36,860 nt of DNA from a virus. Numbering within the stretch: position 1 is the first letter of the stretch; the number at the start of each line of letters is the position of its first letter. Both the position numbers and the translations under genes were made by a program. Below the pieces are notes generated by a model that was not told the origin of the DNA, did no database searches, and saw only the letters and a list, made by a program, of their open reading frames with translations. Below, one piece after another: positions 1 through 36,860 of this stretch. The DNA lies in UHGV virus genome UHGV-1448156, one strand, 5' to 3'.

Positions 1-697
1 CGGTGATATTTGATACTCTGGCAGACAGCAGAAATAACGGATTTAACCTAATGATGAATGACGGTAAGCAACAATCTACCTTTTTGTTTCACGATTACGC
101 GCAATACCCCTGAGAACCGCCATGAACAAGGGTTTCATGATTTGTGATTTTAGTTTGGTACGCAATTTGGTACACAACACTATTTTCACTTCAGCGGGTA
201 GTCATCAAACTCACCATAACGAGCATCGTTGATGATGTATGTGATCACCACAAATATCACATCTGGACTAGTTCCGTCTTCATGCGCAGGTATCTGTTCA
301 CGCCTCCCTTTCTGCAAATCCTAAAGATGAGATTTTGGGGTTTTGGGATATCTTTTTATCCTCAGTTCTCTATCCATCCTACAAAGCAGTAATGAACCAT
401 CACTATGTGATAGTGAGGCATCCGCTACATTAAGCGCAGAGAAATGATGCAGTGGTGGACGGACTGGCTTGATGAAAAGGTAGAGTGAGCGACCTTAAAC
501 TATCGAATAGCACAAAGTCTTGCAATCCAGTGCAAAGCTTTGTGCGCCTCAGTTTTGTCTAAGCGTTCTACTGAAAACATAGTAAAATCGGTAACGGCTG
601 GAAATCATTCAATACTCGCACTATCGAAAGTTCACCAGCCAGCCGCAGCACGTTCTTGCATACGACATGCCTGCGGCTTCCGACATCTTGCTAAACG

Positions 698-1111
698 TTA
701 ACTGACCGAATCTGGCTGAATAGGCAGTGACTGTGTCCAGTCACCAGCCCTGATATATGCACGTAATGATTTACGGTACTCAGTCCACTCTGTAAGTGCC
801 GACTTCACTTCGTTCTCAGTTGTGTCAGTGTAGTCAGCATCCTGTATCTGATCGTTCAACAAATCGATTTGATTTGTTGCGCGAGCATACTCAGAGTTTG
901 ATATTGCCATATTTTCAGCGGCTAATTCGGCAACTGATTTTTCAATAACTGGCGCCGTGAAATTAGTACCGTCATATGTCCAGTTTATTCCTGCGGCAAT
1001 GCCAGTAATATTAATGACGGTGTAATCCGGAAATAATTTTTTTGCATCGTTATCTGAATTACAAACAACCGTATTTACGACGACATTATTTTTAATTAAT
1101 GCGTAATTCAT
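698..1111 (-). CDS. Tail fibre assembly protein (Tfa-like)
   Basis: 137 aa; C-terminus (..WTEYRKSLRAYIRAGDW..) resembles Tfa C-termini; start overlaps stop of fibre gene (TAATG). Confidence 0.6.
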   Translation of the reverse strand: MNYALIKNNVVVNTVVCNSDNDAKKLFPDYTVINITGIAAGINWTYDGTNFTAPVIEKSVAELAAENMAISNSEYARATNQIDLLNDQIQDADYTDTTENEVKSALTEWTEYRKSLRAYIRAGDWTQSLPIQPDSVS

Positions 1112-2091
1112 TATGCAAACTCCTCAATCACGCAGATCCCAGGCGCTCCTGTTCCACCGGCTTTTAGCACTCCTGAAAAAGAGGTGTCATAAGCAGCACC
1201 TCCGCCAGCACCATATGCTTTGGCTGCAACACCATTAGCAGAACCAGCACGACCACCTCCCCCCCAGAACGAAGCCGCACCATTACCAAATGAGTAATAA
1301 CTTCCCTGCTGACCGTCACTACCATAGCCACCATGGATATTGATTAGCCCGCCAGTAGCTGTTCCAGATGCACCACCAGAACCAATTGACGGAGTGTTTA
1401 CGCCGGATCCACTACCACCGCGACCGGCTGACATTCCATTAAATGTTGATGTCCCACCTGGATTATCAGCTGTTCCACCTGCTCCGATAACGACAGAAAA
1501 ATCACTGATATCTTCAAGGTCAAAAATACCGATGCAGGTTGCGGCAGAGCCACCTCCACCTCCAAACGCCGTCTGAGAAAATGATGTGGCGATGACAGAA
1601 CTACCACCGCCACCTCCCCCGGTAAGAATTGCCTTAATTTTCCGGGTACCCGGTGTTGGGGTGTAAGTACCAGATGAGGTAATCACTTGAGTATTAAGCA
1701 AGCGGCCTACTACACCGGAACCATCCACCAAACTAAGGTTTTCGAGAGCCGTTTTCACCGTGCCATCCGATTTGATATCGCCAAACGGATTCTTGCGGCT
1801 CAGGTATTCAACAGCAAACCCCGATCCCAGCAATTCAACAAAACCGGGCAGATCACCATTATCAAGCACATCCCGTTGAGTTTTATCACTTACAAACTGG
1901 GCCAGAGCTGCAGCAATAAAGCTGGCCTGCCGAATAACCTTATTGACTTGCGCACTGGAGGCTTTCCCTGCTGTAAATCCGGATAAAAGCGCAGGCAACG
2001 CTTCCCATTCCTCCTGCGACATAACATTGGCATTTCGATCCGTTGCAAACGCTTTAAAGTCATTTTTCGCCATCAGAGTAATACTCCCCAT
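1111..2091 (-). CDS. Tail fibre protein, glycine-rich
   Basis: 326 aa with long GGGG/GSG tracts, directly after baseplate genes. Start may instead be ATG 2073 (ATGA overlap with upstream stop). Confidence 0.6.
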   Translation of the reverse strand: MGSITLMAKNDFKAFATDRNANVMSQEEWEALPALLSGFTAGKASSAQVNKVIRQASFIAAALAQFVSDKTQRDVLDNGDLPGFVELLGSGFAVEYLSRKNPFGDIKSDGTVKTALENLSLVDGSGVVGRLLNTQVITSSGTYTPTPGTRKIKAILTGGGGGGSSVIATSFSQTAFGGGGGSAATCIGIFDLEDISDFSVVIGAGGTADNPGGTSTFNGMSAGRGGSGSGVNTPSIGSGGASGTATGGLINIHGGYGSDGQQGSYYSFGNGAASFWGGGGRAGSANGVAAKAYGAGGGAAYDTSFSGVLKAGGTGAPGICVIEEFA

Positions 2092-2753
2092 GCTCCTACA
2101 TCAAAACCACTGATGAATTCGTTATCCATATCAAAACCAAAAAATTTTGAGCCTTCCGATGGGGCTTCCACCGAAGGTGTTTCAATGCCGCCCGCCCACA
2201 CACCGGCGGCTTTTACTGTGAGATATCCCTGTTTAATTGCAGCAATTAACTCACGCGATACATCTGAAATATCAGTATCAGGAAAGACCCAGACCGATAT
2301 CGTCATGTCCTGGTTATCGACTATCTGCATTCGCAGCCCGGATCCTGCTGTTGCCGCGTCAAGAATTACCGGAAGCGAATCATTCCGTCCGTCCCAGTTA
2401 TTAATCGCAATCTTCGCTTTAAGAATGACACGATAAGTTTCATCGCTGAGGTACATGTATCCGGAATCAGGATCGTATGGCCCCTGCCATACACCCTGAT
2501 CATATCCAAGCCCGTCGGTATCCCAGCTGAAATAGACACCTGAGATAGGCTGGCTGACAACACGGCTGCGTCCGATCCACAATCCAAGAATGTCAAGTTG
2601 CACACCAACCGCAGAGTCAATATCAAATGCAGTAATCAGCCCTCTGGTGGCAGCCGCAACATCAATAAGCGGCCGGGTCATCAGATCAACATGTGCAAGA
2701 AATTTAGGTTTGGTGGCGTGGTAGTTCGTGATCAGTTCGGTGTATTTGCTCAT
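2073..2753 (-). CDS. Baseplate protein (P2 gpI / Mu gp48-like)
   Basis: 226 aa; position after the J-like gene; start overlaps J stop (ATGA). Confidence 0.5.
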   Translation of the reverse strand: MSKYTELITNYHATKPKFLAHVDLMTRPLIDVAAATRGLITAFDIDSAVGVQLDILGLWIGRSRVVSQPISGVYFSWDTDGLGYDQGVWQGPYDPDSGYMYLSDETYRVILKAKIAINNWDGRNDSLPVILDAATAGSGLRMQIVDNQDMTISVWVFPDTDISDVSRELIAAIKQGYLTVKAAGVWAGGIETPSVEAPSEGSKFFGFDMDNEFISGFDVGAWGVLL

Positions 2754-3949
2754 GACTCCACCGTTATAACGATATTTTCCGGTGTACAGGACGCAGATTC
2801 GTTGTATCTGATATCAATGTTTGATGACGACAAAGCCCCCTGGGATTTCCCAATCGTCAGTTCCTGAATATCGTAATAGCGTGCATTCCCGCCACTCACC
2901 ACGCCAAGATTCGCCGGTGAGTAAATGCGACTTAAAAGGACCGAATCACCAATCGTCAGACTATTGATATAGTCGGAAATAGCCTGCTGGATCTGCTTCC
3001 CTATCTGTGAGGTATAACCCGTAAAAACTTTTAATTTAATCCGGGCATAAACAGGCACATCACTGGAACGCGAGAATTTGATTACATGGGGATTGCCGTA
3101 TTTATCCGGAACCGTAACGGATGTTGTACCGTGAGTGGCTGTCCCCTGGCCTTTATTCCCTCTGATAGCCTGAGCAATATCCGTCACATCACCGCCATCC
3201 ACAATTACAGCAACAGAGTGTGGCGGTAACCCGTTACCGTCCTCCGAACCAGTATCGTTTTCATAGAGTTTGTGGCGGGTTACACCGGTAACATTAGAAA
3301 CAGCACCATCCAGTGCTTCAAATGGGGTTATTGATGGCAACGCAACACTTTGCGACTGACGGATACGTAACTCCGCATCAGTTTCTGCCGGAGTGCCCAC
3401 AGTGGCTGCAGCAGGATTGGTTACCGAAACCCAGCCACGGGTTGGCGTATTAATTTCAGTGATAGTTCCAGCCAGCGCCGCCACTGCGCCACTGACGGAA
3501 CATATTGCGGTCACCATCACTGTACCATCCACTCCGACCACCACTGAAGCAGGCAAACGCCATATCACATTATTACTGTCTTTCACGCTGCCATTAATGA
3601 TGGTTGTTCCGGCAGTTCCTGTAAGAAGCAAATCAACCGTAGAGTTCGTCGCGCCTTTACGTGAAATACCATTTATTTTCACGTTACTGGTCAGTGCAGC
3701 CCCATAGCCGGTTGCCGGTGAAAAACAGTTGTAGACAGTTATCGCCATATTATTGGCATCATGAATCGCCAGCGCCATCAGAGCCACCATCTGGCCGTCT
3801 TTGCTGTCCGGTTCGAGGTAGGCATCACTGCCATAAATCTGCTGAAAATAGCTAATCAGGGTGCTGAGTATCGTCTGATAATCAGGCGCACTGATCCCCT
3901 CCGCGGTTACCTTTGCAGATAAACCGAGAGAATCAAGGTTCAGAGCCAT
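2750..3949 (-). CDS. Baseplate protein (P2 gpJ / Mu gp47-like)
   Basis: 399 aa; position in V-W-J-I order; coupled overlaps on both sides. Confidence 0.6.
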   Translation of the reverse strand: MALNLDSLGLSAKVTAEGISAPDYQTILSTLISYFQQIYGSDAYLEPDSKDGQMVALMALAIHDANNMAITVYNCFSPATGYGAALTSNVKINGISRKGATNSTVDLLLTGTAGTTIINGSVKDSNNVIWRLPASVVVGVDGTVMVTAICSVSGAVAALAGTITEINTPTRGWVSVTNPAAATVGTPAETDAELRIRQSQSVALPSITPFEALDGAVSNVTGVTRHKLYENDTGSEDGNGLPPHSVAVIVDGGDVTDIAQAIRGNKGQGTATHGTTSVTVPDKYGNPHVIKFSRSSDVPVYARIKLKVFTGYTSQIGKQIQQAISDYINSLTIGDSVLLSRIYSPANLGVVSGGNARYYDIQELTIGKSQGALSSSNIDIRYNESASCTPENIVITVES

Positions 3950-4302
3950 TACGCCTCCGATGTAACAGTCGTTATTCCATAAAGAGTGTCGATTTCAGCG
4001 GAAAACATGACACGTCGGGTCGTGGTATCCACCGTCGTATTGAAAGAGAGGATTGATTTAACGCCCCGCGTTTCGAGGATGCGCTTACGGATCGCCAGGT
4101 TGTAGGTTTCCGGCTTCTGCTTACCGAGTACGGACTGGATCCACGGAGTCCCCTCGGTGGTATCGAGAAACCATTGCCCATACCACAATTCGAATCGCGT
4201 TTTTACCGCCTGCGCCACGGCCTCCGGTGAGTTAATCAGCCAGGTATCATCGCCGCTGCCAAAGGTGTAATCACCGTCGGCGTCTTCGCGTCTGTATCGC
4301 AT
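3949..4302 (-). CDS. Baseplate wedge protein (gpW / Mu gp46-like)
   Basis: 117 aa between V-like and J-like genes. Confidence 0.5.
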   Translation of the reverse strand: MRYRREDADGDYTFGSGDDTWLINSPEAVAQAVKTRFELWYGQWFLDTTEGTPWIQSVLGKQKPETYNLAIRKRILETRGVKSILSFNTTVDTTTRRVMFSAEIDTLYGITTVTSEA

Positions 4303-5054
4303 CAGTTCACCCCGTCTGTGTTGCTTCCGCCTCGCTGAACCCCGCTGTGCGTGTGCGTATCATCAATTGACTTGCCGTTAGCTTTAACGGTACCGATAAA
4401 CTCGACAGCGCCGGTGATTTTGGATGCAACTCCAGAAGCAACAGACCCCACCATTCCACCCAGCCAGGACAGTAGCCCGTGAATGGTTACTTTCGCCGAG
4501 AAGTCGGCCAGCGGGGTAACTACATCCAGACCGCCAGGCGCTACGATTTTAATTTTCTGCGTATCCGGATTAAGGTCGATGTACGTACTTCCATCAACAC
4601 TTCGAAGCTGCGCCGACGTGGTGCTGACATTCTTAATTTTGTTGGGCTGAGATATTTGACCCACTGAGCAGGTGGCGTCGGACAGGTCATGTATGCGGTC
4701 GTCGACAGGTTCCTGCACTCCACCGTTTTGCCAGAAGAAATCAATACAGCGGTCTTGAAACTTAAGTTCGCACTCATCGCCGGGGCTCACCGGCAACGTT
4801 AAAGTAACTCCCCCGGCCGTTGGGAATACCACGGGAACATCCACCAGCAGCGGGTAAGGTTTTGTCACCCGGTTACCATCGTTATCGATCTCAACGTAAC
4901 GGATAGCAGGCTGCACAACCGCCGTAACCGCGTCAGGATCGAATGACTGAATAATGCCAGGCAAAGCGACGCGGATCTGGTTCTTTGTTGTTTCCCGTTC
5001 AGATTTGAATGTTTCAGCAAGGTCGCCGCTGCGGGTCTGGTCAGATACTGCCAT
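4302..5054 (-). CDS. Baseplate spike/assembly protein (gpV / Mu gp45-like)
   Basis: 250 aa; ATG 5054 with SD TGGAG; first gene after the cassette terminator. Confidence 0.55.
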   Translation of the reverse strand: MAVSDQTRSGDLAETFKSERETTKNQIRVALPGIIQSFDPDAVTAVVQPAIRYVEIDNDGNRVTKPYPLLVDVPVVFPTAGGVTLTLPVSPGDECELKFQDRCIDFFWQNGGVQEPVDDRIHDLSDATCSVGQISQPNKIKNVSTTSAQLRSVDGSTYIDLNPDTQKIKIVAPGGLDVVTPLADFSAKVTIHGLLSWLGGMVGSVASGVASKITGAVEFIGTVKANGKSIDDTHTHSGVQRGGSNTDGVN

Positions 5055-5073
5055 TTAGTAGGCTCCAGAAAGC

Positions 5074-5099
5074 AAAAAACCCGCCGGGTGGCGGGTTTA
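5074..5099 (-). terminator. Rho-independent terminator closing the toxin cassette
   Basis: Minus-strand RNA AAACCCGCC-ACCC-GGCGGGUUUUUUG immediately after stop (5097-5099) of the 138-aa gene; A-run on the other side makes it potentially bidirectional. Confidence 0.6.
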
Positions 5100-5513
5100 T
5101 GAATCGTAGGTTTTCAATTTTTCGAGTTCATCAGGAGGAAGTTCTATGAAGGTTTCCTCTGCTAATTTTATCAGCCGGGGAAGCATCGAATCAGCTTGCT
5201 GATGAGCGTTTGGGCTGATGATTGCCAATATCTGATAGTGTTCATCGATATAAAGATGCTGAGCATATACCAAAAAATTATCACATGTCCGTTCACTCAG
5301 AGATGCTTCTGGAGGCCAGGGTTTATCGCCAGGTAGCTTTAAGTGAATTTTCCTGATGTTGGCAGCCATCGCATCATAGTTACGTTCAAAACCGCCTAAC
5401 GAACCAAAACACCAGAACTGGGAACCCTTTGAAATATAATCGGCAAGCATTTGAGCATACTTATGTGCTGCAGCTAAATGACGCAATTCTCCCGTGATAC
5501 TGACTTTTGCCAT
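5097..5513 (-). CDS. YafO-family-like toxin (putative ribosome-dependent mRNA interferase), 138 aa
   Basis: ATG 5513 lies 1 nt after the stop of the upstream gene (TGAcATG). Segments KIHL, PWPP, NFLVYAQ, ILAIISPNAH and LAEETF align with my recollection of E. coli YafO; not searched. Confidence 0.5.
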   Translation of the reverse strand: MAKVSITGELRHLAAAHKYAQMLADYISKGSQFWCFGSLGGFERNYDAMAANIRKIHLKLPGDKPWPPEASLSERTCDNFLVYAQHLYIDEHYQILAIISPNAHQQADSMLPRLIKLAEETFIELPPDELEKLKTYDS

Positions 5514-5514
5514 G

Positions 5515-6087
5515 TCACATCCATTTAGGGGCGTTGGCTCCCAGCATCTTATGCGATGTTGAGATCAGTTCAATAGCCTCTTCACGGGTAACATTATCTG
5601 ACAAGAGTTCAGCCTGGAAAGGCTGCGATTGCCTAACTTCAGCGGCCAACTGAGTTGCAGTGTTCTCGACGGCGGTCAACGCACGAACATATTTGCGTTT
5701 TAATGGGCGCAACATTTGCAGATGGCCTTGCCACATAGGGGACCTTTCCGCTTCAGAGAACATATCCACTAAATGTCCTTTAGCATTTCGGCATGCCTTG
5801 GCAAGACCTTCGAGATGGGATAAAAACCCTTCCGGAAGCTCATCAACAATGATTCTCCCATTTCGAAAAGCTTCGAGATGAGACATGCCTTCCTTCGCGG
5901 TATTTTCGATTTCTTGAGCGCGTGCAGCAATCGCGGTACAACGACGAAATGCCTCTTCAGCATCTAATCGTTGTGGCAGTTCACAAGCATTAGAGATCAG
6001 GGGTTTGAAAGCACCGTTAACAGCTTCCTGAACCTGATTCATTTGTTGTGTAATTGTTGCCAGCGCAAATGCGTAGCTAATCGCCAT
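5515..6087 (-). CDS. Unknown 190-aa protein in the antitoxin position
   Basis: ATG 6087 with SD GAGGG 9 nt upstream (track start 6093 is TTG). Predicted helical, no HTH recognised; unlike YafN/Phd. Confidence 0.5.
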   Translation of the reverse strand: MAISYAFALATITQQMNQVQEAVNGAFKPLISNACELPQRLDAEEAFRRCTAIAARAQEIENTAKEGMSHLEAFRNGRIIVDELPEGFLSHLEGLAKACRNAKGHLVDMFSEAERSPMWQGHLQMLRPLKRKYVRALTAVENTATQLAAEVRQSQPFQAELLSDNVTREEAIELISTSHKMLGANAPKWM

Positions 6088-6100
6088 ACCCAATCCCTCT

Positions 6101-6115
6101 GTCGTTTTAAACGAC
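6101..6115 (-). promoter_or_regulatory. Palindromic operator candidate GTCGTTTTAAACGAC
   Basis: 15-bp inverted repeat between the candidate promoter and the SD of the 190-aa gene. Confidence 0.3.
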
Positions 6116-6202
6116 TATACACCACTTATTCAAAGTTAGCTGAGCGCTAAAAGTTCGCAAAGTTTAGTGATCATGCAACCACCTAGCAAGCGATAAAAAA
6201 TC

Positions 6203-6230
6203 ATTATTTAGTGAATGTGAACAAACTCAA
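6203..6230 (-). promoter_or_regulatory. Candidate sigma70 promoter of the cassette
   Basis: Minus strand -35 TTGAGT, 16-bp spacer, -10 AATAAT in the 160-bp non-coding gap 6094-6255. Confidence 0.3.
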
Positions 6231-6255
6231 CACTATGCAGAAATGTAACTTTTGG

Positions 6256-6603
6256 TTAACCAGAAACCTTTTTGCATGGAAAGGAACCGATGATTTTCGG
6301 TGCATCCATGCTGTTCTGCAGAAGCTGGACGTTCAGGAAACGCGTTTCGGTACCCGGACGATGGATATACTCAAACCCATAGTTGTTGCCATCTTTAGCA
6401 GGCATCAGTCCCATTTTGATCTGCATGCCTGTACCGTCTTTGCCCAGCATCTTAACTTTTTGGGATGTTACGGTTTCGCCATTGATTTTAAACAATGAGT
6501 CAGGGATTGCGTCCATACGAAAGTTACCACATTGCATCGTTATGGTGTTTGCACTTGCGCCAACAGACGCTAACGCCAGCAATGAAAAAATCCATCGTTT
6601 CAT
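6256..6603 (-). CDS. Secreted protein of unknown function (115 aa, signal peptide)
   Basis: ATG 6603 with SD GAGGGGG, 3 nt after the hub gene stop. N-terminus MKRWIFSLLALASVGASA then mature part with two Cys. Track ORF start 6684 lies inside the hub gene. Confidence 0.5.
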   Translation of the reverse strand: MKRWIFSLLALASVGASANTITMQCGNFRMDAIPDSLFKINGETVTSQKVKMLGKDGTGMQIKMGLMPAKDGNNYGFEYIHRPGTETRFLNVQLLQNSMDAPKIIGSFPCKKVSG

Positions 6604-6605
6604 TT

Positions 6606-7670
6606 CTATAACCCCCTCTGCAATGCTGTACTCGATGGCATATCCTGCGCGCCACGCGCTTCGCACATCATATCCATGTACCACGCCTGGCCCCTTGTGT
6701 CGCCAGTGTACATAATCCCGCGCACAATATAAACGCCATCTGTTGCGATGCTGGCAGGCTGCGCCGTGGTGCCGCTGAGCGTGATATTTCCGTCCGTGTT
6801 CTGGTCGGTGATCTTCCCACCAGCCATCGCGATATCATTGTTCGACAGCGCGGTGCGGTACACGGAAGCCTGATCCAGCTGAATAAGCCCGTTAACCCGG
6901 ATGTTCGGATTAATGAGCGCACGGACGTTTACGCCGTTACCGATGGTCTGCTGCGGCATGCCAATAAGCCCGGTAGCACTGTTGAGCACAATCGCTTCGT
7001 GAACATATTCGTTATTCGCCACCATCTGGCGCTGACCGTCCACGAATTGCCATGTTGCGCCACATTGCCCGGCTACGTTATCCATTAGATGCCGCGTCAT
7101 GCCAAAGAGCACCCGCCCCCGGGGGAATACAGTAGCAGGCATTTCAGGCGTCAGGCCTTCGGTCGCGCCTTTGGCTTCGAAGTCTTTCATCAGCGCACGG
7201 TTCACATCAGCGACCGTGTAACCGGCAGCCAGCGTCTGTGAGGTTATACTGGTGGCAAATGCCAGATCCGTATCTGCTGCCTGAATCAGGACATAGGAAT
7301 CAATAGGGCTGTCTTTTCCTGTGACCGAGTAGCGAATTTCTCCGCTGAAAATCAGCCCGTAGTTGCGGCCATCACTCTGGCCCACATCTGCCGCGTCGAC
7401 TTCGCGCACGGTCCCGACGTCGCTTGCCGCCACCTCAGGCGCGATACCGTCGTAACCGGCAATCAGCCGCACTTTCGAAAACTCCTGCCCGGTAATTCGG
7501 TTCACAGTATCTGCCGAAAGGTTATAAATTTTGATAGTCCCTACCCGGGACGCGCTGCTGATGTTGAACCAGTCGATCGTAAAGGTGATTTTGAAATCAC
7601 TTAGCTCAATTCCCTGACCATTCCCGTCCACAAGCTGCAGCTCGAAATGTCTCATCCAGTTCTGTGACAT
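6606..7670 (-). CDS. Baseplate hub / tail protein (P2 gpD / Mu gp44-like)
   Basis: 354 aa; position between tape-measure-proximal tail genes and baseplate; SD GGAG before ATG 7670. Confidence 0.65.
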   Translation of the reverse strand: MSQNWMRHFELQLVDGNGQGIELSDFKITFTIDWFNISSASRVGTIKIYNLSADTVNRITGQEFSKVRLIAGYDGIAPEVAASDVGTVREVDAADVGQSDGRNYGLIFSGEIRYSVTGKDSPIDSYVLIQAADTDLAFATSITSQTLAAGYTVADVNRALMKDFEAKGATEGLTPEMPATVFPRGRVLFGMTRHLMDNVAGQCGATWQFVDGQRQMVANNEYVHEAIVLNSATGLIGMPQQTIGNGVNVRALINPNIRVNGLIQLDQASVYRTALSNNDIAMAGGKITDQNTDGNITLSGTTAQPASIATDGVYIVRGIMYTGDTRGQAWYMDMMCEARGAQDMPSSTALQRGL

Positions 7671-7672
7671 GC

Positions 7673-7975
7673 TTACTCCGTTGATACCAGTAAATGACTG
7701 CGGCCGCCCAGATCAGTTTTCGTGGGATAATCCTGTGTGTTGTCATCGCAGACCACCACCAGCTTAAAACCAAGTCCCATACAGGCGTACTGCGCCAGCA
7801 GATCAGCGCCAGTGACGAGAGGAATACCGGAGATTACCGGCTCCCCTCTGTCGTTCTGCAGGTCCATAATCCAGTAAAGATCGCGCCATATGATGCTAAT
7901 CTGCCAAGTGACACCACCCAGGACGATGCTGAACTGCTGGTTGTCCGCTGTCAGCGGAATTTCCTGAATTATCAT
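7673..7975 (-). CDS. Tail protein (100 aa)
   Basis: Tightly packed between neighbouring tail genes. Confidence 0.45.
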   Translation of the reverse strand: MIIQEIPLTADNQQFSIVLGGVTWQISIIWRDLYWIMDLQNDRGEPVISGIPLVTGADLLAQYACMGLGFKLVVVCDDNTQDYPTKTDLGGRSHLLVSTE

Positions 7976-8562
7976 TAGCCGCCTCCCAGTAATGACGCCA
8001 CGTTACCAGTGATGCTTTTCAGCAGTGAAGTATCTGGAGGCTTTGTGGTTTTGTTGCCGCTGTTCTGTACCGCCGACGTGCTGGCCCCTTCCTTCATGTT
8101 GGTTTTATCCGCGACGGTAATCTGCTGTGTCCGGGAGATAATGACCTCCCTCAGGGTGAGGACGGCGGACAGGACGTTTTCGGTTGTCTTGTCCGTCGTC
8201 ACTTCCAGCGCCCGGATCAACATGTTGCTGTACAGCCGTTTACCGGTTACCACATCGAAGGGGATACGGATTTCCTGCAGATCCAGTAGCTCCTGATACG
8301 TCTGCTGAGGACTCAGGCCGAGCATGCTGGTAGCCGTCAGATTACTGGCAAAATCCAGCAATGCACCGCCACCGGCGAAACCAACCTCCATCACCACTTC
8401 TGACGGTTTTTTATAGGCATGATCAGCGACAGCGGCCCCGACCTCTACCGGATGCTCTGTTATTTCAAGCATATCTGTATGCTTCTCTGAAATAACAACA
8501 CTGGGAACAATCATTCCTATTTTTCTGCTCTGCTGATGAAAAAGTGTAGAGAGAATATCCAC
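7975..8562 (-). CDS. Tail protein (195 aa, GTG start)
   Basis: Follows the tape measure; start codon GTG overlapping the tape measure stop. Confidence 0.45.
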   Translation of the reverse strand: MDILSTLFHQQSRKIGMIVPSVVISEKHTDMLEITEHPVEVGAAVADHAYKKPSEVVMEVGFAGGGALLDFASNLTATSMLGLSPQQTYQELLDLQEIRIPFDVVTGKRLYSNMLIRALEVTTDKTTENVLSAVLTLREVIISRTQQITVADKTNMKEGASTSAVQNSGNKTTKPPDTSLLKSITGNVASLLGGG

Positions 8563-10550
8563 TAACCCACCCTCACCTGATTACTTCGCATGACCTGAGC
8601 ATTTGCAGACTGTTGCCGACGTGCAACCTCATTACCGACAGCGTGCGGATCTCCGCCACCGTAAATGTGGTAGGTATTTTGCTGGTTAACCTCTGTCACT
8701 TTGCCACTAATTCCCGCCACGGCAGCCTTATTAATCAGCTCTCGAGAATAGATATTTCTTCCATTTTCATGCTGGATAATGCTGCTCATCAATGCTGACA
8801 TGGTTTGCGGATCGCTCATATTCAGGGCAGCCCGGGGATCCACTCCCAGTCGTTGCGATACAGCCCTGATATACGCAGTTGTGTTGTTATTATCAGACGC
8901 AGGTGCCCAGGTAGAGATAATTTTCTCCACACTGTTTATTCCCCGTCCGGCGTACAGCATTAACTGACGAGCAAGAGCCCGTAATCCATCAAAAGCAGTT
9001 TCAAATCTGGCAAATCGCCCGCCCGGGCGTTCAAGAGAAGCCCCTGCCTGACCAGCAAAATTAAGGTTTCCCGGATTGTTATTCCGTTCTCCTCGTTTCG
9101 TAGCCTGTGCATATTGTTCCGGCTCATCATCACCAAACCAGCCGCGTACCGTCCGGCCCACACTGCGGGGATCGAATCCCCAGTGCTCTTTAATCCAGTC
9201 GGCAGCACTGTTAGCGCTGTCTGTAACCATCGGCATCGCTGACGGATTTTCGCTGCCCTGATTAAGTATCTGTTTGCCGATGCTGACGGCATCAGCCCAG
9301 CGGCCATCTTTGATAGCGTTGAGCAGGTCGGCGATCATGTTCAGCATTTTGCTGAATTCGCCCATCTGGTCGATGAAGTTGCTGAAATCCCACTTCAGGG
9401 ACCATGATTTGGGGTCAATATTGAGCAGTTTCGCCAGCGCTTTCGCCAGTTCATTAACAGACCCTTTCAGGTCACGAACCATCTTCAGCGCGGCATCGAC
9501 CTCCGGCTTCCACTTGCCCCAGTCAATCAGGCTGTCGCCGCCTTCCTTCCAGGTCTGATAGTCCTCCCACAGAAGGGCAATCCCCGCCGCCAGCGCGGTA
9601 ATGAGGCCAATCGGCGACATCCAGAACGTACTGTTCAGAATGCGCAGCGCAATCGTCAGCGCGCCAAACAGCGAGATGAGCTCCCGAGTTTGCTTATCCA
9701 GCGATTGCCACCAGGTGATGAGGCCTGATGTTCCTTCAATCAGTCTGAAGAACAGCCGCCCGATAATATCCCCGAGCGCCAGAATGCCTTTTATGGCTTT
9801 CGTCAGGGTCTGCTCGATACGCGGGAAGTTGTCCAGGATATGGCGGCGCAGAGTGTCCAGCGAACCCGCAAGCCCACCCGCAAGATTAGAGCCGATTTTG
9901 TCACGGGCCATGCCTGCCATCGCGCCGAACTCGCGCAGGGAGGTCATGAATTTGTTGGAGCTTCTGGCCGCCTCGTCAGCATTGAAGCCGATAGCTTTCG
10001 CCATTGCGCTGTACTGCCCGGAGAAGCCACCCACACCCCGGCGCATCGCCATAAGGGTATTTTCGTCAATGCCCAGCATCTGCGCATACTGGTTAGCCCG
10101 GTAATACGGCATGCCGCTGAGCTTCTGGCCTACACCCGTAAAAATAGCGGCCATGTCACGCATGTTACCGCTGGCATCACGGGTCTGTACGCCCAGGCGA
10201 TTCAGAAAGCCTTCTGCACCGGGATTGTTACGAATAAACCGGGAGAGGCTTTCCAGAGAAGATCGCGCAGCGTCAACGCTGCCGCCCACCTGCGAAACCG
10301 CATAGCCAATAGACTGAATCCCCTGAACCGTCGCGCCGGTGCGCTGTGACGCCCAGTAGAGATTATCCAGACCGGAGGCGATCTTAGCCGTGAAGGCCAC
10401 CACGGACAGCGCAGCTCCTTCAACAGCCAGCCCCATTTTGATGACATTTGCAGTTGTACCGGCGAGGACAGAACCGAACTTTTTCGCTCCTGCATCATCC
10501 ACACTGAAGCCAAGCGAGACGAGGAAATCTTTAATAGTTTCAGCGTTCAT
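8562..10550 (-). CDS. Tail tape measure protein
   Basis: About 662 aa, helical and Ala/Gly-rich with hydrophobic segments; ATG 10550 with SD GGAGAGAGG (track start 10571 is TTG). Confidence 0.8.
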   Translation of the reverse strand: MNAETIKDFLVSLGFSVDDAGAKKFGSVLAGTTANVIKMGLAVEGAALSVVAFTAKIASGLDNLYWASQRTGATVQGIQSIGYAVSQVGGSVDAARSSLESLSRFIRNNPGAEGFLNRLGVQTRDASGNMRDMAAIFTGVGQKLSGMPYYRANQYAQMLGIDENTLMAMRRGVGGFSGQYSAMAKAIGFNADEAARSSNKFMTSLREFGAMAGMARDKIGSNLAGGLAGSLDTLRRHILDNFPRIEQTLTKAIKGILALGDIIGRLFFRLIEGTSGLITWWQSLDKQTRELISLFGALTIALRILNSTFWMSPIGLITALAAGIALLWEDYQTWKEGGDSLIDWGKWKPEVDAALKMVRDLKGSVNELAKALAKLLNIDPKSWSLKWDFSNFIDQMGEFSKMLNMIADLLNAIKDGRWADAVSIGKQILNQGSENPSAMPMVTDSANSAADWIKEHWGFDPRSVGRTVRGWFGDDEPEQYAQATKRGERNNNPGNLNFAGQAGASLERPGGRFARFETAFDGLRALARQLMLYAGRGINSVEKIISTWAPASDNNNTTAYIRAVSQRLGVDPRAALNMSDPQTMSALMSSIIQHENGRNIYSRELINKAAVAGISGKVTEVNQQNTYHIYGGGDPHAVGNEVARRQQSANAQVMRSNQVRVG

Positions 10551-10785
10551 TATCCTCTCTCCATTTCTCAATGCGCCGCTGGTTATCCGCTTTTACCGCC
10601 AGATGGTCATTCAAGAGAGCAATGTCGTACAAATCGACAGAGCCATCTTTAAGTGCTGTATAAGGAATTAACCCGGCGTCAACCGGATTGAGAAGGTAGG
10701 ACAGCCCGTCCGGCAGGCTGTTAAACGTCAGCCCTGTTGCAGGCTCTGCGTCGTGCTGGTAAGGGGTGTAGGCAAAAAATTTCCC
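10540..10785 (-). other. -1 programmed frameshift extension of the tail chaperone
   Basis: Slippery GGGAAAT and TTTTTTG in zero frame at 10773-10785; -1 frame open from there to TGA at 10540-10542, spanning the apparent gap 10572-10727. Confidence 0.55.
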
Positions 10786-11180
10786 AGCGAATCGGCGACC
10801 ACCCGCGCCACCAGATGCAGCATGACCAGCAAGTCAATATCATCAAACATCAGTTCGCCCTGGGTAAATACCGGAACCCATCCGTCCATATGACGCCGCG
10901 ATACCACCGCAAGACAGGGATGAATAATCGCACTGGTGTCATCTTCGGTCAGGGAAGACAGTTCCTCAGCTATACGCGGGAGCATGGTTTCAAACACCGG
11001 TTTTAACTGCTCGAATTTCACGGTGTCGATTTTGCCATCAGCAGGCAAACGGGAGCGAATGCTCCCGAAATCTGACATCATTCCTGCCAGCACCGGCAGA
11101 AGTTTGCGGGTCACTTTCAGCTGATCAAAAACGCTGAGTTTTGCCGCGCGATATTTCACGCCTTTGATTTCGAATTCCAT
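10728..11180 (-). CDS. Tail assembly chaperone (gpG/E-like), short form
   Basis: 150 aa between the tube and tape measure genes. Confidence 0.6.
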   Translation of the reverse strand: MEFEIKGVKYRAAKLSVFDQLKVTRKLLPVLAGMMSDFGSIRSRLPADGKIDTVKFEQLKPVFETMLPRIAEELSSLTEDDTSAIIHPCLAVVSRRHMDGWVPVFTQGELMFDDIDLLVMLHLVARVVADSLGNFLPTPLTSTTQSLQQG

Positions 11181-11183
11181 GTA

Positions 11184-11624
11184 TTAAAACTCCCCGAGAA
11201 CCTGGTCAATCTTGCCGCAGTCAAACACCCACGGCATCGTATTACCGGTTTTAGCGTTGGCATTATCCGGTTGTTTCTGGAACGCAACACTACGTGCCGT
11301 GATGATGTCGCCGCTGACCTTGTTTCGGATCACAATAACGTTATTCCCCCATGTGGCAGAAGACTGGCTCTGTGCGTTATACGCCAGCGACAATTTTTTA
11401 TTTGTCGGTGATGTCTTCAGAAGGTTAACGGTAATCGTCCCGCTTTTATCTGCATGGAGACTGTGCATCACTTCGCCATCAGCACCGATGGTCATGGTGT
11501 TTTTAGGGCCGCCCATCGCAACCACAATTCCCTCTTCAGAACTTGCAGAACCGTACCCGAGGTCAATCGAACCGGTCGGCCCGGTCAGCGTCGCAGTGAC
11601 ATCCATAAAAGAATAGGTAGACAT
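11184..11624 (-). CDS. Tail tube protein
   Basis: 146 aa directly downstream of the sheath-sized gene. Confidence 0.6.
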   Translation of the reverse strand: MSTYSFMDVTATLTGPTGSIDLGYGSASSEEGIVVAMGGPKNTMTIGADGEVMHSLHADKSGTITVNLLKTSPTNKKLSLAYNAQSQSSATWGNNVIVIRNKVSGDIITARSVAFQKQPDNANAKTGNTMPWVFDCGKIDQVLGEF

Positions 11625-11634
11625 TCACTTCCCC

Positions 11635-12780
11635 TTAGCGAACAACGTTAATCTGTACGTCAGCGTAATGAACCGCGCCTGCAAGTTTTATTGCAGCCTG
11701 AATCACCGGAGCCTTACGGGCTTCACGTTCTGATTGTGCCTGTTCATCCAGCGGCTGTGCGTATACGTAATAACCTTTGGGCAGCGTGTCACCTGATGAC
11801 AACTGACCAAGGTCGCCACCGTTCCATACGCCCGGAGCAATCAGTCCATTCTGAACGGCCTGATCCAGTGATTTTTCTACATTTGATAACAGTCGGGTAA
11901 TACCGGCTTCAGTCTGGGGAACTTTCGTGGTGCTGGTATAAAGCAGGTTATAGAGGTTGGTCTGCACATAATTCTGTAACCAGTCCAGGCCGTGGCGTTC
12001 ATCAAAGAAATCGCCGTTAGCCATCACTCCCTGCTGGAGGATAGCCGTATCATTCTGGTAGTACACGAATACATTGCAGTTTTTTGCATCAAGTGCCGAT
12101 GCCTGGCTGACTGTCAGTGTTTCATACCCGACACCCGGCTCCTGCTTAAACTTGAGCGTAATCGCGGTATTACTGCCATTGAAATTAACCGTGAATGCCC
12201 GGCCAAATGCAGATAACGCAGCGTATTTATTACCCGATGAATACTGAATAAAACTGCGTGAATATCCGGCGGTTTTCAGTTTTGATGCCAAATCATCGCT
12301 GGATGCAGTCTGCAGGCATTTCTCATCGCTTGTCGTAATCGCCAGAATACGGCTTACAGAAGAGGATTCGATCGCCGCAGCCACTTTCAGCCAGTCTGCA
12401 TCCGGAATATCTGCATCGTCTGCAATCCCCAGCCCATACCATGAAGTATAATCGAGCATGGCATTCACAGCCTGCTCCAGCGTCTCAGGCGTGGCCTGTT
12501 CGCTGTCTCCCTTCGTTTTCACCCAACGACCAACAAAAACCTCCTGAGGTTTCGGTGATTGAGAGAAAAACACCTGCGCAGCCTTATATTCTGGTGATTC
12601 CACGCCAAAATCTTTTCCAATATCTTCCGCGGCAGAATAACGGCGAATGCGCTCACTTACCGGAATGATTGTGGACGGGCCGAGAATGAGTAATGCACCA
12701 AAATTTCGCCCTGATGCTGCACGCGGCGACATGATCACATCAACATTAACAACGTTTGATACAGGCAAGCCCTGTGCCAT
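11635..12780 (-). CDS. Tail sheath protein
   Basis: 381 aa; sheath-tube-chaperone-tape measure order. Confidence 0.6.
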
Positions 12781-12783
12781 AGC

Positions 12784-13347
12784 TTAATCTCCGAAAAAGA
12801 TGACTGGTGCTTCCACCAGCGATTTAATACCGTACTCGCGCACAACCTTCCGGCGCAGACGCACCGTCATATCGTAGCGGCGAACCCATTGCTGGTTGAT
12901 AAGTTCAGGGAAGGGAGTCAGACCTGTGTAATCGCCAAGAGACAGCCCCAGCGCATTCAGTGCTGCATTGTTCTGCGGCACAGATATACCGTCACGAAAC
13001 CGGGACGCATACACCATCCCCGCCGGTCCATAAAACGAAGCCATACACTCAATCGTTTCATGCCGCCAGAGCTGAGAGCCATCATCAGTCTGTCTGGTGA
13101 ATGCCGGACTGTCATCACCTGACCATCCGATAACCCCAAACGCACACCAGTTCGTTTCAGCCGGTAGCAGTGGCGGCTGCTCTTTCTGCCAGCGCGGGCG
13201 AACCATCCCGGCAGACAGACCGGAAACGTTACGCATCCACTGGCTTAACAGCCTGTCGAGCGCTTCGTCATAATCCGGATCGCCACTGGTTGGTATTAAC
13301 CATCCGCGCTCTGTACTGGTGTTATTGCTCAACCGGAGTTCCCCCAT
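12784..13347 (-). CDS. Virion structural protein (neck / tail completion candidate)
   Basis: ATG 13347 (track start 13350 is TTG); position between head and sheath genes. Confidence 0.45.
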   Translation of the reverse strand: MGELRLSNNTSTERGWLIPTSGDPDYDEALDRLLSQWMRNVSGLSAGMVRPRWQKEQPPLLPAETNWCAFGVIGWSGDDSPAFTRQTDDGSQLWRHETIECMASFYGPAGMVYASRFRDGISVPQNNAALNALGLSLGDYTGLTPFPELINQQWVRRYDMTVRLRRKVVREYGIKSLVEAPVIFFGD

Positions 13348-13711
13348 CAAACGGCATCAACTCACAATGCGCCTGAACGAATCCGGCCCCATAAGCTGTA
13401 TACGGGTCGACGAAGGTCACACGATAATCACGGCCCTGATACGTCACGATATCGGCATCACGGCCAGTCTGTCCCTGCGTCAGTCGCTCAGTCGTCACAA
13501 TCAGAATTGCACCGCTGATTACCTGCCCTGCCTGCATACGGCGGTTTTCCAGAGAGCGATCAACAGTTACGACTCCGGCAAACTGCTTTTTAACTTCACT
13601 GTCGCTGCCGATCCCGTCCTCATCCACCGTTTGCACTCGGCGTGTTACCCACAAATTGAAGTCGCAAAAATCGGGGTCAAAAAGCACGTCTGTTACATCA
13701 AGAGTAGGCAT
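13322..13711 (-). CDS. Head-tail connector / neck protein candidate
   Basis: 129 aa; position. Confidence 0.45.
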   Translation of the reverse strand: MPTLDVTDVLFDPDFCDFNLWVTRRVQTVDEDGIGSDSEVKKQFAGVVTVDRSLENRRMQAGQVISGAILIVTTERLTQGQTGRDADIVTYQGRDYRVTFVDPYTAYGAGFVQAHCELMPFDGGTPVEQ

Positions 13712-14252
13712 CTTTATCCCTCACAACATGGGTAATGGCTCTGCGATATTGCCCGGTGTCGATTAGCGGTTTCACCAGATCGGTTCCGGGGGACTCGCCA
13801 GCAGCGCGTCGGGCAAGCTCCGCTTTCGCCCCTTTACGCCCTCGACGCGCGCGGGCTTCAACGGTGCTGTCAGCAAGCGGCGTAAAGCCGGTAATGGTCA
13901 TGTACCGCCTGACACCATTAGCGGCCAGCGTGCCAGCCTGGTTGAGGGCTCTTTCCGCACCCGCCGCATTTCCATCAAGCGCAGCCTGCGCCGCTGCTTT
14001 GAGCTGCGGCACCGTCTGTTCCTCTACGGATTTAACGCCGGGGATCAGGTGCGGGCGTGGGGGTATGTTTTGCGCTGGTGAGCCGTATTCGTTGACGTAA
14101 CCGATCCCGGCATTACCAAACGGAACATCATCCCGCTCGCTGTCTGCTTCCGGGATACCCACCAGCACTTCTTTTTTACTGATGGATTTGAGCGCATCCA
14201 GAATGGCCTGAGCGTTATCCACCCTCGTTGTTACACCGCTTTTGAAGCTCAT
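13698..14252 (-). CDS. Virion morphogenesis protein (Mu gpG-like candidate)
   Basis: 184 aa; Ala/Arg-rich C-terminal half; position. Confidence 0.45.
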
Positions 14253-14656
14253 AGCTGGCGACCGCCCGCACCGAACATCGTGATCAGCTGATAAAATTCA
14301 GCGCCATATCGGGTGTTATTCCAGAAGCCTGCGTCAGGGTTTAGCGTCGCGCTGGTGTCATAGCTGACGCTTACCTTGTCAACAGACTTGGAGGATTGAA
14401 CACCATTGGTTGAACCGCCCGGGCCGCCAACCAGCATTGCCCGACTATCTGCCGCCCATAGCGTCATGTAGTGAGCCACGAACAACTCGGCAAAGTACGG
14501 AAACAACTTTTTTCCGGTGACGTTTTCGCTCAGCAGTTCATCGGCCAGATTCAGACGAAACTGGATTTGCGCTTCGGGATATTTGGCAGGGTCAGCAAAC
14601 TGCGGGAAGTCGCGGCGAAAATCACTTACCGCTGGCAGACTTTGATTCTTTGGCAT
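14249..14656 (-). CDS. Head-tail adaptor candidate
   Basis: 135 aa; ATG 14656 with SD GAGGT 5 nt upstream; overlaps the 73-aa gene by 35 nt. Confidence 0.45.
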
Positions 14657-14843
14657 TTTTTACCTCGTTACGCGCGTCTGTGGCTTTGCCAACGGATACC
14701 TCCGCGTGCGCACGAGTGAACCAGTGCGTGGCAACGTCTTCCTCCACAGCATGACGGCCTTTAAGAAACTCGCGCCGTGAACCGTCGGGAAGCGTGAGCA
14801 CAAACGGGGTATGTACGTGTATTACTGCATTATTTTTTGCCAT
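14622..14843 (-). CDS. Small head-module protein (73 aa)
   Basis: ATG 14843 with SD AAGGA; track ORF 14622-15074 trimmed because its 5' part overlaps the capsid gene. Confidence 0.4.
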
Positions 14844-14883
14844 CAGGTCATCCTTAATGGCCCCGCCAGGGGCCATGTGGCTG

Positions 14884-15825
14884 TTAAATGCCATCAACGT
14901 ACGAAATGGTTTCTTTGTACACTGGCTCGACTGCACCCAGCTTGCCGTAGTAGGTCGCAATCTGATACAGACCACGATACTGGATAGGAACGCTCTGCAA
15001 CGGCACCAGCGGATAGCGCACGTATTTCTTGTCGTTGGTGTACGCAACCATGCGATCCTTATTCCCCACACCACGGCCTTTCAGCCATTTAACCGCGCGG
15101 ATATTCAGCGGAACACCGTTCTGGTGATAGCTGATGGTGTTGGTCTGAAGATACGTCAACAGGGACTGGTTACCCGCAGATGAAACGATGATGCTGGACA
15201 ACAGAGCAAACTGCTCAGGCGGGATCAGCAAATCACGCGGAACCACAGAGTAACCAGAAGCGGCCCACGCATCAGACAGCACCTGGTTAATGCTTGCGCG
15301 GATTTCGTCCGGTGTTGAGGTTGCCCACGTTTTGGCAGCGTTGTTGACAGGAACACCGTTCAGGGTAACAAGACCTTTCAGGTTTAATGCGGAATCGCCA
15401 ACATACACCTGCTCGTCGTTGTCCATCTGCCATTTGAGCTGCATCCCGTCGTACTTCTGGGTGTCAATCGGGCGACCTACCTGCTGAGCTGCTGCCAGCT
15501 CTACAACGGTCCAGCCCAGTTCCATGCCCCAGAGATTCAGCGGGTTACCGGATTTGCCGATATCCACGTTTACGCCAGCAATAGCGGTTGAGTCTTTGCC
15601 TACCCAGTTTTTGCCATTCGGATTTGCACCAGTACCCGCAGCGGCGAAGCTGGTATTCGTCCAGCTGGAAATGTCATCTGCGATAGAGACATCTTCACGC
15701 AACTGAATATCGCGGGTCCAGGTGTACCCCACCAGTGGCAGGTTCAGCGTCTGGTCGAGTCGCTCCAGCTCCCCGATGAGAAAGGCACCAGAGCTGTCAA
15801 CGGTTGCCTGATCAAAAGTAATCAT
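14884..15825 (-). CDS. Major capsid protein
   Basis: 313 aa after the protease-scaffold and a small head protein. Confidence 0.65.
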   Translation of the reverse strand: MITFDQATVDSSGAFLIGELERLDQTLNLPLVGYTWTRDIQLREDVSIADDISSWTNTSFAAAGTGANPNGKNWVGKDSTAIAGVNVDIGKSGNPLNLWGMELGWTVVELAAAQQVGRPIDTQKYDGMQLKWQMDNDEQVYVGDSALNLKGLVTLNGVPVNNAAKTWATSTPDEIRASINQVLSDAWAASGYSVVPRDLLIPPEQFALLSSIIVSSAGNQSLLTYLQTNTISYHQNGVPLNIRAVKWLKGRGVGNKDRMVAYTNDKKYVRYPLVPLQSVPIQYRGLYQIATYYGKLGAVEPVYKETISYVDGI

Positions 15826-15836
15826 TCGTCTGTTCC

Positions 15837-16343
15837 TTAAATCTTCCAGGAAATTTCTGCATTGCCGTTAGCATCACCGGCACCTGTGAATTCAGCGTTG
15901 GTCAGCACCACGTTTTTGCCACTGACTGACGTGGACATGAATCCACCCAGCGGCACTTTGATGGATTCATCAGTGGAGACGACAACGTATACCGGGTCGC
16001 CTTTTTTGATGGTGCTGGCATCAAAATCAGAACCGAGATTAACGGTCACGTAGCCACGCTTCATGGCGTCGCCCGGGAAGTTCTTGCCACTCCCCGCCTG
16101 GCGAACCATGTCCGGCTGCGAAGTGGTCGGATAAGGACGCACGTAGATCCCCTTCACCTTGTCTGCGGTATCACCATCTGCCAGCGGTACGAAAAAACCG
16201 TCAGCATCGTATTTACCAGCCAGCCCATAGGCAGCAAAGGCGTTATCGGATTTAAGGACCACCGGTTCGACGGTTAAGTCCTGCGGGCGAGAGACAGCCC
16301 CGGCAATGCCAACAGGCATCCGGTACAGAAATACATTATTCAT
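15837..16343 (-). CDS. Head structural / decoration protein candidate
   Basis: 168 aa between scaffold and capsid genes. Confidence 0.45.
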   Translation of the reverse strand: MNNVFLYRMPVGIAGAVSRPQDLTVEPVVLKSDNAFAAYGLAGKYDADGFFVPLADGDTADKVKGIYVRPYPTTSQPDMVRQAGSGKNFPGDAMKRGYVTVNLGSDFDASTIKKGDPVYVVVSTDESIKVPLGGFMSTSVSGKNVVLTNAEFTGAGDANGNAEISWKI

Positions 16344-16346
16344 TTT

Positions 16347-17567
16347 TTACCCTTTACGGTTTGCCCAGAATTCAGCGTTTTGTTTGTTCAGGGAAGCGAT
16401 ACTGGTCATGCCCATGTTTGGGCGCTGTGCATCGCCGGTGGTGGCGCGGGTGTTTCGCCCTTTGGCAATCTCAGACACGGCATTAAACGCCATGTTGACC
16501 GATTGTTTCGGTAATTTGCGGATATCCGCATCACCGACTATCTGGCGAACCAGCGTTTTGTCAGCGGAAGCCAGAACCTCGCGTTTGAACGCGGTCGGTT
16601 TCATCTTACGGCTCAGATCGATACCCGGAACGATAACTTCGGCACGCCAGGCTGAGTCACCAGTAATCGTGGTTTCCTCTTCATCATCCTCGCCGTCACC
16701 GGTCGGATTATCGTCAGGCTTATTATCATTATCGCCCGTGGCATTTCCTTCCAGCTTAGCCAGCAGGGCTTTCAGTAATGTTTTGAGGTCATCATCACTG
16801 TCGCCGGTTGGACCTCCACCCATCTCTGGTGCTTTGTCCGGTAGTGGTTGCTGCGGGGACAGGTTGATGTTGAGATTAACGCCCTGCGGCAAATCCCCCT
16901 CATCTCCTGTAACCGATGCGGGAGCCGACTCCACCAGTTCGTTCATGGTGTCGGCATCTCCTGTCTTGATGGCTGCACGCATGCGGTTCCACCAGTTTTT
17001 CTTTTGATTTGCCATTGTGTCTCTGTCTCCAATTGCACAACGATTTCCGGCTCTGCCTTTGGGGACAAGAGCCACATGGTTTCCGGTAATATCGACCTGC
17101 TCGGCTTTACCTGGCTCGGTCTGCTCGTACTCCGCGTCATAGCCGCACGACACTTCACGCAGGCCATCTTCGATAAGCTGAATGGCGTTTTCGTCTTTGA
17201 CGATAAGGTCAGCCAGCATCAAATCAGACTGGTCACCAGTCCCGCGCCGCACATTCTGAAGATGCCCGACAGCAAGCTCTTTCCAGTTCTCGGGATTTAC
17301 CAGCCGCACATTCCCGTTTTCATCTTCAGGATGCAGGATCGTGATGCTCATCCCTTCGAATGAGGCGAGCGTGGCCGGATTGAATACCTGCTCAGGAGAA
17401 CGCGTTACGACTATCTCACCGAGCTTGTCGGGTTTGAGGTTTGGCAGATCGGCAGCGCCGTAGAGCTGCTTACCCGTTCGACCTATCGGCACGTCTTTGC
17501 ACAGCAGCGAGCCGTCAGCCAGCTGATAGCGGGTTTCCCCCAGCCGGGTATTGAAAAAATATTTCAT
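16347..17567 (-). CDS. Prohead protease / scaffold protein (Mu gpI-like)
   Basis: 406 aa; acidic Asp/Glu-rich central linker typical of scaffolds; position after the F-like gene. Confidence 0.55.
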   Translation of the reverse strand: MKYFFNTRLGETRYQLADGSLLCKDVPIGRTGKQLYGAADLPNLKPDKLGEIVVTRSPEQVFNPATLASFEGMSITILHPEDENGNVRLVNPENWKELAVGHLQNVRRGTGDQSDLMLADLIVKDENAIQLIEDGLREVSCGYDAEYEQTEPGKAEQVDITGNHVALVPKGRAGNRCAIGDRDTMANQKKNWWNRMRAAIKTGDADTMNELVESAPASVTGDEGDLPQGVNLNINLSPQQPLPDKAPEMGGGPTGDSDDDLKTLLKALLAKLEGNATGDNDNKPDDNPTGDGEDDEEETTITGDSAWRAEVIVPGIDLSRKMKPTAFKREVLASADKTLVRQIVGDADIRKLPKQSVNMAFNAVSEIAKGRNTRATTGDAQRPNMGMTSIASLNKQNAEFWANRKG

Positions 17568-17581
17568 GGTTTACCTGCGAT

Positions 17582-18355
17582 TCAGGCGAGATAAGAATGA
17601 GGGTTGGGGAAGACGATTTCTTTGTAACAGCGGCAGTTCGGCAGCTCACCAGCGTGACCGGTCATACCGTCAAGCGTTGGAGGTCGGCCCCATTCGACAA
17701 ACTTGCCCTCCATCTCACGATGAGAGTGCCGGACATCGCCATCTTCGGCTGTACGCCAGATATAACCATTCGAACCAATTGACAGCGCACGCGCCTGATC
17801 GAGCGCGCCGGTTGCGCGTCCAAGTTCGGTACGGGCGATAAGGTTCGCTCGCAAGCGTGACACGTCACCTGACGCCGCTATCTCTTTCGCGAATGACTCA
17901 GCCCGCCCGCCAGTCACAACTGCCTCGATGGCTTTGTTCTGAATGTCATACACCCGATCGGCGGCCTCAAGAGGTAGCGATTTGATGTACTTAATCTGCT
18001 CGGCAACGATGGATTTCATCACCTGGCCTACCGGGGCGCAGTCAACCATGTTGCGCAGCTCTGCACTGATGTTCCGGCTGTGTTGACGCCACTGCTTTTC
18101 ATTCTGGCGCGCTATGTCTGCGGTAAAGTTCTCAGCTACCTTCGTCGCCCAGGGGGTGATGATTTCGCTGTAGCGCTCCAGCGCATCCATTATTTCGGTT
18201 ACGCTATCGTTTGAACCATCGTAGCGCCCATTTACGATATCCCCGACCGCCCGCGCTATCTGCCGTAGGCTCGTTCGATATCGGATCTCCGCCTGGCGAC
18301 TCTGGCGGTTTGTCGCCAAGTTCGCCGATGCCTGGCGGCGCTTCGTCTTCGGCAT
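17582..18355 (-). CDS. Head morphogenesis protein (Mu gpF / SPP1 gp7 family)
   Basis: 257 aa; ATG 18355 with SD GAGGA; overlaps the portal 3' end by about 150 nt in another frame. Confidence 0.6.
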   Translation of the reverse strand: MPKTKRRQASANLATNRQSRQAEIRYRTSLRQIARAVGDIVNGRYDGSNDSVTEIMDALERYSEIITPWATKVAENFTADIARQNEKQWRQHSRNISAELRNMVDCAPVGQVMKSIVAEQIKYIKSLPLEAADRVYDIQNKAIEAVVTGGRAESFAKEIAASGDVSRLRANLIARTELGRATGALDQARALSIGSNGYIWRTAEDGDVRHSHREMEGKFVEWGRPPTLDGMTGHAGELPNCRCYKEIVFPNPHSYLA

Positions 18356-19673
18356 TCTCTATGTCCTCGTCGGTAATGGATGCCCCGATGCCGGTTACGT
18401 CAGAATTTTCGCGCAAATCGGTCATAGCGGCTTTCAGTGTCATCAGACCATCACCCAGCGCCGTACTGATTGCGTTGGTAGTGTTTAACGCCACCGTTGA
18501 GCGATCGACATCAGACATTTGCCAGAGCGGGTTAAACTCAAACGTGAAATCGTCCGGCAGCGGCTTACCGAGTTCCGAGCGGTGCATAATGTCCAGTATC
18601 CGGCGCATCGGCATCCGTAAGCGGCGCTCCTGCAATGAGCTCACCCGGTCGTAATAGTTGGCAAGATCTGCATCACCGGTAGAAAATCCTTTCGGGGACT
18701 GTCCGAACAACCGCACCAGTGGAATACCAACAGCGCCACTAATCTGTTCTGCAAACTGCGATAGGATGTCATCCAGACCACTGAAGCTGTACTGATGCGT
18801 TTCAAACTTATCCCGCGAGTCCATGAGCGTCATGCCTTCATTGCTCTGGAACTGGCGGATCAGGTCGATGTTCTTCAGCAACGCTTCGAAAGCTGGGCCA
18901 CCAAGCGCGATAATCTCGCGCAGCTTCTCCACGCTGTAGGTGCGCAGATGCGCTTTGTAGACCAGCTGAGCCGCGCCGACAGTGGCGCTGTCGAACGCAG
19001 TAAGCCGATCCCAGATTCGCTCTACAACCGACATTCCCCATTCGTTCTCGGTCATCTTCTGCTGGAATGGCAGCGTGACGCCATCGAAGCGAATCAGGCG
19101 GCTGTGATGGATGCGCCAGGCCGGGATGCCCGTTGCAGTGGTCACCACGTCGTAAAACTCAGGTTTGCCGAGATCTGGCCCCATCTCTTTAATGCGGCGG
19201 GTCAGGGCCGGGTTAATCATCCAGCGGTCGAGCGGGAGAATGCCCTTAAACTTGCCTTCTCCAATGGTTTCGAGCCGCAGCGGGGTCATTGGTGCCTGCC
19301 CCTCGATCATGATGAAGCCGACCGCGCCGCCGTAGAGGCGAGACCATTTCAGCACGTCGTTCAGCGCATCCCAGATCTGCAACTCATCAAGTTGTGATTC
19401 GAGAATGCCGCGATCTTTTGCATCAATTTCCGAAGTGATGCGAATGCCTTTGCGGGTCATATCATCCGGGATAGCGTCGACCGCTTCGCCGATGATCCAG
19501 GACGAACGATAGGACCATTCCACCAGCATGCGGTTGCGGCTGGTGAAGTTAGCCCGGTAGGTCGATGCTGAGTGCTGGTTAGGCGTCTGCATCCCCACGC
19601 GGGCGACAAAGTTCTCATATCCATCAGCGGTGGCCTGTGCCGTTCGCCGCGTGGCTTGTTTGTTTCGTGCCAT
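18204..19673 (-). CDS. Portal protein
   Basis: 489 aa immediately downstream of the large terminase; start overlaps terminase stop. Confidence 0.7.
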   Translation of the reverse strand: MARNKQATRRTAQATADGYENFVARVGMQTPNQHSASTYRANFTSRNRMLVEWSYRSSWIIGEAVDAIPDDMTRKGIRITSEIDAKDRGILESQLDELQIWDALNDVLKWSRLYGGAVGFIMIEGQAPMTPLRLETIGEGKFKGILPLDRWMINPALTRRIKEMGPDLGKPEFYDVVTTATGIPAWRIHHSRLIRFDGVTLPFQQKMTENEWGMSVVERIWDRLTAFDSATVGAAQLVYKAHLRTYSVEKLREIIALGGPAFEALLKNIDLIRQFQSNEGMTLMDSRDKFETHQYSFSGLDDILSQFAEQISGAVGIPLVRLFGQSPKGFSTGDADLANYYDRVSSLQERRLRMPMRRILDIMHRSELGKPLPDDFTFEFNPLWQMSDVDRSTVALNTTNAISTALGDGLMTLKAAMTDLRENSDVTGIGASITDEDIENAEDEAPPGIGELGDKPPESPGGDPISNEPTADSAGGRGYRKWALRWFKR

Positions 19674-21295
19674 CAGGCCTGTCTCCCTAGCAGCTCCCAG
19701 ATATTCAGGGCTGAATTCATTGGCGCGTAGCTGATCATCACCGAGTCGGCAAGGTTTGGCGACCGGGTTCCATCAGGCTGTTTATCAATAACGATTTTCC
19801 CCACACCATTAATGGAATAGGTCGGCTGCGAAAGCTCGATGATGAGTTTATCTTTGAGTGCCATGCTACTGCTGATTGAGATGATTTCGTCCGGGTTGTA
19901 ATCCATACCTTCAACCACGGCGCGCCAGGTATTCTGAAAAAGTTTACGTAACCGCCACCAGCTCTGGGCTTTGGCGTTAGCGAAGAAGTCCTTGTTCAGG
20001 CGGGCGGCCTGTCCGTTGTCACCGCGCACCGCTTCGTCGTCCGGATCAAATACCGCGCCACTACCTCGAAACGGTGTGGCGAGTATTGACGGTCGGCGCG
20101 CAGCGTTACGCAGTTCGTTGATAGCGCGTGCATCGCCGCGAACGCCAGCGCCCAGCCCGTCCTCGTCAAAGCGAAACTCTTCGAGGTTGTCCTGTTCGCA
20201 AAAACCGAAGACCTTCTCGACGGACTGATAAATGTCGCTACCCACACCAGACCATTCCCGCACATTTTCCAGGAGGAAGCCATGACGGGTGGAAAAGGCA
20301 TTTTTGTCCCTGCCTTCATCAGCGACATCCATCGCGCCAAGTCGTTTGCCTGTTGGCTGGATACCCAGTTTGATATGCGCATCAACGGCAGCCTGTACCC
20401 ATTCGGATGGAATCAGGACGCCTTCCGCTGATGCGCTGTAGTTCAGATCAAGTTCCTGTGCCACCACCACCGGATTATCGATTTTCTCGCATTCCCTGCG
20501 ATACCACTCTTCATCCTTGCGAGGATCATCCCGCCAGTGGAATGTGAATACCGGTATCTTCCCGCCGTGACGCTTCTGCGCGAACGGGTTCGCCATGCCG
20601 TTAACCGAACTCAGGTCGATACGGCAACGCGTCGTTTGTGACAACGCCGCATCAATCAGCAGAGGACGCTGAAGGAATGCAGCCTCATCAACCAGATAAA
20701 GCGTGGTACGGTCACCACGACCAATATTATCGCCAGCCTCGCCTTTGATAACGGCACCAGTTTCAGGAAACTCAACACGCATATATGGCGCGTGCTTCTT
20801 CTCGCTCCACGAACCGCGAAACTCTACAGGTAGTGTTTCCACGAACTTGCGCGCCTTCCAGAACAATGCTTTCGGGTCACCGGTGCTGTCGACGTATTCC
20901 TCTTTACGGGAGCCGAAACCGATAACCATTTCTTTGTTGAAGAGACAAAGCGAGCAGGCCAGTCCGATCGCGGTCCAACTGAGCCCCATTTCACGGGATT
21001 TTTCGGTAATACCATTCTCCCGATTACCCCAGCGTTCCATAATCCAGTGGATCCACTCCTCCTGCTTAGGGAAGAGTAAAAACGGAATGGTCACCGGCAG
21101 GCCATAATCAATATTACGCGGGTCCGTTGTCATGCCCCAGTCGATGATGAACTGAGCCGGGTTGGTTCGGTAAAACTGTTTTAGTGCTGGCAATATTTCA
21201 GGGTTCTGGCGAATGCGCTGTAAGCGTTCCATCCGCCATTCAAAAACCATCTGGTAATCAGGATGTTTAAAATCGAAGGGGAATGGTAACGGCAT
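19673..21295 (-). CDS. Terminase large subunit
   Basis: 540 aa; N-terminal ATPase region with acidic LYLVDEAAF motif; follows the small subunit. Confidence 0.8.
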
Positions 21296-21297
21296 AC

Positions 21298-21849
21298 TTA
21301 GCCCATCATTTTTCTATACGCCTCTGCAGCCTGCTCCGGCGTTAAGTTGGTAATTTCTGTTCTGACTGGTCCTCCGTCAGCACCAGTCACTTCATTTTTG
21401 ACGTTGTCTTTAAACGCCTGAACAGAAACATGACGCCCGAGCAACTCAAGGTTTTTAACCTTATCAGGCCATTTGATTTTCTTCAGGAGAGCAGCACTAT
21501 CTGCGGATACCATCTCCACGACATCCATTCCTGATAGCGTTGTGCGCCATACCTTAGGCCAGTCTTTAATGGGCTTTAGCTCACCGTTTTGCAGGAGAAT
21601 GTCGAGCACATCCATCTGGTCGATTTCAATAAGGCGATTAAGCACATATTCTGCATTAATACCAACAAGATCATTGCGTTGCGCTTTCAGTTCGGCGATT
21701 CTGAATTGGATGTCAGGTTTTGACATGTTTTCGGATGCGGTACGGTTAGCTGTCTTTGCGCTGTACCCCGCCCGAATAGCCGCTTGTGTGGCGTTTAAAT
21801 CGATGAGGTACTCGCGACAGAACATCTCTTGTTTGTCGGTGAGTGCCAT
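21298..21849 (-). CDS. Terminase small subunit
   Basis: 183 aa; N-terminus [30 protein letters not shown] is typical of small terminase DNA-binding domains. Confidence 0.65.
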
Positions 21850-21873
21850 AGTTTTCTCTAGAGGATTTCTTTA

Positions 21874-22110
21874 ATGAACTCAAAGCAAATTTTTTACCGA
21901 AATACAGGTCATGATAATGAAACTTATATATTCCTGGACAAATTGGACAATGGCTCCTACCAAGTCAGGGCTGGTCATTCGTCACCTGTGAGCCATTTTG
22001 AATGGGAGGGTGATGAAACCATTCAGACAGTGGAAGAGTTTCTAGGTTCTAACCCATCATATACTGAACGTGTTCATCAACTAATTTCTGAGTTTGAAGC
22101 AGAATCGTAA
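21874..22110 (+). CDS. Hypothetical 78-aa acidic protein
   Basis: ATG 21874 with AGAGGA upstream; only 24 bp from the divergent small terminase start; antisense to the late transcript. Confidence 0.35.
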   Translation: MNSKQIFYRNTGHDNETYIFLDKLDNGSYQVRAGHSSPVSHFEWEGDETIQTVEEFLGSNPSYTERVHQLISEFEAES

Positions 22111-22246
22111 TCACCACCCAAGCGACTCAGCTGATATCTAGTTCATCATTACTAGGACTAAAAGTAGATTCCTGACATTGAGAATCTCTTTATCCGCTTG
22201 TGGGGATATCAGTTAAGTTATCCCGTGTAGGGTATAAGCCATTGTC

Positions 22247-22269
22247 GAGACCACTCATTGAATGGTCTC
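22247..22269. repeat. Hairpin A: GAGACCA-CTCATTGAA-TGGTCTC
   Basis: 7-bp stem with 9-nt loop; direct reading. Confidence 0.5.
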
Positions 22270-22441
22270 TGCAATAACCGATGTCTTTCCATCAGTCCGC
22301 CACCACAAAGAATCTTTTTTGCCATAAGGCAGGAGGTTCATCTTTCAGTGGCTGCCAGTGTTATTTCCCCACTTACTGGCTTGGGTTGTTTCGCTGTACT
22401 GCCGTAACTGGTTACCCAGAATAAATTCCGGTTTCATTATC

Positions 22442-22464
22442 GAAGCCCCTCAATGAAGGGCTTC
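22442..22464. repeat. Hairpin B: GAAGCCC-CTCAATGAA-GGGCTTC
   Basis: Same architecture as hairpin A; loop differs at one base, stems differ but remain complementary. Confidence 0.5.
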
Positions 22465-22572
22465 TGTAATGCCTTACTTCATGAAATAATTTCATCCGGG
22501 TTTACGCAGAAAACCTTTCACTTTATGTGCATTATGAAAATGCCAATTGCGGCATATCTCTGGGAAACTTAA

Positions 22573-23133
22573 ATGATCCATACCGTACACTTCATGACAG
22601 ATGTGACAGTTGCTTCTGTATCCAGCCTTATGGATGTTTGCCTCAAAGCGATATCAAGCCCTAACCAACCAGCCTCTGAGATCAGGATTTACATCTCTAG
22701 TAAAGGTGGAGATACCGTTGCAGGTTTTACCGCATACAACTTTCTTAAGTCTCTTCCTGTAAAGGTGAAGACACATAACCTTAGTAACGTGGAATCTATA
22801 GCAAATGTTATTTTCATGGCTGGATCTGAGCGGTTTGCTAATCCTCTCTCGCGATTTTTATTACATCCTTTACATTGGGGATTTGCCGCCCCACAAGCAG
22901 ATCACCTCAGGCTTAGGGAATGGGCGGCATGTCTGGATGACGACTTGCAAAGATTTGTGCAGGTGATGAATATCGAGGCTCTCGCTGTAGCCCCAGATGA
23001 GCAAATTGACTGGGCTAATTTGATCACTTCTGCAACCATCATTGATCCGGGAAGGGCCACCGAGTTGGGTATGATCCAGAATGTCGAGGCTGCAACCATA
23101 CCCACAGATTCGATCAGGTGGTGGGTTCTGTAA
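22573..23133 (+). CDS. ClpP-fold (S14/crotonase-like) peptidase homologue, 186 aa
   Basis: IRIYISSKGGDTVAGFTAY...VESIANVIFMAGSERFANPLSRFLLHPL aligns with ClpP YINSPGGVITAGMSIY...[30 protein letters not shown] from memory; candidate Ser and His retained. Opposite strand to all flanking late genes. Confidence 0.6.
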   Translation: MIHTVHFMTDVTVASVSSLMDVCLKAISSPNQPASEIRIYISSKGGDTVAGFTAYNFLKSLPVKVKTHNLSNVESIANVIFMAGSERFANPLSRFLLHPLHWGFAAPQADHLRLREWAACLDDDLQRFVQVMNIEALAVAPDEQIDWANLITSATIIDPGRATELGMIQNVEAATIPTDSIRWWVL

Positions 23134-23160
23134 CATTTTGAATCCTCCATAAGTGCGGGC

Positions 23161-23418
23161 TTATTGGCCCGCTTGTTTCTTTACAGCTTGCCTAATATCT
23201 GCCTTATCCCGGTTGCACTGCCCAAGCGCTGATAGGAGACTGACGTTTAAATCTAGGCTCTGGCCCCACGTCAGGTTGTCAGGGATTTCCGGTTGCGGGG
23301 TGTCAGCCGTCAGGCTGGCCGGTAACGGGACTACCGGCACTTTGACGTAGACCGTTCGCGAATTGTTGCAGCCGCTTAACTGCGCCAGCAGGGACATGGC
23401 GATTAGTGCAATCATCAT
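23161..23418 (-). CDS. Rz1-like o-spanin lipoprotein
   Basis: Out-of-frame ORF overlapping the Rz 3' half; lipobox LSGC followed by Pro-rich sequence; start at 23418 or 23415. Confidence 0.5.
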   Translation of the reverse strand: MMIALIAMSLLAQLSGCNNSRTVYVKVPVVPLPASLTADTPQPEIPDNLTWGQSLDLNVSLLSALGQCNRDKADIRQAVKKQAGQ

Positions 23419-23695
23419 TCGCAACAGCAACCCGGATATCAGCCGAGGCTCCCGATGCGTCCAGTGCGATCTGCTCTTTTGCATGCTGGTTAGCCTCTAT
23501 AACTGTATTGATGATTTGCAGTGATTGCAGAACGTTACGGGTAATGGCAGTTGCTGATTCAGCATTTCGTACAGCCTCATCAGCACGCTCCTTTTCGTGC
23601 TGATATTTGCTGTAGTAATGCCCAGCAGACCAGATGAAGGAACCAATGACGGTAACAACGAAGGCAACAATAACCAGCTTATATCTCAGCTTCAT
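23303..23695 (-). CDS. Rz-like i-spanin
   Basis: 130 aa, N-terminal transmembrane helix then helical periplasmic domain; starts inside the 3' end of R. Confidence 0.55.
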   Translation of the reverse strand: MKLRYKLVIVAFVVTVIGSFIWSAGHYYSKYQHEKERADEAVRNAESATAITRNVLQSLQIINTVIEANQHAKEQIALDASGASADIRVAVANDDCTNRHVPAGAVKRLQQFANGLRQSAGSPVTGQPDG

Positions 23696-24155
23696 TTACT
23701 ACCCCACCAGCTTTTTTAAATCGGGCAATCAGGTCACCGATTTTATGTTCATACTGACCGTAACCTGCACCAGGTAACGACGCCCAGATATTGCTGCAAC
23801 GGTCGATTGCCTGACGAATACTGCCGCGGTCAATCATCGGTAAAGCACCACGCTCTTTAATCTGCTGCAGAGCTACAGCGTCCTGGCTTTCTGGAGAAAA
23901 ATCTTTCAGGCCAAGCTGTTTACGGTAAGCATCCCACCAGCGTGAAAGAAGCTGGTAACGTCCGGCGGCTGTTGATTTGAGTTTTGGGTTTAGCGTGACA
24001 AGTTTGCGAGGGTGATCGGAGTAATCAGTGAACAGTTCGCCACCAACAATAACATCATAACCGTGGTTACGTGTCGGTTGTCGCCCGTTATCCGTTCCTT
24101 CTGACCATGCCAGCATATCGAGGAACGCCTTACGTTGATTATTGATTTCCACCAT
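23679..24155 (-). CDS. R: Endolysin (lambda R-type lytic transglycosylase)
   Basis: 158 aa, [24 protein letters not shown]..., near-identical to lambda R as I recall it. Confidence 0.9.
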
Positions 24156-24462
24156 CTTCTACTCCGGCTTTTTTAGCAGCGAAGCGTTTGATAAGCGAAC
24201 CAATCGAGTCAGTACCGATGTAGCCGATGAACACGCTCGTTATATAAGCGAGATTGCTACTTAGTCCGGCGAAGTCGAGAAGGTCACGAATGAACCAGGC
24301 GATAATGGCGCACATCGTTGCGTCGATTACTGTTTTTGTAAACGCACCGCCATTATATCTGCCGCGAAGGTACGCCATTGCAAACGCAAGGATTGCCCCG
24401 ATGCCTTGTTCCTTTGCCGCGAGAATGGCGGCTAAAAGGTCATGTTTTTCTGGCATCTTCAT
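24139..24462 (-). CDS. S: Holin (lambda S-type, dual start Met1/Met3)
   Basis: 107 aa [22 protein letters not shown]..., matches lambda S; upstream leader matches lambda as recalled. Confidence 0.9.
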
Positions 24463-24579
24463 GTCTTACCCCCAATAAGGGGATTTGCTCTATTTAATTA
24501 GGAATAAGGTCGATTACTGATAGAACAAATCCAGGCTACTGTGTTTAGTAATCAGATTTGTTCGTGACCGATATGCACG

Positions 24580-24616
24580 GGCAAAACGGCAGGAGGTTGT
24601 TAGCGCAACCTCTTGC
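24580..24616 (-). terminator. tR'-like rho-independent terminator
   Basis: GGCAAGAGGUU-GCGCUAAC-AACCUCCUGCC followed by GUUUUG on the minus strand; one A-C mismatch in the stem. Confidence 0.6.
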
Positions 24617-24754
24617 CACCCGCTTTCACGAAGCCAGCCATTGCGCTGGTTTTCTTTTATGCAAAGCACACCGCACCGTAGCCACAGCGGATAAGGTGAT
24701 TATTTTTGTCTGTCTGGTATTTGGTTTGATGTGCTTTCAGAAAGGTCGTGATTA

Positions 24755-24790
24755 AAACGCAAAAAGCCCCGAGCTATTAACTCAGGGCTT
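24755..24790 (-). terminator. Promoter-proximal terminator about 60 nt downstream of pR'
   Basis: AGCCCUGAG-UUAAU-AGCUCGGGGCU followed by UUUUGCGUUUU on the minus strand. Confidence 0.55.
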
Positions 24791-24824
24791 TATTTAACGA
24801 GTGCATTTATCCATCGTTGGGTCA

Positions 24825-24853
24825 AATTTACCCAACTTCATTCAAAAAGTCAA
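24825..24853 (-). promoter_or_regulatory. Late promoter pR' (Q-dependent, qut region)
   Basis: Minus strand -35 TTGACT (24848-24853), 17-bp spacer, -10 TAAATT (24825-24830), directly downstream of Q. Confidence 0.65.
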
Positions 24854-24895
24854 TATCATGCCGTAAAGATGTTGCCATCCGTGGCAATCATGCTG

Positions 24896-25519
24896 TTAAC
24901 GTGTGACCTCATTCAAAATGTTGTCTGCGATTGACTCTTCCTTGTGGCATTGCACGACCAGAGCGTCATACAGCGGCTTAACAGTGCGTGACCAGGTGGG
25001 TTGGGTAAGGTTTGGGATTAGCATCGTTACAGCGCGATATGCGGCGCTTGCTGGCATTCTTGAATAGCCGACACCTTTGCATCTTCCGCACTCTTTCTCA
25101 ACAACTCTCCCCCACTGCTCTGTTTTTGCTATATCAACCGCACGACCTGTACCGTGGCAATCTCTGCATCTTGCCCCCGGCGTCGCGGCACTACGGCAAT
25201 AATCCGCATAAGCGAATGTTGCGAGCACTTGCAGTACCTTTGCCTTAGTATTTCCTTCGAGCTTTGCCACACCACGGTATTTCCCCGATACCTTGTGTGC
25301 AAATTGCATCAGATAGTTGATAGCCTTTTGTTTGTCGTTCTGGCTGAGTTCGTGCTTACCGCAGAATGCAGCCATTCCGAATCCTGCTTGTGATTGCGCC
25401 ATCCCCATAGCAGCCATCACATCGGTACCGGAAAGAGAGTCAGAAGCCGTAGCCCGTGGTGAGTCACTCATCATCGGGCTTTTTGGCGAATGAAATTTAG
25501 CTACGCTTTCGAGTCTCAT
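24896..25519 (-). CDS. Q: Late antiterminator Q (lambda type)
   Basis: 207 aa MRLESVAKFHSPKSPMMSDSPRATASDSL..., matches lambda Q as recalled; ATGA-coupled to NinH. Confidence 0.9.
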   Translation of the reverse strand: MRLESVAKFHSPKSPMMSDSPRATASDSLSGTDVMAAMGMAQSQAGFGMAAFCGKHELSQNDKQKAINYLMQFAHKVSGKYRGVAKLEGNTKAKVLQVLATFAYADYCRSAATPGARCRDCHGTGRAVDIAKTEQWGRVVEKECGRCKGVGYSRMPASAAYRAVTMLIPNLTQPTWSRTVKPLYDALVVQCHKEESIADNILNEVTR

Positions 25520-25704
25520 CGTCTTCCTCTCCTGCCCTGTTTGACCATCAGGACGCCGTTAACTATTACGTGACGCTCACCTTTGCTGTCTCGGTTGTAC
25601 TTGAGCACTGTTCCTCTTGCACAGGAAAGCATCCTCGCCACTTCGGTCTGATTGCCTCGTGTCTGGATAAGAAGCTCTGGTATCGTTTGAATTGTGGCGT
25701 TCAT
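25516..25704 (-). CDS. ninH: NinH-like small DNA-binding protein
   Basis: 62 aa with GNQTEVARMLSCARGTVLKY helix-turn-helix segment; ATGA-coupled. Confidence 0.55.
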   Translation of the reverse strand: MNATIQTIPELLIQTRGNQTEVARMLSCARGTVLKYNRDSKGERHVIVNGVLMVKQGRRGRR

Positions 25705-26063
25705 ACGTTCTCCAGTTCGGTGATTTTTATTCCAAGCCGTCCGCCTGGTACTTTCACACCACGAATTACGCGAATGTCATCGAATTGCTCGTCGTCTTCC
25801 GCAAATCCGGCGTGGATAAGGGAGTCGAGTAAACCTTTCAGGATGTTATCGAGGTCGCGGCGGCGGGAGTCTGGAACGTCTGCGATTACTTTGATGCGGA
25901 GTCGTGATTTGGTGAAAATATCTAACTTGAGTTGGTTGATGATTTTCTGAACGTCTTTTCGGTATTTCTGGCCTTTATCGCTGATGTAGTATTGGCTTCC
26001 CCGTCTTCGCCAGTAGGTGTTCACCGACGGCGGGTAAGGAAGCACAAACTGATATTCGTTCAT
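25701..26063 (-). CDS. rusA: Holliday junction resolvase RusA
   Basis: 120 aa; motifs PDSRRRDLDNILKGLLDSL and GGRLGIKITELE match RusA. Confidence 0.75.
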   Translation of the reverse strand: MNEYQFVLPYPPSVNTYWRRRGSQYYISDKGQKYRKDVQKIINQLKLDIFTKSRLRIKVIADVPDSRRRDLDNILKGLLDSLIHAGFAEDDEQFDDIRVIRGVKVPGGRLGIKITELENV

Positions 26064-26350
26064 GGCTTAATCTTCCCCTCCTTCAGCAGGATCGCCTGCG
26101 TCCTGATCACGCCTTCGAGGTGATAAAGTCTGGCGTCTTTGTTGTCGAGGTTATGGGTGCGTCGGTCGATCTCCGCGTGGCAGTCACTACAAGCCCATGC
26201 GCCGATCAGGTCGTCAGGCTTCATTCCCGTTCCGCAAATTCCAGCCATCCGGTAATGTGCCAGAACTGTAGTTTCAGGGTTGCCATTGCATACGCCGTAA
26301 ATACGTACCTGGCATTCTCTGCCGCGCGCTTCTTTGCGTAGGTTAGCCAT
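26060..26350 (-). CDS. DUF1364 / YbcO-like protein
   Basis: 96 aa, MANLRKEARGRECQVRIYGVCNGNPETTVLAHYR with Cys/His cluster, resembles DLP12 YbcO as recalled. Confidence 0.55.
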   Translation of the reverse strand: MANLRKEARGRECQVRIYGVCNGNPETTVLAHYRMAGICGTGMKPDDLIGAWACSDCHAEIDRRTHNLDNKDARLYHLEGVIRTQAILLKEGKIKP

Positions 26351-27072
26351 TAAGCAGCCTCCCCGGTTACTTTCAGCATTCCGTTATCGAGCAGCTTTCT
26401 GGTCAGCCACTGTTGACCACGCCCGGTGATTTTTGTGGTGAACGATATCTGTATTCCGTGATTTGTGTTGACCGCTGTTTCTTTCACTGTGAAATAGCCG
26501 CGATCCATATATTCCTGCATTGGCACATTGCGCCGGGAACCTGAAGCAATAAGGATTTTGTGATCGCGCATCCACGCAAACAGTTTGTTTGGACCAATTC
26601 CAACAACCTTTGCAAAGTTTCCAATCAAAATTCCGCTGGCCTCGCCAACGCGATCGGCAAACTCAACTTTAGGTGCGGCAATTGCGAGCTGGTTTTCCAG
26701 TTGCATTTTCTGCTCAGCAAGATCAGCAGCAAGGCGCAACGCTTCTGGTAGCGTTTTGGGGATATTAACCGCAGCTTCTTCAAGCTCTCGCCAACGGTCA
26801 ACAAGACGAGCGGTGAATTCCGGCGACAACTGAGCGACGACAATAATGCTGTCGCGCTTACCTTGTTCGCCTTCGAAGACGTAAGCCTCGACACTACGTC
26901 GCAGTCCTAAGTTATTGATTTTTTCGAAAACCTGCAATGCAGGAAGTTGAATAACTCCAGATTTAGCCAGGCGCTCTATTGATATTTTTACGTTATCTGG
27001 ACGACTTCCCACCAACTCAGCGATTTCAATGCTTGTCATTTTGATGGCATTGCCATTTATTAACTCATTCAT
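26350..27072 (-). CDS. Rha / KilAC-domain antirepressor-like regulator
   Basis: 240 aa; N-terminal TSIEIAELVGSRPDNV (Rha-like) and C-terminal IGNFAKVVGIGPNKLFAWMRDHKIL (KilAC-like). Confidence 0.6.
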   Translation of the reverse strand: MNELINGNAIKMTSIEIAELVGSRPDNVKISIERLAKSGVIQLPALQVFEKINNLGLRRSVEAYVFEGEQGKRDSIIVVAQLSPEFTARLVDRWRELEEAAVNIPKTLPEALRLAADLAEQKMQLENQLAIAAPKVEFADRVGEASGILIGNFAKVVGIGPNKLFAWMRDHKILIASGSRRNVPMQEYMDRGYFTVKETAVNTNHGIQISFTTKITGRGQQWLTRKLLDNGMLKVTGEAA

Positions 27073-27241
27073 CGTCTTCTTCCTCGTACATTGAGCTATT
27101 CGGATCGCTCATCAGTTCTGCGCAGCAATCGGAGAACACGTGAACTTCCAGCACATGCAGCTTCTGACCGCAGTTAGCGCACGTTAAAGCTCGCTCGACG
27201 CTTTCTTTCTGGTATTGAATGGATTGAGATGGGCTAAGCAT
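27065..27241 (-). CDS. ninF: NinF-like small Cys-rich protein (58 aa)
   Basis: Not in ORF track (under 60 aa). [40 protein letters not shown]...; ATG 27241 with SD AGGAGG. Confidence 0.6.
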
Positions 27242-27575
27242 TATTGGCCTCCTGCATCAGGAGAAAGACAATCATGGCGGCGCGGAGAGGTCTGGTATCA
27301 AATATTGGGCTTACGCCTTTTGCATCCACACACCATTCAGTTAACTGGTCTAAGATAGAAATCCTGTATTTCTCAATAATCGGCCATGAAGCGCTCGGAT
27401 CATTGCAGTAGTCAGGCAAATGATTTAATGGCTCAAAAGTTGTATCAGCATTTCCGTAATACCATTTGTTGGTGTTATTCCCTGATGTTTCCGGTTTACT
27501 TGCCCAAAGGCCTTTAAAAATTATGTCTCCTACCATTCTGTTAATTTCAAAATCACTTAACTGTGAATAATCCAT
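27234..27575 (-). CDS. Hypothetical nin-region protein (113 aa)
   Basis: ATG 27575 with SD GAGGA 7 nt upstream (track start 27617 is GTG). Confidence 0.45.
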
Positions 27576-27577
27576 TG

Positions 27578-27754
27578 TCATTTCCTCGCACGATATCTTA
27601 GCCACCGGATATCCCACAGGTGAGCTGTGTAATTGAAGGTTTTTACGTCAGATTCTTTTGGGATTGGCTTGCGTTTATTTCTGGAGCGTTTCGTTGGAAG
27701 GTATTTGCAGTTTTCGCAGATTATGTCGGTGATGCTTCGTCGCTGTCGCCTCAT
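27578..27754 (-). CDS. ninE: NinE-like protein (58 aa)
   Basis: [30 protein letters not shown]...; SD AGGAGG; ATGA-coupled to the MTase stop. Confidence 0.55.
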
Positions 27755-28278
27755 GCCGCCCTCCTGACGCCCTGCCCGATCGCCATCAATGCCGCTTTGG
27801 ATACGGTAGTAAACATCCGTCGAGGACTGATGAACGGTCGCCAAATCAGCAACATGGAACCTTTGCTGTTTCCCTTCTTCTCCAGCCCTGTCGATGGTTC
27901 GATAAAATTAATCCGTCCATCAGTAATGATGCGAACTTCGTCAATACTCTCCAGAGCCTTGCTGAACCATCCGACTGACATATCCTCTGGCACAAGCATC
28001 ACTACCGTCTGTCGCTGTTGTATGCACTGCTCAGCGGCTTTTTCCACCCACGGCCTGATATTGCTGTACGGTGGGTTATTCCAGATTGCACCGTGGCTTA
28101 TCCACTCAGAATTTAGCGCGTCGTCGGCCTCAGTTAGCCAGTGAGCACACAGAGCATTTTTGTCGCTCGCTGCCGAATCCAGCCAGAATCCAAACTCAAT
28201 ATCCAGTGCATCAAAAAGCCAAAGCGGCGTTTGCCAGCAGTCCTTGTCGTGTGCTGGCGTATTTGATTTGATAGTCAT
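27751..28278 (-). CDS. DNA N6-adenine methyltransferase (phage Dam-like)
   Basis: 175 aa with NPPY catalytic motif ([14 protein letters not shown]); ATGA-coupled to ninB. Confidence 0.7.
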
Positions 28279-28715
28279 GCAGCCCGATCTCCCCATCTTG
28301 CTTTCCACTCCAGAGCCAGTCGCGCTTCGTCTGACCACTTAACGCCACGTTCTGTACCGAATGCCTGTATAAGCTCTAATAGCTCCGCAAATTCGCTTAC
28401 TCGCATCCTGCTGGTTGACTGGCCTATTACCACAAAGCCATTCCCGGCAAGGTTAGGAACAACGTCCTGCTGCTTTAATGCTGCTGTAAACACACACTTC
28501 CAGCTTTCTGCATCCAGCCAGCGCCCATGCCATTCAACCTGACGAGAGACGTCACCTAAGCAGGCCCATAGTTTCCTGTTTTGGTCTAAGCTGCGGTTGC
28601 GTTCCTGAATGGTTACTACGATTGGTTTGGTTGGGTCTGGAAGGATTTGCTGTACTGCGTGAATAGCGTTTTGCTGATGTGCCGGAGATCGAATTTCAAA
28701 GGTTAGTTTTTTCAT
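28275..28715 (-). CDS. ninB: Recombination protein NinB
   Basis: 146 aa MKKLTFEIRSPAHQQNAIHAVQQILPDP..., matches lambda NinB as recalled; SD GGGAGAGGGAAG. Confidence 0.8.
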   Translation of the reverse strand: MKKLTFEIRSPAHQQNAIHAVQQILPDPTKPIVVTIQERNRSLDQNRKLWACLGDVSRQVEWHGRWLDAESWKCVFTAALKQQDVVPNLAGNGFVVIGQSTSRMRVSEFAELLELIQAFGTERGVKWSDEARLALEWKARWGDRAA

Positions 28716-28792
28716 GACTTCCCTCTCCCCCAAATAAAAAGGCCTGCGATTACCAGCAGGCCTGTTATTAGCTCAGTGATGTAGATGGTCAT
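28712..28792 (-). CDS. Possible 26-aa hydrophobic peptide (MTIYITELITGLLVIAGLFIWGRGKS)
   Basis: ATG overlaps helicase stop (TGATG) and its stop overlaps the ninB ATG; encodes the terminator hairpin; could be fortuitous. Confidence 0.3.
   Translation of the reverse strand: MTIYITELITGLLVIAGLFIWGRGKS
28731..28764 (-). terminator. tR2-like rho-independent terminator
   Basis: Minus strand AGGCCUGC-UGGUAAUC-GCAGGCCU then UUUUAUUUGG, between helicase and ninB. Confidence 0.5.
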
Positions 28793-30228
28793 CAGAATCC
28801 TCCTTTCTTCTTGGACTGCGGTTCCTCACGTTCACGGCGGCGCATTTCAGCAGACTGTTGGTCTGTGTCATAAATAGCGCCATTTGCCTGAATGCAATAC
28901 ACCGTGCCGGTATTGCCATGACGATTGAGGCGAAGGATTAGTTCGGTTTCACCAGGAGGAACGCTGTCATCAAAAGCACCTTCACGATGGATCCCCACCC
29001 AATAATCGCAATCCTGTTCAATCTGCCCTGTATCTCGTGAGTCACTTGGTAATGGGCGTTTATTGGTTCGGCTTTCCAGTGCGCGGTTAAGCTGTGTCAG
29101 AAGCACAACAACGCAATCAAGCTCTTTGGCAAGGTTCTTCAGTCCTTTGGTGATCATGCCGTAAGCAAGGTCGTTGCGATCGGCCTTTTCAGCGGTCATT
29201 AGTGTCAGGTAATCGACCAGAATCATGCCAACACATCCTTTTTCTCGCTTGATTCGACGGCTTTCGCTGACGATTTGAGCCAGAGATAATCCCGGCGTGT
29301 CGTCGATGTAAAGCAGGTCGATTTCACTCAAGCGATTGGCTGTTTCGATCGCCCTGTTGAAGTCACCATCGTAATCACCCTGATAGCCGTCATCAGCGTC
29401 ATTTGTCGCCGGAAGGTAAAAAATATTCGGGTTAACACCAGACTTCTGCCCTACCAGTTTTTCCAGTATCTGGTCACCGGGCATTTCAAGGCTGAACATC
29501 AGAGCGGGCTTTTTCTCATGCACTGCGCAGTTGATTGCCATCTGGCTGTATAGCGTCGTTTTCCCCATCTTAGGGCGAGCGCCAATGACAAACAGAGAGC
29601 CTTTCACCAGACCTTTCGGTGACAGCATCCTGTCCAGCGATGGGATCCCTGTGCTCATTCCTCGTTGTTCGCCTGACGGGTCAAATCGCTTCTCAAGGTC
29701 GCTAACCCAGTCTTCCATGACCTCACCAAATGAGCGAAGGCCGCGACGCGATCCGGTTTTTGCATGGTCTGTCAGTTGCGTGAAAATCGCCTGAATAGCT
29801 TCGTACTTCTGCGTTGCAGTCATTCCGTTGCGGGAATAGAGCAATTCCGTCGCTTCAGTCATGCGGTTGATGGCGTAGCGTTCCATTGCGGTTTCACGAA
29901 CCTGCATTGCATAGGCAACGATGTTTGCTGCGCTTGGCGTGTTCTTTGCGATCTCAGCGATATAAGCAAAACCGCCAACAGACGCCATTAACGATTTACG
30001 CTCCAGTTCATCGAAAAGCGTCAGGCCATCTACTGGCTTTTGCTCCCGGTGCATTCTGGTTATTTCTTCGAAAAGGATTTTGTGTGGCCGGCTGTAAAAT
30101 GAGTCAGGCTTCAGCATCGCCAGAACTTTCTGGACGCGCTCACTGCTGTCATCATCCAGAAGCAATCCACCAATCACCGCCTGCTCTGCCTCGATGCTAT
30201 GGGGCGGCGCATAAAAATTATCGGTCAT
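28792..30228 (-). CDS. Replicative DNA helicase (DnaB family)
   Basis: 478 aa; Walker A GARPKMGKT; ATG 30228 with SD GAGGG (track start 30243 is GTG). Confidence 0.85.
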   Translation of the reverse strand: MTDNFYAPPHSIEAEQAVIGGLLLDDDSSERVQKVLAMLKPDSFYSRPHKILFEEITRMHREQKPVDGLTLFDELERKSLMASVGGFAYIAEIAKNTPSAANIVAYAMQVRETAMERYAINRMTEATELLYSRNGMTATQKYEAIQAIFTQLTDHAKTGSRRGLRSFGEVMEDWVSDLEKRFDPSGEQRGMSTGIPSLDRMLSPKGLVKGSLFVIGARPKMGKTTLYSQMAINCAVHEKKPALMFSLEMPGDQILEKLVGQKSGVNPNIFYLPATNDADDGYQGDYDGDFNRAIETANRLSEIDLLYIDDTPGLSLAQIVSESRRIKREKGCVGMILVDYLTLMTAEKADRNDLAYGMITKGLKNLAKELDCVVVLLTQLNRALESRTNKRPLPSDSRDTGQIEQDCDYWVGIHREGAFDDSVPPGETELILRLNRHGNTGTVYCIQANGAIYDTDQQSAEMRRREREEPQSKKKGGF

Positions 30229-31117
30229 CGTGTTCACCCTCACGAACTTTCAGGTAGGTATTATCGTTAAGCAGGAAATCAAATCCCTTTTTGTGCCAGA
30301 CGGTTCCGCGTTGATGGTTTGGGCGCTCTTCGAACATCCATCGGCAATTTTCGCCAACGTAGCTCAAATAATTTCTCCAGTCCTGCATCGTGAACCCATG
30401 CCCGTCAAGCTGGCGGGTTATCACTCCGGCTTTGCGCCAGAACGTTCGGATCTGGTTTTTACGCTTGTCATTCAGTGCGCGGATTCTTGGAGCTTCAGGA
30501 AGGATTTCGTGGTAAGCATCGACAACATCCTGACAGCTGACGGAAGGTTTTTTCTTGTCAGACTTTTTGTCTGCTGTGGCACTCTCTAATACGTCAGTAT
30601 TAGAGATAATATTATTATATTCTTTATCTGTGGTAATTTGCTGGTAATCTGCTGGTACAGCATTGCTTACAGGCATTGGTATTGCTGGCTTTGAGGTGGT
30701 AATTTGCTGGTAATCTGCTGGTACAAAATTTGACTGATAATCGTCATATTTCTCTACCGAGAAAACTGAGAATTTACCGTGTGAAACCCAGTCAATCATG
30801 CCGAGTTTTTTGAACTTTCTAAGCAGGTACTGAACGCGATCTGGTTTGAGTCCTGTTTCAAACGCCAGAGAGTTTCTACCGCCAAGTAGCTTCCCTCTGC
30901 CTACCAGAATTTCTCCTGCGTCAGTCATTACATACTCAGGCGTATGCTTTGCTTTGAGGATTAAGTGAACCCACAGATGCGCTGCTTCTGCATCCTTGTA
31001 AAACGGCACATCCATAATTTTACGGTGCAGCAAGGCATACCCCTTACCGCTGCTTTGATGCGGTTGTTGTAGCCTTCTGGCCTCTCTGGCTTCGGCTAGA
31101 TTAGATATGTTACTCAT
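30218..31117 (-). CDS. Replication initiator (lambda O-like) containing the origin
   Basis: 299 aa; SD AAGGAG; internal [10 protein letters not shown] repeats encoded by the iterons. Confidence 0.7.
30631..30725. repeat. Origin iterons (ori) inside the initiator gene
   Basis: Identical 29-bp copies TGGTAATTTGCTGGTAATCTGCTGGTACA at 30631-30659 and 30697-30725, a related TGGTATTGCTGG between them, and an AT-rich tract at 30601-30626. Confidence 0.6.
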
Positions 31118-31256
31118 GACCTTTCTCCTTCTGCATCAGCTTCACTTTTTCCAACTCAGCCCGGAATCGACCAGGCGGCTTGAAGCTGGACAGGAAGCGA
31201 TCACGTAGTATGTGTTTGTGAATTTTGTCCTGGTAAGGACTGAGTTGTTTTGTCAT
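31110..31256 (-). CDS. Possible small ORF (48 aa) between cII-like and O-like genes
   Basis: ATG 31256 with SD AGGAG 5 nt upstream; stop overlaps the O-like start; basic peptide [15 protein letters not shown]... Confidence 0.3.
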
Positions 31257-31288
31257 AATTACTCCTGTGGATTGATCCAGTAATTCCC

Positions 31289-31585
31289 TCAGAATTGCAT
31301 ATCAATTTGCTTAAAATCCTCGGTGGCGGCCGGGGATTTTTTCTTTGTGATTTCATCAAGCGCATACTTAAAAGCCCTGCTAATCGGACTGATGTCTGAT
31401 GCCATTCCGAAAGCACACAAGACCGAAGCAATAAATCTCCAGTCCGTTCTGCTTATCTTCGATTCATGACAGCCAATCATCTTTGCCAGACCGCGCTGGG
31501 TAAGCGTTGACAGGTTGATGAGTAAATCAGTTTCAGCGCGATCAATTTCTCGCTGTGTTGGCTTGCTGTAGCTTGCTTGTGCCAT
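31289..31585 (-). CDS. CII-family transcriptional activator
   Basis: 98 aa; helix-turn-helix [15 protein letters not shown] and C-terminal [18 protein letters not shown] resemble lambda CII. Confidence 0.65.
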
Positions 31586-31653
31586 TTGTTAATTTTCCTA
31601 TATTGATATTGAGTTATAGCGGCACACCCAATGGATTTGCCGCTGATGTTTGC

Positions 31654-31694
31654 TCACCCGGTTAGAGGTGAAAGGCCAGAACTGTTAAAGAGCA
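31654..31694 (-). promoter_or_regulatory. nutR (boxA GCTCTTTAA, boxB hairpin with CUAACC loop)
   Basis: Minus strand boxA then 12 nt then UCACCU-CUAACC-GGGUGA, between cro and the cII-like gene. Confidence 0.5.
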
Positions 31695-31700
31695 ATTTGC

Positions 31701-31886
31701 TTATGCCGCTTGGCGGTAAGCACTTTCTTGATACTTCAGGGCGCCAGCTGTAACGATTTCCAATCGATAGGCGTCTTTCTCTGGGATAACTTCTTTCCAC
31801 TGAGAGACTGCTGCATCGCTAATGCCTAGTGCTTTAGCAACAGCACGCTGGGTTCCGAAGTGGTCAATAACATCTTTTTTGTACAT
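31701..31886 (-). CDS. cro: Cro repressor (P22 type)
   Basis: 61 aa MYKKDVIDHFGTQRAVAKALGISDAAVSQWKEV..., matches P22 Cro as recalled. Confidence 0.8.
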   Translation of the reverse strand: MYKKDVIDHFGTQRAVAKALGISDAAVSQWKEVIPEKDAYRLEIVTAGALKYQESAYRQAA

Positions 31887-31966
31887 AGACTCGCTCCGAA
31901 ATTAAAGAACACTTAAATTATCCACCAAAGGAATCTTAAGTCAAGTTTATTTAAGATGTCTTAACT
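31887..31966. promoter_or_regulatory. OR / PR / PRM divergent control region
   Basis: 80 bp between divergent cro and c2; operator-like palindrome TTAAGAtgTCTTAA at 31951-31964 plus degenerate TTAAG-type half-sites. Confidence 0.6.
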
Positions 31967-32617
31967 ATGAATACACAACTGATGGGTGAGCGTATTCGCG
32001 CTCGCAGAAAAGAACTCAAGATTAGGCAGGCTGCCCTTGGCAAGATGGTTGGCGTGTCTAATGTTGCTATTTCCCAATGGGAGCGATCTGAAACTGAGCC
32101 CAATGGCGAAAACCTATTGGCCTTAGCCAAGGCTTTGCAGTGCTCCCCTGATTACCTGTTGAAAGGAGAGGATAGTCTTTCAAACATTGCCTATCACAGC
32201 AGGCATGATCCAAGAGGTTCGTATCCTCTAATTAGTTGGGTAAGCGCAGGATGTTGGATGGAAGCTGTAGAGCCATATCATAGGCGTGCAATAGATAACT
32301 GGTACGACACAACGGTAGATTGTTCTGAAGACTCTTTTTGGCTCGACGTTAAAGGCGATTCAATGACTGCCCCGGCAGGACTGAGTATTCCTGAGGGGAT
32401 GATTATTCTCGTCGACCCAGAAGTCGAACCACGTAATGGAAAGTTGGTAGTCGCCAAACTTGAAGGAGAAAACGAGGCGACATTCAAAAAGTTAGTTATT
32501 GATGCCGGTAGAAAATTCCTGAAACCACTCAATCCACAATACCCAATGATTGAAATCAATGGGAACTGTAAAATCATTGGCGTTGTCGTTGATGCCAAGC
32601 TAGCAAACCTTCCTTAA
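31967..32617 (+). CDS. c2: Immunity repressor C2 (P22 type)
   Basis: 216 aa MNTQLMGERIRARRKELKIRQAALGKMVGVSNVAISQWERSE..., matches P22 C2 as recalled; LexA-like C-terminal domain. Confidence 0.9.
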   Translation: MNTQLMGERIRARRKELKIRQAALGKMVGVSNVAISQWERSETEPNGENLLALAKALQCSPDYLLKGEDSLSNIAYHSRHDPRGSYPLISWVSAGCWMEAVEPYHRRAIDNWYDTTVDCSEDSFWLDVKGDSMTAPAGLSIPEGMIILVDPEVEPRNGKLVVAKLEGENEATFKKLVIDAGRKFLKPLNPQYPMIEINGNCKIIGVVVDAKLANLP

Positions 32618-32640
32618 GGGGCTTTCGCCCCTTTTTTATT
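32618..32640 (+). terminator. Rho-independent terminator after c2
   Basis: GGGGC-TTTC-GCCCC then TTTTTTATTT. Confidence 0.6.
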
Positions 32641-32706
32641 TCCCGTTAAAAATCAAAGACAAACTAAATTCACGCCCATAAAATTAAGTTTTCTTCAAAA
32701 ATGCAC

Positions 32707-32735
32707 TTGACCAATAAATTAAGAAGTCTTAAATT
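32707..32735 (+). promoter_or_regulatory. PL promoter with overlapping OL operator
   Basis: -35 TTGACC (32707-32712), 17-bp spacer, -10 TAAATT (32730-32735); palindrome TTAAGAagTCTTAA at 32719-32732. Confidence 0.55.
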
Positions 32736-32781
32736 TAAGCCATCAGCAGGACGCTGGAAGCCAAACGGAACAGATTGGCAG

Positions 32782-32820
32782 GCTCTTTAACATCGACGGA
32801 CTCTCAACCTAACCGTTGAG
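32782..32820 (+). promoter_or_regulatory. nutL (boxA GCTCTTTAA, boxB CTCAAC-CTAACC-GTTGAG)
   Basis: Same boxA, spacing and loop as nutR with a different complementary stem. Confidence 0.55.
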
Positions 32821-32931
32821 ACCAGAACTTGAGTGGTTTTGGGGATGGCGCGAATTGCAGCTGCAAGACAGCGATCGAGAAGATAAGCACCTCGACGCGT
32901 CATGCGCCAAAGCCACTTAAAGGAGACCATC

Positions 32932-33237
32932 ATGGTAACCATTGTCTGGAAAGAATCCAAAGGTACGGCAAAAAGCCGCTACAAAGCTCGCAGAGCAGAA
33001 CTTATTGCCGAGCGACGCAGTAATGAAGCACTGGCGCGAAAAATTGCGCTAAAGCTCTCTGGTTGCGTCAGAGCAGACAAAGCAGCATCGCTAGGAAGCC
33101 TTTGCTGCAAGAAGAAAGAAGAAGTCGTTCGAAAAAATAGAAGTATTTATTACAAAGATTCAAACCCATTAGGAAACAAAATACATGCAGTCCAAAAAAT
33201 AAAATTGTACAGTAAACTACCGTACGGTGCTTATTGA
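32932..33237 (+). CDS. N: N antiterminator (phage-21-type arginine-rich motif) with divergent AT-rich 3' end
   Basis: ATG 32932 with SD AAGGAG; GTAKSRYKARRAELIAERR matches the phage 21 N RNA-binding peptide as recalled; C-terminus comes from the AT-rich cassette. Confidence 0.7.
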   Translation: MVTIVWKESKGTAKSRYKARRAELIAERRSNEALARKIALKLSGCVRADKAASLGSLCCKKKEEVVRKNRSIYYKDSNPLGNKIHAVQKIKLYSKLPYGAY

Positions 33238-33239
33238 GT

Positions 33240-33578
33240 ATGCTTATGGTGAAAAAGACTATTTATGTTAATCCTGACCGCGGACAAAACAGAAAAGTAT
33301 CTGATAGAGGTCTTACATCTCGAGACAGGAGGAGAATAGCGAGATGGGAAAAAAGGATAGCATATGCATTAAAAAACGGTGTAACACCTGGATTTAATGC
33401 TATAGATGATGGCCCTGAATATAAGATTAATGAAGACCCAATGGACAAAGTTGACAAAGCATTAGCAACACCATTTCCTCGCGATGTCGAAAAAATTGAA
33501 GATGAAAAATATGAGGATGTAATGCACAGAGTTGTTAATCACGCTCACCAACGAAATCCAAATAAAAAATGGTCATAG
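33240..33578 (+). CDS. Hypothetical AT-rich 112-aa charged protein
   Basis: Track start 33234 is TTG; first ATGs at 33240 and 33246; AGA/AGG/ATA-rich codon usage unlike neighbours; own terminator. Confidence 0.5.
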   Translation: MLMVKKTIYVNPDRGQNRKVSDRGLTSRDRRRIARWEKRIAYALKNGVTPGFNAIDDGPEYKINEDPMDKVDKALATPFPRDVEKIEDEKYEDVMHRVVNHAHQRNPNKKWS

Positions 33579-33598
33579 CCCACTTCGGTGGGTTTTTT
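33579..33598 (+). terminator. Rho-independent terminator of the AT-rich cassette
   Basis: CCCAC-TTCG-GTGGG then TTTTTT immediately after the stop codon. Confidence 0.65.
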
Positions 33599-33607
33599 AT
33601 TGTCTGA

Positions 33608-33703
33608 ACAAACCTAATTTACTACCGCAAGCCACGCAGTGAAATGGGTGTGACTTGTGTTGGTCGCCAGAAAATGAAATTAGGCAGCAAACCACTTATT
33701 TGA
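33608..33703 (+). pseudogene. Orphan 3' remnant of an N gene
   Basis: Open frame TNLIYYRKPRSEMGVTCVGRQKMKLGSKPLI* resembles the lambda N C-terminus (..GITCSGRQKIKGKSIPLI) but has no 5' part or start. Confidence 0.55.
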
Positions 33704-33711
33704 GGTGATAT

Positions 33712-33798
33712 ATGGAAGAAGAATTTGAAGAGTTCGAAGAGCATCCTCAGGATGTGATGGAACAATACCAGGACTATCCGTATGACTACGACTATTGA
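33712..33798 (+). CDS. Possible 28-aa acidic peptide (MEEEFEEFEEHPQDVMEQYQDYPYDYDY)
   Basis: ATG 33712 with SD GAGGTGA; overlaps the ral start by 17 nt. Confidence 0.25.
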   Translation: MEEEFEEFEEHPQDVMEQYQDYPYDYDY

Positions 33799-33982
33799 TA
33801 AAAATCAATGGTGTGGACAATTCAAGCGATGCAATGGATGCAAGCTGCAATCGGAATGCATGGTTAAGCCTGAAGAAATGTTTCCTGTAATGGAAGATGG
33901 GAAATATGTCGATAAATGGGCAATACGAACGACGGCAATGATTGCCAGAGAACTTGGTAAACAGAATAACAAGGCTGCCTGA
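33782..33982 (+). CDS. ral: Restriction alleviation protein Ral
   Basis: 66 aa MTTTIDKNQWCGQFKRCNGCKLQSECMV..., matches lambda Ral as recalled. Confidence 0.7.
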   Translation: MTTTIDKNQWCGQFKRCNGCKLQSECMVKPEEMFPVMEDGKYVDKWAIRTTAMIARELGKQNNKAA

Positions 33983-34021
33983 TGGTGGCCTTTATTTTTG
34001 GCATAAACAACAGAGGTGAAT

Positions 34022-34156
34022 ATGAACGCAGTTGAATTTACAAAATGGATGGCAGAGCAAGATATCACAGGAGCCGACGAAAAGGCTGTGTACTACATGG
34101 CTCTGCTATGGATTCACAAAGCAAAAGAGGCTGCAAATGCTCTTGGAGGTGAGTGA
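34022..34156 (+). CDS. Possible small early protein (44 aa)
   Basis: ATG 34022 after AGAGGTGA; stop overlaps the next ATG (TGATG). Confidence 0.3.
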   Translation: MNAVEFTKWMAEQDITGADEKAVYYMALLWIHKAKEAANALGGE

Positions 34157-34341
34157 TGTGCGAGTTTTATGAAGCAGATATCAAACGCCCAGAAATGGCA
34201 AGTGATGCGACATTACGTGATTACTTCGCAGCAAAGTTCATGCAGGGAGTTTGTGCAAATCCAGACAGGCTTTATGACAACGAACCACTTGCTAAAGAAG
34301 CTTATGCGATGGCAGACGCAATGCTCAAAGCTCGCGAATAA
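34156..34341 (+). CDS. Hypothetical early protein (61 aa)
   Basis: ATG 34156 with SD GGAGG 7 nt upstream (track start 34153 is GTG). Confidence 0.4.
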   Translation: MCEFYEADIKRPEMASDATLRDYFAAKFMQGVCANPDRLYDNEPLAKEAYAMADAMLKARE

Positions 34342-34436
34342 GCACTGTGTATTCATTCCAACGAGTGAATACACGGAGCAATGTCGCTCGTAACTAAACA
34401 GGAGCCGACTTGTTCTGATTATTGGAAATCTTCTTT

Positions 34437-34463
34437 GCCCTCCAATGTGAGGGCGATTTTTTA
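34437..34463 (+). terminator. Rho-independent terminator inside the early-left operon
   Basis: GCCCTC-CAATGT-GAGGGC then GATTTTTTA; preceded by a 9-bp-stem hairpin at 34347-34374. Confidence 0.45.
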
Positions 34464-34482
34464 TCTATGAGGAAATGAATAG

Positions 34483-34851
34483 ATGTCAAACATCAAAAAA
34501 TACATCATTGATTACGACTGGAAAGCATCAATAGAAATTGAAATCGACCATGACGTAATGACAGAGGAAAAACTTCACCAGATTAATAATTTCTGGTCAG
34601 ACTCTGAATACAGACTCAAAAAACACGGCTCTGTATTAAATGCTGTATTAATCATGCTAGCGCAACATGCTCTGCTTATAGCAATTTCAAGCGACTTAAA
34701 TGCATATGGTGTTGTGTGTGAGTTCGACTGGAATGATGGAAATGGTCAGGAAGGATGGCCTTCAATGGATGGTAGCGAAGGAATAAGAATTACCGATATC
34801 GACACATCTGGAATATTTGATTCAGATGATATGACTATCAAAGCCGCCTGA
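34483..34851 (+). CDS. Hypothetical early protein (122 aa, acidic)
   Basis: ATG 34483 with GAGGA upstream. Confidence 0.5.
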   Translation: MSNIKKYIIDYDWKASIEIEIDHDVMTEEKLHQINNFWSDSEYRLKKHGSVLNAVLIMLAQHALLIAISSDLNAYGVVCEFDWNDGNGQEGWPSMDGSEGIRITDIDTSGIFDSDDMTIKAA

Positions 34852-34926
34852 GCGCGGCTTTACCGCATACCAATAATGCTTCACGAGAGGCATTTTCGTT
34901 ATGCAATCAAATATAAGGAGTCACCC

Positions 34927-35061
34927 ATGATGCACTTTCAGCTCGCGGGTAGCGGCGTCATGTCCGCTTTCTACCCGCACGAATCTGAATTATCACGCCG
35001 AGTTAAACAATTAATCAGAGCAGCAAAGAAACAACTGGAGGCGTTATGCGCAATGAAATAG
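34927..35061 (+). CDS. CIII-like protein (44 aa)
   Basis: SD AAGGAG 6 nt upstream; MMHFQLAGSG..PHESELSRRVKQLIRAAKKQLEAL resembles the lambda CIII pattern MQYAIAGW..PSESLLERITRKLRDGWKRL. Confidence 0.45.
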   Translation: MMHFQLAGSGVMSAFYPHESELSRRVKQLIRAAKKQLEALCAMK

Positions 35062-35198
35062 CCATCAATCACCAAATGCTTCGTGCTGCACAAAACAAAG
35101 CAGTAATAGCCAGATTTATTGGTGATTCCAAAATGTGGCTTGAAGCAAATAAAGCGATGAAATCAGCTATCAACCTTCCGTGGTATCGCAGGAAATGA
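35046..35198 (+). CDS. Possible small early protein (50 aa)
   Basis: ATG 35046 with SD GGAGG; overlaps the cIII-like 3' end. Confidence 0.35.
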   Translation: MRNEIAINHQMLRAAQNKAVIARFIGDSKMWLEANKAMKSAINLPWYRRK

Positions 35199-35365
35199 GC
35201 TTTACAGATAACTGGTCAGACGAAGAATTCATTCGTCAGATGAAAGAATTAATCGGTAACGAAGGAGATATGCATGTCACTTGCAACCACAGTGAAGGAG
35301 AGCAAGTTACAGAGACGCATGTACACGCAGCAGGCGTTAATGTATCGCCAGAAGGGAGATCGTGA
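35195..35365 (+). CDS. Possible small early protein (56 aa, acidic)
   Basis: ATGA overlap with the preceding ORF. Confidence 0.35.
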   Translation: MSFTDNWSDEEFIRQMKELIGNEGDMHVTCNHSEGEQVTETHVHAAGVNVSPEGRS

Positions 35366-35452
35366 AGGTGTTCGCGTATTTTTAAATGCGGCAAAGACTG
35401 AAGTATTAAATCAGCGTTATTTCCTTGGGCCATGTCCATTCTGAGGTGAATT

Positions 35453-36160
35453 ATGGATTTGAATAAATTCGATGAGCCATTCAGCCCTGAAGATATCGAA
35501 TGGCGAATACAGCAAAGCGGTAAAACACGCGATGGCAAGGTGTGGGCTATGGTGCTGGCTTATGTCACGAACCGGGCAATCATGAAACGCCTGGACGATG
35601 TTTGCGGCAAAGCAGGATGGCGCAATGAATACCGCGATATTCCCAACAACGGCGGAGTTGAATGCGGCATATCAATAAAGATTGATTCCGAATGGGTAAC
35701 CAAATGGGATGCTGCTGAAAACACGCAGGTAGAAGCCGTCAAAGGTGGTCGTTCCGGTGCAATGAAGCGCGCTGCCGTTCAATGGGGAATCGGTCGGTAT
35801 CTGTATAACCTTGAGGAAGGTTTCGCACAAACATCTCTCGATAAAAAGCAGGGGTGGCACAGGGCAAAACTGAAGGATGGAACAGGATTTTACTGGCTCC
35901 CTCCATCGCTGCCGGGATGGGCAATCCCAGCATCAGATAACAAACCATCACCAGAAAATACCAACCAGAAATCTCCATCGGTTGACTGCGAACAAATCCT
36001 GAAAGACTTCAGCGATTATGCGTCAACAGAAACTGACAAGAAAAAACTCATCGAGCGTTATCAGCGTGACTGGCAATTAATGGCTGGCAACGAGGAGGCG
36101 CAGGCTAAATGCGTTCAGGTAATGAACATCAGAGTTAACGAACTAAAACAGGCGGCATAA
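35453..36160 (+). CDS. Single-strand annealing protein (Rad52/Sak-like core)
   Basis: 235 aa; SD GAGGTGA; SGAMKRAAVQWGIGRYLYNL resembles the Rad52-family annealing motif; C-terminal tail may be of Erf type (uncertain). Confidence 0.65.
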   Translation: MDLNKFDEPFSPEDIEWRIQQSGKTRDGKVWAMVLAYVTNRAIMKRLDDVCGKAGWRNEYRDIPNNGGVECGISIKIDSEWVTKWDAAENTQVEAVKGGRSGAMKRAAVQWGIGRYLYNLEEGFAQTSLDKKQGWHRAKLKDGTGFYWLPPSLPGWAIPASDNKPSPENTNQKSPSVDCEQILKDFSDYASTETDKKKLIERYQRDWQLMAGNEEAQAKCVQVMNIRVNELKQAA

Positions 36161-36667
36161 ATGGCAAGCAGAGGCGTAAATAAGGTGATTATCCTTGGTC
36201 GGGTAGGACAAGACCCGGAAGTTCGATACTCACCATCAGGAACAGCGTTCGCTAACCTGACAATAGCCACGTCAGAACAATGGCGAGATAAAAATACTGA
36301 CGAGCAAAAGGAATTGACTGAATGGCATCGTGTTGCTGTATCCGGGAAACTGGCTGAGGTCGTGGGGCAGTATGTGAAAAAAGGTGATCAGATTTATTTC
36401 GAGGGAATGCTGAGAACCAGAAAGTGGAAAGACCAGTCAGGGCAAGACCGTTACACAACCGAGGTTCATGTCGGAATTAATGGCGTGATGCAAATGCTTG
36501 GCGGCATTGGCGACAGCAAACAACAAGCAGCCAGCAGGCAATCACAGAAGCCACAGCAGCAATCATCACCAGCACAACACAACGAACCTCCGATGGATTT
36601 TGACGACGATATACCTTTTGCACCAGTAACTCTCCCCTTCCCTCGTCACGCTATTCACGCAATTTAA
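36161..36667 (+). CDS. ssb: Single-stranded DNA-binding protein with 15-aa C-terminal extension
   Basis: [23 protein letters not shown]...TEWHRV...[11 protein letters not shown] closely matches E. coli SSB; the acidic tip DFDDDIPF is followed by [15 protein letters not shown]. Confidence 0.85.
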
Positions 36668-36680
36668 TCAGGAGAAAATC

Positions 36681-36860
36681 ATGCCAGCGCCTCAGTATGG
36701 TGCGGATGACCCGCGCCGCTGTTCCGGCAATTCCGTATCGGAGGTGCTGGATAAATTCAGGAAAAACTACGACCGGATAATGTCGCTACCGCAGGAAACG
36801 AAAGAGGAAAAGGAATTTCGCCATTGTATATGGCTTGCAGAGAAAGAAGAACGCGAGCGA
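36681..36860 (+). CDS. Hypothetical early protein, 5' part only (runs off the window)
   Basis: ATG 36681 with SD AGGAG; MPAPQYGADDPRRCSGNSVSEVLDKFRKNYDRIMS... open to the edge. Confidence 0.4.
   Translation, partial: MPAPQYGADDPRRCSGNSVSEVLDKFRKNYDRIMSLPQETKEEKEFRHCIWLAEKEERER

Follow-up and report, generated by a model that had tools for sequence, protein, structure and literature searches.

A predicted Sec-exported protein encoded directly behind the baseplate hub gene of SEN34-type temperate myophages

Genes and signals at the hub–spike junction

The window, by which the whole analysed stretch of 36,860 nucleotides is meant, represents a nearly complete SEN34-type (Brunovirus-like), lambdoid-regulated temperate myophage, and over the region considered here it is 98% identical to prophages residing in E. 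coli chromosomes. Its tail genes are read from the minus strand in the order tape measure, Dit-like protein, Pam3_gp18-type plug, baseplate hub and a small gene, here called the exported-protein gene, after which come a 162-nt AT-rich spacer, a 192-aa protein, a YafO toxin and a terminator, followed by the gpV-type spike, the sheath-initiator position and baseplate J (Table 1).

Table 1. Features at and around the hub–spike junction of the window
Feature	Positions	Strand	Remarks
Baseplate hub gene, 354 aa	6606..7670	minus	phrog_196 at 8e-89; weak PF22759 E217_GP41 match
Shine-Dalgarno element AGAGGGGG	6612..6619	minus	within the final hub codons; its end lies 8 nt ahead of the exported-protein ATG
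Exported-protein gene	6256..6603	minus	115 aa; stop codon 6256-6258; family phrog_3443; purifying selection
Signal peptide codons, aa 1-18 MKRWIFSLLALASVGASA	6550..6603	minus	predicted SPase I cut after ASA; pattern kept across homologs
Mature domain, 97 aa	6259..6549	minus	small up-and-down beta-barrel (predicted); Cys7 in first strand, Cys92 in last; putative disulfide
AT-rich spacer, GC 0.36	6094..6255	minus	promoter-like site 6230..6203; inverted repeat GTCGTTTAAAACGAC
192-aa protein, phrog_35514, no known family	5515..6093	minus	upstream partner of YafO; separate cargo
YafO-family toxin, 138 aa	5097..5513	minus	PF13957 at 4e-17; PGAP name; separate cargo
Terminator-like hairpin, strong	5077..5098	minus	9 bp, 6 GC, then T run; end of the toxin cassette, ahead of the spike
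Baseplate spike, gpV-like N domain and Apex motif	4302..5054	minus	PF18352 at 4e-36, PF18946; downstream edge of the variable junction

A reading of this locus from the sequence alone had placed a 115-aa open reading frame, preceded by a Shine-Dalgarno element, 3 nt behind the hub stop. Its coordinates hold, with the strand corrected to minus, and so does the element AGAGGGGG, whereas the gap measures 2 nt (hub stop TAG at 6608-6606, ATG at 6603-6601). That the frame is a real gene is borne out by a full-length match to phrog_3443, a family of 'unknown function' (E 2.8e-51, residues 1-114 of the 115-position profile), by 388 homologs, and by dN/dS values of 0.01-0.13 against the window copy, for which dS is often saturated. 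A longer, GTG-started frame (6256-6684) overlaps the hub gene out of frame and is unsupported by homologs. In Salmonella phage SEN34 (SEN34_20, L001 3938-4279), and likewise in L004 and L005, the deposited start lies at an internal Met, yielding proteins of 77-92 aa that lose the signal peptide; a TTG, GTG or ATG located 0-3 nt past the hub stop restores it.

The hub gene is the upstream operon partner of the exported-protein gene, and since its stop lies 2 nt from the following ATG the two are translationally coupled. A stop-to-start gap of -8 to +3 nt, accompanied by a purine-rich tract, is found in all of the 47 complete loci. A consensus-pattern scan of the minus strand detected neither a promoter-like site upstream of the gene nor a terminator 3' of it. 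Lack of a promoter-like site, together with hub coupling, thus suggests that the protein is probably expressed late and with the tail genes, not from the prophage. The gene also differs in composition from its neighbours, with a GC content of 0.451 and GC3 of 0.50, compared to 0.551 and 0.639 in the hub gene and to a GC3 of 0.56-0.64 in the flanking tail genes.

The toxin-like cassette recognized downstream in the sequence-only reading is indeed of YafO type. Its GC content is 0.42-0.48, the inverted repeat GTCGTTTAAAACGAC lies near its ribosome-binding site, and the promoter-like site in the spacer and the hairpin and T run after yafO identify it as an autonomous moron. A Q antiterminator is present (24896-25519) and would let late transcription read through the YafO terminator. 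Within this cassette (5097-6255, minus strand) YafO is preceded by the 192-aa phrog_35514 protein instead of a YafN-type antitoxin, and this protein may represent a new antitoxin type; the cassette co-occurs with differing alleles of both the exported protein and the spike.

Elsewhere in the window, far from the exported-protein gene, lies a complete lysis cassette of holin, lambda-R-like endolysin, Rz-like and Rz1/LysC-like genes. The C-terminus of the tape measure (8562-9176, minus strand; last ~205 aa) is endolysin-like, matching PDB entries 7q47 ('Endolysin', 1e-13) and 9vvp (Gp29, 1.5e-20), and Pfam SLT was not detected in it. Related prophages carry another C-terminal type, ending in ...TRNYIPKVLSNMP, and for one tape measure of this type (L089) a precomputed SLT match (PF01464) is on record, its place within the protein not located. 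A 186-aa Clp-protease-like frame (22573-23133, plus strand; PF00574, 4.9e-12) has the small terminase on one side and the lysis cassette on the other, and is not encoded on the strand of the late genes but on its complement.

Export signal, cysteine pair and predicted fold

The N-terminal residues MKRWIFSLLALASVGASA, followed by NT, comprise two basic residues, a hydrophobic core and ASA at positions -3/-1. A rule-based check of Sec/SPase-I features found all of them in the query, namely a basic n-region, an h-region, small residues at -3/-1 and no lipobox (the pattern L-[AS]-[GA]-C does not occur, and the first Cys falls 7 residues past the AXA site). The same test was passed by 109 of 129 homologs, and 18 of the 20 that failed begin within the hydrophobic core of longer family members and therefore resemble truncated start calls. 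Across homologs the sequence of the signal peptide drifts, and its tripartite pattern with AXA is retained. The earlier recognition of a typical Sec signal peptide is upheld by these results, and the gene product is predicted, with good support, to be a Sec-type, SPase-I-processed periplasmic protein.

The predicted mature protein (97 aa, 10.7 kDa, pI 9.3) contains the two cysteines already pointed out in the sequence-only reading, at mature positions 7 and 92, and alignments show both to be invariant down to relatives that are 25-30% identical. An AlphaFold2 model of the mature domain, calculated from a 54-sequence alignment (pLDDT 89, pTM 0.78), adopts a small beta-barrel of seven strands in an up-and-down arrangement. 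In the model Cys7 and Cys92 belong to the first and the last strand, respectively, which fits a putative barrel-closing disulfide that may form in the periplasm.

A periplasmic enzyme inhibitor had been among the functions first suggested for this protein, and the predicted barrel invites comparison with the MliC/PliC lysozyme inhibitors and Brucella PhiA (PF09864), a family characterised by a barrel of eight strands. In fold comparison the highest scores were obtained for the erythrocruorin linker (8.9), Cap15 (7.6) and avidins (about 7.3), unrelated barrels that rank above PhiA (6.8), PliC (6.6 and 5.7) and MliC (5.6), and in this modelled structure the likeness to other barrels is generic only. 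A Foldseek search of the model against PDB and BFVD returned nothing significant. The query had no PF09864 match below E 0.01, nor had eight distant relatives any below E 0.1, and hhalign of the family against an MliC alignment superimposed the signal peptides alone (probability 29%). Membership in MliC/PliC was therefore rejected by both HMM and profile-profile comparison, the MliC inhibitory loop motifs also being absent, and an inhibitor assignment of this kind finds no backing in the sequence.

Distribution, allele exchange and unusual relatives

The 388 homologs, retrieved from among 5.8 billion proteins, all belong to Enterobacterales and are all labelled 'hypothetical' or similar. A profile search of 1.84 billion cluster representatives matched only 44 clusters, and four long matches (P0121, P0150, P0159, P0162) were recognized by sequence inspection as repeat-protein artefacts, so that the family is narrow. 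Its alignments share the signal peptide, the two conserved cysteines, and the motifs ING..SQK and LNV. Some E. coli homologs in the same position carry the PGAP name 'STY1065/STY2022 family phage-derived protein', known only from these records, as the NCBIfam HMM library gave no match. Scans of the exported protein with Pfam, NCBIfam and PADLOC, including the PADLOC-DB defence-system models, were equally negative, a PDB sequence-profile search produced noise only (best E 0.11), and searches of the literature on the STY1065/STY2022 family, SEN34, Brunovirus and exclusion yielded no functional data. The family is thus already catalogued and uncharacterised, with no assigned function, structure or literature. 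Among 5426 complete E. coli genomes the hub is matched in 408 (about 7.5%) and the exported-protein gene, at the DNA level, in 282 (about 5%), and the tail module is also common in prophages of Klebsiella, Salmonella, Citrobacter, Serratia and Pantoea.

The gene invariably stands directly behind the hub in 80 IMG/VR loci, retrieved using the exported protein itself, as well as in the records of phages and of E. coli. A sample selected by the hub (43 loci from Enterobacterales prophages, one genome per species, hub identity 44-97%) contains it in 36 cases, in seven of which it stands alone between hub and spike (gap 374-414 nt). The seven loci without the gene include three in which hub and spike are joined directly, three with other content and one record ending just past the hub. 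Direct joins occur in loci L132, L138 and L142, and in Providencia PSTCR3, Acinetobacter AbTJ and Edwardsiella ZHS, and Hafnia yong1 has an unrelated gene lacking a signal peptide at the post-hub position. The virion structure of E217 shows the tip anchored by the hub trimer without an intermediary; gp42 of this phage, encoded between hub and tip, was considered as a counterpart and found to be unrelated and devoid of a signal peptide. Phages that join hub to spike, together with the E217 anchoring, indicate that the exported protein is unnecessary for building the baseplate. The original view of the protein as an exported, non-structural accessory is thereby strengthened, given the absence of the gene from related phages that share the baseplate, and the predicted export signal and Cys pair agree with it.

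A variable slot lies downstream of the exported-protein gene, with a gap to the spike ranging from about 320 to 2070 nt, and the cassettes occupying it differ among otherwise near-identical prophages. The earlier view of exported, non-structural cargo at a cargo junction is upheld in so far as the hub–spike junction is a variable cargo site; the exported-protein gene is the constant accessory element of this junction, separate from the YafO moron. The gene does not behave as a free-standing moron of the bor/cor/lom kind, since all complete loci show it translationally coupled to the hub. A moron has a promoter and a terminator of its own. The lambdoid examples bor, lom and HK97 gp15 resemble the exported-protein gene in their accessory, non-structural nature, lower GC content, location in a late or tail operon and presence or absence among relatives, but differ in possessing the two transcription signals, which the hub-coupled gene lacks and the YafO cassette has. 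It is well supported that the gene has become a permanent passenger of the baseplate operon in those temperate myophages of Enterobacterales that are SEN34-type (Brunovirus-like).

Three loci with SEN34-like tail modules of enterobacterial type bear non-enterobacterial host labels, namely L105 (Chryseobacterium sp. 18061) and L141 (Bacillus sp. AFS073361, a 255-nt contig), with hub identities of 92-98%, and L093 (Elizabethkingia phage EKP1), with a hub identity of 46.5%; contamination or a mis-assigned host is likely in all three. Other phages sharing the baseplate module repeatedly carry, near the hub, unrelated frames that encode a signal peptide or signal anchor, as in EKP1 (L093 ~3530-4122, including an unannotated 79-aa Thr/Gly-rich frame), Burkholderia Magia gp21 (L095 3457-3828, opposite strand), Providencia PSTCR3 (L094 1963-2436) and SEN34_21 (L001 4301-4717).

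Among prophages that share 96-100% identity with the window in tape-measure C-domain, Dit, plug and hub, the mature exported protein ranges from 66 to 99% identity. It still reaches 73-85% in cases in which the identity of the tape-measure C-domain is no more than about 41%. Between alleles dS is saturated, compared to a dS of 0.007-0.05 in the flanking tape-measure C-domain. Positive selection as the source of this diversity was rejected; saturated dS combined with dN/dS <= 0.13 indicates old alleles exchanged by recombination under purifying selection. No covariation was found with hub or spike alleles, and alleles of the exported protein combine freely with those of the spike. The same allele also pairs with two tape-measure C-terminal lysin types, and loci without the gene carry either type. 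A cognate inhibitor of the tape-measure lysin is accordingly unsupported, since neither presence nor allele tracks lysin type.

Several relatives depart from the common architecture. A 292-aa lipoprotein fusion at the post-hub position combines a lipobox and a novel 190-aa N-domain with the exported-protein domain at its C-terminus. Fusions of this kind, about 290 aa long, comprise the one encoded at L089 6001-6879 and P0140, P0163 and P0284-P0293, and their N-domain has no relatives outside such fusions and no PHROG function. In a Serratia aquatilis prophage (NZ_CP173186.1, L126 4592-7245) four intact paralogs and one truncated copy, each with its own signal peptide, are arrayed in tandem directly after the hub and are followed by an IS transposase. 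Diverged, non-prophage chromosomal orthologs (P0154, P0158) occupy the interval between yciY and yciI in the order oppF-yciU-cls-yciY-[gene]-yciI-tonB-yciA-yciB-yciC (L145 4001-4357 and L148 4001-4327, two metagenome-assembled enterobacterial-type genomes). In TARA marine metagenomes (L146 371-709; L147 234-572) a distant homolog is preceded by the plug gene and followed by a hub-sized gene of 315 aa, and therefore lies upstream of the latter, not downstream. Another distant homolog, P0155 (L150 671-3607), is found among genes matching DUF3761, LprI (weakly), YidB and the chagasin-type Inhibitor_I42.

A proposed function at the envelope and its alternatives

The protein is very probably a Sec-exported, non-structural small-barrel passenger of the baseplate operon, a description to which a probability of roughly 0.85 is assigned. 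Its export is further suggested by the lipobox-bearing variants with an extra N-terminal domain at the same position, and a non-structural nature by its GC3, which is below that of the flanking tail genes. Its translation is coupled to that of the hub, and it is therefore probably made late, from the Q-antiterminated transcript and in amounts similar to those of the low-copy hub. In the mechanism considered the best explanation of its function, the protein would bind a conserved component of the envelope or of phage entry within the periplasm of the cell that makes it. Other virions would thereby be kept from penetrating with their tail tips or from delivering DNA, or progeny would be kept from re-adsorbing to the lysing cell, and the outcome would be superinfection exclusion or anti-re-adsorption exerted from the periplasmic side. 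As the partner is not allele-matched to the neighbouring hub, spike or tape-measure lysin, the likelier target would be either an envelope factor of the host or some conserved feature of incoming tail tips. Once this periplasmic block is included, the probability of the whole statement is about one in three.

An entry or re-adsorption block at the envelope is in keeping with old alleles swapped independently of their flanks, a population pattern like that of immunity or exclusion genes. Also consistent with it are the Serratia tandem array, the orphan orthologs at the fixed yciY-yciI locus, and the recurrence of unrelated exported frames around the hub in other phages. Against this stand the lack of homology to any functional family in Pfam, NCBIfam, PADLOC, PDB sequence and Foldseek searches, and the lack of covariation with any tail-tip protein. 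Exclusion genes of the classic type have promoters of their own that drive expression in the prophage, and a gene that looks late-only fits poorly with exclusion in lysogens. Being coupled in translation to a low-copy partner, the protein should itself be scarce, which is awkward if an abundant receptor has to be masked. From the chromosomal orthologs it is also evident that a purely bacterial role is open to this fold. Exclusion or receptor masking is a plausible guess.

Known envelope-level systems offer partial parallels. Llp of T5 and Cor of T1/phi80 are outer-membrane lipoproteins that block FhuA from the periplasmic side, acting in the envelope against re-infection and progeny loss. Like the exported protein they are small, exported and phage-encoded among tail genes, but they possess a lipobox, whereas the exported protein has an SPase-I signal, no sequence match to them, and a gene coupled to the hub and not to a receptor-binding protein. 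With no lipobox and no Pfam or PHROG match to those families, the exported protein is not a lipoprotein of the Cor/Llp/Bor type, of which Cor and Bor had been cited as examples in the sequence-only reading. T4 Spackle, a helical and early-expressed periplasmic inhibitor of the gp5 tail lysozyme, shares with the exported protein a phage origin, a signal peptide and a periplasmic location. Its tie to the tail tip makes an analogy possible because the tape measure of the window carries a lysin domain, but the exported protein is modelled as a beta-barrel, is probably made late and shows no link to lysin type.

Inhibition of, or immunity to, a peptidoglycan hydrolase, in the manner of T4 Spackle, MliC/PliC or Brucella PhiA, is an unlikely alternative to the entry block, with the tape-measure tail-tip lysin, the endolysin, or a host or foreign lysozyme as conceivable targets. 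A small periplasmic barrel with a cysteine pair linking first and last strands is reminiscent of MliC, the endolysin-like end of the tape measure provides a candidate target, tandem arrays and orphan copies resemble immunity genes, and distant homolog P0155 adjoins LprI-like and chagasin-like inhibitor genes. This reading is weakened by the profile tests, in which neither the query nor its distant relatives matched PF09864 and only signal peptides aligned, by the missing MliC loop motifs, and by the absence of a link to lysin type, one allele accompanying two lysin types and gene-less loci carrying either.

Similarly improbable is a new periplasmic 'anti-tail' immunity class, in which a small disulfide-clamped barrel would neutralise the hub/spike tip or an entry cofactor. 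Its targets would be contractile-tail phages or tailocins that have passed the outer membrane, and it would have been inherited beside the hub and spread as orphan copies and tandem arrays, like T6SS immunity genes.

Stx subunits are freed by phage lysis, and Bor alters the envelope for host fitness. That the exported protein is cargo of either kind, a periplasmic binding or lectin-like protein released at lysis or an envelope-altering fitness factor, is distinctly unlikely. A late operon combined with export means that lysis would release the protein, avidin- and lipocalin-like barrels are typical of ligand binders, the fixed locus of the chromosomal orthologs implies that the role is cell-autonomous, and members of the family are widely distributed among clinical E. 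coli, Klebsiella and Salmonella. However, no similarity to any toxin, lectin or Bor/Iss family was found, and adjacency to the hub persists in very divergent phages, marine ones included, which points to a phage-centred role. Late co-expression and periplasmic location, both predicted, would also suit a modulator of the envelope or of lysis, affecting lysis timing, outer-membrane integrity or the state of peptidoglycan before release; this is highly unlikely in view of the complete lysis cassette already present far away and the lack of resemblance to known antiholins or spanins. Finally, a virion or baseplate-assembly component whose hydrophobic N-terminus is a membrane-insertion or assembly element and not a Sec signal, as might be proposed from the fixed place in the baseplate block, the translational coupling to the hub and the position beside the hub in marine phages too, is scarcely credible given the conserved AXA motif, a Cys pair that needs an oxidising compartment, the lipoprotein-anchored variants, the related phages with the same baseplate that lack the gene, the non-prophage chromosomal orthologs and the direct binding of the tip by the E217 hub.

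Two elements of the hub–spike junction that had earlier been merged, the constant exported-protein gene and a variable cargo slot (occupied here by the YafO cassette), are now separated. A strongly constrained, predicted periplasmic protein joined to the hub gene is widespread in enterobacterial prophages. Should the entry block or re-adsorption block proposed above prove true, the envelope-level exclusion factors, few in number, would gain a type that is soluble and not a lipoprotein, and prophage-mediated resistance and the host range of phages used in therapy would be affected.

Follow-up and report, generated by a model that had tools for sequence, protein, structure and literature searches.

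We find that the two hairpins in the region at 22111-22572 are paralogous copies of a single 41-nt element (copy A, 22238-22278; copy B, 22433-22473) that lies on the minus strand and whose flanks also match. The element is common to many temperate phages of the Enterobacterales, where it is placed after the stop codons of accessory genes in the gap between lysis and terminase genes, and its pairing is under selection specifically on the strand in late-operon sense. We propose, with a probability of roughly 0.5, that it is an intercistronic hairpin of the late mRNA that serves in 3'-end protection or processing and doubles as a joint for the exchange of accessory cassettes. All coordinates refer to the window, which is the whole stretch of 36,860 nucleotides that was analysed.

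The window is a lambdoid-type prophage with its late operon on the minus strand. This operon includes genes for a holin (24462-24139), a lysozyme (24155-23679) and Rz (23695-23303), the last just before the studied region, as well as terS (21849-21298; Pfam Terminase_2) and terL (21295-19673). The region is bounded by two genes on the plus strand, both antisense to the late operon. The first is a ClpP-like accessory gene, or moron (22573-23133; Pfam CLP_protease, E=4.9e-12), which has a terminator-like site at 23155-23172 on the plus strand. The second is an ORF of 78 aa from the ORF list (21874-22110), which is divergent from terS, matches no Pfam family and is annotated as hypothetical protein WP_097365374.1 in strain EH01-18-04-A.

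The letters and positions of the hairpins are as the earlier note reported them, with hairpin A at 22247-22269 (GAGACCA-CTCATTGAA-TGGTCTC) and hairpin B at 22442-22464 (GAAGCCC-CTCAATGAA-GGGCTTC). The strand on which they had been described, the plus strand, is wrong, as folding energies, model scores and wobble bias all place the fold on the late-sense strand. In that sense copy A reads GUUAUUG-CA-GAGACCAUUC-AAU-GAGUGGUCUC-GA-CAAUGGC and copy B, a rare allele, reads GGCAUUA-CA-GAAGCCCUUC-AUU-GAGGGGCUUC-GA-UAAUGAA (the element being CAUUA...UAAUG). On the minus strand the stem of each copy is 10 bp long, as bases previously assigned to the loop form U.G, U-A and C-G pairs (UUC/GAG) around a triloop. 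Below this stem lie a 2x2 internal loop, CA/GA, and an outer stem of 4-7 bp, (C/U)AUUR/YAAUG, which bring the total to 41 nt. The minus-strand consensus of the element is 5'-(C/U)AUUR-CA-(9-10 bp stem with a small loop)-GA-YAAUG-3', with a size of 37-41 nt. The match of the two loops at 8 of 9 positions is real, but their apparent likeness comes from the conserved UUC/GAG pairs at the top of the stem, and the three central bases are free to differ among family members (ACU, AGU, AUU, AAU, CCU and others).

Copies A and B have predicted folding energies of -22.0 and -21.0 kcal/mol on the minus strand, versus -15.3 and -17.3 kcal/mol on the plus strand. A covariance model (R1), built from 28 distinct variants picked with a pairing filter, scored copy A at 61.4 and copy B at 55.5 bits on the minus strand, versus about 15 bits on the plus strand (15.1 for copy A); with its filters off, this model found no copies in the window beyond these two. 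Perfect 7-bp hairpins with loops of 3-9 nt occur at 0.87 per kb in the window, and the probability of two within 462 bp is about 0.05 in shuffles. For two 9-mer loops to match at 8 of 9 positions the probability is about 1e-4, and the loop motif has no other occurrence in the 36.9-kb window.

To evaluate pairing, we scanned IMG/VR with the pattern CATTACA-7N-WTC-N{3,6}-GRK-7N-GATAATG, which fixes the flanks and the top of the stem and leaves the complementarity of the 7-nt arms free. The scan sample covered at least 120 loci and at least 127 occurrences, with 72 distinct sequences and 44 distinct arm pairs among the matches listed. In the 127 listed occurrences, the free 7+7 stem bases pair at 7/7 positions in 115 cases, at 6/7 in 11 and at 1/7 in one. 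Full 7-bp pairing has a chance probability of about 0.001, or (6/16)^7, and the single 1/7 occurrence looks random. Mismatches to Watson-Crick pairing are strongly biased, with 102 G.U versus 4 A.C in these 127 occurrences. In the set of 28 variants, which had been filtered for pairing, 98% of the cells pair, 8 of 14 pairs show double changes, none of 500 shuffles reaches the observed values, and wobbles again divide unevenly (51 G.U versus 4 A.C). The lower seven pairs of the stem therefore vary freely provided that pairing is kept, and the top is usually UUC/GAG closing a loop of 3-6 nt. The proposal that covariation marks a selected structure thus holds far more strongly than two copies alone could show; when the motif was searched for in relatives, the element proved to be conserved and its stems co-vary further.

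The variation within the family takes the form of alleles. At 126 related loci, the element fills the same two slots with different alleles. Those of copy A are GAGGCCA/UGGUCUC (the majority allele, which contains a G.U pair), GAGACCA/UGGUCUC, GGGGCCA/UGGCCUC and AAAGCCA...UGGCUUU (with a 6-nt loop); its fourth stem pair is A-U in the window, G.U in the majority allele and G-C in P22. The usual copy B allele in relatives is AAGCCCAUC-UACG-GGUGGGCUU. Among 5426 E. coli genomes, 7 have the B allele of the window together with the ClpP-like gene and 5 others have it without that gene, the same copy-B 39-mer standing there in differing contexts; in strain ECONIH5 this allele lies between Rha and a metallopeptidase gene. 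Strain ECCTRSRTH03 carries a compensated copy-B variant (GAGTCAC/GTGGCTC, three compensated pairs) in otherwise 98.7% identical DNA. The strand asymmetry of the wobbles, the stability of a G.U-containing majority allele and the A-U/G.U/G-C series at one position together indicate that it is the late-sense strand that folds, for which RNA is the simplest reading.

In every annotated phage inspected, the element lies between the lysis genes and terS or other packaging genes (examples are P22, HK97, phi80, ZF40, Fels-1, Stx phage 2851, mEp460 and E. coli prophages). Its position relative to coding sequence is that of a gene end, as in 94 of the 127 listed IMG/VR occurrences an ORF of 40 or more codons terminates 0-15 nt upstream, with a peak at 0-4 nt. 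The neighbouring genes are diverse. In the same 127 listed occurrences the upstream proteins form 37 clusters and the downstream proteins 64, and the downstream genes include terS matching at least 5 PHROGs, HNH endonucleases, ParB-like genes and many unknowns. The next start codon is usually 15-35 nt downstream of the element; in the window and in P22-like phages the distance is 70-170 nt. Copy B in relatives of the window is preceded by 26 distinct C-terminal tails of upstream ORFs, of about nine visibly unrelated types, and has a stop codon 2 nt upstream in 38 loci. The element frequently occurs once per small gene and often brackets single small genes. We rejected the candidate reading that copy B itself encodes the last codons of Rha (ITKPIYGWA and the stop): this frame stays open over no more than 10-31 codons, and the true stops are found just upstream.

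Individual phages illustrate this placement. In P22 (NC_002371) the order is rha, a 129-nt spacer, copy A (40309-40349) and the pid moron from 40357, which starts 8 nt past copy A. The pid moron of P22 has been described previously and is expressed from the prophage (PMC3573128, PMC8835761). HK97 has both copies (38661-38700 and 38856-38896) between gp73 and gp74, phi80 has the element (44300-44336) 7 nt after the rha stop, the Pectobacterium myovirus ZF40 has it 1 nt after the stop of a mom-like gene, and Fels-1 has it between Rz and terS. In L024 there is one extra copy between Q and the holin gene.

The element and the block of DNA around it are widespread. More than 200 phage records, among them HK97, HK022, mEp234, Kapi1, Sf6, HK620 and P22-like Salmonella phages, contain a block that matches window segment 22189-22480 at 86-99% identity, and DNA matching the 462-bp query is present in 2279 of the 5426 complete E. 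coli genomes. phi80, mEp390 and Klebsiella prophages have one 37-mer in common without a single difference, and an identical 37-mer is found across phages of E. coli, Klebsiella and Pectobacterium. A 17-mer scan of genome contigs was too unspecific, giving chance matches in unrelated phyla.

Between the two copies lies a conserved non-coding spacer of 154 bp in late-operon orientation (22279-22432), the core of which (22280-22405) hardly varies between HK97-like and P22-like phages. With a z-score of -6.1, the minus strand of 22180-22480, both hairpins included, is unusually well folded. Applied to 29 distinct copies of the entire block, RNAalifold gave no informative covariation outside the hairpins, as the block is too conserved to vary. 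The earlier note had stated that no ORF of any length fits the region. Short ORFs of up to 49 aa are in fact present on both strands, but the substance of the statement stands in that none is conserved: a 28-aa minus-strand ORF has lost its ATG in 3 of 29 distinct homologues, a 30-aa ORF and a plus-strand peptide are frameshifted in HK97 and P22, and the spacer has no conserved ORF among the 29 distinct homologues. A decayed gene, which the note had raised as an alternative, found no support either, as a tblastn comparison of the spacer with 12,330 ORFs drawn from about 250 related loci returned only read-through ORFs of the same block and no intact homologue. By analogy with loci that hold a small gene at this place, the spacer may be a fixed relic or an element of an unrecognised kind.

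The copies of the element are associated with variable cassettes. In relatives of the window, the junction of spacer and copy A (window position 22279/22280) has received sense-strand morons that measure 129-1317 bp. Several of these inserted morons have their own canonical terminator, 10-40 nt upstream of the element, which still follows. Other loci show hairpin-gene-hairpin units, in which two copies lie on either side of a 273-844 nt spacer holding one or two sense ORFs, and small genes of the same direction can be separated by copies in tandem. When 124 relatives are compared, the points at which homology breaks off are concentrated at the two copies or within them. The only copy in phage 2851 is a hybrid, B-type in its left flank and A-type in its right, which is the product expected of a deletion between the repeats, and L115 has a hybrid copy with a broken stem.

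We compared the region with known kinds of signals. An Rfam cmscan of 21000-24000 with E up to 10 returned only a chance Ocean-V match outside the region, a scan for tRNA and tmRNA found none, and a promoter consensus scan of 21700-23400 on both strands found no sigma-70-like promoter site. A terminator scan of 21700-23400 recovered only the terminator of the ClpP-like gene and a weak plus-strand site at 22315-22336, and scored neither hairpin. The hairpins are therefore not simple intrinsic terminators, as previously proposed from the lack of a U-tract on both strands; the stable G+C-rich hairpin of an intrinsic terminator is present, but the 3' side of the stem continues with GAYAAUG and then variable sequence. 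A likeness of the flanking bases to CRISPR repeats, noticed by eye, fails across the family.

Based on the anatomy and position of the element, we propose the following mechanism. Folded within the long late transcript, the hairpin would punctuate the message between cistrons, forming a barrier to 3'-exonucleases, a processing site for an endonuclease, or both. It would in this way separate the stability and expression of an accessory cassette from those of the downstream packaging genes, and its conserved flanks would supply short homology for the gain, loss or swap of cassettes between phages. Several features fit less easily. The lower stem has only 4-7 bp, which is little for a classical RNase III site (about two helical turns of double-stranded RNA, often with an internal loop), and 4-7 bp plus the 2x2 loop plus 9-10 bp is of borderline length. 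The hypervariability of the stem in 98.7% identical DNA is not predicted by a pure exonuclease barrier, and could reflect recombination among alleles or template-switch 'correction' of a DNA quasi-palindrome. Copy B of the window has no late-sense gene upstream and so protects nothing obvious here. Conservation of the CA/GA internal loop and of the flanks is suggestive of a specific partner that binds the element, which the punctuation model does not name.

The main rival to RNA punctuation is a linker acting in DNA only, comparable to a boundary of the type formed by the promoter-early stem-loops (PeSLs) of T4-type phages, in which the palindrome would mediate homologous or relaxed recombination that shuffles accessory genes, pairing would be kept by template-switch correction and no RNA function would be needed. 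The clustering of breakpoints, the two hybrid copies, the bracketed cassettes, the 37-mer identical across phages of three host genera and the hypervariable stems inside near-identical DNA all speak for such a linker. We consider it unlikely, however, as template switching would produce perfect Watson-Crick arms with no strand preference, yet G.U pairs are common, stable and confined almost wholly to the late-sense reading in both sets of occurrences. In addition, the CA/GA internal loop is never 'corrected', the orientation of the element always follows the operon, recombination does not need a position just after a stop codon, and the common homology extends only about 7 nt on each side of the variable core.

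More tentative still is an extension of the cassette-exchange idea, in which temperate enterobacterial phages would possess a dedicated cassette system for accessory (moron, defence or anti-defence) genes in the gap between lysis genes and terminase. The hairpin would then be the site of each cassette, bound by a specific factor as folded RNA or single-stranded DNA, and would serve both in processing or insulating the message of the cassette and in directing cassette gain, loss and exchange, making it a lambdoid counterpart of attC sites or PeSLs.

The element could instead be an operator for a sequence- or shape-specific RNA-binding protein, of phage or host, that governs how the following gene (in many cases terS or HNH) is translated or how stable its message is. 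Invariant flanks and a constant CA/GA loop beside free stems suggest a recognition surface, and both the usual spacing to the next start and the presence of terS and HNH genes there are consistent with such control. We nevertheless regard this operator as improbable, since the genes downstream fall into 64 unrelated clusters in the listed IMG/VR occurrences, no single protein co-occurs with the element, and the distance to the next start in the window and P22-like phages reaches 70-170 nt.

To an equal degree, we find it improbable that the hairpin is a non-canonical insulator, such as a pause hairpin or factor-dependent terminator, that in lysogens keeps transcription started at moron or lysis-region promoters out of the packaging genes and is read through by Q-modified polymerase. 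Its constant position just upstream of the packaging module, and its place after accessory genes of which some are expressed from the prophage (pid), would suit this role. A U-tract is lacking, however, and the element coexists with true intrinsic terminators 10-40 nt upstream and occurs in tandem between co-directional small genes.

An integron-like cassette site, at which a site-specific recombinase would recombine a single-stranded DNA hairpin as it does attC, is very unlikely. The element does resemble attC in being an imperfect palindrome just downstream of a cassette ORF, with conserved ends, a variable centre and a strand-specific fold. However, the attC consensus RYYYAAC/GTTRRRY is absent and the flanks are instead CATTACA...GATAATG; no linked recombinase or integron integrase (IntI) was seen in the contexts inspected, nor were target duplications or an attI-like site. 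At 37-41 nt the element is also smaller than attC sites, which measure 57-141 nt, and folding as RNA is a more economical account than folding as single-stranded DNA.

Hardly tenable is the set of roles proposed in the earlier note, namely that the element is cos/pac or binds the terminase, that it is an sRNA, or that it forms the 5' leader of the ClpP-like gene, even though the region adjoins terS and is highly structured on the minus strand. A packaging role is contradicted by the presence of the element alongside unrelated packaging systems and terminases, and by its distance from known cos ends (about 840 bp from the end of the HK97 genome and about 1.8 kb from phi80 cosQ); the pac site of P22 lies inside gene 3. 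An sRNA is disfavoured by the lack of a promoter-like site on either strand and of a terminator, and no ncRNA of BTP1 is annotated at the homologous place, as the BTP1 ncRNA tables have none between rha (388358-388963) and pid (389225-389539); if BTP1 is collinear with P22 here, the element would fall at 389,092-389,132. STnc6030, considered as a match, is at a different locus. The claim of a long 5' leader fails because the ClpP-linked unit starts at 22435 in other genomes, which excludes 22111-22432.

The closest known systems include the REP/BIME sequences of E. coli operons. REPs are imperfect palindromes of about 35-40 nt, situated between cistrons or at the 3' end of polycistronic mRNAs, that act as barriers to 3'-exonucleases and influence how the upstream gene is expressed if they lie near a stop codon. 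The element shares their size, palindromic form and intercistronic or 3' place. Its sequence is unrelated, however, and it combines conserved AU-rich flanks with a variable stem, where REPs conserve the stem; it is also limited to one region of the phage genome. In phage T7, RNase III processing hairpins with an internal loop recur between genes along the transcript. These hairpins and the element are alike in following successive genes and in having an internal loop, but the lower stem of the element is only 4-7 bp and there is no sequence relation.

PeSLs are composite motifs of promoter plus terminator (PMC2839356, PMC4122927). Like the element, they are short stem-loop motifs that are repeated in a hyperplastic region, flank small variable ORFs and bound indels (PMC2839356, PMC4122927). 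The element differs in that it has no promoter-like site or U-tract, its stems covary, and it occurs in temperate phages of lambdoid and related kinds. A role in module exchange among lambdoid phages has also been proposed for conserved boundary or linker sequences (Susskind and Botstein 1978; Clark et al. 2001 on HK620; both as cited in PMC3029335). As these works are cited, and the comparison extends to their citation only, such sequences are short, conserved and found at gene boundaries with mosaic joints, as is the element, and HK620 carries the block described here; they concern DNA homology rather than a covarying, strand-specific hairpin.

The element is thus a repeated intergenic palindromic hairpin at cassette boundaries, for which we found no prior description in Rfam or in the literature reached by our searches. 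It bears on the debate over phage mosaicism, in which conserved linkers with homologous recombination are set against random illegitimate joints followed by selection. A recognisable, covarying feature of gene boundaries in the most moron-rich slot of P22, HK97, HK022, phi80, Sf6, HK620, Stx phages and Fels-1 makes this question experimentally testable in tractable systems. It also provides annotators with a marker of the slots that hold accessory genes, including those for defence, anti-defence and manipulation of the host such as pid, and gives phage late operons a structured RNA motif that has so far been unlisted.

Within the window, the ClpP-like antisense moron has replaced the usual upstream gene, as relatives carry rha or other genes at this place. 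The last 5 bases beside copy B, AAGTA, are completed by an A at the first position of the 41-nt element, and judging from its letters this AAGTA(A) looks like a relic of the stop codon of the replaced late-sense gene; the flank resembles the ...GAAGTAGCC flank found upstream of copy B in relatives. The segment 22474-22572, in plus-strand orientation, travels with the ClpP-like gene in 7 genomes and presumably holds its weak promoter and ribosome-binding site, so that the leader of this gene is limited to at most about 100 nt of the region. In strain ECCTRSRTH03, the DNA to the left of the ClpP-linked unit is a different gene.

On the other side, the left segment (22111-22188) is outside the widespread block by BLAST coverage and is common only to a few E. 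coli prophages that also carry the plus-strand 78-aa ORF. It is followed by a conserved segment downstream of copy A in late sense (22189-22237, minus strand), defined by alignments and the minus-strand fold. This segment is about 82% identical to Stx phages, extends in P22-like phages, HK97 and Stx phages up to where the next gene has its ribosome-binding region, and holds a third small hairpin, GGGATA...TATCCC, at 22203-22224.

The hairpin copies A (22278..22238) and B (22473..22433), both on the minus strand, flank a non-coding core of ~125 nt (22280-22405) that is nearly unchanged among HK97-like, HK022-like and P22-like phages; in P22, the equivalent sequence begins right at the stop codon of rha. 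We searched this core for an ORF conserved across relatives and for a match in Rfam and found neither, and the aligned relatives contained no testable covariation.

The position occupied by rha in relatives is taken in the window by a ClpP-like gene in antisense orientation (22573-23133, plus strand), which is followed on its 3' side by a terminator-like site (23155-23172, plus strand). The encoded protein matches Pfam CLP_protease, with the match confined to residues 31-111 of 186. Among 5426 complete E. coli genomes, just 7 carry the gene along with the 100 nt upstream of its start and copy B. The ClpP-like gene may be a moron with a role in defence or counter-defence.

Among the sense-strand genes inserted at copy A in relatives (slot 22279/22280), the commonest encodes a protein of 118-126 aa (sequence MNDQQIEKEIVEKGK...), the central part of which is hypervariable from locus to locus. 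Genes for this protein are found in phage Huey (L002 382-762 and 997-1497), where it is annotated as an 'anti-CRISPR protein', and in the related loci L025, L014, L006 and L015; the corresponding match in Klebsiella phage phiKp_30 coincides with an annotated 'Gp49 family protein'. At the same hairpin in P22, the annotated orf25 (P22 40329-40406; L125 1830-1907) starts within the copy A loop and extends into the terminator region of pid, and is unlikely to be a genuine gene.

On the terminase side, a 78-aa ORF (21874-22110, plus strand) lies antisense to the late operon and divergent from terS, with a gap of just 24 bp to the terS start. This ORF is kept in a few prophages; a Pfam search assigned it to no family, and an obvious terminator is absent between it and the conserved block. 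The annotation of strain EH01-18-04-A calls the 540-aa large terminase (19673-21295, minus strand) TerL protein; a Pfam search with it gave no family at E values up to 0.01.

The related locus L024 contains a third hairpin copy (5005-5044, plus strand; stem AAGCGUC/GGGCGCUU) between the Q antiterminator and holin genes, directly 3' of an 89-aa ORF and directly 5' of a 172-aa ORF whose product, judged by eye from its sequence, looks like a putative HNH/NUMOD-type homing endonuclease. The 37-mer of hit H156, located at 35846-35882 of OM284015.1 (named Elizabethkingia phage EKP1), is identical to the one found in phage phi80 of E. coli and in prophages of Klebsiella. Two readings fit: very long-range travel of the hairpin element, or a questionable host assignment in this record.

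Just 5' of copy B in L001 (about 1080-1130) and its relatives is a gene with the tail ...AEAKAK*, in which the number of GCAAAA hexanucleotide repeats differs among phages. This short tandem repeat within the coding sequence gains and loses units, with C-terminal tails of ...AKAK, ...AKAKVK and ...AKAKAKAKVK in different phages.

Follow-up and report, generated by a model that had tools for sequence, protein, structure and literature searches.

The window, i.e. the whole 36,860-nucleotide stretch of the viral genome UHGV-1448156, carries between Rz1 and terS a plus-strand gene for a 186-amino-acid ClpP-like protein (Table 1). The gene converges on the spanin genes Rz and Rz1, which form the end of the lysis cassette, and terS, terL and the portal gene, likewise on the minus strand, lie on its other side. 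Position, strand and length agreed with the initial annotation, and its description of the gene as opposite to every flanking late gene held with one small correction, as an unsupported plus-strand ORF of 78 amino acids (21874-22110) shares the inter-module gap. The left edge of the slot is marked by a stretch matching phage P22, and because the matched sequence lies just 3′ of P22 rha, the cassette occupies the place of rha in P22. tRNA and Rfam scans of the window returned no RNA genes.

Table 1. Features of the ClpP-like cassette and its surroundings (positions in the window).
Feature	Position	Strand	Remarks
terS	21298..21849	-	other side of the ClpP-like gene
Stretch 95% identical to phage P22 40180-40287	22300..22405	-	context; just 3′ of P22 rha
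5′ part of the cassette, candidate promoter and 5′UTR	22466..22572	+	co-inherited with the CDS in E. coli W21
TGCATTAT box, candidate -10 element (CATTAT, 4/6)	22528..22535	+	37 nt upstream of the ATG
Weak Shine-Dalgarno GGGA (22562-22565), in-frame TAA (22570-22572), ATG (22573-22575)	22562..22575	+	
ClpP-like CDS, 186 aa, N-terminally truncated PpClpP1-type peptidase subunit	22573..23133	+	ATG start
Ser75 codon	22795-22797	+	in VESIA
His98 codon	22864-22866	+	in LLHPL
Ala154 codon (ClpP Asp171 position)	23032-23034	+	by alignment
Intrinsic-terminator-like hairpin, GCGGGC-ttat-tGGCCCGC then TTGTTTCTTT	23155..23182	+	22 nt after the stop codon
Rz1/LysC spanin gene	23161..23484	-	context, outside the cassette; convergent on the ClpP-like gene
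Rz spanin gene	23303..23695	-	context, outside the cassette; convergent on the ClpP-like gene

Identity with E. coli W21 begins at about position 22466, the W21 sequence further to the left being unrelated. Seven regions upstream of the coding sequence were aligned, and the TGCATTAT box was conserved in four of them, one of which belongs to a variant only 77% identical in protein; a fifth had TGCATTAG. Outside the box, these upstream regions had diverged. We infer from sequence only that the box is a candidate -10 element, and a sigma-70 consensus scan of positions 21800-23400 called no promoter. Of the promoter and terminator of its own by which a moron is recognised, the gene possesses the terminator and, on the promoter side, only the conserved box. 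The terminator-like hairpin (7 pairs, 6 of them GC; -14.4 kcal/mol) is identical in E. coli W21 and overlaps the 3′ end of the convergent Rz1 ORF, and it would halt transcripts of the ClpP-like gene before they run antisense into the lysis genes.

Relatives have GAGGA at the Shine-Dalgarno position. In E. coli W21 the TAA preceding the start codon is replaced by GAA, by which the RefSeq ORF is extended to 199 amino acids there. The majority of the family (about 178-190 aa) begin at the same Met, within an MxHT motif, and the annotation of a few cluster representatives adds an N-terminal extension; the longer calls of 199 and 238 amino acids elsewhere are start-site artefacts. A truncated pseudogene was considered and rejected, since the TAA before the ATG is not truncating and most family members start at this Met. 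The protein ends in a WWV motif conserved family-wide, and the GC content of the gene (0.42-0.46) is below that of Rz or terL (0.53-0.60).

The initial annotation had assigned the protein to the ClpP fold on a near-gapless central alignment with E. coli ClpP, and both the fold and the alignment were borne out. Pfam PF00574 (CLP_protease) matched residues 31-111 with 46.5 bits against a gathering score of 20.2 (E-value 4.9e-12), and BLASTP aligned 80 residues with E. coli ClpP at 29% identity with a single 2-residue gap. The AF2 model (pLDDT 93.7, pTM 0.90) has the ClpP alpha/beta head domain and the handle helix (helix 111-137), and Foldseek matched it to solved ClpPs with TM scores of 0.75-0.84 and probability 1.00. 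The top Foldseek match was 9uxt_A, PpClpP1, with TM 0.91/0.93 and rmsd 1.5 Å; the family profile matched 9UXT over the full length (positions 3-179 against 4-182, E 1.1e-48), and BLASTP gave 34% identity (E 4e-39). The ClpP resemblance of the 186-aa protein is a real relationship and not a chance one. In total, 63 homologues were found. A scan of species-representative genomes yielded only six close loci, the others being distant (≤33% identity over the full length, or partial), and a BFVD fold search returned no close viral relative, the best matches being at most 25% identical.

The novelty that the initial annotation implied for the protein was overstated, and the protein itself is not unprecedented: its full-length homologue PpClpP1 of Pseudomonas plecoglossicida has already been solved by cryo-EM and characterised biochemically (PDB 9UXT; Chen et al., PLoS Pathog 2026, PMC12900304). 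PpClpP1 was described as a truncated ‘Ser-His-Pro’ ClpP (S73/H96/P151) forming a homotetradecamer with an open pore of 42.7 Å, in which S->A and H->A replacements abolish activity and P->A/D replacements retain about 60% of it (PMC12900304). Alone it is a weak peptidase, 13-fold below canonical ClpP, which the authors view as a latent state needing a partner ring; it does not bind ClpX, and with canonical ClpP it assembles into a more active ClpP1P2 heterotetradecamer of about 300 kDa (PMC12900304). PpClpP1 may serve as the best guide to the biochemistry of the 186-aa protein, its properties being extrapolated at 34% identity.

Retention of the catalytic Ser and His had been proposed, with doubt about the Asp. 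Ser75 and His98, aligning with ClpP Ser97 and His122, were invariant in 26/26 family members, as was the oxyanion Gly46; the doubt was well placed, as the position of ClpP Asp171 is Ala154 here and A, S or T in all 26 members, by which the canonical Ser-His-Asp triad is lost family-wide. The protein begins at beta-strand 1 (residues 2-7 of the AF2 model) and has no N-terminal axial gate, about 60 alignment columns of the E. coli ClpP N-terminus being without counterpart. The hydrophobic pocket for the IGF/LGF loops of ClpX/ClpA appears to be missing, as most of its residues align with polar ones (Y60->R38, F82->S60, I90->H68, L114->N90 and L189->E172, with R, N or K at the Y60 position across the family) and only Y62, M92 (as L) and F112 are kept; the pocket residues are those of E. 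coli ClpP and were mapped by sequence alignment, not by structure superposition. The dN/dS ratio was 0.07-0.14 wherever dS was unsaturated. The gene is real and under strong purifying selection, and a decaying relic was rejected at this dN/dS of about 0.1.

These residues bear on the suggestion, also made initially, of a catalytically altered decoy. A feeble subunit of this kind would enter complexes of host ClpP, or of the ClpP-like protease that an incoming phage uses for its prohead, and lower or misdirect their activity, and ClpXP substrates could be stabilised or the head maturation of competitors blocked. The lost Asp and the polar docking pocket are in line with it, as are the inability of one face of the mixed complex to bind ClpX (PMC12900304) and the best PHROG match of the protein, phrog_94 (ClpP-type head maturation proteases; 5.7e-22, query residues 3-126 only). 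A pure decoy, however, would not need Ser75 and His98, which are invariant under strong purifying selection, and mixing PpClpP1 with P2 raises activity instead of lowering it. The NCBIfam head-maturation model NF045542 scored 48.2 bits against a cut-off of 120, and the low identity of the BFVD matches likewise speaks against a close phage relative. With Ser, His and oxyanion Gly invariant and the third ‘triad’ residue of PpClpP1 dispensable, the decoy was the less likely branch of the initial proposal, and we consider it improbable.

The same PHROG matches, together with the GenBank product name ‘head maturation protease’ deposited for the homologue in phage phiv205-1 (MN340231), would favour the protein being the head-maturation protease of the phage or a decayed copy of it. 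It shares with such proteases (NF045542, PHROG 94) the phage-borne S14 fold, but its gene, instead of lying between the portal and major capsid genes, is separate from the head module and runs antisense to it, and the protein has no scaffold or capsid-targeting domain. The head module has a protease/scaffold candidate of its own, a 406-aa DUF2213 protein to which the head-maturation-protease PHROGs matched at 6e-71, and the same ClpP-like gene adjoins at least five different terminase/head modules, incl. lambda-like, DUF2280, Terminase_2 and Terminase_6N. P22-like phages assemble their heads without a protease, and their procapsids mature without proteolysis; the family is found in these phages as well. 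With no sign of decay in the dN/dS, a head-protease role is contradicted already by the evidence and has next to no probability, as the initial annotation had held. Neither deposited label fits, i.e. the phiv205-1 name or the RefSeq label ‘ATP-dependent Clp protease proteolytic subunit’, for a protein which lacks ATPase-docking features and is not a head protease.

Of 5426 complete E. coli genomes searched at the nucleotide level, 7 matched the window variant, and 149 and 26 matched two other variants; the variant with 149 matches is the one linked to mnt, its query contained mnt as well, and at least 80% of this query was matched in 78 of those genomes. A relative was present on at least 125 IMG/VR contigs. 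The window variant travels with the Rz/Rz1 lysis cassette, and the gene is variably present at this junction, as related Klebsiella phages with 93-95% identical Rz1 are without it. In the enterobacterial branch, the gene is carried by prophages as cargo, and the accessory slots that it occupies, in prophages of unrelated types, number at least six: after Rz/Rz1 (Rz1 junction, 18 IMG/VR loci); in the P22-like immI region, translationally coupled to mnt by a TAATG stop/start overlap (42 loci, the most numerous subfamily); beside the tail-fibre invertase (6 loci); inside tail modules between the tape measure and DNA-circularisation genes (3 loci); antisense beside N in a Proteus prophage; and next to lysis genes in other arrangements. 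Some relatives lie at a prophage end, and the context of family member P0065 was uninformative (931-bp contig). Among the P22-like loci, a weak SieA match was found in only 2 of about 45. Presence/absence polymorphism and differing flanking modules, by which morons are recognised, were both observed, and the description of the gene as accessory cargo was upheld.

Expression in the lysogen is inferred from the orientation of the gene, its private terminator and the translational coupling to mnt in relatives. The mnt transcription unit is prophage-expressed in P22, its promoter being annotated in the P22 reference map. Lying antisense to the late operon, the gene would be transcribed from the prophage, as part of the transcript of the maintenance repressor mnt in the P22-like relatives, and converging late transcription would silence it in lytic growth. 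No promoter was assignable, and phages carry proteases and ClpP-like proteins for other purposes, which leaves some room for a protease that serves early host takeover or anti-defence and is produced, upon infection or induction, from a promoter of its own. Such a lytic-cycle role is nevertheless rather improbable for a gene that is antisense to the late operon, has a terminator facing the lysis genes and in 42 loci is part of the mnt transcription unit, when anti-defence genes are normally co-oriented in early operons.

On balance, we lean towards reading the locus as a temperate-phage ‘moron’, an accessory cassette with one gene, whose product would be a PpClpP1-type ClpP paralogue, gate-less and independent of ClpX, that is expressed in the lysogen and alters host proteolysis. 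By analogy with PpClpP1, the protein would form two stacked heptameric rings with a wide-open pore, would have low intrinsic Ser-His peptidase activity and would not bind ClpX by itself. Its rings may pair with those of the single canonical ClpP of the host into a mixed complex, in which the output of ClpXP/ClpAP would be altered and probably raised. PpClpP1 pairs with its canonical partner (PMC12900304), which makes co-assembly with the host enzyme a reasonable proposal. Against this reading, PpClpP1 is a chromosomal gene whose partner co-evolved with it in its genus, and a phage-borne copy meets a ClpP with which it did not co-evolve. At only 34% identity, moreover, pore size and oligomeric state are extrapolated, as are the activity and the pairing with the ClpP of E. 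coli or Klebsiella.

The payoff would most likely be control of phage proteins, i.e. superinfection exclusion or tighter lysogeny, because three of the slots of the gene hold SieA, SieB and McrA in P22 and e14; this is the weakest step of the argument. Guilt by slot is weak, as bor, the lambda gene downstream of and antisense to Rz/Rz1, confers serum resistance and is not known as a defence gene. In the literature, no description of a prophage lifestyle of PpClpP1-type ClpPs and nothing relevant on a prophage or defence role of ClpP-like genes was found; the searches likewise returned no paper linking the family to phage resistance, and the P22 SieA paper does not mention Clp. No defence-system model of PADLOC-DB 2.0.0 matched (0 families at E ≤ 1).

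A protein acting without host ClpP was also weighed. An open-pored homo-tetradecamer could degrade unfolded or loosely folded polypeptides without an unfoldase and so provide exclusion or a second lock on lysogeny. Candidate substrates are nascent chains, phage proteins that are ejected or injected, or a specific regulator of phage origin, e.g. an antirepressor. The invariant Ser, His and oxyanion Gly and the missing gate agree with this, as do the 42.7 Å pore and the measurable peptidase activity of PpClpP1 alone; in the largest subfamily, translation is coupled to that of Mnt, by which the antirepressor gene ant is repressed, and the window cassette stands in place of rha, another antirepressor-type gene. 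The 13-fold weaker activity of lone PpClpP1, read by its authors as a latent state, points the other way, and a constitutively open protease is expected to be costly to the host, which makes a stand-alone peptidase unlikely, if less so than the decoy or the lytic-cycle role. More broadly, and only tentatively, a ClpP subunit without a gate may have been taken up by temperate phages of Enterobacterales as a mobile cassette expressed in lysogens, which either plugs into host ClpP or acts as an open peptidase and guards the lysogen against phages or locks the prophage.

ClpXP and ClpAP set the fate of many phage and host regulators, incl. replication initiators, repressors, antitoxins and SOS proteins, and a prophage with a ClpP ring of its own could rewire the Clp system by one small gene. 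If true, the recruitment of such a cassette would be a principle of defence or exclusion by reprogramming a core protease, absent from current defence catalogues. Work on the gene would also supply a biological rationale for a ClpP subtype that has hitherto been investigated purely as a drug target. Judging from the complete E. coli genomes and IMG/VR contigs in which it was matched, the family is not rare. The question is directly testable, as the 2026 structure of PpClpP1 comes with ready assays (Suc-LLVY-AMC peptidase, GFP-ssrA degradation, bortezomib).

Among known systems, the morons bor, sieA/orf59a, sieB and mcrA follow the same genomic logic and use the same slots. The mnt-coupled relatives share the slot between mnt and gene 16 with P22 sieA/orf59a (P22 reference map), and the Proteus prophage copy that of P22/lambda sieB, antisense next to N/gene 24; mcrA of e14 lies beside the tail-fibre invertase. 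There is no relationship in sequence or fold between these morons, which are membrane proteins or a nuclease, and the ClpP-like protein, which would be a cytoplasmic self-compartmentalising peptidase.

Canonical ClpP (MEROPS S14; E. coli, S. aureus) has the same fold, with the positions of the nucleophile Ser, the general-base His and the oxyanion Gly and the handle helix in common. It differs by an identity of only about 19-20%, by some 20-30 N-terminal residues (axial gate, ClpX/ClpA contact) which the 186-aa protein lacks, by Asp171 in place of Ala, by a docking pocket which in the sequence alignment is mostly polar here, and by its tig-clpP-clpX-lon locus in contrast to a prophage. The partner-needing paralogues (P. 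aeruginosa ClpP2, L. monocytogenes ClpP1, M. tuberculosis ClpP1P2) resemble it in that a low-activity or ClpX-blind subunit may be useful in a mixed tetradecamer, a logic that has been discussed (PMC12900304), but they are chromosomal and keep Asp or Asn as the third residue. The PDB matches 4RYF, 7M1L and 9P53 share the fold, and similarity to second ClpP paralogues was no higher than to other ClpPs (E 1e-8 to 1e-10).

PpClpP1 is alike in full-length homology, in length class (183 vs 186 aa), in the start at the first beta-strand without a gate, and in keeping Ser and His with a non-acidic residue at the Asp position, which is Pro there but Ala154 here and A/S/T in the enterobacterial branch. 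A prophage-borne PpClpP1, or one within a tig-clpP-clpX locus, was rejected: the paper places the gene at a ‘separate locus’ (PMC12900304), and P0215, 88% identical to PpClpP1, has a plain chromosomal neighbourhood among DUF72, PLD, KGG and metabolic genes. Phages are not mentioned in the paper, which uses the word ‘prophage’ 0 times (PMC12900304). P0080 does lie upstream of tig, but adjacency to tig is not general. Genes of the PpClpP1 type occupy ordinary conserved chromosomal neighbourhoods across Pseudomonas, whereas the enterobacterial branch is prophage cargo, and it is this lifestyle, not the type of protein, of which no earlier description was found.

The ClpP-like gene runs antisense between the lysis and terminase genes, as the initial annotation had placed it, and its coordinates proved exact. 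The genes to its left, all on the minus strand, are those for terS, terL, portal, Mu-F-like, DUF2213, cement and major capsid proteins, and the lysis genes converge on it from the right.

Features at and around the ClpP-like gene in the window
Feature	Coordinates	Strand	Remarks
terS	21298..21849	-	Pfam Terminase_2; left of ClpP-like gene
78-aa ORF	21874-22110	+	divergent from terS, antisense to late operon, in same inter-module gap
Hairpin	22443-22465		formed on either strand (-14.9, -17.4 kcal/mol)
TGCATTAT box	22528-22535		37 nt before ATG
TAA	22570-22572		in frame, directly before ATG
ClpP-like CDS	22573..23133	+	186 aa, ATG start
Terminator-like GC-rich hairpin and T-run	23155-23182		22 nt past stop codon, overlapping Rz1 end
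Rz1/LysC	23161..23484	-	right of ClpP-like gene, convergent on it
Rz	23303..23695	-	right of ClpP-like gene, convergent on it

The proposed resemblance to ClpP is real. Residues 31-111 match Pfam CLP_protease with 46.5 bits (gathering score 20.2), BLASTP against E. coli ClpP gave 29% identity over 80 residues with a single 2-residue gap, and the AlphaFold2 model, computed with 55 homologues as input (mean pLDDT 93.7, pTM 0.90), superposes on solved ClpPs with TM-scores of 0.75-0.84 (Foldseek). Purifying selection acts on the gene, with pairwise dN/dS of 0.07-0.14 wherever dS was unsaturated, and a chance ORF was rejected on this ratio together with the 63 homologues in a 5.8-billion-protein collection and the 232 clusters of the wider family (50% identity clustering, E ≤ 1e-30).

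When 26 family members were aligned with E. coli ClpP, Ser75 (VESIA), His98 (LLHPL) and Gly46 fell on the positions of ClpP Ser97, His122 and the oxyanion Gly68, each in 26/26 members, and retention of Ser and His thus stands as first read. Doubt about the Asp was justified: the catalytic Asp171 position is Ala154 in the window protein and across the 26 members Ala (17), Ser (7) or Thr (2), being acidic in none. The first beta-strand (residues 2-7) starts the modelled protein directly, and therefore the N-terminal axial loops, which in ClpP gate the pore and contact ClpX/ClpA, are missing. The hydrophobic IGF-loop pocket, mapped from E. coli residues by sequence alignment only, is mostly polar (Y60→R, F82→S, I90→H, L114→N, L189→E). 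The Ser-His-oxyanion machinery is thus kept, and the gate, the Asp and the docking pocket are lost. Since docking features are missing, the RefSeq label of the family, "ATP-dependent Clp protease proteolytic subunit", is doubtful. Family-specific invariant positions include THN (67-69), HPLxW (98-102), D110-H111, E116, D124 and the C-terminal WWV.

Different pipelines call the same gene as 186, 199 or 238 aa. The 199-aa RefSeq call in E. coli W21 (20099-20698 of that locus) and the 238-aa cluster representative arise because GAA, by a T/G polymorphism, replaces the TAA before the start. Most family members are ~178-190 aa long and begin at the same Met with an MxHT motif; 22573 is therefore the normal start, and truncation of the window copy was rejected on this consensus. 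In an alignment of upstream regions that took in variants with 77-98% identical proteins, the TGCATTAT box (TGCATTAG in one variant) is kept amid diverged sequence, and the Shine-Dalgarno is GGGA in the window and GAGGA in relatives. A consensus scan called no sigma-70 promoter upstream of the gene.

GC content is 0.42-0.46 across the gene versus 0.53-0.60 in Rz and terL. Identity with W21 starts at ~22466 and continues through Rz1, the two prophages being unrelated further left. Positions 22300-22405 share 95% identity with P22 40180-40287, which lies immediately 3′ of rha, and the cassette therefore takes the place that rha has in P22. Positions 22300-22481 are a relic of a P22-type junction; within them, ~70 bp (22400-22471) reappear without annotation in 12 Salmonella P22-like phages, and the hairpin region upstream of the box may act as a terminator or mark a recombination boundary. 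The 78-aa ORF returned no Pfam or PHROG match, and may represent either another small cargo gene or an ORF arising by chance.

That the gene product is the head protease, a role denied in the initial annotation, is effectively excluded, as the head module has its own 406-aa DUF2213 protein matching head-maturation-protease PHROGs (phrog_12864, 6e-71; phrog_530, 4e-52). The NCBIfam head-maturation model reached 48 bits, below its cut-off of 120. The label does occur among the only six deposited phage genomes carrying the family: in Lederbergvirus phiv205-1 (MN340231) the mnt-coupled ClpP-like gene (4001-4537) is annotated "head maturation protease", a mis-annotation, since P22-like phages mature their heads without a protease. 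Where the gene is present its position against Rz/Rz1 is constant and the packaging/head module varies: a lambda-like module with S49 protease (E. coli W21), Terminase_2 with DUF2213, DUF2280 with a PhageMetallopep protein, or Terminase_6N with DUF4055. When the lysis-terminase junction was surveyed in relatives, other small late-strand genes filled the slot in Klebsiella phages GZ7 and ST405-OXA48phi1.2 (Rz1 93-95% identical). Of 5426 complete E. coli genomes only 7 carry the window variant, and a nucleotide search of 50,697 phage records gave none. Such patchy presence, the differing head modules and the many slots vindicate the proposed cargo status, and the gene behaves as cargo across many phage types. 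In a related prophage (L041), a gene for a 480-aa protein with a colicin domain (PF01024) separates the ClpP-like from the terminase genes (4603-6045), and a trio of methyltransferase, ParA-like ATPase and SIR2_2 protein follows further along (13375-16387), which suggests that cargo genes in general tend to collect in the lysis-terminase gap.

An IMG/VR scan returned 125 viral contigs with a relative, and 80 retained loci were classified by tblastn with marker proteins. Directly after mnt in the P22-like immI region lay 42 loci (about 56% identity to the window protein), and 18 had a convergent Rz1 34-63 bp downstream (77-100%). Six adjoined a tail-fibre invertase/resolvase at the end of the prophage (52%), five were adjacent to lysis genes arranged differently (54-59%), three antisense between tape-measure and DNA-circularisation genes (69-70%), three within a few kb of tail-fibre/baseplate genes (55-68%), and three unclassified (56-65%). 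The gene order at mnt is ant <- arc <- / -> mnt -> clpP-like (-> orf59a) ... <- gene 16, the mnt stop and ClpP start overlapping as TAATG. The gene is antisense 233 bp from N in a Proteus prophage, lies between tail-fibre and lysis genes in a Chromobacterium prophage, and is single, without a conserved partner, in every context examined. In megablast, mnt plus the ClpP-like gene matched 149 complete E. coli genomes, 78 over ≥80% of the query, and the invertase-linked variant 26, all matches being chromosomal. On the P22 map, orf59a and sieA fill the mnt-gene 16 interval and sieB is antisense next to gene 24 (N). Lambda bor has the antisense slot after Rz/Rz1, and e14 mcrA adjoins the Pin invertase. 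Locus L004 has a 145-aa antisense ORF without Pfam match (14876-15313, +) between DNA-circularisation and tape-measure genes, a slot filled in L130 and L133 by the ClpP-like gene, and this is therefore a recurring, little-noticed accessory site.

The mnt-coupled subfamily, the most numerous, is almost certainly made in lysogens, because Mnt is a prophage-expressed maintenance repressor and its promoter is annotated on the P22 reference map. For the window copy, orientation and a private terminator point to lysogen expression; from its position, the protein would be synthesised in the lysogen and the gene silenced after induction by converging late transcription. A lytic-cycle function is a less likely rival, as the gene runs antisense to the late operon and its terminator faces the lysis genes.

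The closest solved protein is PpClpP1 of Pseudomonas plecoglossicida (PDB 9UXT; PLoS Pathog 2026, PMC12900304). The family profile hit 9UXT chain A over the full length at E 1.1e-48, the best canonical ClpP scoring about 1e-12; the window protein is 34% identical by BLASTP (E 4e-39), and its model superposes with TM 0.91/0.93 and rmsd 1.5 Å at 33% identity (Foldseek). PpClpP1 is a 183-aa ClpP with truncated N-terminus and a "Ser73-His96-Pro151" site, forming a homotetradecamer with a 42.7 Å axial pore and peptidase activity 13-fold below that of canonical PpClpP2; S→A and H→A variants are inactive, P→A/D keeps about 60% of the activity, and bortezomib inhibits the enzyme (PMC12900304). It does not bind ClpX, but with PpClpP2 forms a stable ~300-kDa heterotetradecamer in which peptidase activity and ClpX-dependent degradation are both higher; its deletion causes growth and motility defects, and phages go unmentioned (PMC12900304).

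By analogy, the phage-borne subunits would assemble into open-pored double rings with weak, unfoldase-independent peptidase activity, and such a ring might stack on a host canonical ClpP ring and alter what ClpXP/ClpAP degrade or how fast. Only one ClpP is present in Enterobacterales. A stand-alone open peptidase, the first of the less likely rivals, would fit the conserved Ser-His pair and missing gate, with the 13-fold weaker activity of PpClpP1 alone on the other side; a poison or decoy subunit would fit the missing Asp, with the raised activity of the PpClpP1/PpClpP2 complex on the other side. As payoff we favour, on guilt by location only, action on phage proteins, i.e. superinfection exclusion or tighter lysogeny maintenance, because in model phages SieA, SieB and McrA are encoded in three of these slots, coupling to mnt is the most frequent arrangement, and in the window the gene stands in for rha. 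The initial interpretation is partly supported overall, and the picture is of a mobile prophage gene, mis-annotated and fairly common, for which a clear, testable biochemical hypothesis can be stated.

PADLOC defence models gave no match, and BFVD held no close viral relative. The novelty implied for the protein stands in part: the type is already known through the 2026 structure, and the literature searched yielded no description of the enterobacterial prophage-cargo branch. The PpClpP1 subfamily (Pseudomonas, Azotobacter, Stutzerimonas; uniformly 183 aa) is indeed not phage-borne. An 88%-identical member (L137, 7001-7552) lies among DUF72, phospholipase-D-like, KGG stress-protein and metabolic genes, and a 65%-identical one (L046, 53-622, short contig) directly upstream of tig (trigger factor), so that this branch, although chromosomal, is not confined to a single locus. 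PpClpP1 thus differs from the enterobacterial branch in its third residue, Pro as against Ala, Ser or Thr, and in being chromosomal where the latter is prophage cargo.

What the first reader, a model, noticed from the sequence alone, without database searches (positions are those of the whole stretch)
33100..33703. AT-rich cassette recombined into the N gene: chimeric N 3' end, new 112-aa ORF, terminator, and an orphaned N C-terminus
Seen in sequence: N begins with a phage-21-type arginine-rich motif, then from about 33110 composition turns markedly AT-rich. In that AT-rich DNA the N frame continues to a divergent but N-like C-terminus (RKNRSIYYKDSNPLGNKIHAVQKIKLYSKLP). A 112-aa charged ORF with rare-codon usage follows, then a tight terminator (33579-33598). 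Immediately after the terminator lies a second, start-less N C-terminus (33608-33703) whose stop abuts the SD of the next gene. Inference: about 0.5 kb from another phage was spliced into N by recombination within N, bringing a passenger gene and leaving the original 3' end as a remnant. The passenger sits in the ral neighbourhood, where anti-restriction and exclusion functions often reside.
Basis: partly seen in the sequence, partly recalled or inferred. Interest (0 to 1): 0.6.

Follow-up and report, generated by a model that had tools for sequence, protein, structure and literature searches.

The report
Nun exclusion gene inside phage N
The "new 112-aa ORF" is the well-studied phage HK022 Nun protein, which lets a prophage block infection by lambda-like phages; here it sits with its own promoter and terminator in the end of a phage-21-type N gene, an arrangement already annotated in sequenced phages, so the finding is real but ordinary.

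Summary
N is identical to phage 21 N up to about 33116. It then switches to a 31% GC, N-like 3' end (33117-33237). A 112-aa ORF follows (33240-33578), then a terminator (33577-33600). After that comes a start-less copy of the phage 21 N C-terminus (33608-33703) that abuts the next gene.

The passenger gene is not new. It is HK022 Nun, 108/109 residues identical to PDB 6ALG chain N, with an RNA-binding motif identical to PDB 1HJI. The nun promoter hexamers annotated in the HK022-immunity hybrid phage O276 are identical here and lie inside the chimeric N 3' end.

The cassette is therefore a promoter-gene-terminator moron. In a lysogen it most likely makes Nun, which arrests RNA polymerase on lambda-type nut transcripts. 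The prophage's own nut sites are phage-21 type, so it should escape its own Nun.

The same N-Nun-remnant layout occurs in phages mEp235, mEpX1 and PA28, where N and Nun are annotated. It also occurs in about 58 of 73 IMG/VR nun loci, and the nun cassette itself is in 221 of 5426 complete E. coli genomes. The "chimeric" N C-terminus is the normal C-terminal type of Salmonella P22-like N proteins, so N is probably functional.

Verdict: observation confirmed, interpretation supported, already known, low interest. Minor evolutionary points: HK022 itself keeps this N fossil upstream of nun, and N-nun tandems appear to be the usual arrangement.

The parts
32707..32735 (+). PL-like early-left promoter (TTGACC-17-TAAATT), just downstream of the cI/C2-type repressor gene (31967-32617) and its terminator (32616-32633).
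   Evidence: Consensus scan. It lies between the repressor gene and nutL, as expected for an early-left promoter; PL itself is not annotated in mEp235 or DE3. Promoter activity is inferred.
32782..32821 (+). nutL of phage-21 type: boxA GCTCTTTAACA (32782-32792) and boxB hairpin TCTCAAC-CTAACC-GTTGAGA (32802-32821).
   Evidence: The sequence is 100% identical to the DE3 (imm21) and mEp235 nutL region. There is a unique exact boxB match. The hairpin folds at -9.3 kcal/mol and the inverted repeat is detected.
31654..31693 (-). nutR of phage-21 type on the opposite strand: boxA GCTCTTTAACA (31693-31683) and boxB hairpin UCACCU-CUAACC-GGGUGA (31671-31654).
   Evidence: Sequence read and fold. mEp235 annotates a boxA at the equivalent place. 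That this matches the phage 21 nutR boxB used in PDB 1NYB is from my own knowledge.
32932..33237 (+). N antitermination gene (101 aa), a natural chimera. 32932-33116 is phage-21 type (RNA-binding motif plus middle region). 33117-33237 is an AT-rich 3' end of the P22/ES18/L type (..NPLGNKIHAVQKIKL..).
   Evidence: PHROG 271 'anti-termination protein N-like', E = 4.6e-31. The Pfam N_peptide match is below the cut-off. The gene is annotated as N in mEp235.
33185..33213 (+). PNun, the constitutive nun promoter: -35 ATGCAG (33185-33190) and -10 TACAGT (33208-33213) preceded by TGT. It lies inside the N coding sequence.
   Evidence: The hexamers are annotated as 'nun gene promoter' in phage O276 (MH547045) and are identical in the window. 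Activity here is inferred.
33240..33578 (+). nun: the HK022-type Nun transcription arrest and exclusion factor. 112 aa from the ATG at 33240; alternative starts are the ATG at 33246 and the GTG at 33249, which is residue 1 of the 109-aa numbering used in the literature.
   Evidence: 108/109 residues identical to PDB 6ALG chain N, and the RNA-binding motif is identical to PDB 1HJI chain B. PHROG 5632, E = 4.5e-71. 96.8% nt identity to HK022. dN/dS is 0.03-0.15 against diverged alleles.
33577..33600 (+). Intrinsic terminator of the nun cassette (AGCCCAC-TTCG-GTGGGTT plus a T-run).
   Evidence: It is conserved in about 60 nun loci.
33608..33703 (+). Orphaned 3' end of the phage-21-type N gene (TNLIYYRKPRSEMGVTCVGRQKMKLGSKPLI*). 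It has no start codon at its 5' end, and its stop codon overlaps the Shine-Dalgarno sequence of the next gene.
   Evidence: Pairwise alignment to DE3 N. It is present in most nun loci, in two allelic forms with internal mosaic breakpoints.
33712..33982 (+). Resident downstream genes, given as context: orf28-like (33712-33798) and ral restriction alleviation (33782-33982). They are contiguous with N in phage 21/DE3.
   Evidence: PHROG 16060 and PHROG 1055. DE3 annotation.

Best explanation
The region is the nun moron, a self-contained promoter-gene-terminator unit. It comprises PNun, nun and an intrinsic terminator, and it is fused into the 3' end of a phage-21-type N gene of a lambdoid prophage.

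Shown here:
- The protein is HK022 Nun. The RNA-binding motif and the C-terminal polymerase-arrest segment are both identical to the solved structures.
- The annotated promoter hexamers and a terminator are intact.
- The cassette is compositionally foreign. Relative to phage 21 it replaces about 24-30 nt of N, and most of the old N 3' end is left as a dead copy.
- The incoming DNA supplies a new, in-frame N C-terminus of the type native to Salmonella P22-like N proteins.

Inferred mechanism, from established Nun biology:
- In the lysogen, PNun transcribes nun constitutively.
- The terminator stops these transcripts, which carry no nut site, before ral, cIII and kil.
- Nun's arginine-rich motif binds the boxB hairpin of lambda-type nut RNA on a superinfecting phage.
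- Its C-terminal tail wedges into RNA polymerase and blocks translocation, so the invader's early transcription is arrested.
- The prophage's own nutL and nutR are phage-21 type and are read by its own N21 motif, so it should not be hit by its own Nun.
- During lytic growth, N-modified transcription from PL reads through the nun terminator.

Inferred origin: one illegitimate crossover joined a nun-carrying phage, just past its terminator, to the inside of N in a phage-21-like genome. Homologous exchange within N also took place. The result has since spread widely.
For: Identity of the protein.

Promoter. Terminator.

Junctions against phage 21 (DE3) and HK022. Composition.

Own nut sites are 21-type, and no lambda-type boxB (up to 1 mismatch) occurs in the window or in any of the 77 loci examined.

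The same arrangement occurs in isolated, viable phages where the genes are annotated N and Nun (mEp235, mEpX1, PA28). It occurs in about 58 of 73 IMG/VR nun loci. The nun cassette is in 221 of 5426 E. coli genomes.

nun is under strong purifying selection, omega 0.03-0.15.

The new N C-terminus is 66-77% identical over most of its length to the native C-termini of ES18 gp54, BTP1 N and phage L/ST64T gene 24, none of which has nun.

Nun mechanism and lambda specificity: PMC5386594 and PMC4124055. Constitutive prophage promoters for nun: King, Madsen and Weisberg 2000, known here only from its title in the reference list of PMC5386594.
Against: Nothing was measured in this strain. Promoter activity, Nun production and lambda exclusion are inferred from near-identity to HK022.

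The protein has one substitution relative to HK022 Nun: R instead of S at residue 11 of the 109-aa numbering. It lies outside the RNA-binding motif and the C-terminal tail.

Activity of the chimeric N is inferred only from three things: the viability of phages that carry it, homology of its C-terminus to functional N alleles, and a weak purifying-selection signal (omega about 0.31, based on about 16 differences).

The order of the recombination events cannot be fixed. L067 and the HK75-type loci lack the remnant.
Confidence: 0.9

Rival explanations
1. There was no insertion. N with this C-terminus followed directly by nun is the ancestral operon. On this view the phage 21 arrangement (N-orf28-ral) arose by deletion of nun, and the 'remnant' is unrelated to any insertion event.
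For: N-nun tandems without a remnant exist in distant relatives, for example Providencia L082. One close locus, L067, also lacks the remnant. The B-type C-terminus is a genuine N allele family.
Against: Phage 21 N contains about 24-30 nt (AEEVERKQ..) that are absent from the window, so it cannot be derived from this arrangement by a simple deletion. GC drops sharply from 49% to 31% exactly where identity to N21 ends. A second N 3' end, almost identical to that of phage 21, sits after the terminator and continues into the same orf28-ral genes as in phage 21. This view is partly compatible with the main model, since the donor phage probably did carry an ancestral N-nun tandem.
Confidence: 0.07
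2. The orphaned N 3' end is not inert. It is kept because it does something. It could act as a homology 'linker' that lets the nun cassette recombine into any N gene. It could be a translation-coupling or Shine-Dalgarno context for the next gene. It could even be translated.
For: The remnant is retained in nearly all nun loci, including put-type phages that have no N 5' end (L054, L056). A much more diverged cassette, L068 (Nun 67% identical), keeps a remnant PGERGITCSGRQKMKGRSIPLI* at the homologous junction, and many of its codon differences are synonymous (by inspection). L070 and L075-L077 also carry N 3' relics after nun-like genes. The remnant's stop codon overlaps the downstream Shine-Dalgarno sequence.
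Against: There is no start codon at the 5' end of the remnant, and the in-frame ATGs inside it are not conserved: the second allele (..KQRGKSIPAYYD*) has no internal ATG. The two remnant alleles correspond to C-terminal types seen in intact N proteins of other phages, and there are mosaic breakpoints inside the remnant. Protein-like conservation can therefore be imported by recombination with functional N genes, without any selection in place. HK022, HK75 and L067 do without the remnant.
Confidence: 0.2
3. The 0.5-kb block is an autonomous mobile element that inserted itself into N, such as an insertion sequence, a group I or II intron, or a homing-endonuclease cassette.
For: The block has discrete boundaries, a foreign composition and a single ORF, and it interrupts a gene.
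Against: There are no terminal inverted repeats or target-site duplication. No Rfam family, intron or other, matched in 31000-35000. The ORF is Nun, not a transposase or nuclease. The two flanks do not rebuild an intact N.
Confidence: 0.02

Closest known systems
Phage HK022 Nun (transcription arrest and lambda-exclusion factor; PDB 6ALG, 1HJI) and its PNun promoter
   Same: The protein is 108/109 identical. The RNA-binding motif and C-terminal arrest tail are identical. The annotated promoter hexamers are the same. The upstream 115 nt of N-like sequence are shared. The position just downstream of the immunity region in the early-left operon is the same.
   Different: HK022 has no N gene and uses put RNA for antitermination. 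There the cassette follows putL, and IS903 lies downstream. Here the cassette is fused in frame to a working-looking phage-21-type N, has a slightly different terminator, and is followed by an orphaned N 3' end plus orf28-ral.
Phages mEp235, mEpX1, PA28, Kapi1, PDP110P1 and Stx1a-converting phages (N followed by Nun)
   Same: They have the same N21 5' part, the same N-like 3' end, nun, the terminator and the remnant, at 91-99% nt identity. N and Nun are already annotated as such in mEp235, mEpX1 and PA28.
   Different: Only the genes further downstream differ. For example, mEp235 has a 207-aa hypothetical gene where this window has orf28-ral.
Phage 21 N / imm21 region (as in phage DE3); PDB 1NYB N peptide-boxB complex
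   Same: The repressor, PL, nutL, nutR and the first 185 nt of N match at 98-100% identity. The remnant and orf28-ral continue as in phage 21.
   Different: Phage 21 has an uninterrupted 99-aa N and no nun.
N (gene 24) of Salmonella P22-like phages ES18, L, ST64T and BTP1
   Same: The C-terminal ..KNRIYY.D.NPLGNKIHAVQ.. segment is the same type as the new C-terminus of the chimeric N, at 66-77% aa identity over most of the segment.
   Different: They have a P22-type RNA-binding motif and middle region, normal GC content (about 46%) in this segment, and no nun downstream.
Phage 'morons' (promoter-gene-terminator units expressed from prophages, as defined for HK97 and HK022)
   Same: The cassette has its own promoter, a single gene, its own terminator and a deviant base composition. 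It is absent from an otherwise near-identical genome, and its function benefits the lysogen (concept in PMC3594210).
   Different: Classic morons sit between genes. This one overlaps the 3' end of an essential regulatory gene and supplies that gene's new C-terminus.

Membership tests
Nun (HK022-type transcription arrest factor) | N-terminal arginine-rich motif that binds lambda boxB RNA (residues about 20-44 in the 109-aa numbering). | tested here: met
   DRGLTSRDRRRIARWEKRIAYALKNG is 26/26 identical to PDB 1HJI chain B, the Nun peptide solved with lambda boxB.
Nun (HK022-type transcription arrest factor) | C-terminal polymerase-arrest segment: His cluster ..VVNHAHQ.. and terminal KKW(S). | tested here: met
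   Identical over the whole C-terminal half to PDB 6ALG chain N, 108/109 overall. The motif is invariant across diverged homologues.
Nun (HK022-type transcription arrest factor) | Expressed from a repressed prophage by a constitutive promoter just upstream of the gene. | tested here: inconclusive
   The annotated PNun -35 and -10 hexamers of O276/HK022 are identical in the window. Transcription itself cannot be tested with these tools.
Nun (HK022-type transcription arrest factor) | Excludes phages that use lambda-type nut sites, while the carrier phage lacks such sites. | tested here: inconclusive
   The carrier has 21-type nutL and nutR and no lambda-type boxB. None of the 77 loci has a lambda-type boxB. 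The exclusion phenotype is not testable here.
N antiterminator, phage-21 type | Phage 21-specific arginine-rich motif with cognate boxA/boxB nut sites downstream of PL and PR. | tested here: met
   Residues 8-29 are 22/22 identical to PDB 1NYB chain A. nutL is 100% identical to imm21. nutR has a 21-type hairpin.
N antiterminator, phage-21 type | Family-level profile match. | tested here: inconclusive
   Pfam N_peptide scores 18.4 bits, below the 27.9 cut-off. PHROG 271 'anti-termination protein N-like' matches at E = 4.6e-31. No NCBIfam model matches.
N antiterminator, phage-21 type | Native phage 21 C-terminal segment (..SKPRSEMGVTCVGRQKIKLGSKPLI). | tested here: not met
   It is replaced by a P22/ES18/L-type C-terminus. 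The native segment survives only as the untranslated remnant 33608-33703. The gene is therefore a chimera of two N subtypes, not a pure phage 21 N.
Moron (autonomous prophage-expressed cassette) | Own promoter, own terminator and deviant composition, and absent from a close relative. | tested here: met
   Promoter by identity to the annotated PNun. Terminator. GC is 36% against 50% for the window. The cassette is absent from phage 21/DE3, which is otherwise 98-100% identical in the flanks.
Transposable element / intron / homing cassette | Terminal repeats and target duplication, a transposase or nuclease, or an intron RNA fold. | tested here: not met
   No terminal repeats or target duplication. 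No Rfam match. The ORF is Nun.

The most novel reading that the evidence does not exclude
N followed directly by nun is the normal, ancestral arrangement of the Nun family, and HK022, the textbook N-less phage, is a derivative. On this reading HK022 lost the 5' two-thirds of an N gene when put RNA took over antitermination, and it still carries the last 115 nt or so of N upstream of nun as a fossil that now houses PNun. The orphaned N 3' ends that trail nun, seen even in cassettes only 45-67% identical, would be scars that double as homology patches. These patches would let the exclusion cassette hop between unrelated N genes by recombination.
Probability: 0.4. Interest if true: 0.35.

Novelty: already known. 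Interest (0 to 1): 0.18.

Why it matters
The practical value is in annotation and interpretation.
- About 4% of complete E. coli genomes carry this cassette. RefSeq calls both N and Nun "hypothetical protein" because neither Pfam nor NCBIfam has a Nun model.
- Lysogens of such prophages, including Stx1a-converting phages, are predicted to exclude lambda-nut phages. That matters for phage-host range studies and for prophage competition.
- In evolutionary terms, the locus is a clean worked example of how a moron spreads by recombination inside an essential gene.
- It also suggests that the N-less state of HK022 is derived.

None of this changes what is known about how Nun or N work.

Tried and rejected
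- Pfam and NCBIfam on the 112-aa ORF gave nothing. Identification came from nucleotide similarity, PDB and PHROGs.
- Mobile element or intron: rejected. There are no terminal repeats or target duplication and no Rfam hit.
- In-place translation of the remnant: I looked for a conserved start codon and found none. The internal ATGs are not conserved between remnant alleles.
- Self-targeting by Nun: rejected. There is no lambda-type boxB in the window or in the nun loci.
- A naive codon comparison of the N 3' end with L058 and L061 failed because of a 1-nt offset and was discarded. Only the L065 and HK022 comparisons were used.
- Six literature searches of the held library found no paper describing the N::nun mosaic or the N fossil in HK022. 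Older subscription papers (Oberto et al. 1989; Juhala et al. 2000; King et al. 2000) are not held, so prior description cannot be excluded.
- The scan of species-representative genomes found only four loci, so the family is taxonomically narrow.
- I did not use structure prediction, fold search or the large protein-database searches. Solved structures of the same proteins already exist.
Full report
**What is there**

The window is a lambdoid prophage, 100% identical over this region to E. coli BR1220 (NZ_CP093068.1). Reading rightward on the + strand, the order is as follows.
- A P22-C2/imm21-type repressor gene (31967-32617) with its terminator.
- A PL-like promoter (32707-32735).
- nutL: boxA at 32782-32792 and boxB at 32802-32821.
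- N (32932-33237).
- A 112-aa ORF (33240-33578).
- A terminator (33577-33600).
- A start-less N C-terminus (33608-33703).
- An orf28-like gene and ral.

GC content is 49% in the first 185 nt of N, 31% in the last 121 nt, 37% in the ORF, 43% in the remnant and 50% over the whole window.

**Identity of the passenger**

The 112-aa ORF is HK022 Nun.
- Window 33120-33595 is 96.8% identical in DNA to the HK022 nun region (X16093, AF069308).
- The protein is 108/109 identical to PDB 6ALG chain N. The one difference is R for S at residue 11.
- Its arginine-rich motif is 26/26 identical to the Nun peptide of PDB 1HJI.
- PHROG 5632 "Nun-like transcription termination factor" matches end to end at E = 4.5e-71.

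Pfam and NCBIfam have no model for it. That explains why RefSeq labels both this gene and N as "hypothetical protein".

**Cassette anatomy**

Phage O276 is a lambda hybrid with HK022 immunity. Its record annotates the nun promoter hexamers. The same ATGCAG and TACAGT hexamers occur in the window at 33185-33190 and 33208-33213. That places them inside the 3' end of the N reading frame.

A 7-bp GC-rich hairpin plus T-run follows nun directly (-10.3 kcal/mol, z = -2.45). The unit is thus promoter, gene and terminator with deviant composition, which is a moron in the sense used for HK97 and HK022 (concept: PMC3594210).

**Junctions**

Against phage 21 N, read from the imm21 phage DE3, the window is essentially identical up to about 33116. 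Identity then falls to about 65%, although the sequence stays alignable and in frame.
- New end of N: ..KKKEEVVRKNRSIYYKDSNPLGNKIHAVQKIKLYSKLPYGAY*
- Phage 21..KKAEEVERKQNRIYYSKPRSEMGVTCVGRQKIKLGSKPLI*

HK022 similarity begins at the shared AGAAGTCG (about 33120) and ends at the terminator. After the T-run, homology to phage 21 N resumes at about 33607-33613. It continues nearly perfectly through the N stop codon, the Shine-Dalgarno sequence, orf28 and ral.

Relative to phage 21, about 24-30 nt of N are missing and about 490 nt are added. There are no terminal repeats or target duplications and no RNA-family match. This is the signature of recombination, not of transposition or an intron.

**The chimeric N**

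Its RNA-binding motif (residues 8-29) is identical to the phage 21 N peptide in PDB 1NYB. nutL and nutR are phage-21 type.

Its new C-terminus is not an oddity. The motif ..KNRIYY.D.NPLGNKIHAVQ.. is the native C-terminus of N (gene 24) in Salmonella phages ES18, L, ST64T and BTP1. None of these carries nun. In the phage collection, 48 records hold this C-terminal type and 30 hold Nun.

N21-related genes in E. coli genomes are themselves mosaics. Their breakpoints recur near nt 96, 192 and 208-220 of N21. So the last 35 codons or so of N behave as an exchangeable module.

The N reading frame is open in the diverged alleles examined. Against the most diverged in-frame allele (L065), dN/dS is about 0.31, though this rests on only about 16 differences. 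Phages carrying this N (mEp235, mEpX1, PA28, Kapi1) are isolated, propagating phages. I therefore consider the chimeric N functional. This is an inference.

**How common the arrangement is**

The nun cassette occurs in 221 of 5426 complete E. coli genomes. Of 73 IMG/VR loci encoding a Nun relative, about 58 have exactly the window's layout: N21 5' part, N-like 3' end, nun, terminator and remnant.

The variants are informative.
- HK022, O276 and HK75 have putL plus the same 115-nt N-like 3' end plus nun, with no remnant.
- L054 and L056 have putL and also the remnant.
- L067 has the chimeric N and nun but HK022-type downstream sequence and no remnant. There, nun joins directly to what is position 34342 in this window.
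- L064, L065 and L069 have the N-like 3' end, nun and the remnant, but their N 5' region differs. In L065 it encodes a different arginine-rich motif.
- The remnant comes in two allelic forms..KMKLGSKPLI* and ..KQRGKSIPAYYD*. The second has a phage-L-type N ending. Mosaic breakpoints lie inside the remnant.

**More distant relatives**

- A Providencia prophage has a 66-aa N-like gene immediately followed by a 96-aa Nun-like gene.
- L068 (Nun 67% identical) has N, a 147-aa ORF, then nun, the terminator and a diverged remnant at a homologous junction.
- L070 has putL, then nun, then a remnant of the NPLGNKIHAVQ type.
- L075 has an N of another family followed by an 88-aa Nun-like protein. Its N-terminus (MDAQARRREKRKEKQEEWKRQN) resembles the lambda N motif. 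Several N 3' relics follow it. L076 and L077 carry the same 45%-identical Nun relative, and L076 also has an N 3' relic downstream.

nun is thus typically the gene right after N. N 3' scars around it are recurrent.

**Mechanism**

The shown parts are the sequence identities above.

The inferred parts rest on published Nun biology (PMC5386594, PMC4124055).
- Nun binds lambda boxB in nascent nut RNA through its arginine-rich motif and competes with lambda N.
- Its C-terminal segment fits into the elongation complex and blocks translocation, so lambda early transcription is arrested.
- Nun is made constitutively in HK022 lysogens. This comes from King et al. 2000, known here only by its title. 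The details of PNun and PNun' are from my memory of that paper.

Here the carrier's own nut sites are 21-type. No lambda-type boxB (up to 1 mismatch) occurs in the window or in any of the 77 loci examined. This fits the known specificity of Nun for lambda nut sites.

The terminator should confine PNun transcripts, which lack a nut site, to nun. N-modified transcription from PL should read through it. This is inference from standard N biology.

**Origin**

The simplest history has three steps.
1. A donor phage carried N (P22/ES18-type C-terminus, AT-rich) followed by nun and a terminator.
2. One illegitimate crossover just past the terminator joined it to the inside of N in a phage-21-like genome. 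This created the remnant, followed by orf28 and ral.
3. Homologous exchange in the conserved middle of N placed the N21 5' part upstream.

The low GC of the cassette and the N-nun tandem in Providencia hint at a lower-GC enterobacterial source. That is speculation. The order of events cannot be settled with the present data.

**Comparison and verdict**

This is HK022 Nun in a context already deposited and annotated for mEp235, mEpX1 and PA28. The guess at an exclusion function was correct, but the gene's identity was missed.

Novelty: already known. Interest: low.

The only mildly new points are evolutionary. HK022's nun is preceded by the 3' end of an N gene. N-nun tandems appear to be the usual arrangement. 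N 3' scars may act as homology patches for cassette spread. I found no paper on these points in the held library. The key older papers are not held, so prior description cannot be ruled out.

Noticed in passing
L002 (HK022, AF069308) 1501-1617; equivalent to window 33120-33237: HK022 is famous for having no N gene. It nonetheless keeps about 115 nt that encode the last 38 codons or so of an N protein (..EVVRKNRSIYCKDSNPLGNKIHAVQKIKLYSKLPYGAY*) between putL and nun. This fossil contains the annotated PNun promoter. It suggests that HK022 descends from an N-nun phage.
   Followed up: partly
L075 2183-3240 (also L076, L077): An 88-aa Nun-like protein has an N-terminus (MDAQARRREKRKEKQEEWKRQN) that resembles the lambda N arginine-rich motif, fused to a Nun-type C-terminus (..EDVMHRVVNHAHQRNSNKKW). 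In L075 it directly follows an N gene of another family and is followed by three separate N 3' relics (RQKMRGKSIPLI*, CLPQVAIFAAGHR.., RGKSIPLI*). L076 and L077 carry the same Nun relative.
   Followed up: partly
L068 2833-2940; L070 793-936: Diverged nun cassettes (67% and 66% aa identity) still carry an orphaned N C-terminus after nun. In L068 the junction is homologous to the window's, and many codon differences are synonymous. The scar is therefore old or is repeatedly refreshed by recombination with intact N genes.
   Followed up: partly
window 33608-33703, compared with L007, L010, L013, L024, L037, L039, L040, L052 and others: The remnant exists in two allelic forms, ..VTCVGRQKMKLGSKPLI* and ..CSGRQKQRGKSIPAYYD*. 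Crossover points lie inside the 96 nt. The second ending matches the N of Salmonella phage L.
   Followed up: partly
window 32932-33578; NZ_CP093068.1 MM431_RS09110 and MM431_RS09105: RefSeq/PGAP annotates both N and Nun as 'hypothetical protein' in the source genome and in the other sampled E. coli genomes that carry the cassette. Pfam and NCBIfam have no Nun model, and the Pfam N_peptide match for this N falls below the cut-off.
   Followed up: yes
L082 (Providencia sp. Je.9.19) 2311-2803: A 66-aa N-like gene is followed at once by a 96-aa Nun-like gene (40% identical, same ..MYRVVNHAHQRSASKKW tail). No remnant ORF is seen downstream. This is the most distant N-nun tandem found.
   Followed up: partly
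window 33581-34341, compared with L067 and L057 (HK75): In HK75-type loci the nun terminator region joins directly to the sequence found at window 34342. The window's 760-bp block (remnant, orf28, ral and two small ORFs) is therefore an alternative module between nun and the DUF2528/ea10-like gene.
   Followed up: partly
E. coli genomes: Matches to phage 21 N in 1143 genomes are often partial (nt 96-300, 1-192, 208-300 or 220-300). N is therefore a mosaic gene with recurrent breakpoints between the RNA-binding motif, the middle region and the C-terminal segment.
   Followed up: partly
window 33207-33225: An inverted repeat (GTACAGTAAACTACCGTAC) overlaps the PNun -10 hexamer and the predicted start of the nun transcript. 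The scan scored it as terminator-like on the minus strand. Its significance is unknown.
   Followed up: no
window 33240-33578 (Nun residues 84-112): PHROG 12139, a 289-aa family of unknown function, matches the Nun C-terminal tail at its own C-terminus (E = 2.5e-4). PHROG 22612 (73 aa) matches Nun residues 23-68. These may be other proteins that reuse Nun modules.
   Followed up: no

What the first reader, a model, noticed from the sequence alone, without database searches (positions are those of the whole stretch)
36602..36667. SSB whose conserved acidic C-terminal tip is internal (15-residue extension)
Seen in sequence: the SSB matches E. coli SSB closely through the OB fold and ends its linker with [10 protein letters not shown], but translation continues for [15 protein letters not shown] before TAA. 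Established knowledge: partner proteins bind the free C-terminal Phe carboxylate of the DDDIPF tip. An extension should block these contacts while leaving ssDNA binding intact. Inference: either a deliberate phage variant that sequesters ssDNA away from host repair and replication partners, or a recent loss of the native stop.
Basis: partly seen in the sequence, partly recalled or inferred. Interest (0 to 1): 0.4.

Follow-up and report, generated by a model that had tools for sequence, protein, structure and literature searches.

The report
Phage SSB with capped acidic tip
This prophage's single-stranded-DNA-binding protein carries 15 extra residues after the DDDIPF docking motif that normally ends the protein; the cap is old and conserved, is shared by SSBs of many phages and plasmids, appears undescribed, and its junction is a landing site for homing endonucleases.

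Summary
Window 36161-36667 encodes a 168-aa SSB that aligns with E. coli SSB up to ...[10 protein letters not shown] (residue 153) and then continues [15 protein letters not shown] before the stop.

It is not a recent stop loss. The appendix is exactly 15 residues wherever it was found:
- 111 of the 120 closest homologues;
- 120 of 120 IMG/VR junction hits;
- 20 of 20 genuine hits in species-representative genomes.

Consensus: [AS]-P-[VI]-[TG]-L-x-[FY]-[PG]-[RK]-x-x-[ILV]-[HY]-x-[ILVF]-COOH. Its codons are under purifying selection (dN/dS about 0.14-0.29, synonymous sites saturated), and only the SSB frame stays open.

The cap follows the IPF tip on several unrelated SSB scaffolds: lambdoid prophages, IncN2 plasmids, T1-like, rV5-like and phi92-like phages, and Vibrio phages.

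The tip/cap junction is also a homing-endonuclease site. In Sf6-type phages an HNH gene sits exactly there, so SSB gets a free, recoded tip and the HNH inherits the cap. In rV5-like phages cap plus endonuclease form one indel. The window carries the endonuclease-free allele.

Function is inferred only. Most likely the cap changes which partners dock on the tail. No description was found in the searchable literature.

The parts
35453..36160 (+). Rad52/Erf-like single-strand annealing protein gene (235 aa). Its stop abuts the ssb start.
   Evidence: Pfam Rad52_Rad22 PF04098, E=5e-26. Same gene order as epsilon34, Sf6 and Huey.
36161..36667 (+). ssb ORF, 168 aa plus TAA.
   Evidence: Pfam SSB E=3e-36. 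99% nucleotide identity to the ssb of phages HK75, mEp235 and mEpX2.
36161..36502 (+). OB-fold ssDNA-binding/oligomerisation domain (about residues 1-114).
   Evidence: AlphaFold2 model: strands and one helix up to residue 114 with pLDDT 70-88. Aligns to E. coli SSB OB-domain chains 1eyg and 1sru.
36503..36589 (+). Gln/Pro-rich disordered linker (about residues 115-143).
   Evidence: pLDDT about 30. Length and sequence vary among homologues.
36590..36619 (+). Canonical SSB tip [10 protein letters not shown], here internal (residues 144-153).
   Evidence: Identical to the last 10 residues of E. coli SSB in the alignment. F147, P152 and F153 are invariant in alignment A1.
36620..36664 (+). 15-residue cap [15 protein letters not shown] (residues 154-168). 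This is the feature in question.
   Evidence: Fixed length and motif in 111/120, 120/120 and 20/20 homologous loci. dN/dS 0.14. Only the SSB frame is open. The same 42-45 nt end the HNH ORF in Sf6, Huey and 63 IMG/VR loci.
36619..36620 (+). Phe153|Ala154 codon boundary, the empty homing-endonuclease insertion point.
   Evidence: In Sf6-type alleles the recoded tip, a stop and the HNH gene lie between these two codons; some copies keep all 15 cap residues as ...[19 protein letters not shown]. In rV5-like phages the cap+HEG indel starts right after the Phe codon.
36665..36680 (+). TAA stop and a 13-nt spacer carrying AGGAG, the ribosome-binding site of the next gene.
   Evidence: Sequence. No promoter, terminator or stable RNA fold here.
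36681..36860 (+). 5' part of abc2 (anti-RecBCD); runs off the window end.
   Evidence: Translation MPAPQYGADDPRRCSGNSVSEVLDKF... matches the annotated Abc2 of Sf6, Huey and epsilon34.

Best explanation
The 15 residues are a conserved 'cap' that mobile-element SSBs of gamma-proteobacteria carry directly after the DDDIPF tip. This part is shown: the cap is an ancient, selected peptide module that always follows the tip. The mechanism is inferred. The cap removes the free Phe alpha-carboxylate that the pockets of host SSB-interacting proteins (ExoI, RecQ, chi, PriA, RecO, RecG and others) need, so canonical docking on phage-SSB-coated ssDNA should be weakened. At the same time the still-conserved tip and the conserved cap probably form one longer linear motif for a conserved host factor. 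The expected net effect is that ssDNA coated by the element's SSB is handled by a different set of partners than host-SSB-coated ssDNA. In this prophage that ssDNA sits in a recombination module with a Rad52-like annealing protein and the anti-RecBCD protein Abc2. The module moves between unrelated SSB genes by recombination at the conserved tip-coding DNA, often together with homing endonucleases. The window holds the endonuclease-free allele.
For: - Real and conserved; 111/120 homologues; 120/120 IMG/VR hits; 20/20 genuine GTDB hits. All are exactly 15 aa.
- Selected as a peptide: dN/dS 0.14, or 0.29 on codons the search pattern left free, with dS above 1. At least 12 DNA versions encode the identical [15 protein letters not shown]. 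Only the SSB frame is open in 39/39 variants and it has the lowest pN/pS.
- No RNA, promoter or terminator signal in the cap DNA.
- Portable and tip-linked. The cap sits on classical SSBs, on PF00436 SSBs only 21-27% identical to this one, on a phrog_743 SSB, on IncN2 plasmid SSB, and on T1-like, Phapecoctavirus, Justusliebigvirus, Vequintavirus, Seunavirus and Vibrio-phage SSBs.
- In IMG/VR the cap without a preceding Phe occurs only as the tail of the Sf6-type HNH, 63 of 63.
- Partner is probably host-encoded: flanking genes vary, with 9 upstream and 22 downstream clusters, and the elements carrying the cap are unrelated to each other.
- The tail is disordered, with no predicted intramolecular docking.
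- Carboxylate dependence of partner pockets: PMC10164576, PMC3152348.
Against: - No binding or genetic data exist for any capped SSB. These lambdoid SSBs are stated not to have been studied experimentally (PMC12315714).
- Blocking alone would not require a conserved sequence.
- The tip remains conserved, so it is presumably still used. It could be exposed by processing, which would make the cap a pro-peptide rather than a filter.
- Close relatives with free tips are viable (Sf6, Huey; Bas48/52/56 versus Bas49/50/54), so the cap is not essential.
- No candidate host partner was identified.
- The cap travels with homing endonucleases, so part of its spread could be hitch-hiking.
Confidence: 0.45

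Rival explanations
1. Recent loss of the native stop codon: a neutral or slightly harmful read-through peculiar to this prophage lineage.
For: Close relatives ending at IPF exist: P0008-P0013, and L129, which has a stop and a terminator-like hairpin right after IPF.
Against: Identical 15-codon length in every capped locus found. Synonymous sites are saturated while amino acids are kept. The cap occurs in about 240 of 5426 complete E. coli genomes and in 211 phage records.
Confidence: 0.02
2. Homing-endonuclease baggage: the 45 nt are the 5' arm of a mobile HEG cassette (or its scar after HEG loss). SSB reads through them, and they have no function for SSB.
For: In Vequintavirus the indel is exactly [cap + HEG] inserted after the Phe codon, and the HEG start codon lies inside the cap. 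HNH genes start within the last cap codons in ACG-M12 and Mt1B1_P17. In Sf6-type phages the HNH gene sits at the tip/cap junction. Capped alleles carrying a Huey-type recoded tip (NFDDEIPF-AP...) look like HEG loss. HEG homing at the tip-coding DNA would explain why the cap sits on unrelated scaffolds.
Against: Most capped ssb genes have no adjacent HEG: none of 22 downstream clusters in the lambdoid sample is HEG-like by length or sequence, and W22, Vibrio phages and IncN2 plasmids have none. Yet in those HEG-free lineages the peptide is under purifying selection and never acquires the single stop that would restore a free tip. A harmless HEG needs no cap, because Sf6-type cassettes supply a stop after IPF.
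Confidence: 0.12
3. An added, independent docking motif that leaves the tip functional. One candidate is a beta-clamp-binding-like hexapeptide: P-V-T-L-P-F or P-I-G-L-Q-Y, compared from memory with Hda QLSLPL, Pol II QLGLF and UmuD TFPLF. It could also bind another hub protein.
For: Positions 2-7 of the cap fit x-[VIL]-[STG]-L-x-[FYL] and are its best-conserved part. The tail is disordered, like other linear motifs.
Against: The motif lacks the conserved Gln. The resemblance is recalled, not tested. The cap never occurs away from the tip or with variable spacing, which argues for one composite unit. An internal IPF cannot offer its carboxylate.
Confidence: 0.15
4. Pro-peptide or degron: the cap is clipped after Phe153 to expose a normal tip at the right time, or its hydrophobic basic C-terminus (..RHAIHAI-COOH, compared from memory with the MuA-type ClpX signal RRKKAI) targets the element's SSB for turnover.
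For: This would explain why both tip and cap are conserved, why A/S-P always follows Phe, and why free-tip and capped alleles are interchangeable in sibling phages. An SprT-family protease gene lies next to the capped ssb of IncN2 plasmids, which may be coincidence.
Against: No protease site or degron was tested. No protease gene is linked in the phages. The last residues vary (HAI, YVI, NVI, HCF, HAL).
Confidence: 0.15

Closest known systems
E. coli SSB (PDB 1eqq, 4mz9) and its SSB-Ct tip
   Same: OB fold, disordered linker and the 10-residue tip [10 protein letters not shown]. The alignment runs over residues 1-153 with E=4.6e-57.
   Different: In E. coli the tip is terminal and its alpha-carboxylate is bound by partner pockets (PMC10164576). 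Here 15 conserved residues follow it. Ser replaces the ssDNA-contacting Phe60.
Shigella phage Sf6 gene 27 (SSB) plus gene 26 (HNH), and phage Huey
   Same: Same Rec module (Rad52-like SAP, ssb, abc2). The last 14-15 codons of the HNH gene match the window's cap DNA.
   Different: SSB ends with a free, recoded tip (NFDDSDIPF* or NFDDEIPF*), and an HNH homing-endonuclease gene lies between tip and cap. The window has no HNH gene.
Free-standing homing endonucleases of phages (T4 seg/mob genes, from memory; I-KsaII of Staphylococcus phage K-like polA, seen)
   Same: An HNH gene (phrog_2340) inserted beside or inside a conserved gene. The HEG-containing allele has altered target codons, and presence/absence polymorphism occurs among near-identical phages.
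   Different: Cleavage and homing were not tested. Here the insertion decides whether the SSB tip is free or capped.
Phage HK620 SSB and Sak4
   Same: A phage Rec-module SSB whose last six residues (NDYPPF) are needed to stimulate its cognate annealing protein (PMC5928155). This is a precedent for phage SSB tails that set partner specificity.
   Different: Different SSB family. The HK620 tail is terminal and carries no cap.
T7 gp2.5 acidic C-terminal tail
   Same: A phage SSB tail that mediates protein contacts, ending in a terminal aromatic residue (C-tail role summarised in PMC13402713; terminal residue from memory).
   Different: It is a terminal tail that serves phage-encoded replisome proteins. 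There is no host-type DDDIPF and no appendix.
Vequintavirus SSB-like protein Bas52_0087, the DRT10 trigger
   Same: Phage SSB-like protein with a DDIPF tip, implicated in perturbing SbcB (ExoI)-controlled ssDNA metabolism (bioRxiv 10.64898/2026.04.29.721553). Its orthologues in Bas49, Bas50, Bas54 and rV5 carry a homologous 15-aa cap.
   Different: Two-OB 408-423-aa scaffold. Bas52_0087 itself is the free-tip allele.

Membership tests
Bacterial-type SSB (Pfam PF00436) | OB-fold domain matching the family model above its threshold | tested here: met
   124.1 bits against a cut-off of 26, E=3e-36. PHROG phrog_44, E=8.9e-66. The AF2 model shows an OB-type beta-barrel with one helix.
Bacterial-type SSB (Pfam PF00436) | Disordered linker followed by the acidic tip D-F-D-D-D-I-P-F | tested here: met
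   Residues 115-153; the tip is identical to that of E. coli SSB. pLDDT is below 50 from residue 114 onward.
Bacterial-type SSB (Pfam PF00436) | The tip is the extreme C-terminus, giving a free Phe alpha-carboxylate for partner pockets | tested here: not met
   15 residues follow Phe153 before TAA. Whether the mature protein keeps them cannot be tested here.
Bacterial-type SSB (Pfam PF00436) | ssDNA binding and homotetramer formation | not testable with these tools
   Trp41, Trp55, His56 and Trp89 are invariant in alignment A1; their match to the E. coli ssDNA-binding and tetramer-interface residues is from memory. The Phe60 equivalent is Ser.
Capped-tip SSBs of mobile elements (group defined in this analysis) | Exactly 15 residues after IPF with the motif [AS]-P-[VI]-[TG]-L-x-[FY]-[PG]-[RK]-x-x-[ILV]-[HY]-x-[ILVF]-stop | tested here: met
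   [15 protein letters not shown] is the commonest variant in IMG/VR, 57 of 120. It is also found in HK75, mEp235, epsilon34 and ECP1.
Capped-tip SSBs of mobile elements (group defined in this analysis) | Encoded on a phage or plasmid, not as the chromosomal housekeeping ssb | tested here: met
   The window is a prophage-type region. E. coli genome hits are annotated next to phage anti-RecBCD genes.
HEG-invaded ssb allele (Sf6 genes 27/26 type) | HNH endonuclease ORF between the IPF codon and the cap codons, with a recoded tip plus stop | tested here: not met
   The window has the contiguous [10 protein letters not shown] junction with HEG-minus codon usage. It is the empty-site allele.
Beta-clamp-binding motif (QL[SD]LF / QLxLxL; consensus from memory) | Gln at position 1, then L-x-L-x-[FL] | tested here: inconclusive
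   PVTLPF fits positions 2-6 but has Pro instead of Gln. Compared by eye only; no binding or structure test was possible.
C-terminal ClpX degron, MuA type (from memory) | Basic residues followed by a small-hydrophobic C-terminus recognised by ClpX | not testable with these tools
   ..[12 protein letters not shown] shows a loose resemblance only. The terminal residues vary among homologues.

The most novel reading that the evidence does not exclude
Mobile elements of gamma-proteobacteria carry a dedicated 15-residue tip-cap that reprograms the SSB interaction hub. It would deny host nucleases and helicases their carboxylate-dependent grip on element-coated ssDNA, and would create a composite DDDIPF+cap ligand for a different host factor. 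Homing endonucleases that cut the tip-coding DNA would spread this cap horizontally between unrelated SSB genes, so a selfish nuclease toggles the SSB tip between free and capped states.
Probability: 0.3. Interest if true: 0.75.

Novelty: new variant of a known kind. Interest (0 to 1): 0.6.

Why it matters
The SSB C-terminal tip is the docking point for more than a dozen genome-maintenance enzymes, and a free terminal Phe is regarded as indispensable for that docking. A large, conserved class of phage and plasmid SSBs in which the tip is internal would be one of two things: a natural way to uncouple ssDNA coating from host partner recruitment, or a new composite interaction motif.

This bears on four areas:
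- phage recombination and recombineering;
- plasmid establishment;
- defence systems that sense phage SSBs or depend on ExoI;
- annotation, because the HNH genes next to ssb in lambdoid Rec modules look like homing endonucleases rather than recombination nucleases.

Nature has already supplied matched pairs for experiments: Sf6 or Huey versus HK75 or this prophage, and BASEL phages Bas48/52/56 versus Bas49/50/54.

Tried and rejected
- Stop loss or sequencing error: rejected by the conservation data.
- Cap DNA conserved for a nucleic-acid function or an overlapping gene: rejected. There is no promoter or terminator, the RNA fold is weaker than 194 of 200 shuffles, and the other five frames contain stops or have pN/pS of 0.44-2.0.
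- Cap native to the HNH endonuclease, so that the SSB extension would be a deletion fusion: rejected. The phrog_2340 profile ends at residue 143 of 159. Most HNH homologues elsewhere stop matching by about residue 134-151. The cap also lies upstream of the HEG in lytic phages.
- Cap tied to one phage partner such as the Rad52-like protein: rejected, because neighbours vary.
- Cap docks on the OB fold: no support. AF2 leaves residues 114-168 disordered, and the scaffolds differ.
- phmmer of the 30-aa tail against 1.84 billion cluster representatives gave only 13 hits, mostly fragments. Capped SSBs are represented there by other cluster members, so the search was uninformative.
- Pfam finds no family for the Sf6-type HNH, and the PDB has no relative of the phrog_743 SSB.
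- Literature: a full-text search for 'DIPFAP' found nothing. Papers on phage SSBs and defence systems (Retron-Eco8, Hna) concern other SSBs or their OB folds.
- The text of the DRT10 preprint gives no per-phage data that would compare free-tip with capped Vequintaviruses.

Full report
**1. The observation**

The window ends in a typical lambdoid or P22-like early-left recombination module. It contains a Rad52/Erf-like annealing protein gene (35453-36160, Pfam Rad52_Rad22 E=5e-26), ssb (36161-36667) and the start of abc2 (36681 onward).

The ssb ORF encodes 168 residues. It matches Pfam SSB at E=3e-36. It aligns with full-length E. coli SSB over residues 1-153, ending at ...[10 protein letters not shown] (1eqq_A, E=4.6e-57). 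Residues 154-168, [15 protein letters not shown], follow before TAA.

**2. The extension is not peculiar to this phage**

The gene is 99% identical to the ssb of phages HK75, mEp235 and mEpX2, 89% identical to that of epsilon34 and g341c, and 73% identical to that of ECP1. All of these encode the same appendix.

- Of the 120 best protein homologues (66-100% identity; Escherichia, Salmonella, Klebsiella, Citrobacter, Enterobacter, Kluyvera and others), 111 end with IPF plus 15 residues, 7 end at IPF and 2 are damaged.
All 120 stop exactly 15 codons after Phe, although the last five codons and the stop were not part of the pattern.
- A looser pattern run over one genome per prokaryotic species gave 27 hits. 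Twenty are genuine, all with 15 residues. They come from Enterobacterales genera (Escherichia, Enterobacter, Kluyvera, Lelliottia, Atlantibacter, Trabulsiella, Buttiauxella, Pantoea, Proteus, Providencia, Moellerella and others) plus one assembly labelled Chryseobacterium. The other seven are obvious chance matches.
- About 240 of 5426 complete E. coli genomes carry the tip+cap junction. The listed hits are annotated as ssb next to a phage anti-RecBCD gene.

**3. The cap is selected as a peptide**

The IMG/VR sample contains 39 distinct 45-nt cap sequences. The Nei-Gojobori estimate gives dN/dS = 0.14 over all codons. Restricted to the nine codons the search pattern left free, it is 0.29. dS is above 1 in both cases. 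At least a dozen DNA versions encode the identical [15 protein letters not shown].

Only the SSB frame is open in all 39 variants, and it has the lowest pN/pS: 0.28 against 0.44-2.0 in the other five frames. The region contains no promoter-like or terminator-like site, and its RNA folds worse than shuffled sequence. A recent stop loss, a neutral read-through and a hidden nucleic-acid element are therefore excluded.

**4. The cap always follows the tip, on many scaffolds**

Besides window-type SSBs, the same tip+cap ends several other kinds of SSB:
- PF00436 SSBs only 21-27% identical to the window's OB domain (MAINTITVSGN...);
- a 250-aa SSB of another PHROG family (phrog_743), with no Pfam or PDB match, in IMG/VR locus L045 and, as near-identical tails on 252-264-aa ORFs, in Pantoea, Trabulsiella and Apirhabdus;
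- the SSB of conjugative IncN2 plasmids such as pNDM-ECS01 (..[23 protein letters not shown]);
- an 85-kb Salmonella plasmid.

It is also present in virulent phages:
- T1-like ACG-M12 (..FEDDIPFAPIGLQYGMSNIYVL);
- Phapecoctavirus Mt1B1_P17;
- Justusliebigvirus W22;
- Vequintavirus (rV5, 366V: ..[20 protein letters not shown]);
- Seunavirus NINP13076;
- Vibrio phages BT-1011 and 511E55-1 (..[21 protein letters not shown]).

A 30-residue tip+cap query covers at least 80% of its length in 211 phage records. The general motif is IPF-[AS]-P-[VI]-[TG]-L-x-[FY]-[PG]-[RK]-x-x-[ILV]-[HY]-x-[ILVF]-COOH.

The tip itself stays nearly invariant in capped proteins, with synonymous variation. Flanking genes differ widely, with nine upstream and 22 downstream clusters among the lambdoid loci. 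AlphaFold2 models the OB fold and leaves residues 114-168 disordered.

**5. Link to homing endonucleases**

In Sf6, Huey, IME10, N7 and related prophages, SSB ends with a free tip that is recoded: ATGAACTTCGACGAT... encoding NFDDSDIPF* or NFDDEIPF*, against ATGGATTTTGACGACGATATACCTTTT in the window. A 155-159-aa HNH gene follows, and its last 14-15 residues are the cap, encoded by the same DNA as in the window.

A complete IMG/VR scan for the cap not preceded by Phe found 63 loci. All 63 are this HNH gene. In the 57 cases where the upstream ssb could be read, it ended in a free recoded tip. Some copies keep all 15 residues (...[19 protein letters not shown]), which places the insertion exactly at the Phe|Ala codon boundary.

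The cap is not native to the nuclease:
- the phrog_2340 profile ends at residue 143 of 159;
- most of the 559 phage records with homologues stop matching by about residue 134-151. These include I-KsaII-type intron endonucleases of Staphylococcus phages.

In Vequintavirus, near-identical phages differ by one indel. Bas48, Bas52 and Bas56 have ...DDIPF-TAA. Bas49, Bas50, Bas54 and rV5 have ...DDIPF, then the 45-nt cap, then a 207-aa 'homing endonuclease' whose ATG lies inside the cap in another frame, then the same downstream DNA. In ACG-M12 and Mt1B1_P17 an HNH gene of the Sf6 type starts within the last cap codons.

The tip-coding DNA is the only DNA shared by these otherwise unrelated ssb genes. 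It therefore appears to be a homing site, and cap and nuclease can move together. Capped alleles that carry the Huey-type recoded tip (NFDDEIPF-AP...) suggest that the nuclease is sometimes lost again. The window has HEG-minus codons and a contiguous junction, so it is the empty-site allele. Endonuclease activity and homing are inferred from these patterns and were not tested.

**6. What the cap does**

No tool here can test function. The following is established: partner pockets bury the terminal Phe and anchor its alpha-carboxyl group with a basic lip, and removing that Phe abolishes binding and is lethal in E. coli (PMC10164576; RecO Arg132 in PMC3152348).

Three observations argue that the cap is more than a plug:
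- the tip remains conserved;
- the cap's own sequence is conserved, although any residues would block the pocket;
- tip and cap never separate.

My preferred reading (confidence about 0.45) is a partner-reprogramming module. It would weaken carboxylate-dependent docking of host enzymes on element-coated ssDNA. It would also present tip plus cap as a longer ligand for a conserved host factor, because the elements carrying it share nothing except their hosts.

Alternatives:
- an independent docking motif, since PVTLPF or PIGLQY resembles a beta-clamp hexapeptide without its Gln (resemblance from memory);
- a pro-peptide or C-terminal degron;
- functionless homing-endonuclease baggage, which is hard to reconcile with purifying selection in HEG-free lineages.

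Sibling phages with free tips are viable, so the cap is not essential.

**7. Comparison with the literature**

A recent survey of lambdoid Rec modules uses HK75 as the prototype of the anti-RecBCD + SSB + annealing-protein class. It states that these SSBs have not been studied experimentally, and it treats the neighbouring HNH genes as probable Rec-module nucleases. In the passages I retrieved it mentions neither the C-terminal appendix nor homing (PMC12315714).

The Sf6 GenBank record only notes that gene 26 shares 14 residues with an 'E. coli SSB'. The HK620 SSB tail is needed for its cognate Sak4 protein (PMC5928155), a precedent for phage-specific tails. The Vequintavirus protein Bas52_0087, a free-tip orthologue of capped proteins, triggers DRT10 in an ExoI-controlled pathway (bioRxiv 10.64898/2026.04.29.721553). 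A full-text search for the junction string found no paper. That library does not cover most subscription journals.

**8. Verdict**

The stop-loss alternative is wrong. The sequestration idea is plausible but unproven, and probably incomplete.

The protein is a bona fide SSB-family member that fails one defining feature, a terminal tip. It belongs to a large group of capped-tip SSBs of mobile elements that appears to be undescribed. I rate it a new variant of a known kind, with interest 0.6.

Noticed in passing
L234 (AlexBoehm/Bas56) 1990-2140 versus L235 (MaxBurger/Bas54) 1990-2790; L238 (Bas52): rV5-like BASEL phages fall into two classes: free-tip SSB-like protein without endonuclease (Bas48/52/56), and capped tip plus a 207-aa homing endonuclease whose start codon lies inside the cap (Bas49/50/54, rV5). 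Bas52_0087, the published DRT10 trigger, is the free-tip form.
   Followed up: partly
L003 1984-2463 (Sf6 gene 26); L002 1978-2445 (Huey); L198 1557-2055 (E. coli N273): The HNH genes next to ssb in lambdoid Rec modules look like homing endonucleases: presence/absence polymorphism, recoded target codons, and a tail borrowed from ssb. A recent survey counts them as Rec-module nucleases. PGAP leaves the gene unannotated in some E. coli prophages.
   Followed up: partly
L164, L165, L186, L194 and L193 (IMG/VR loci): Some Sf6-type HNH copies have Gln in place of the second His of the HHC motif (AHQCDYS). One has a stop just before the borrowed tail. These may be decaying endonucleases.
   Followed up: no
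L195 2006-3354 (IncN2 plasmid pNDM-ECS01): The capped ssb of IncN2 plasmids lies beside a convergent SprT-family zinc metalloprotease gene and antirestriction genes. Whether the protease relates to the cap is unknown.
   Followed up: no
Proteins P0001, P0006, P0122: P0001 (Salmonella, 588 member sequences) has the cap cut to 12 residues (..PRHAI). P0006 is frameshifted before the tip. P0122 fuses an unrelated N-terminus to the last 40 residues of this SSB.
   Followed up: no
Protein hits ending ..[19 protein letters not shown][HL]AIHA[IL]: These capped SSBs carry the recoded tip typical of Huey-type endonuclease-containing alleles, as if the endonuclease gene had been precisely lost again.
   Followed up: no
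window 1-25000: The first two thirds of the window are myovirus-type structural genes: 94.6% identity over 72% of that stretch to vB_EcoM-606R2, and also SEN34-like. The SSB region is shared with HK75, mEp235 and P22-like phages. The prophage is therefore a mosaic.
   Followed up: partly
window 36338-36340 (SSB residue 60, Ser): Ser replaces Phe60 of E. coli SSB ([12 protein letters not shown] versus WHRVVLFGKLAE). The Ser that follows it (residue 61) is the consensus in the aligned phage homologues; residue 60 itself is variable among them.
   Followed up: no
L129 3440-3560 (Enterobacter prophage): An SSB with 90% identity to the window's ends at IPF, followed directly by a stop and a hairpin. 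It has neither cap nor endonuclease and follows an AAA_24 (Sak4-type) gene. All three end states therefore exist among close relatives.
   Followed up: partly
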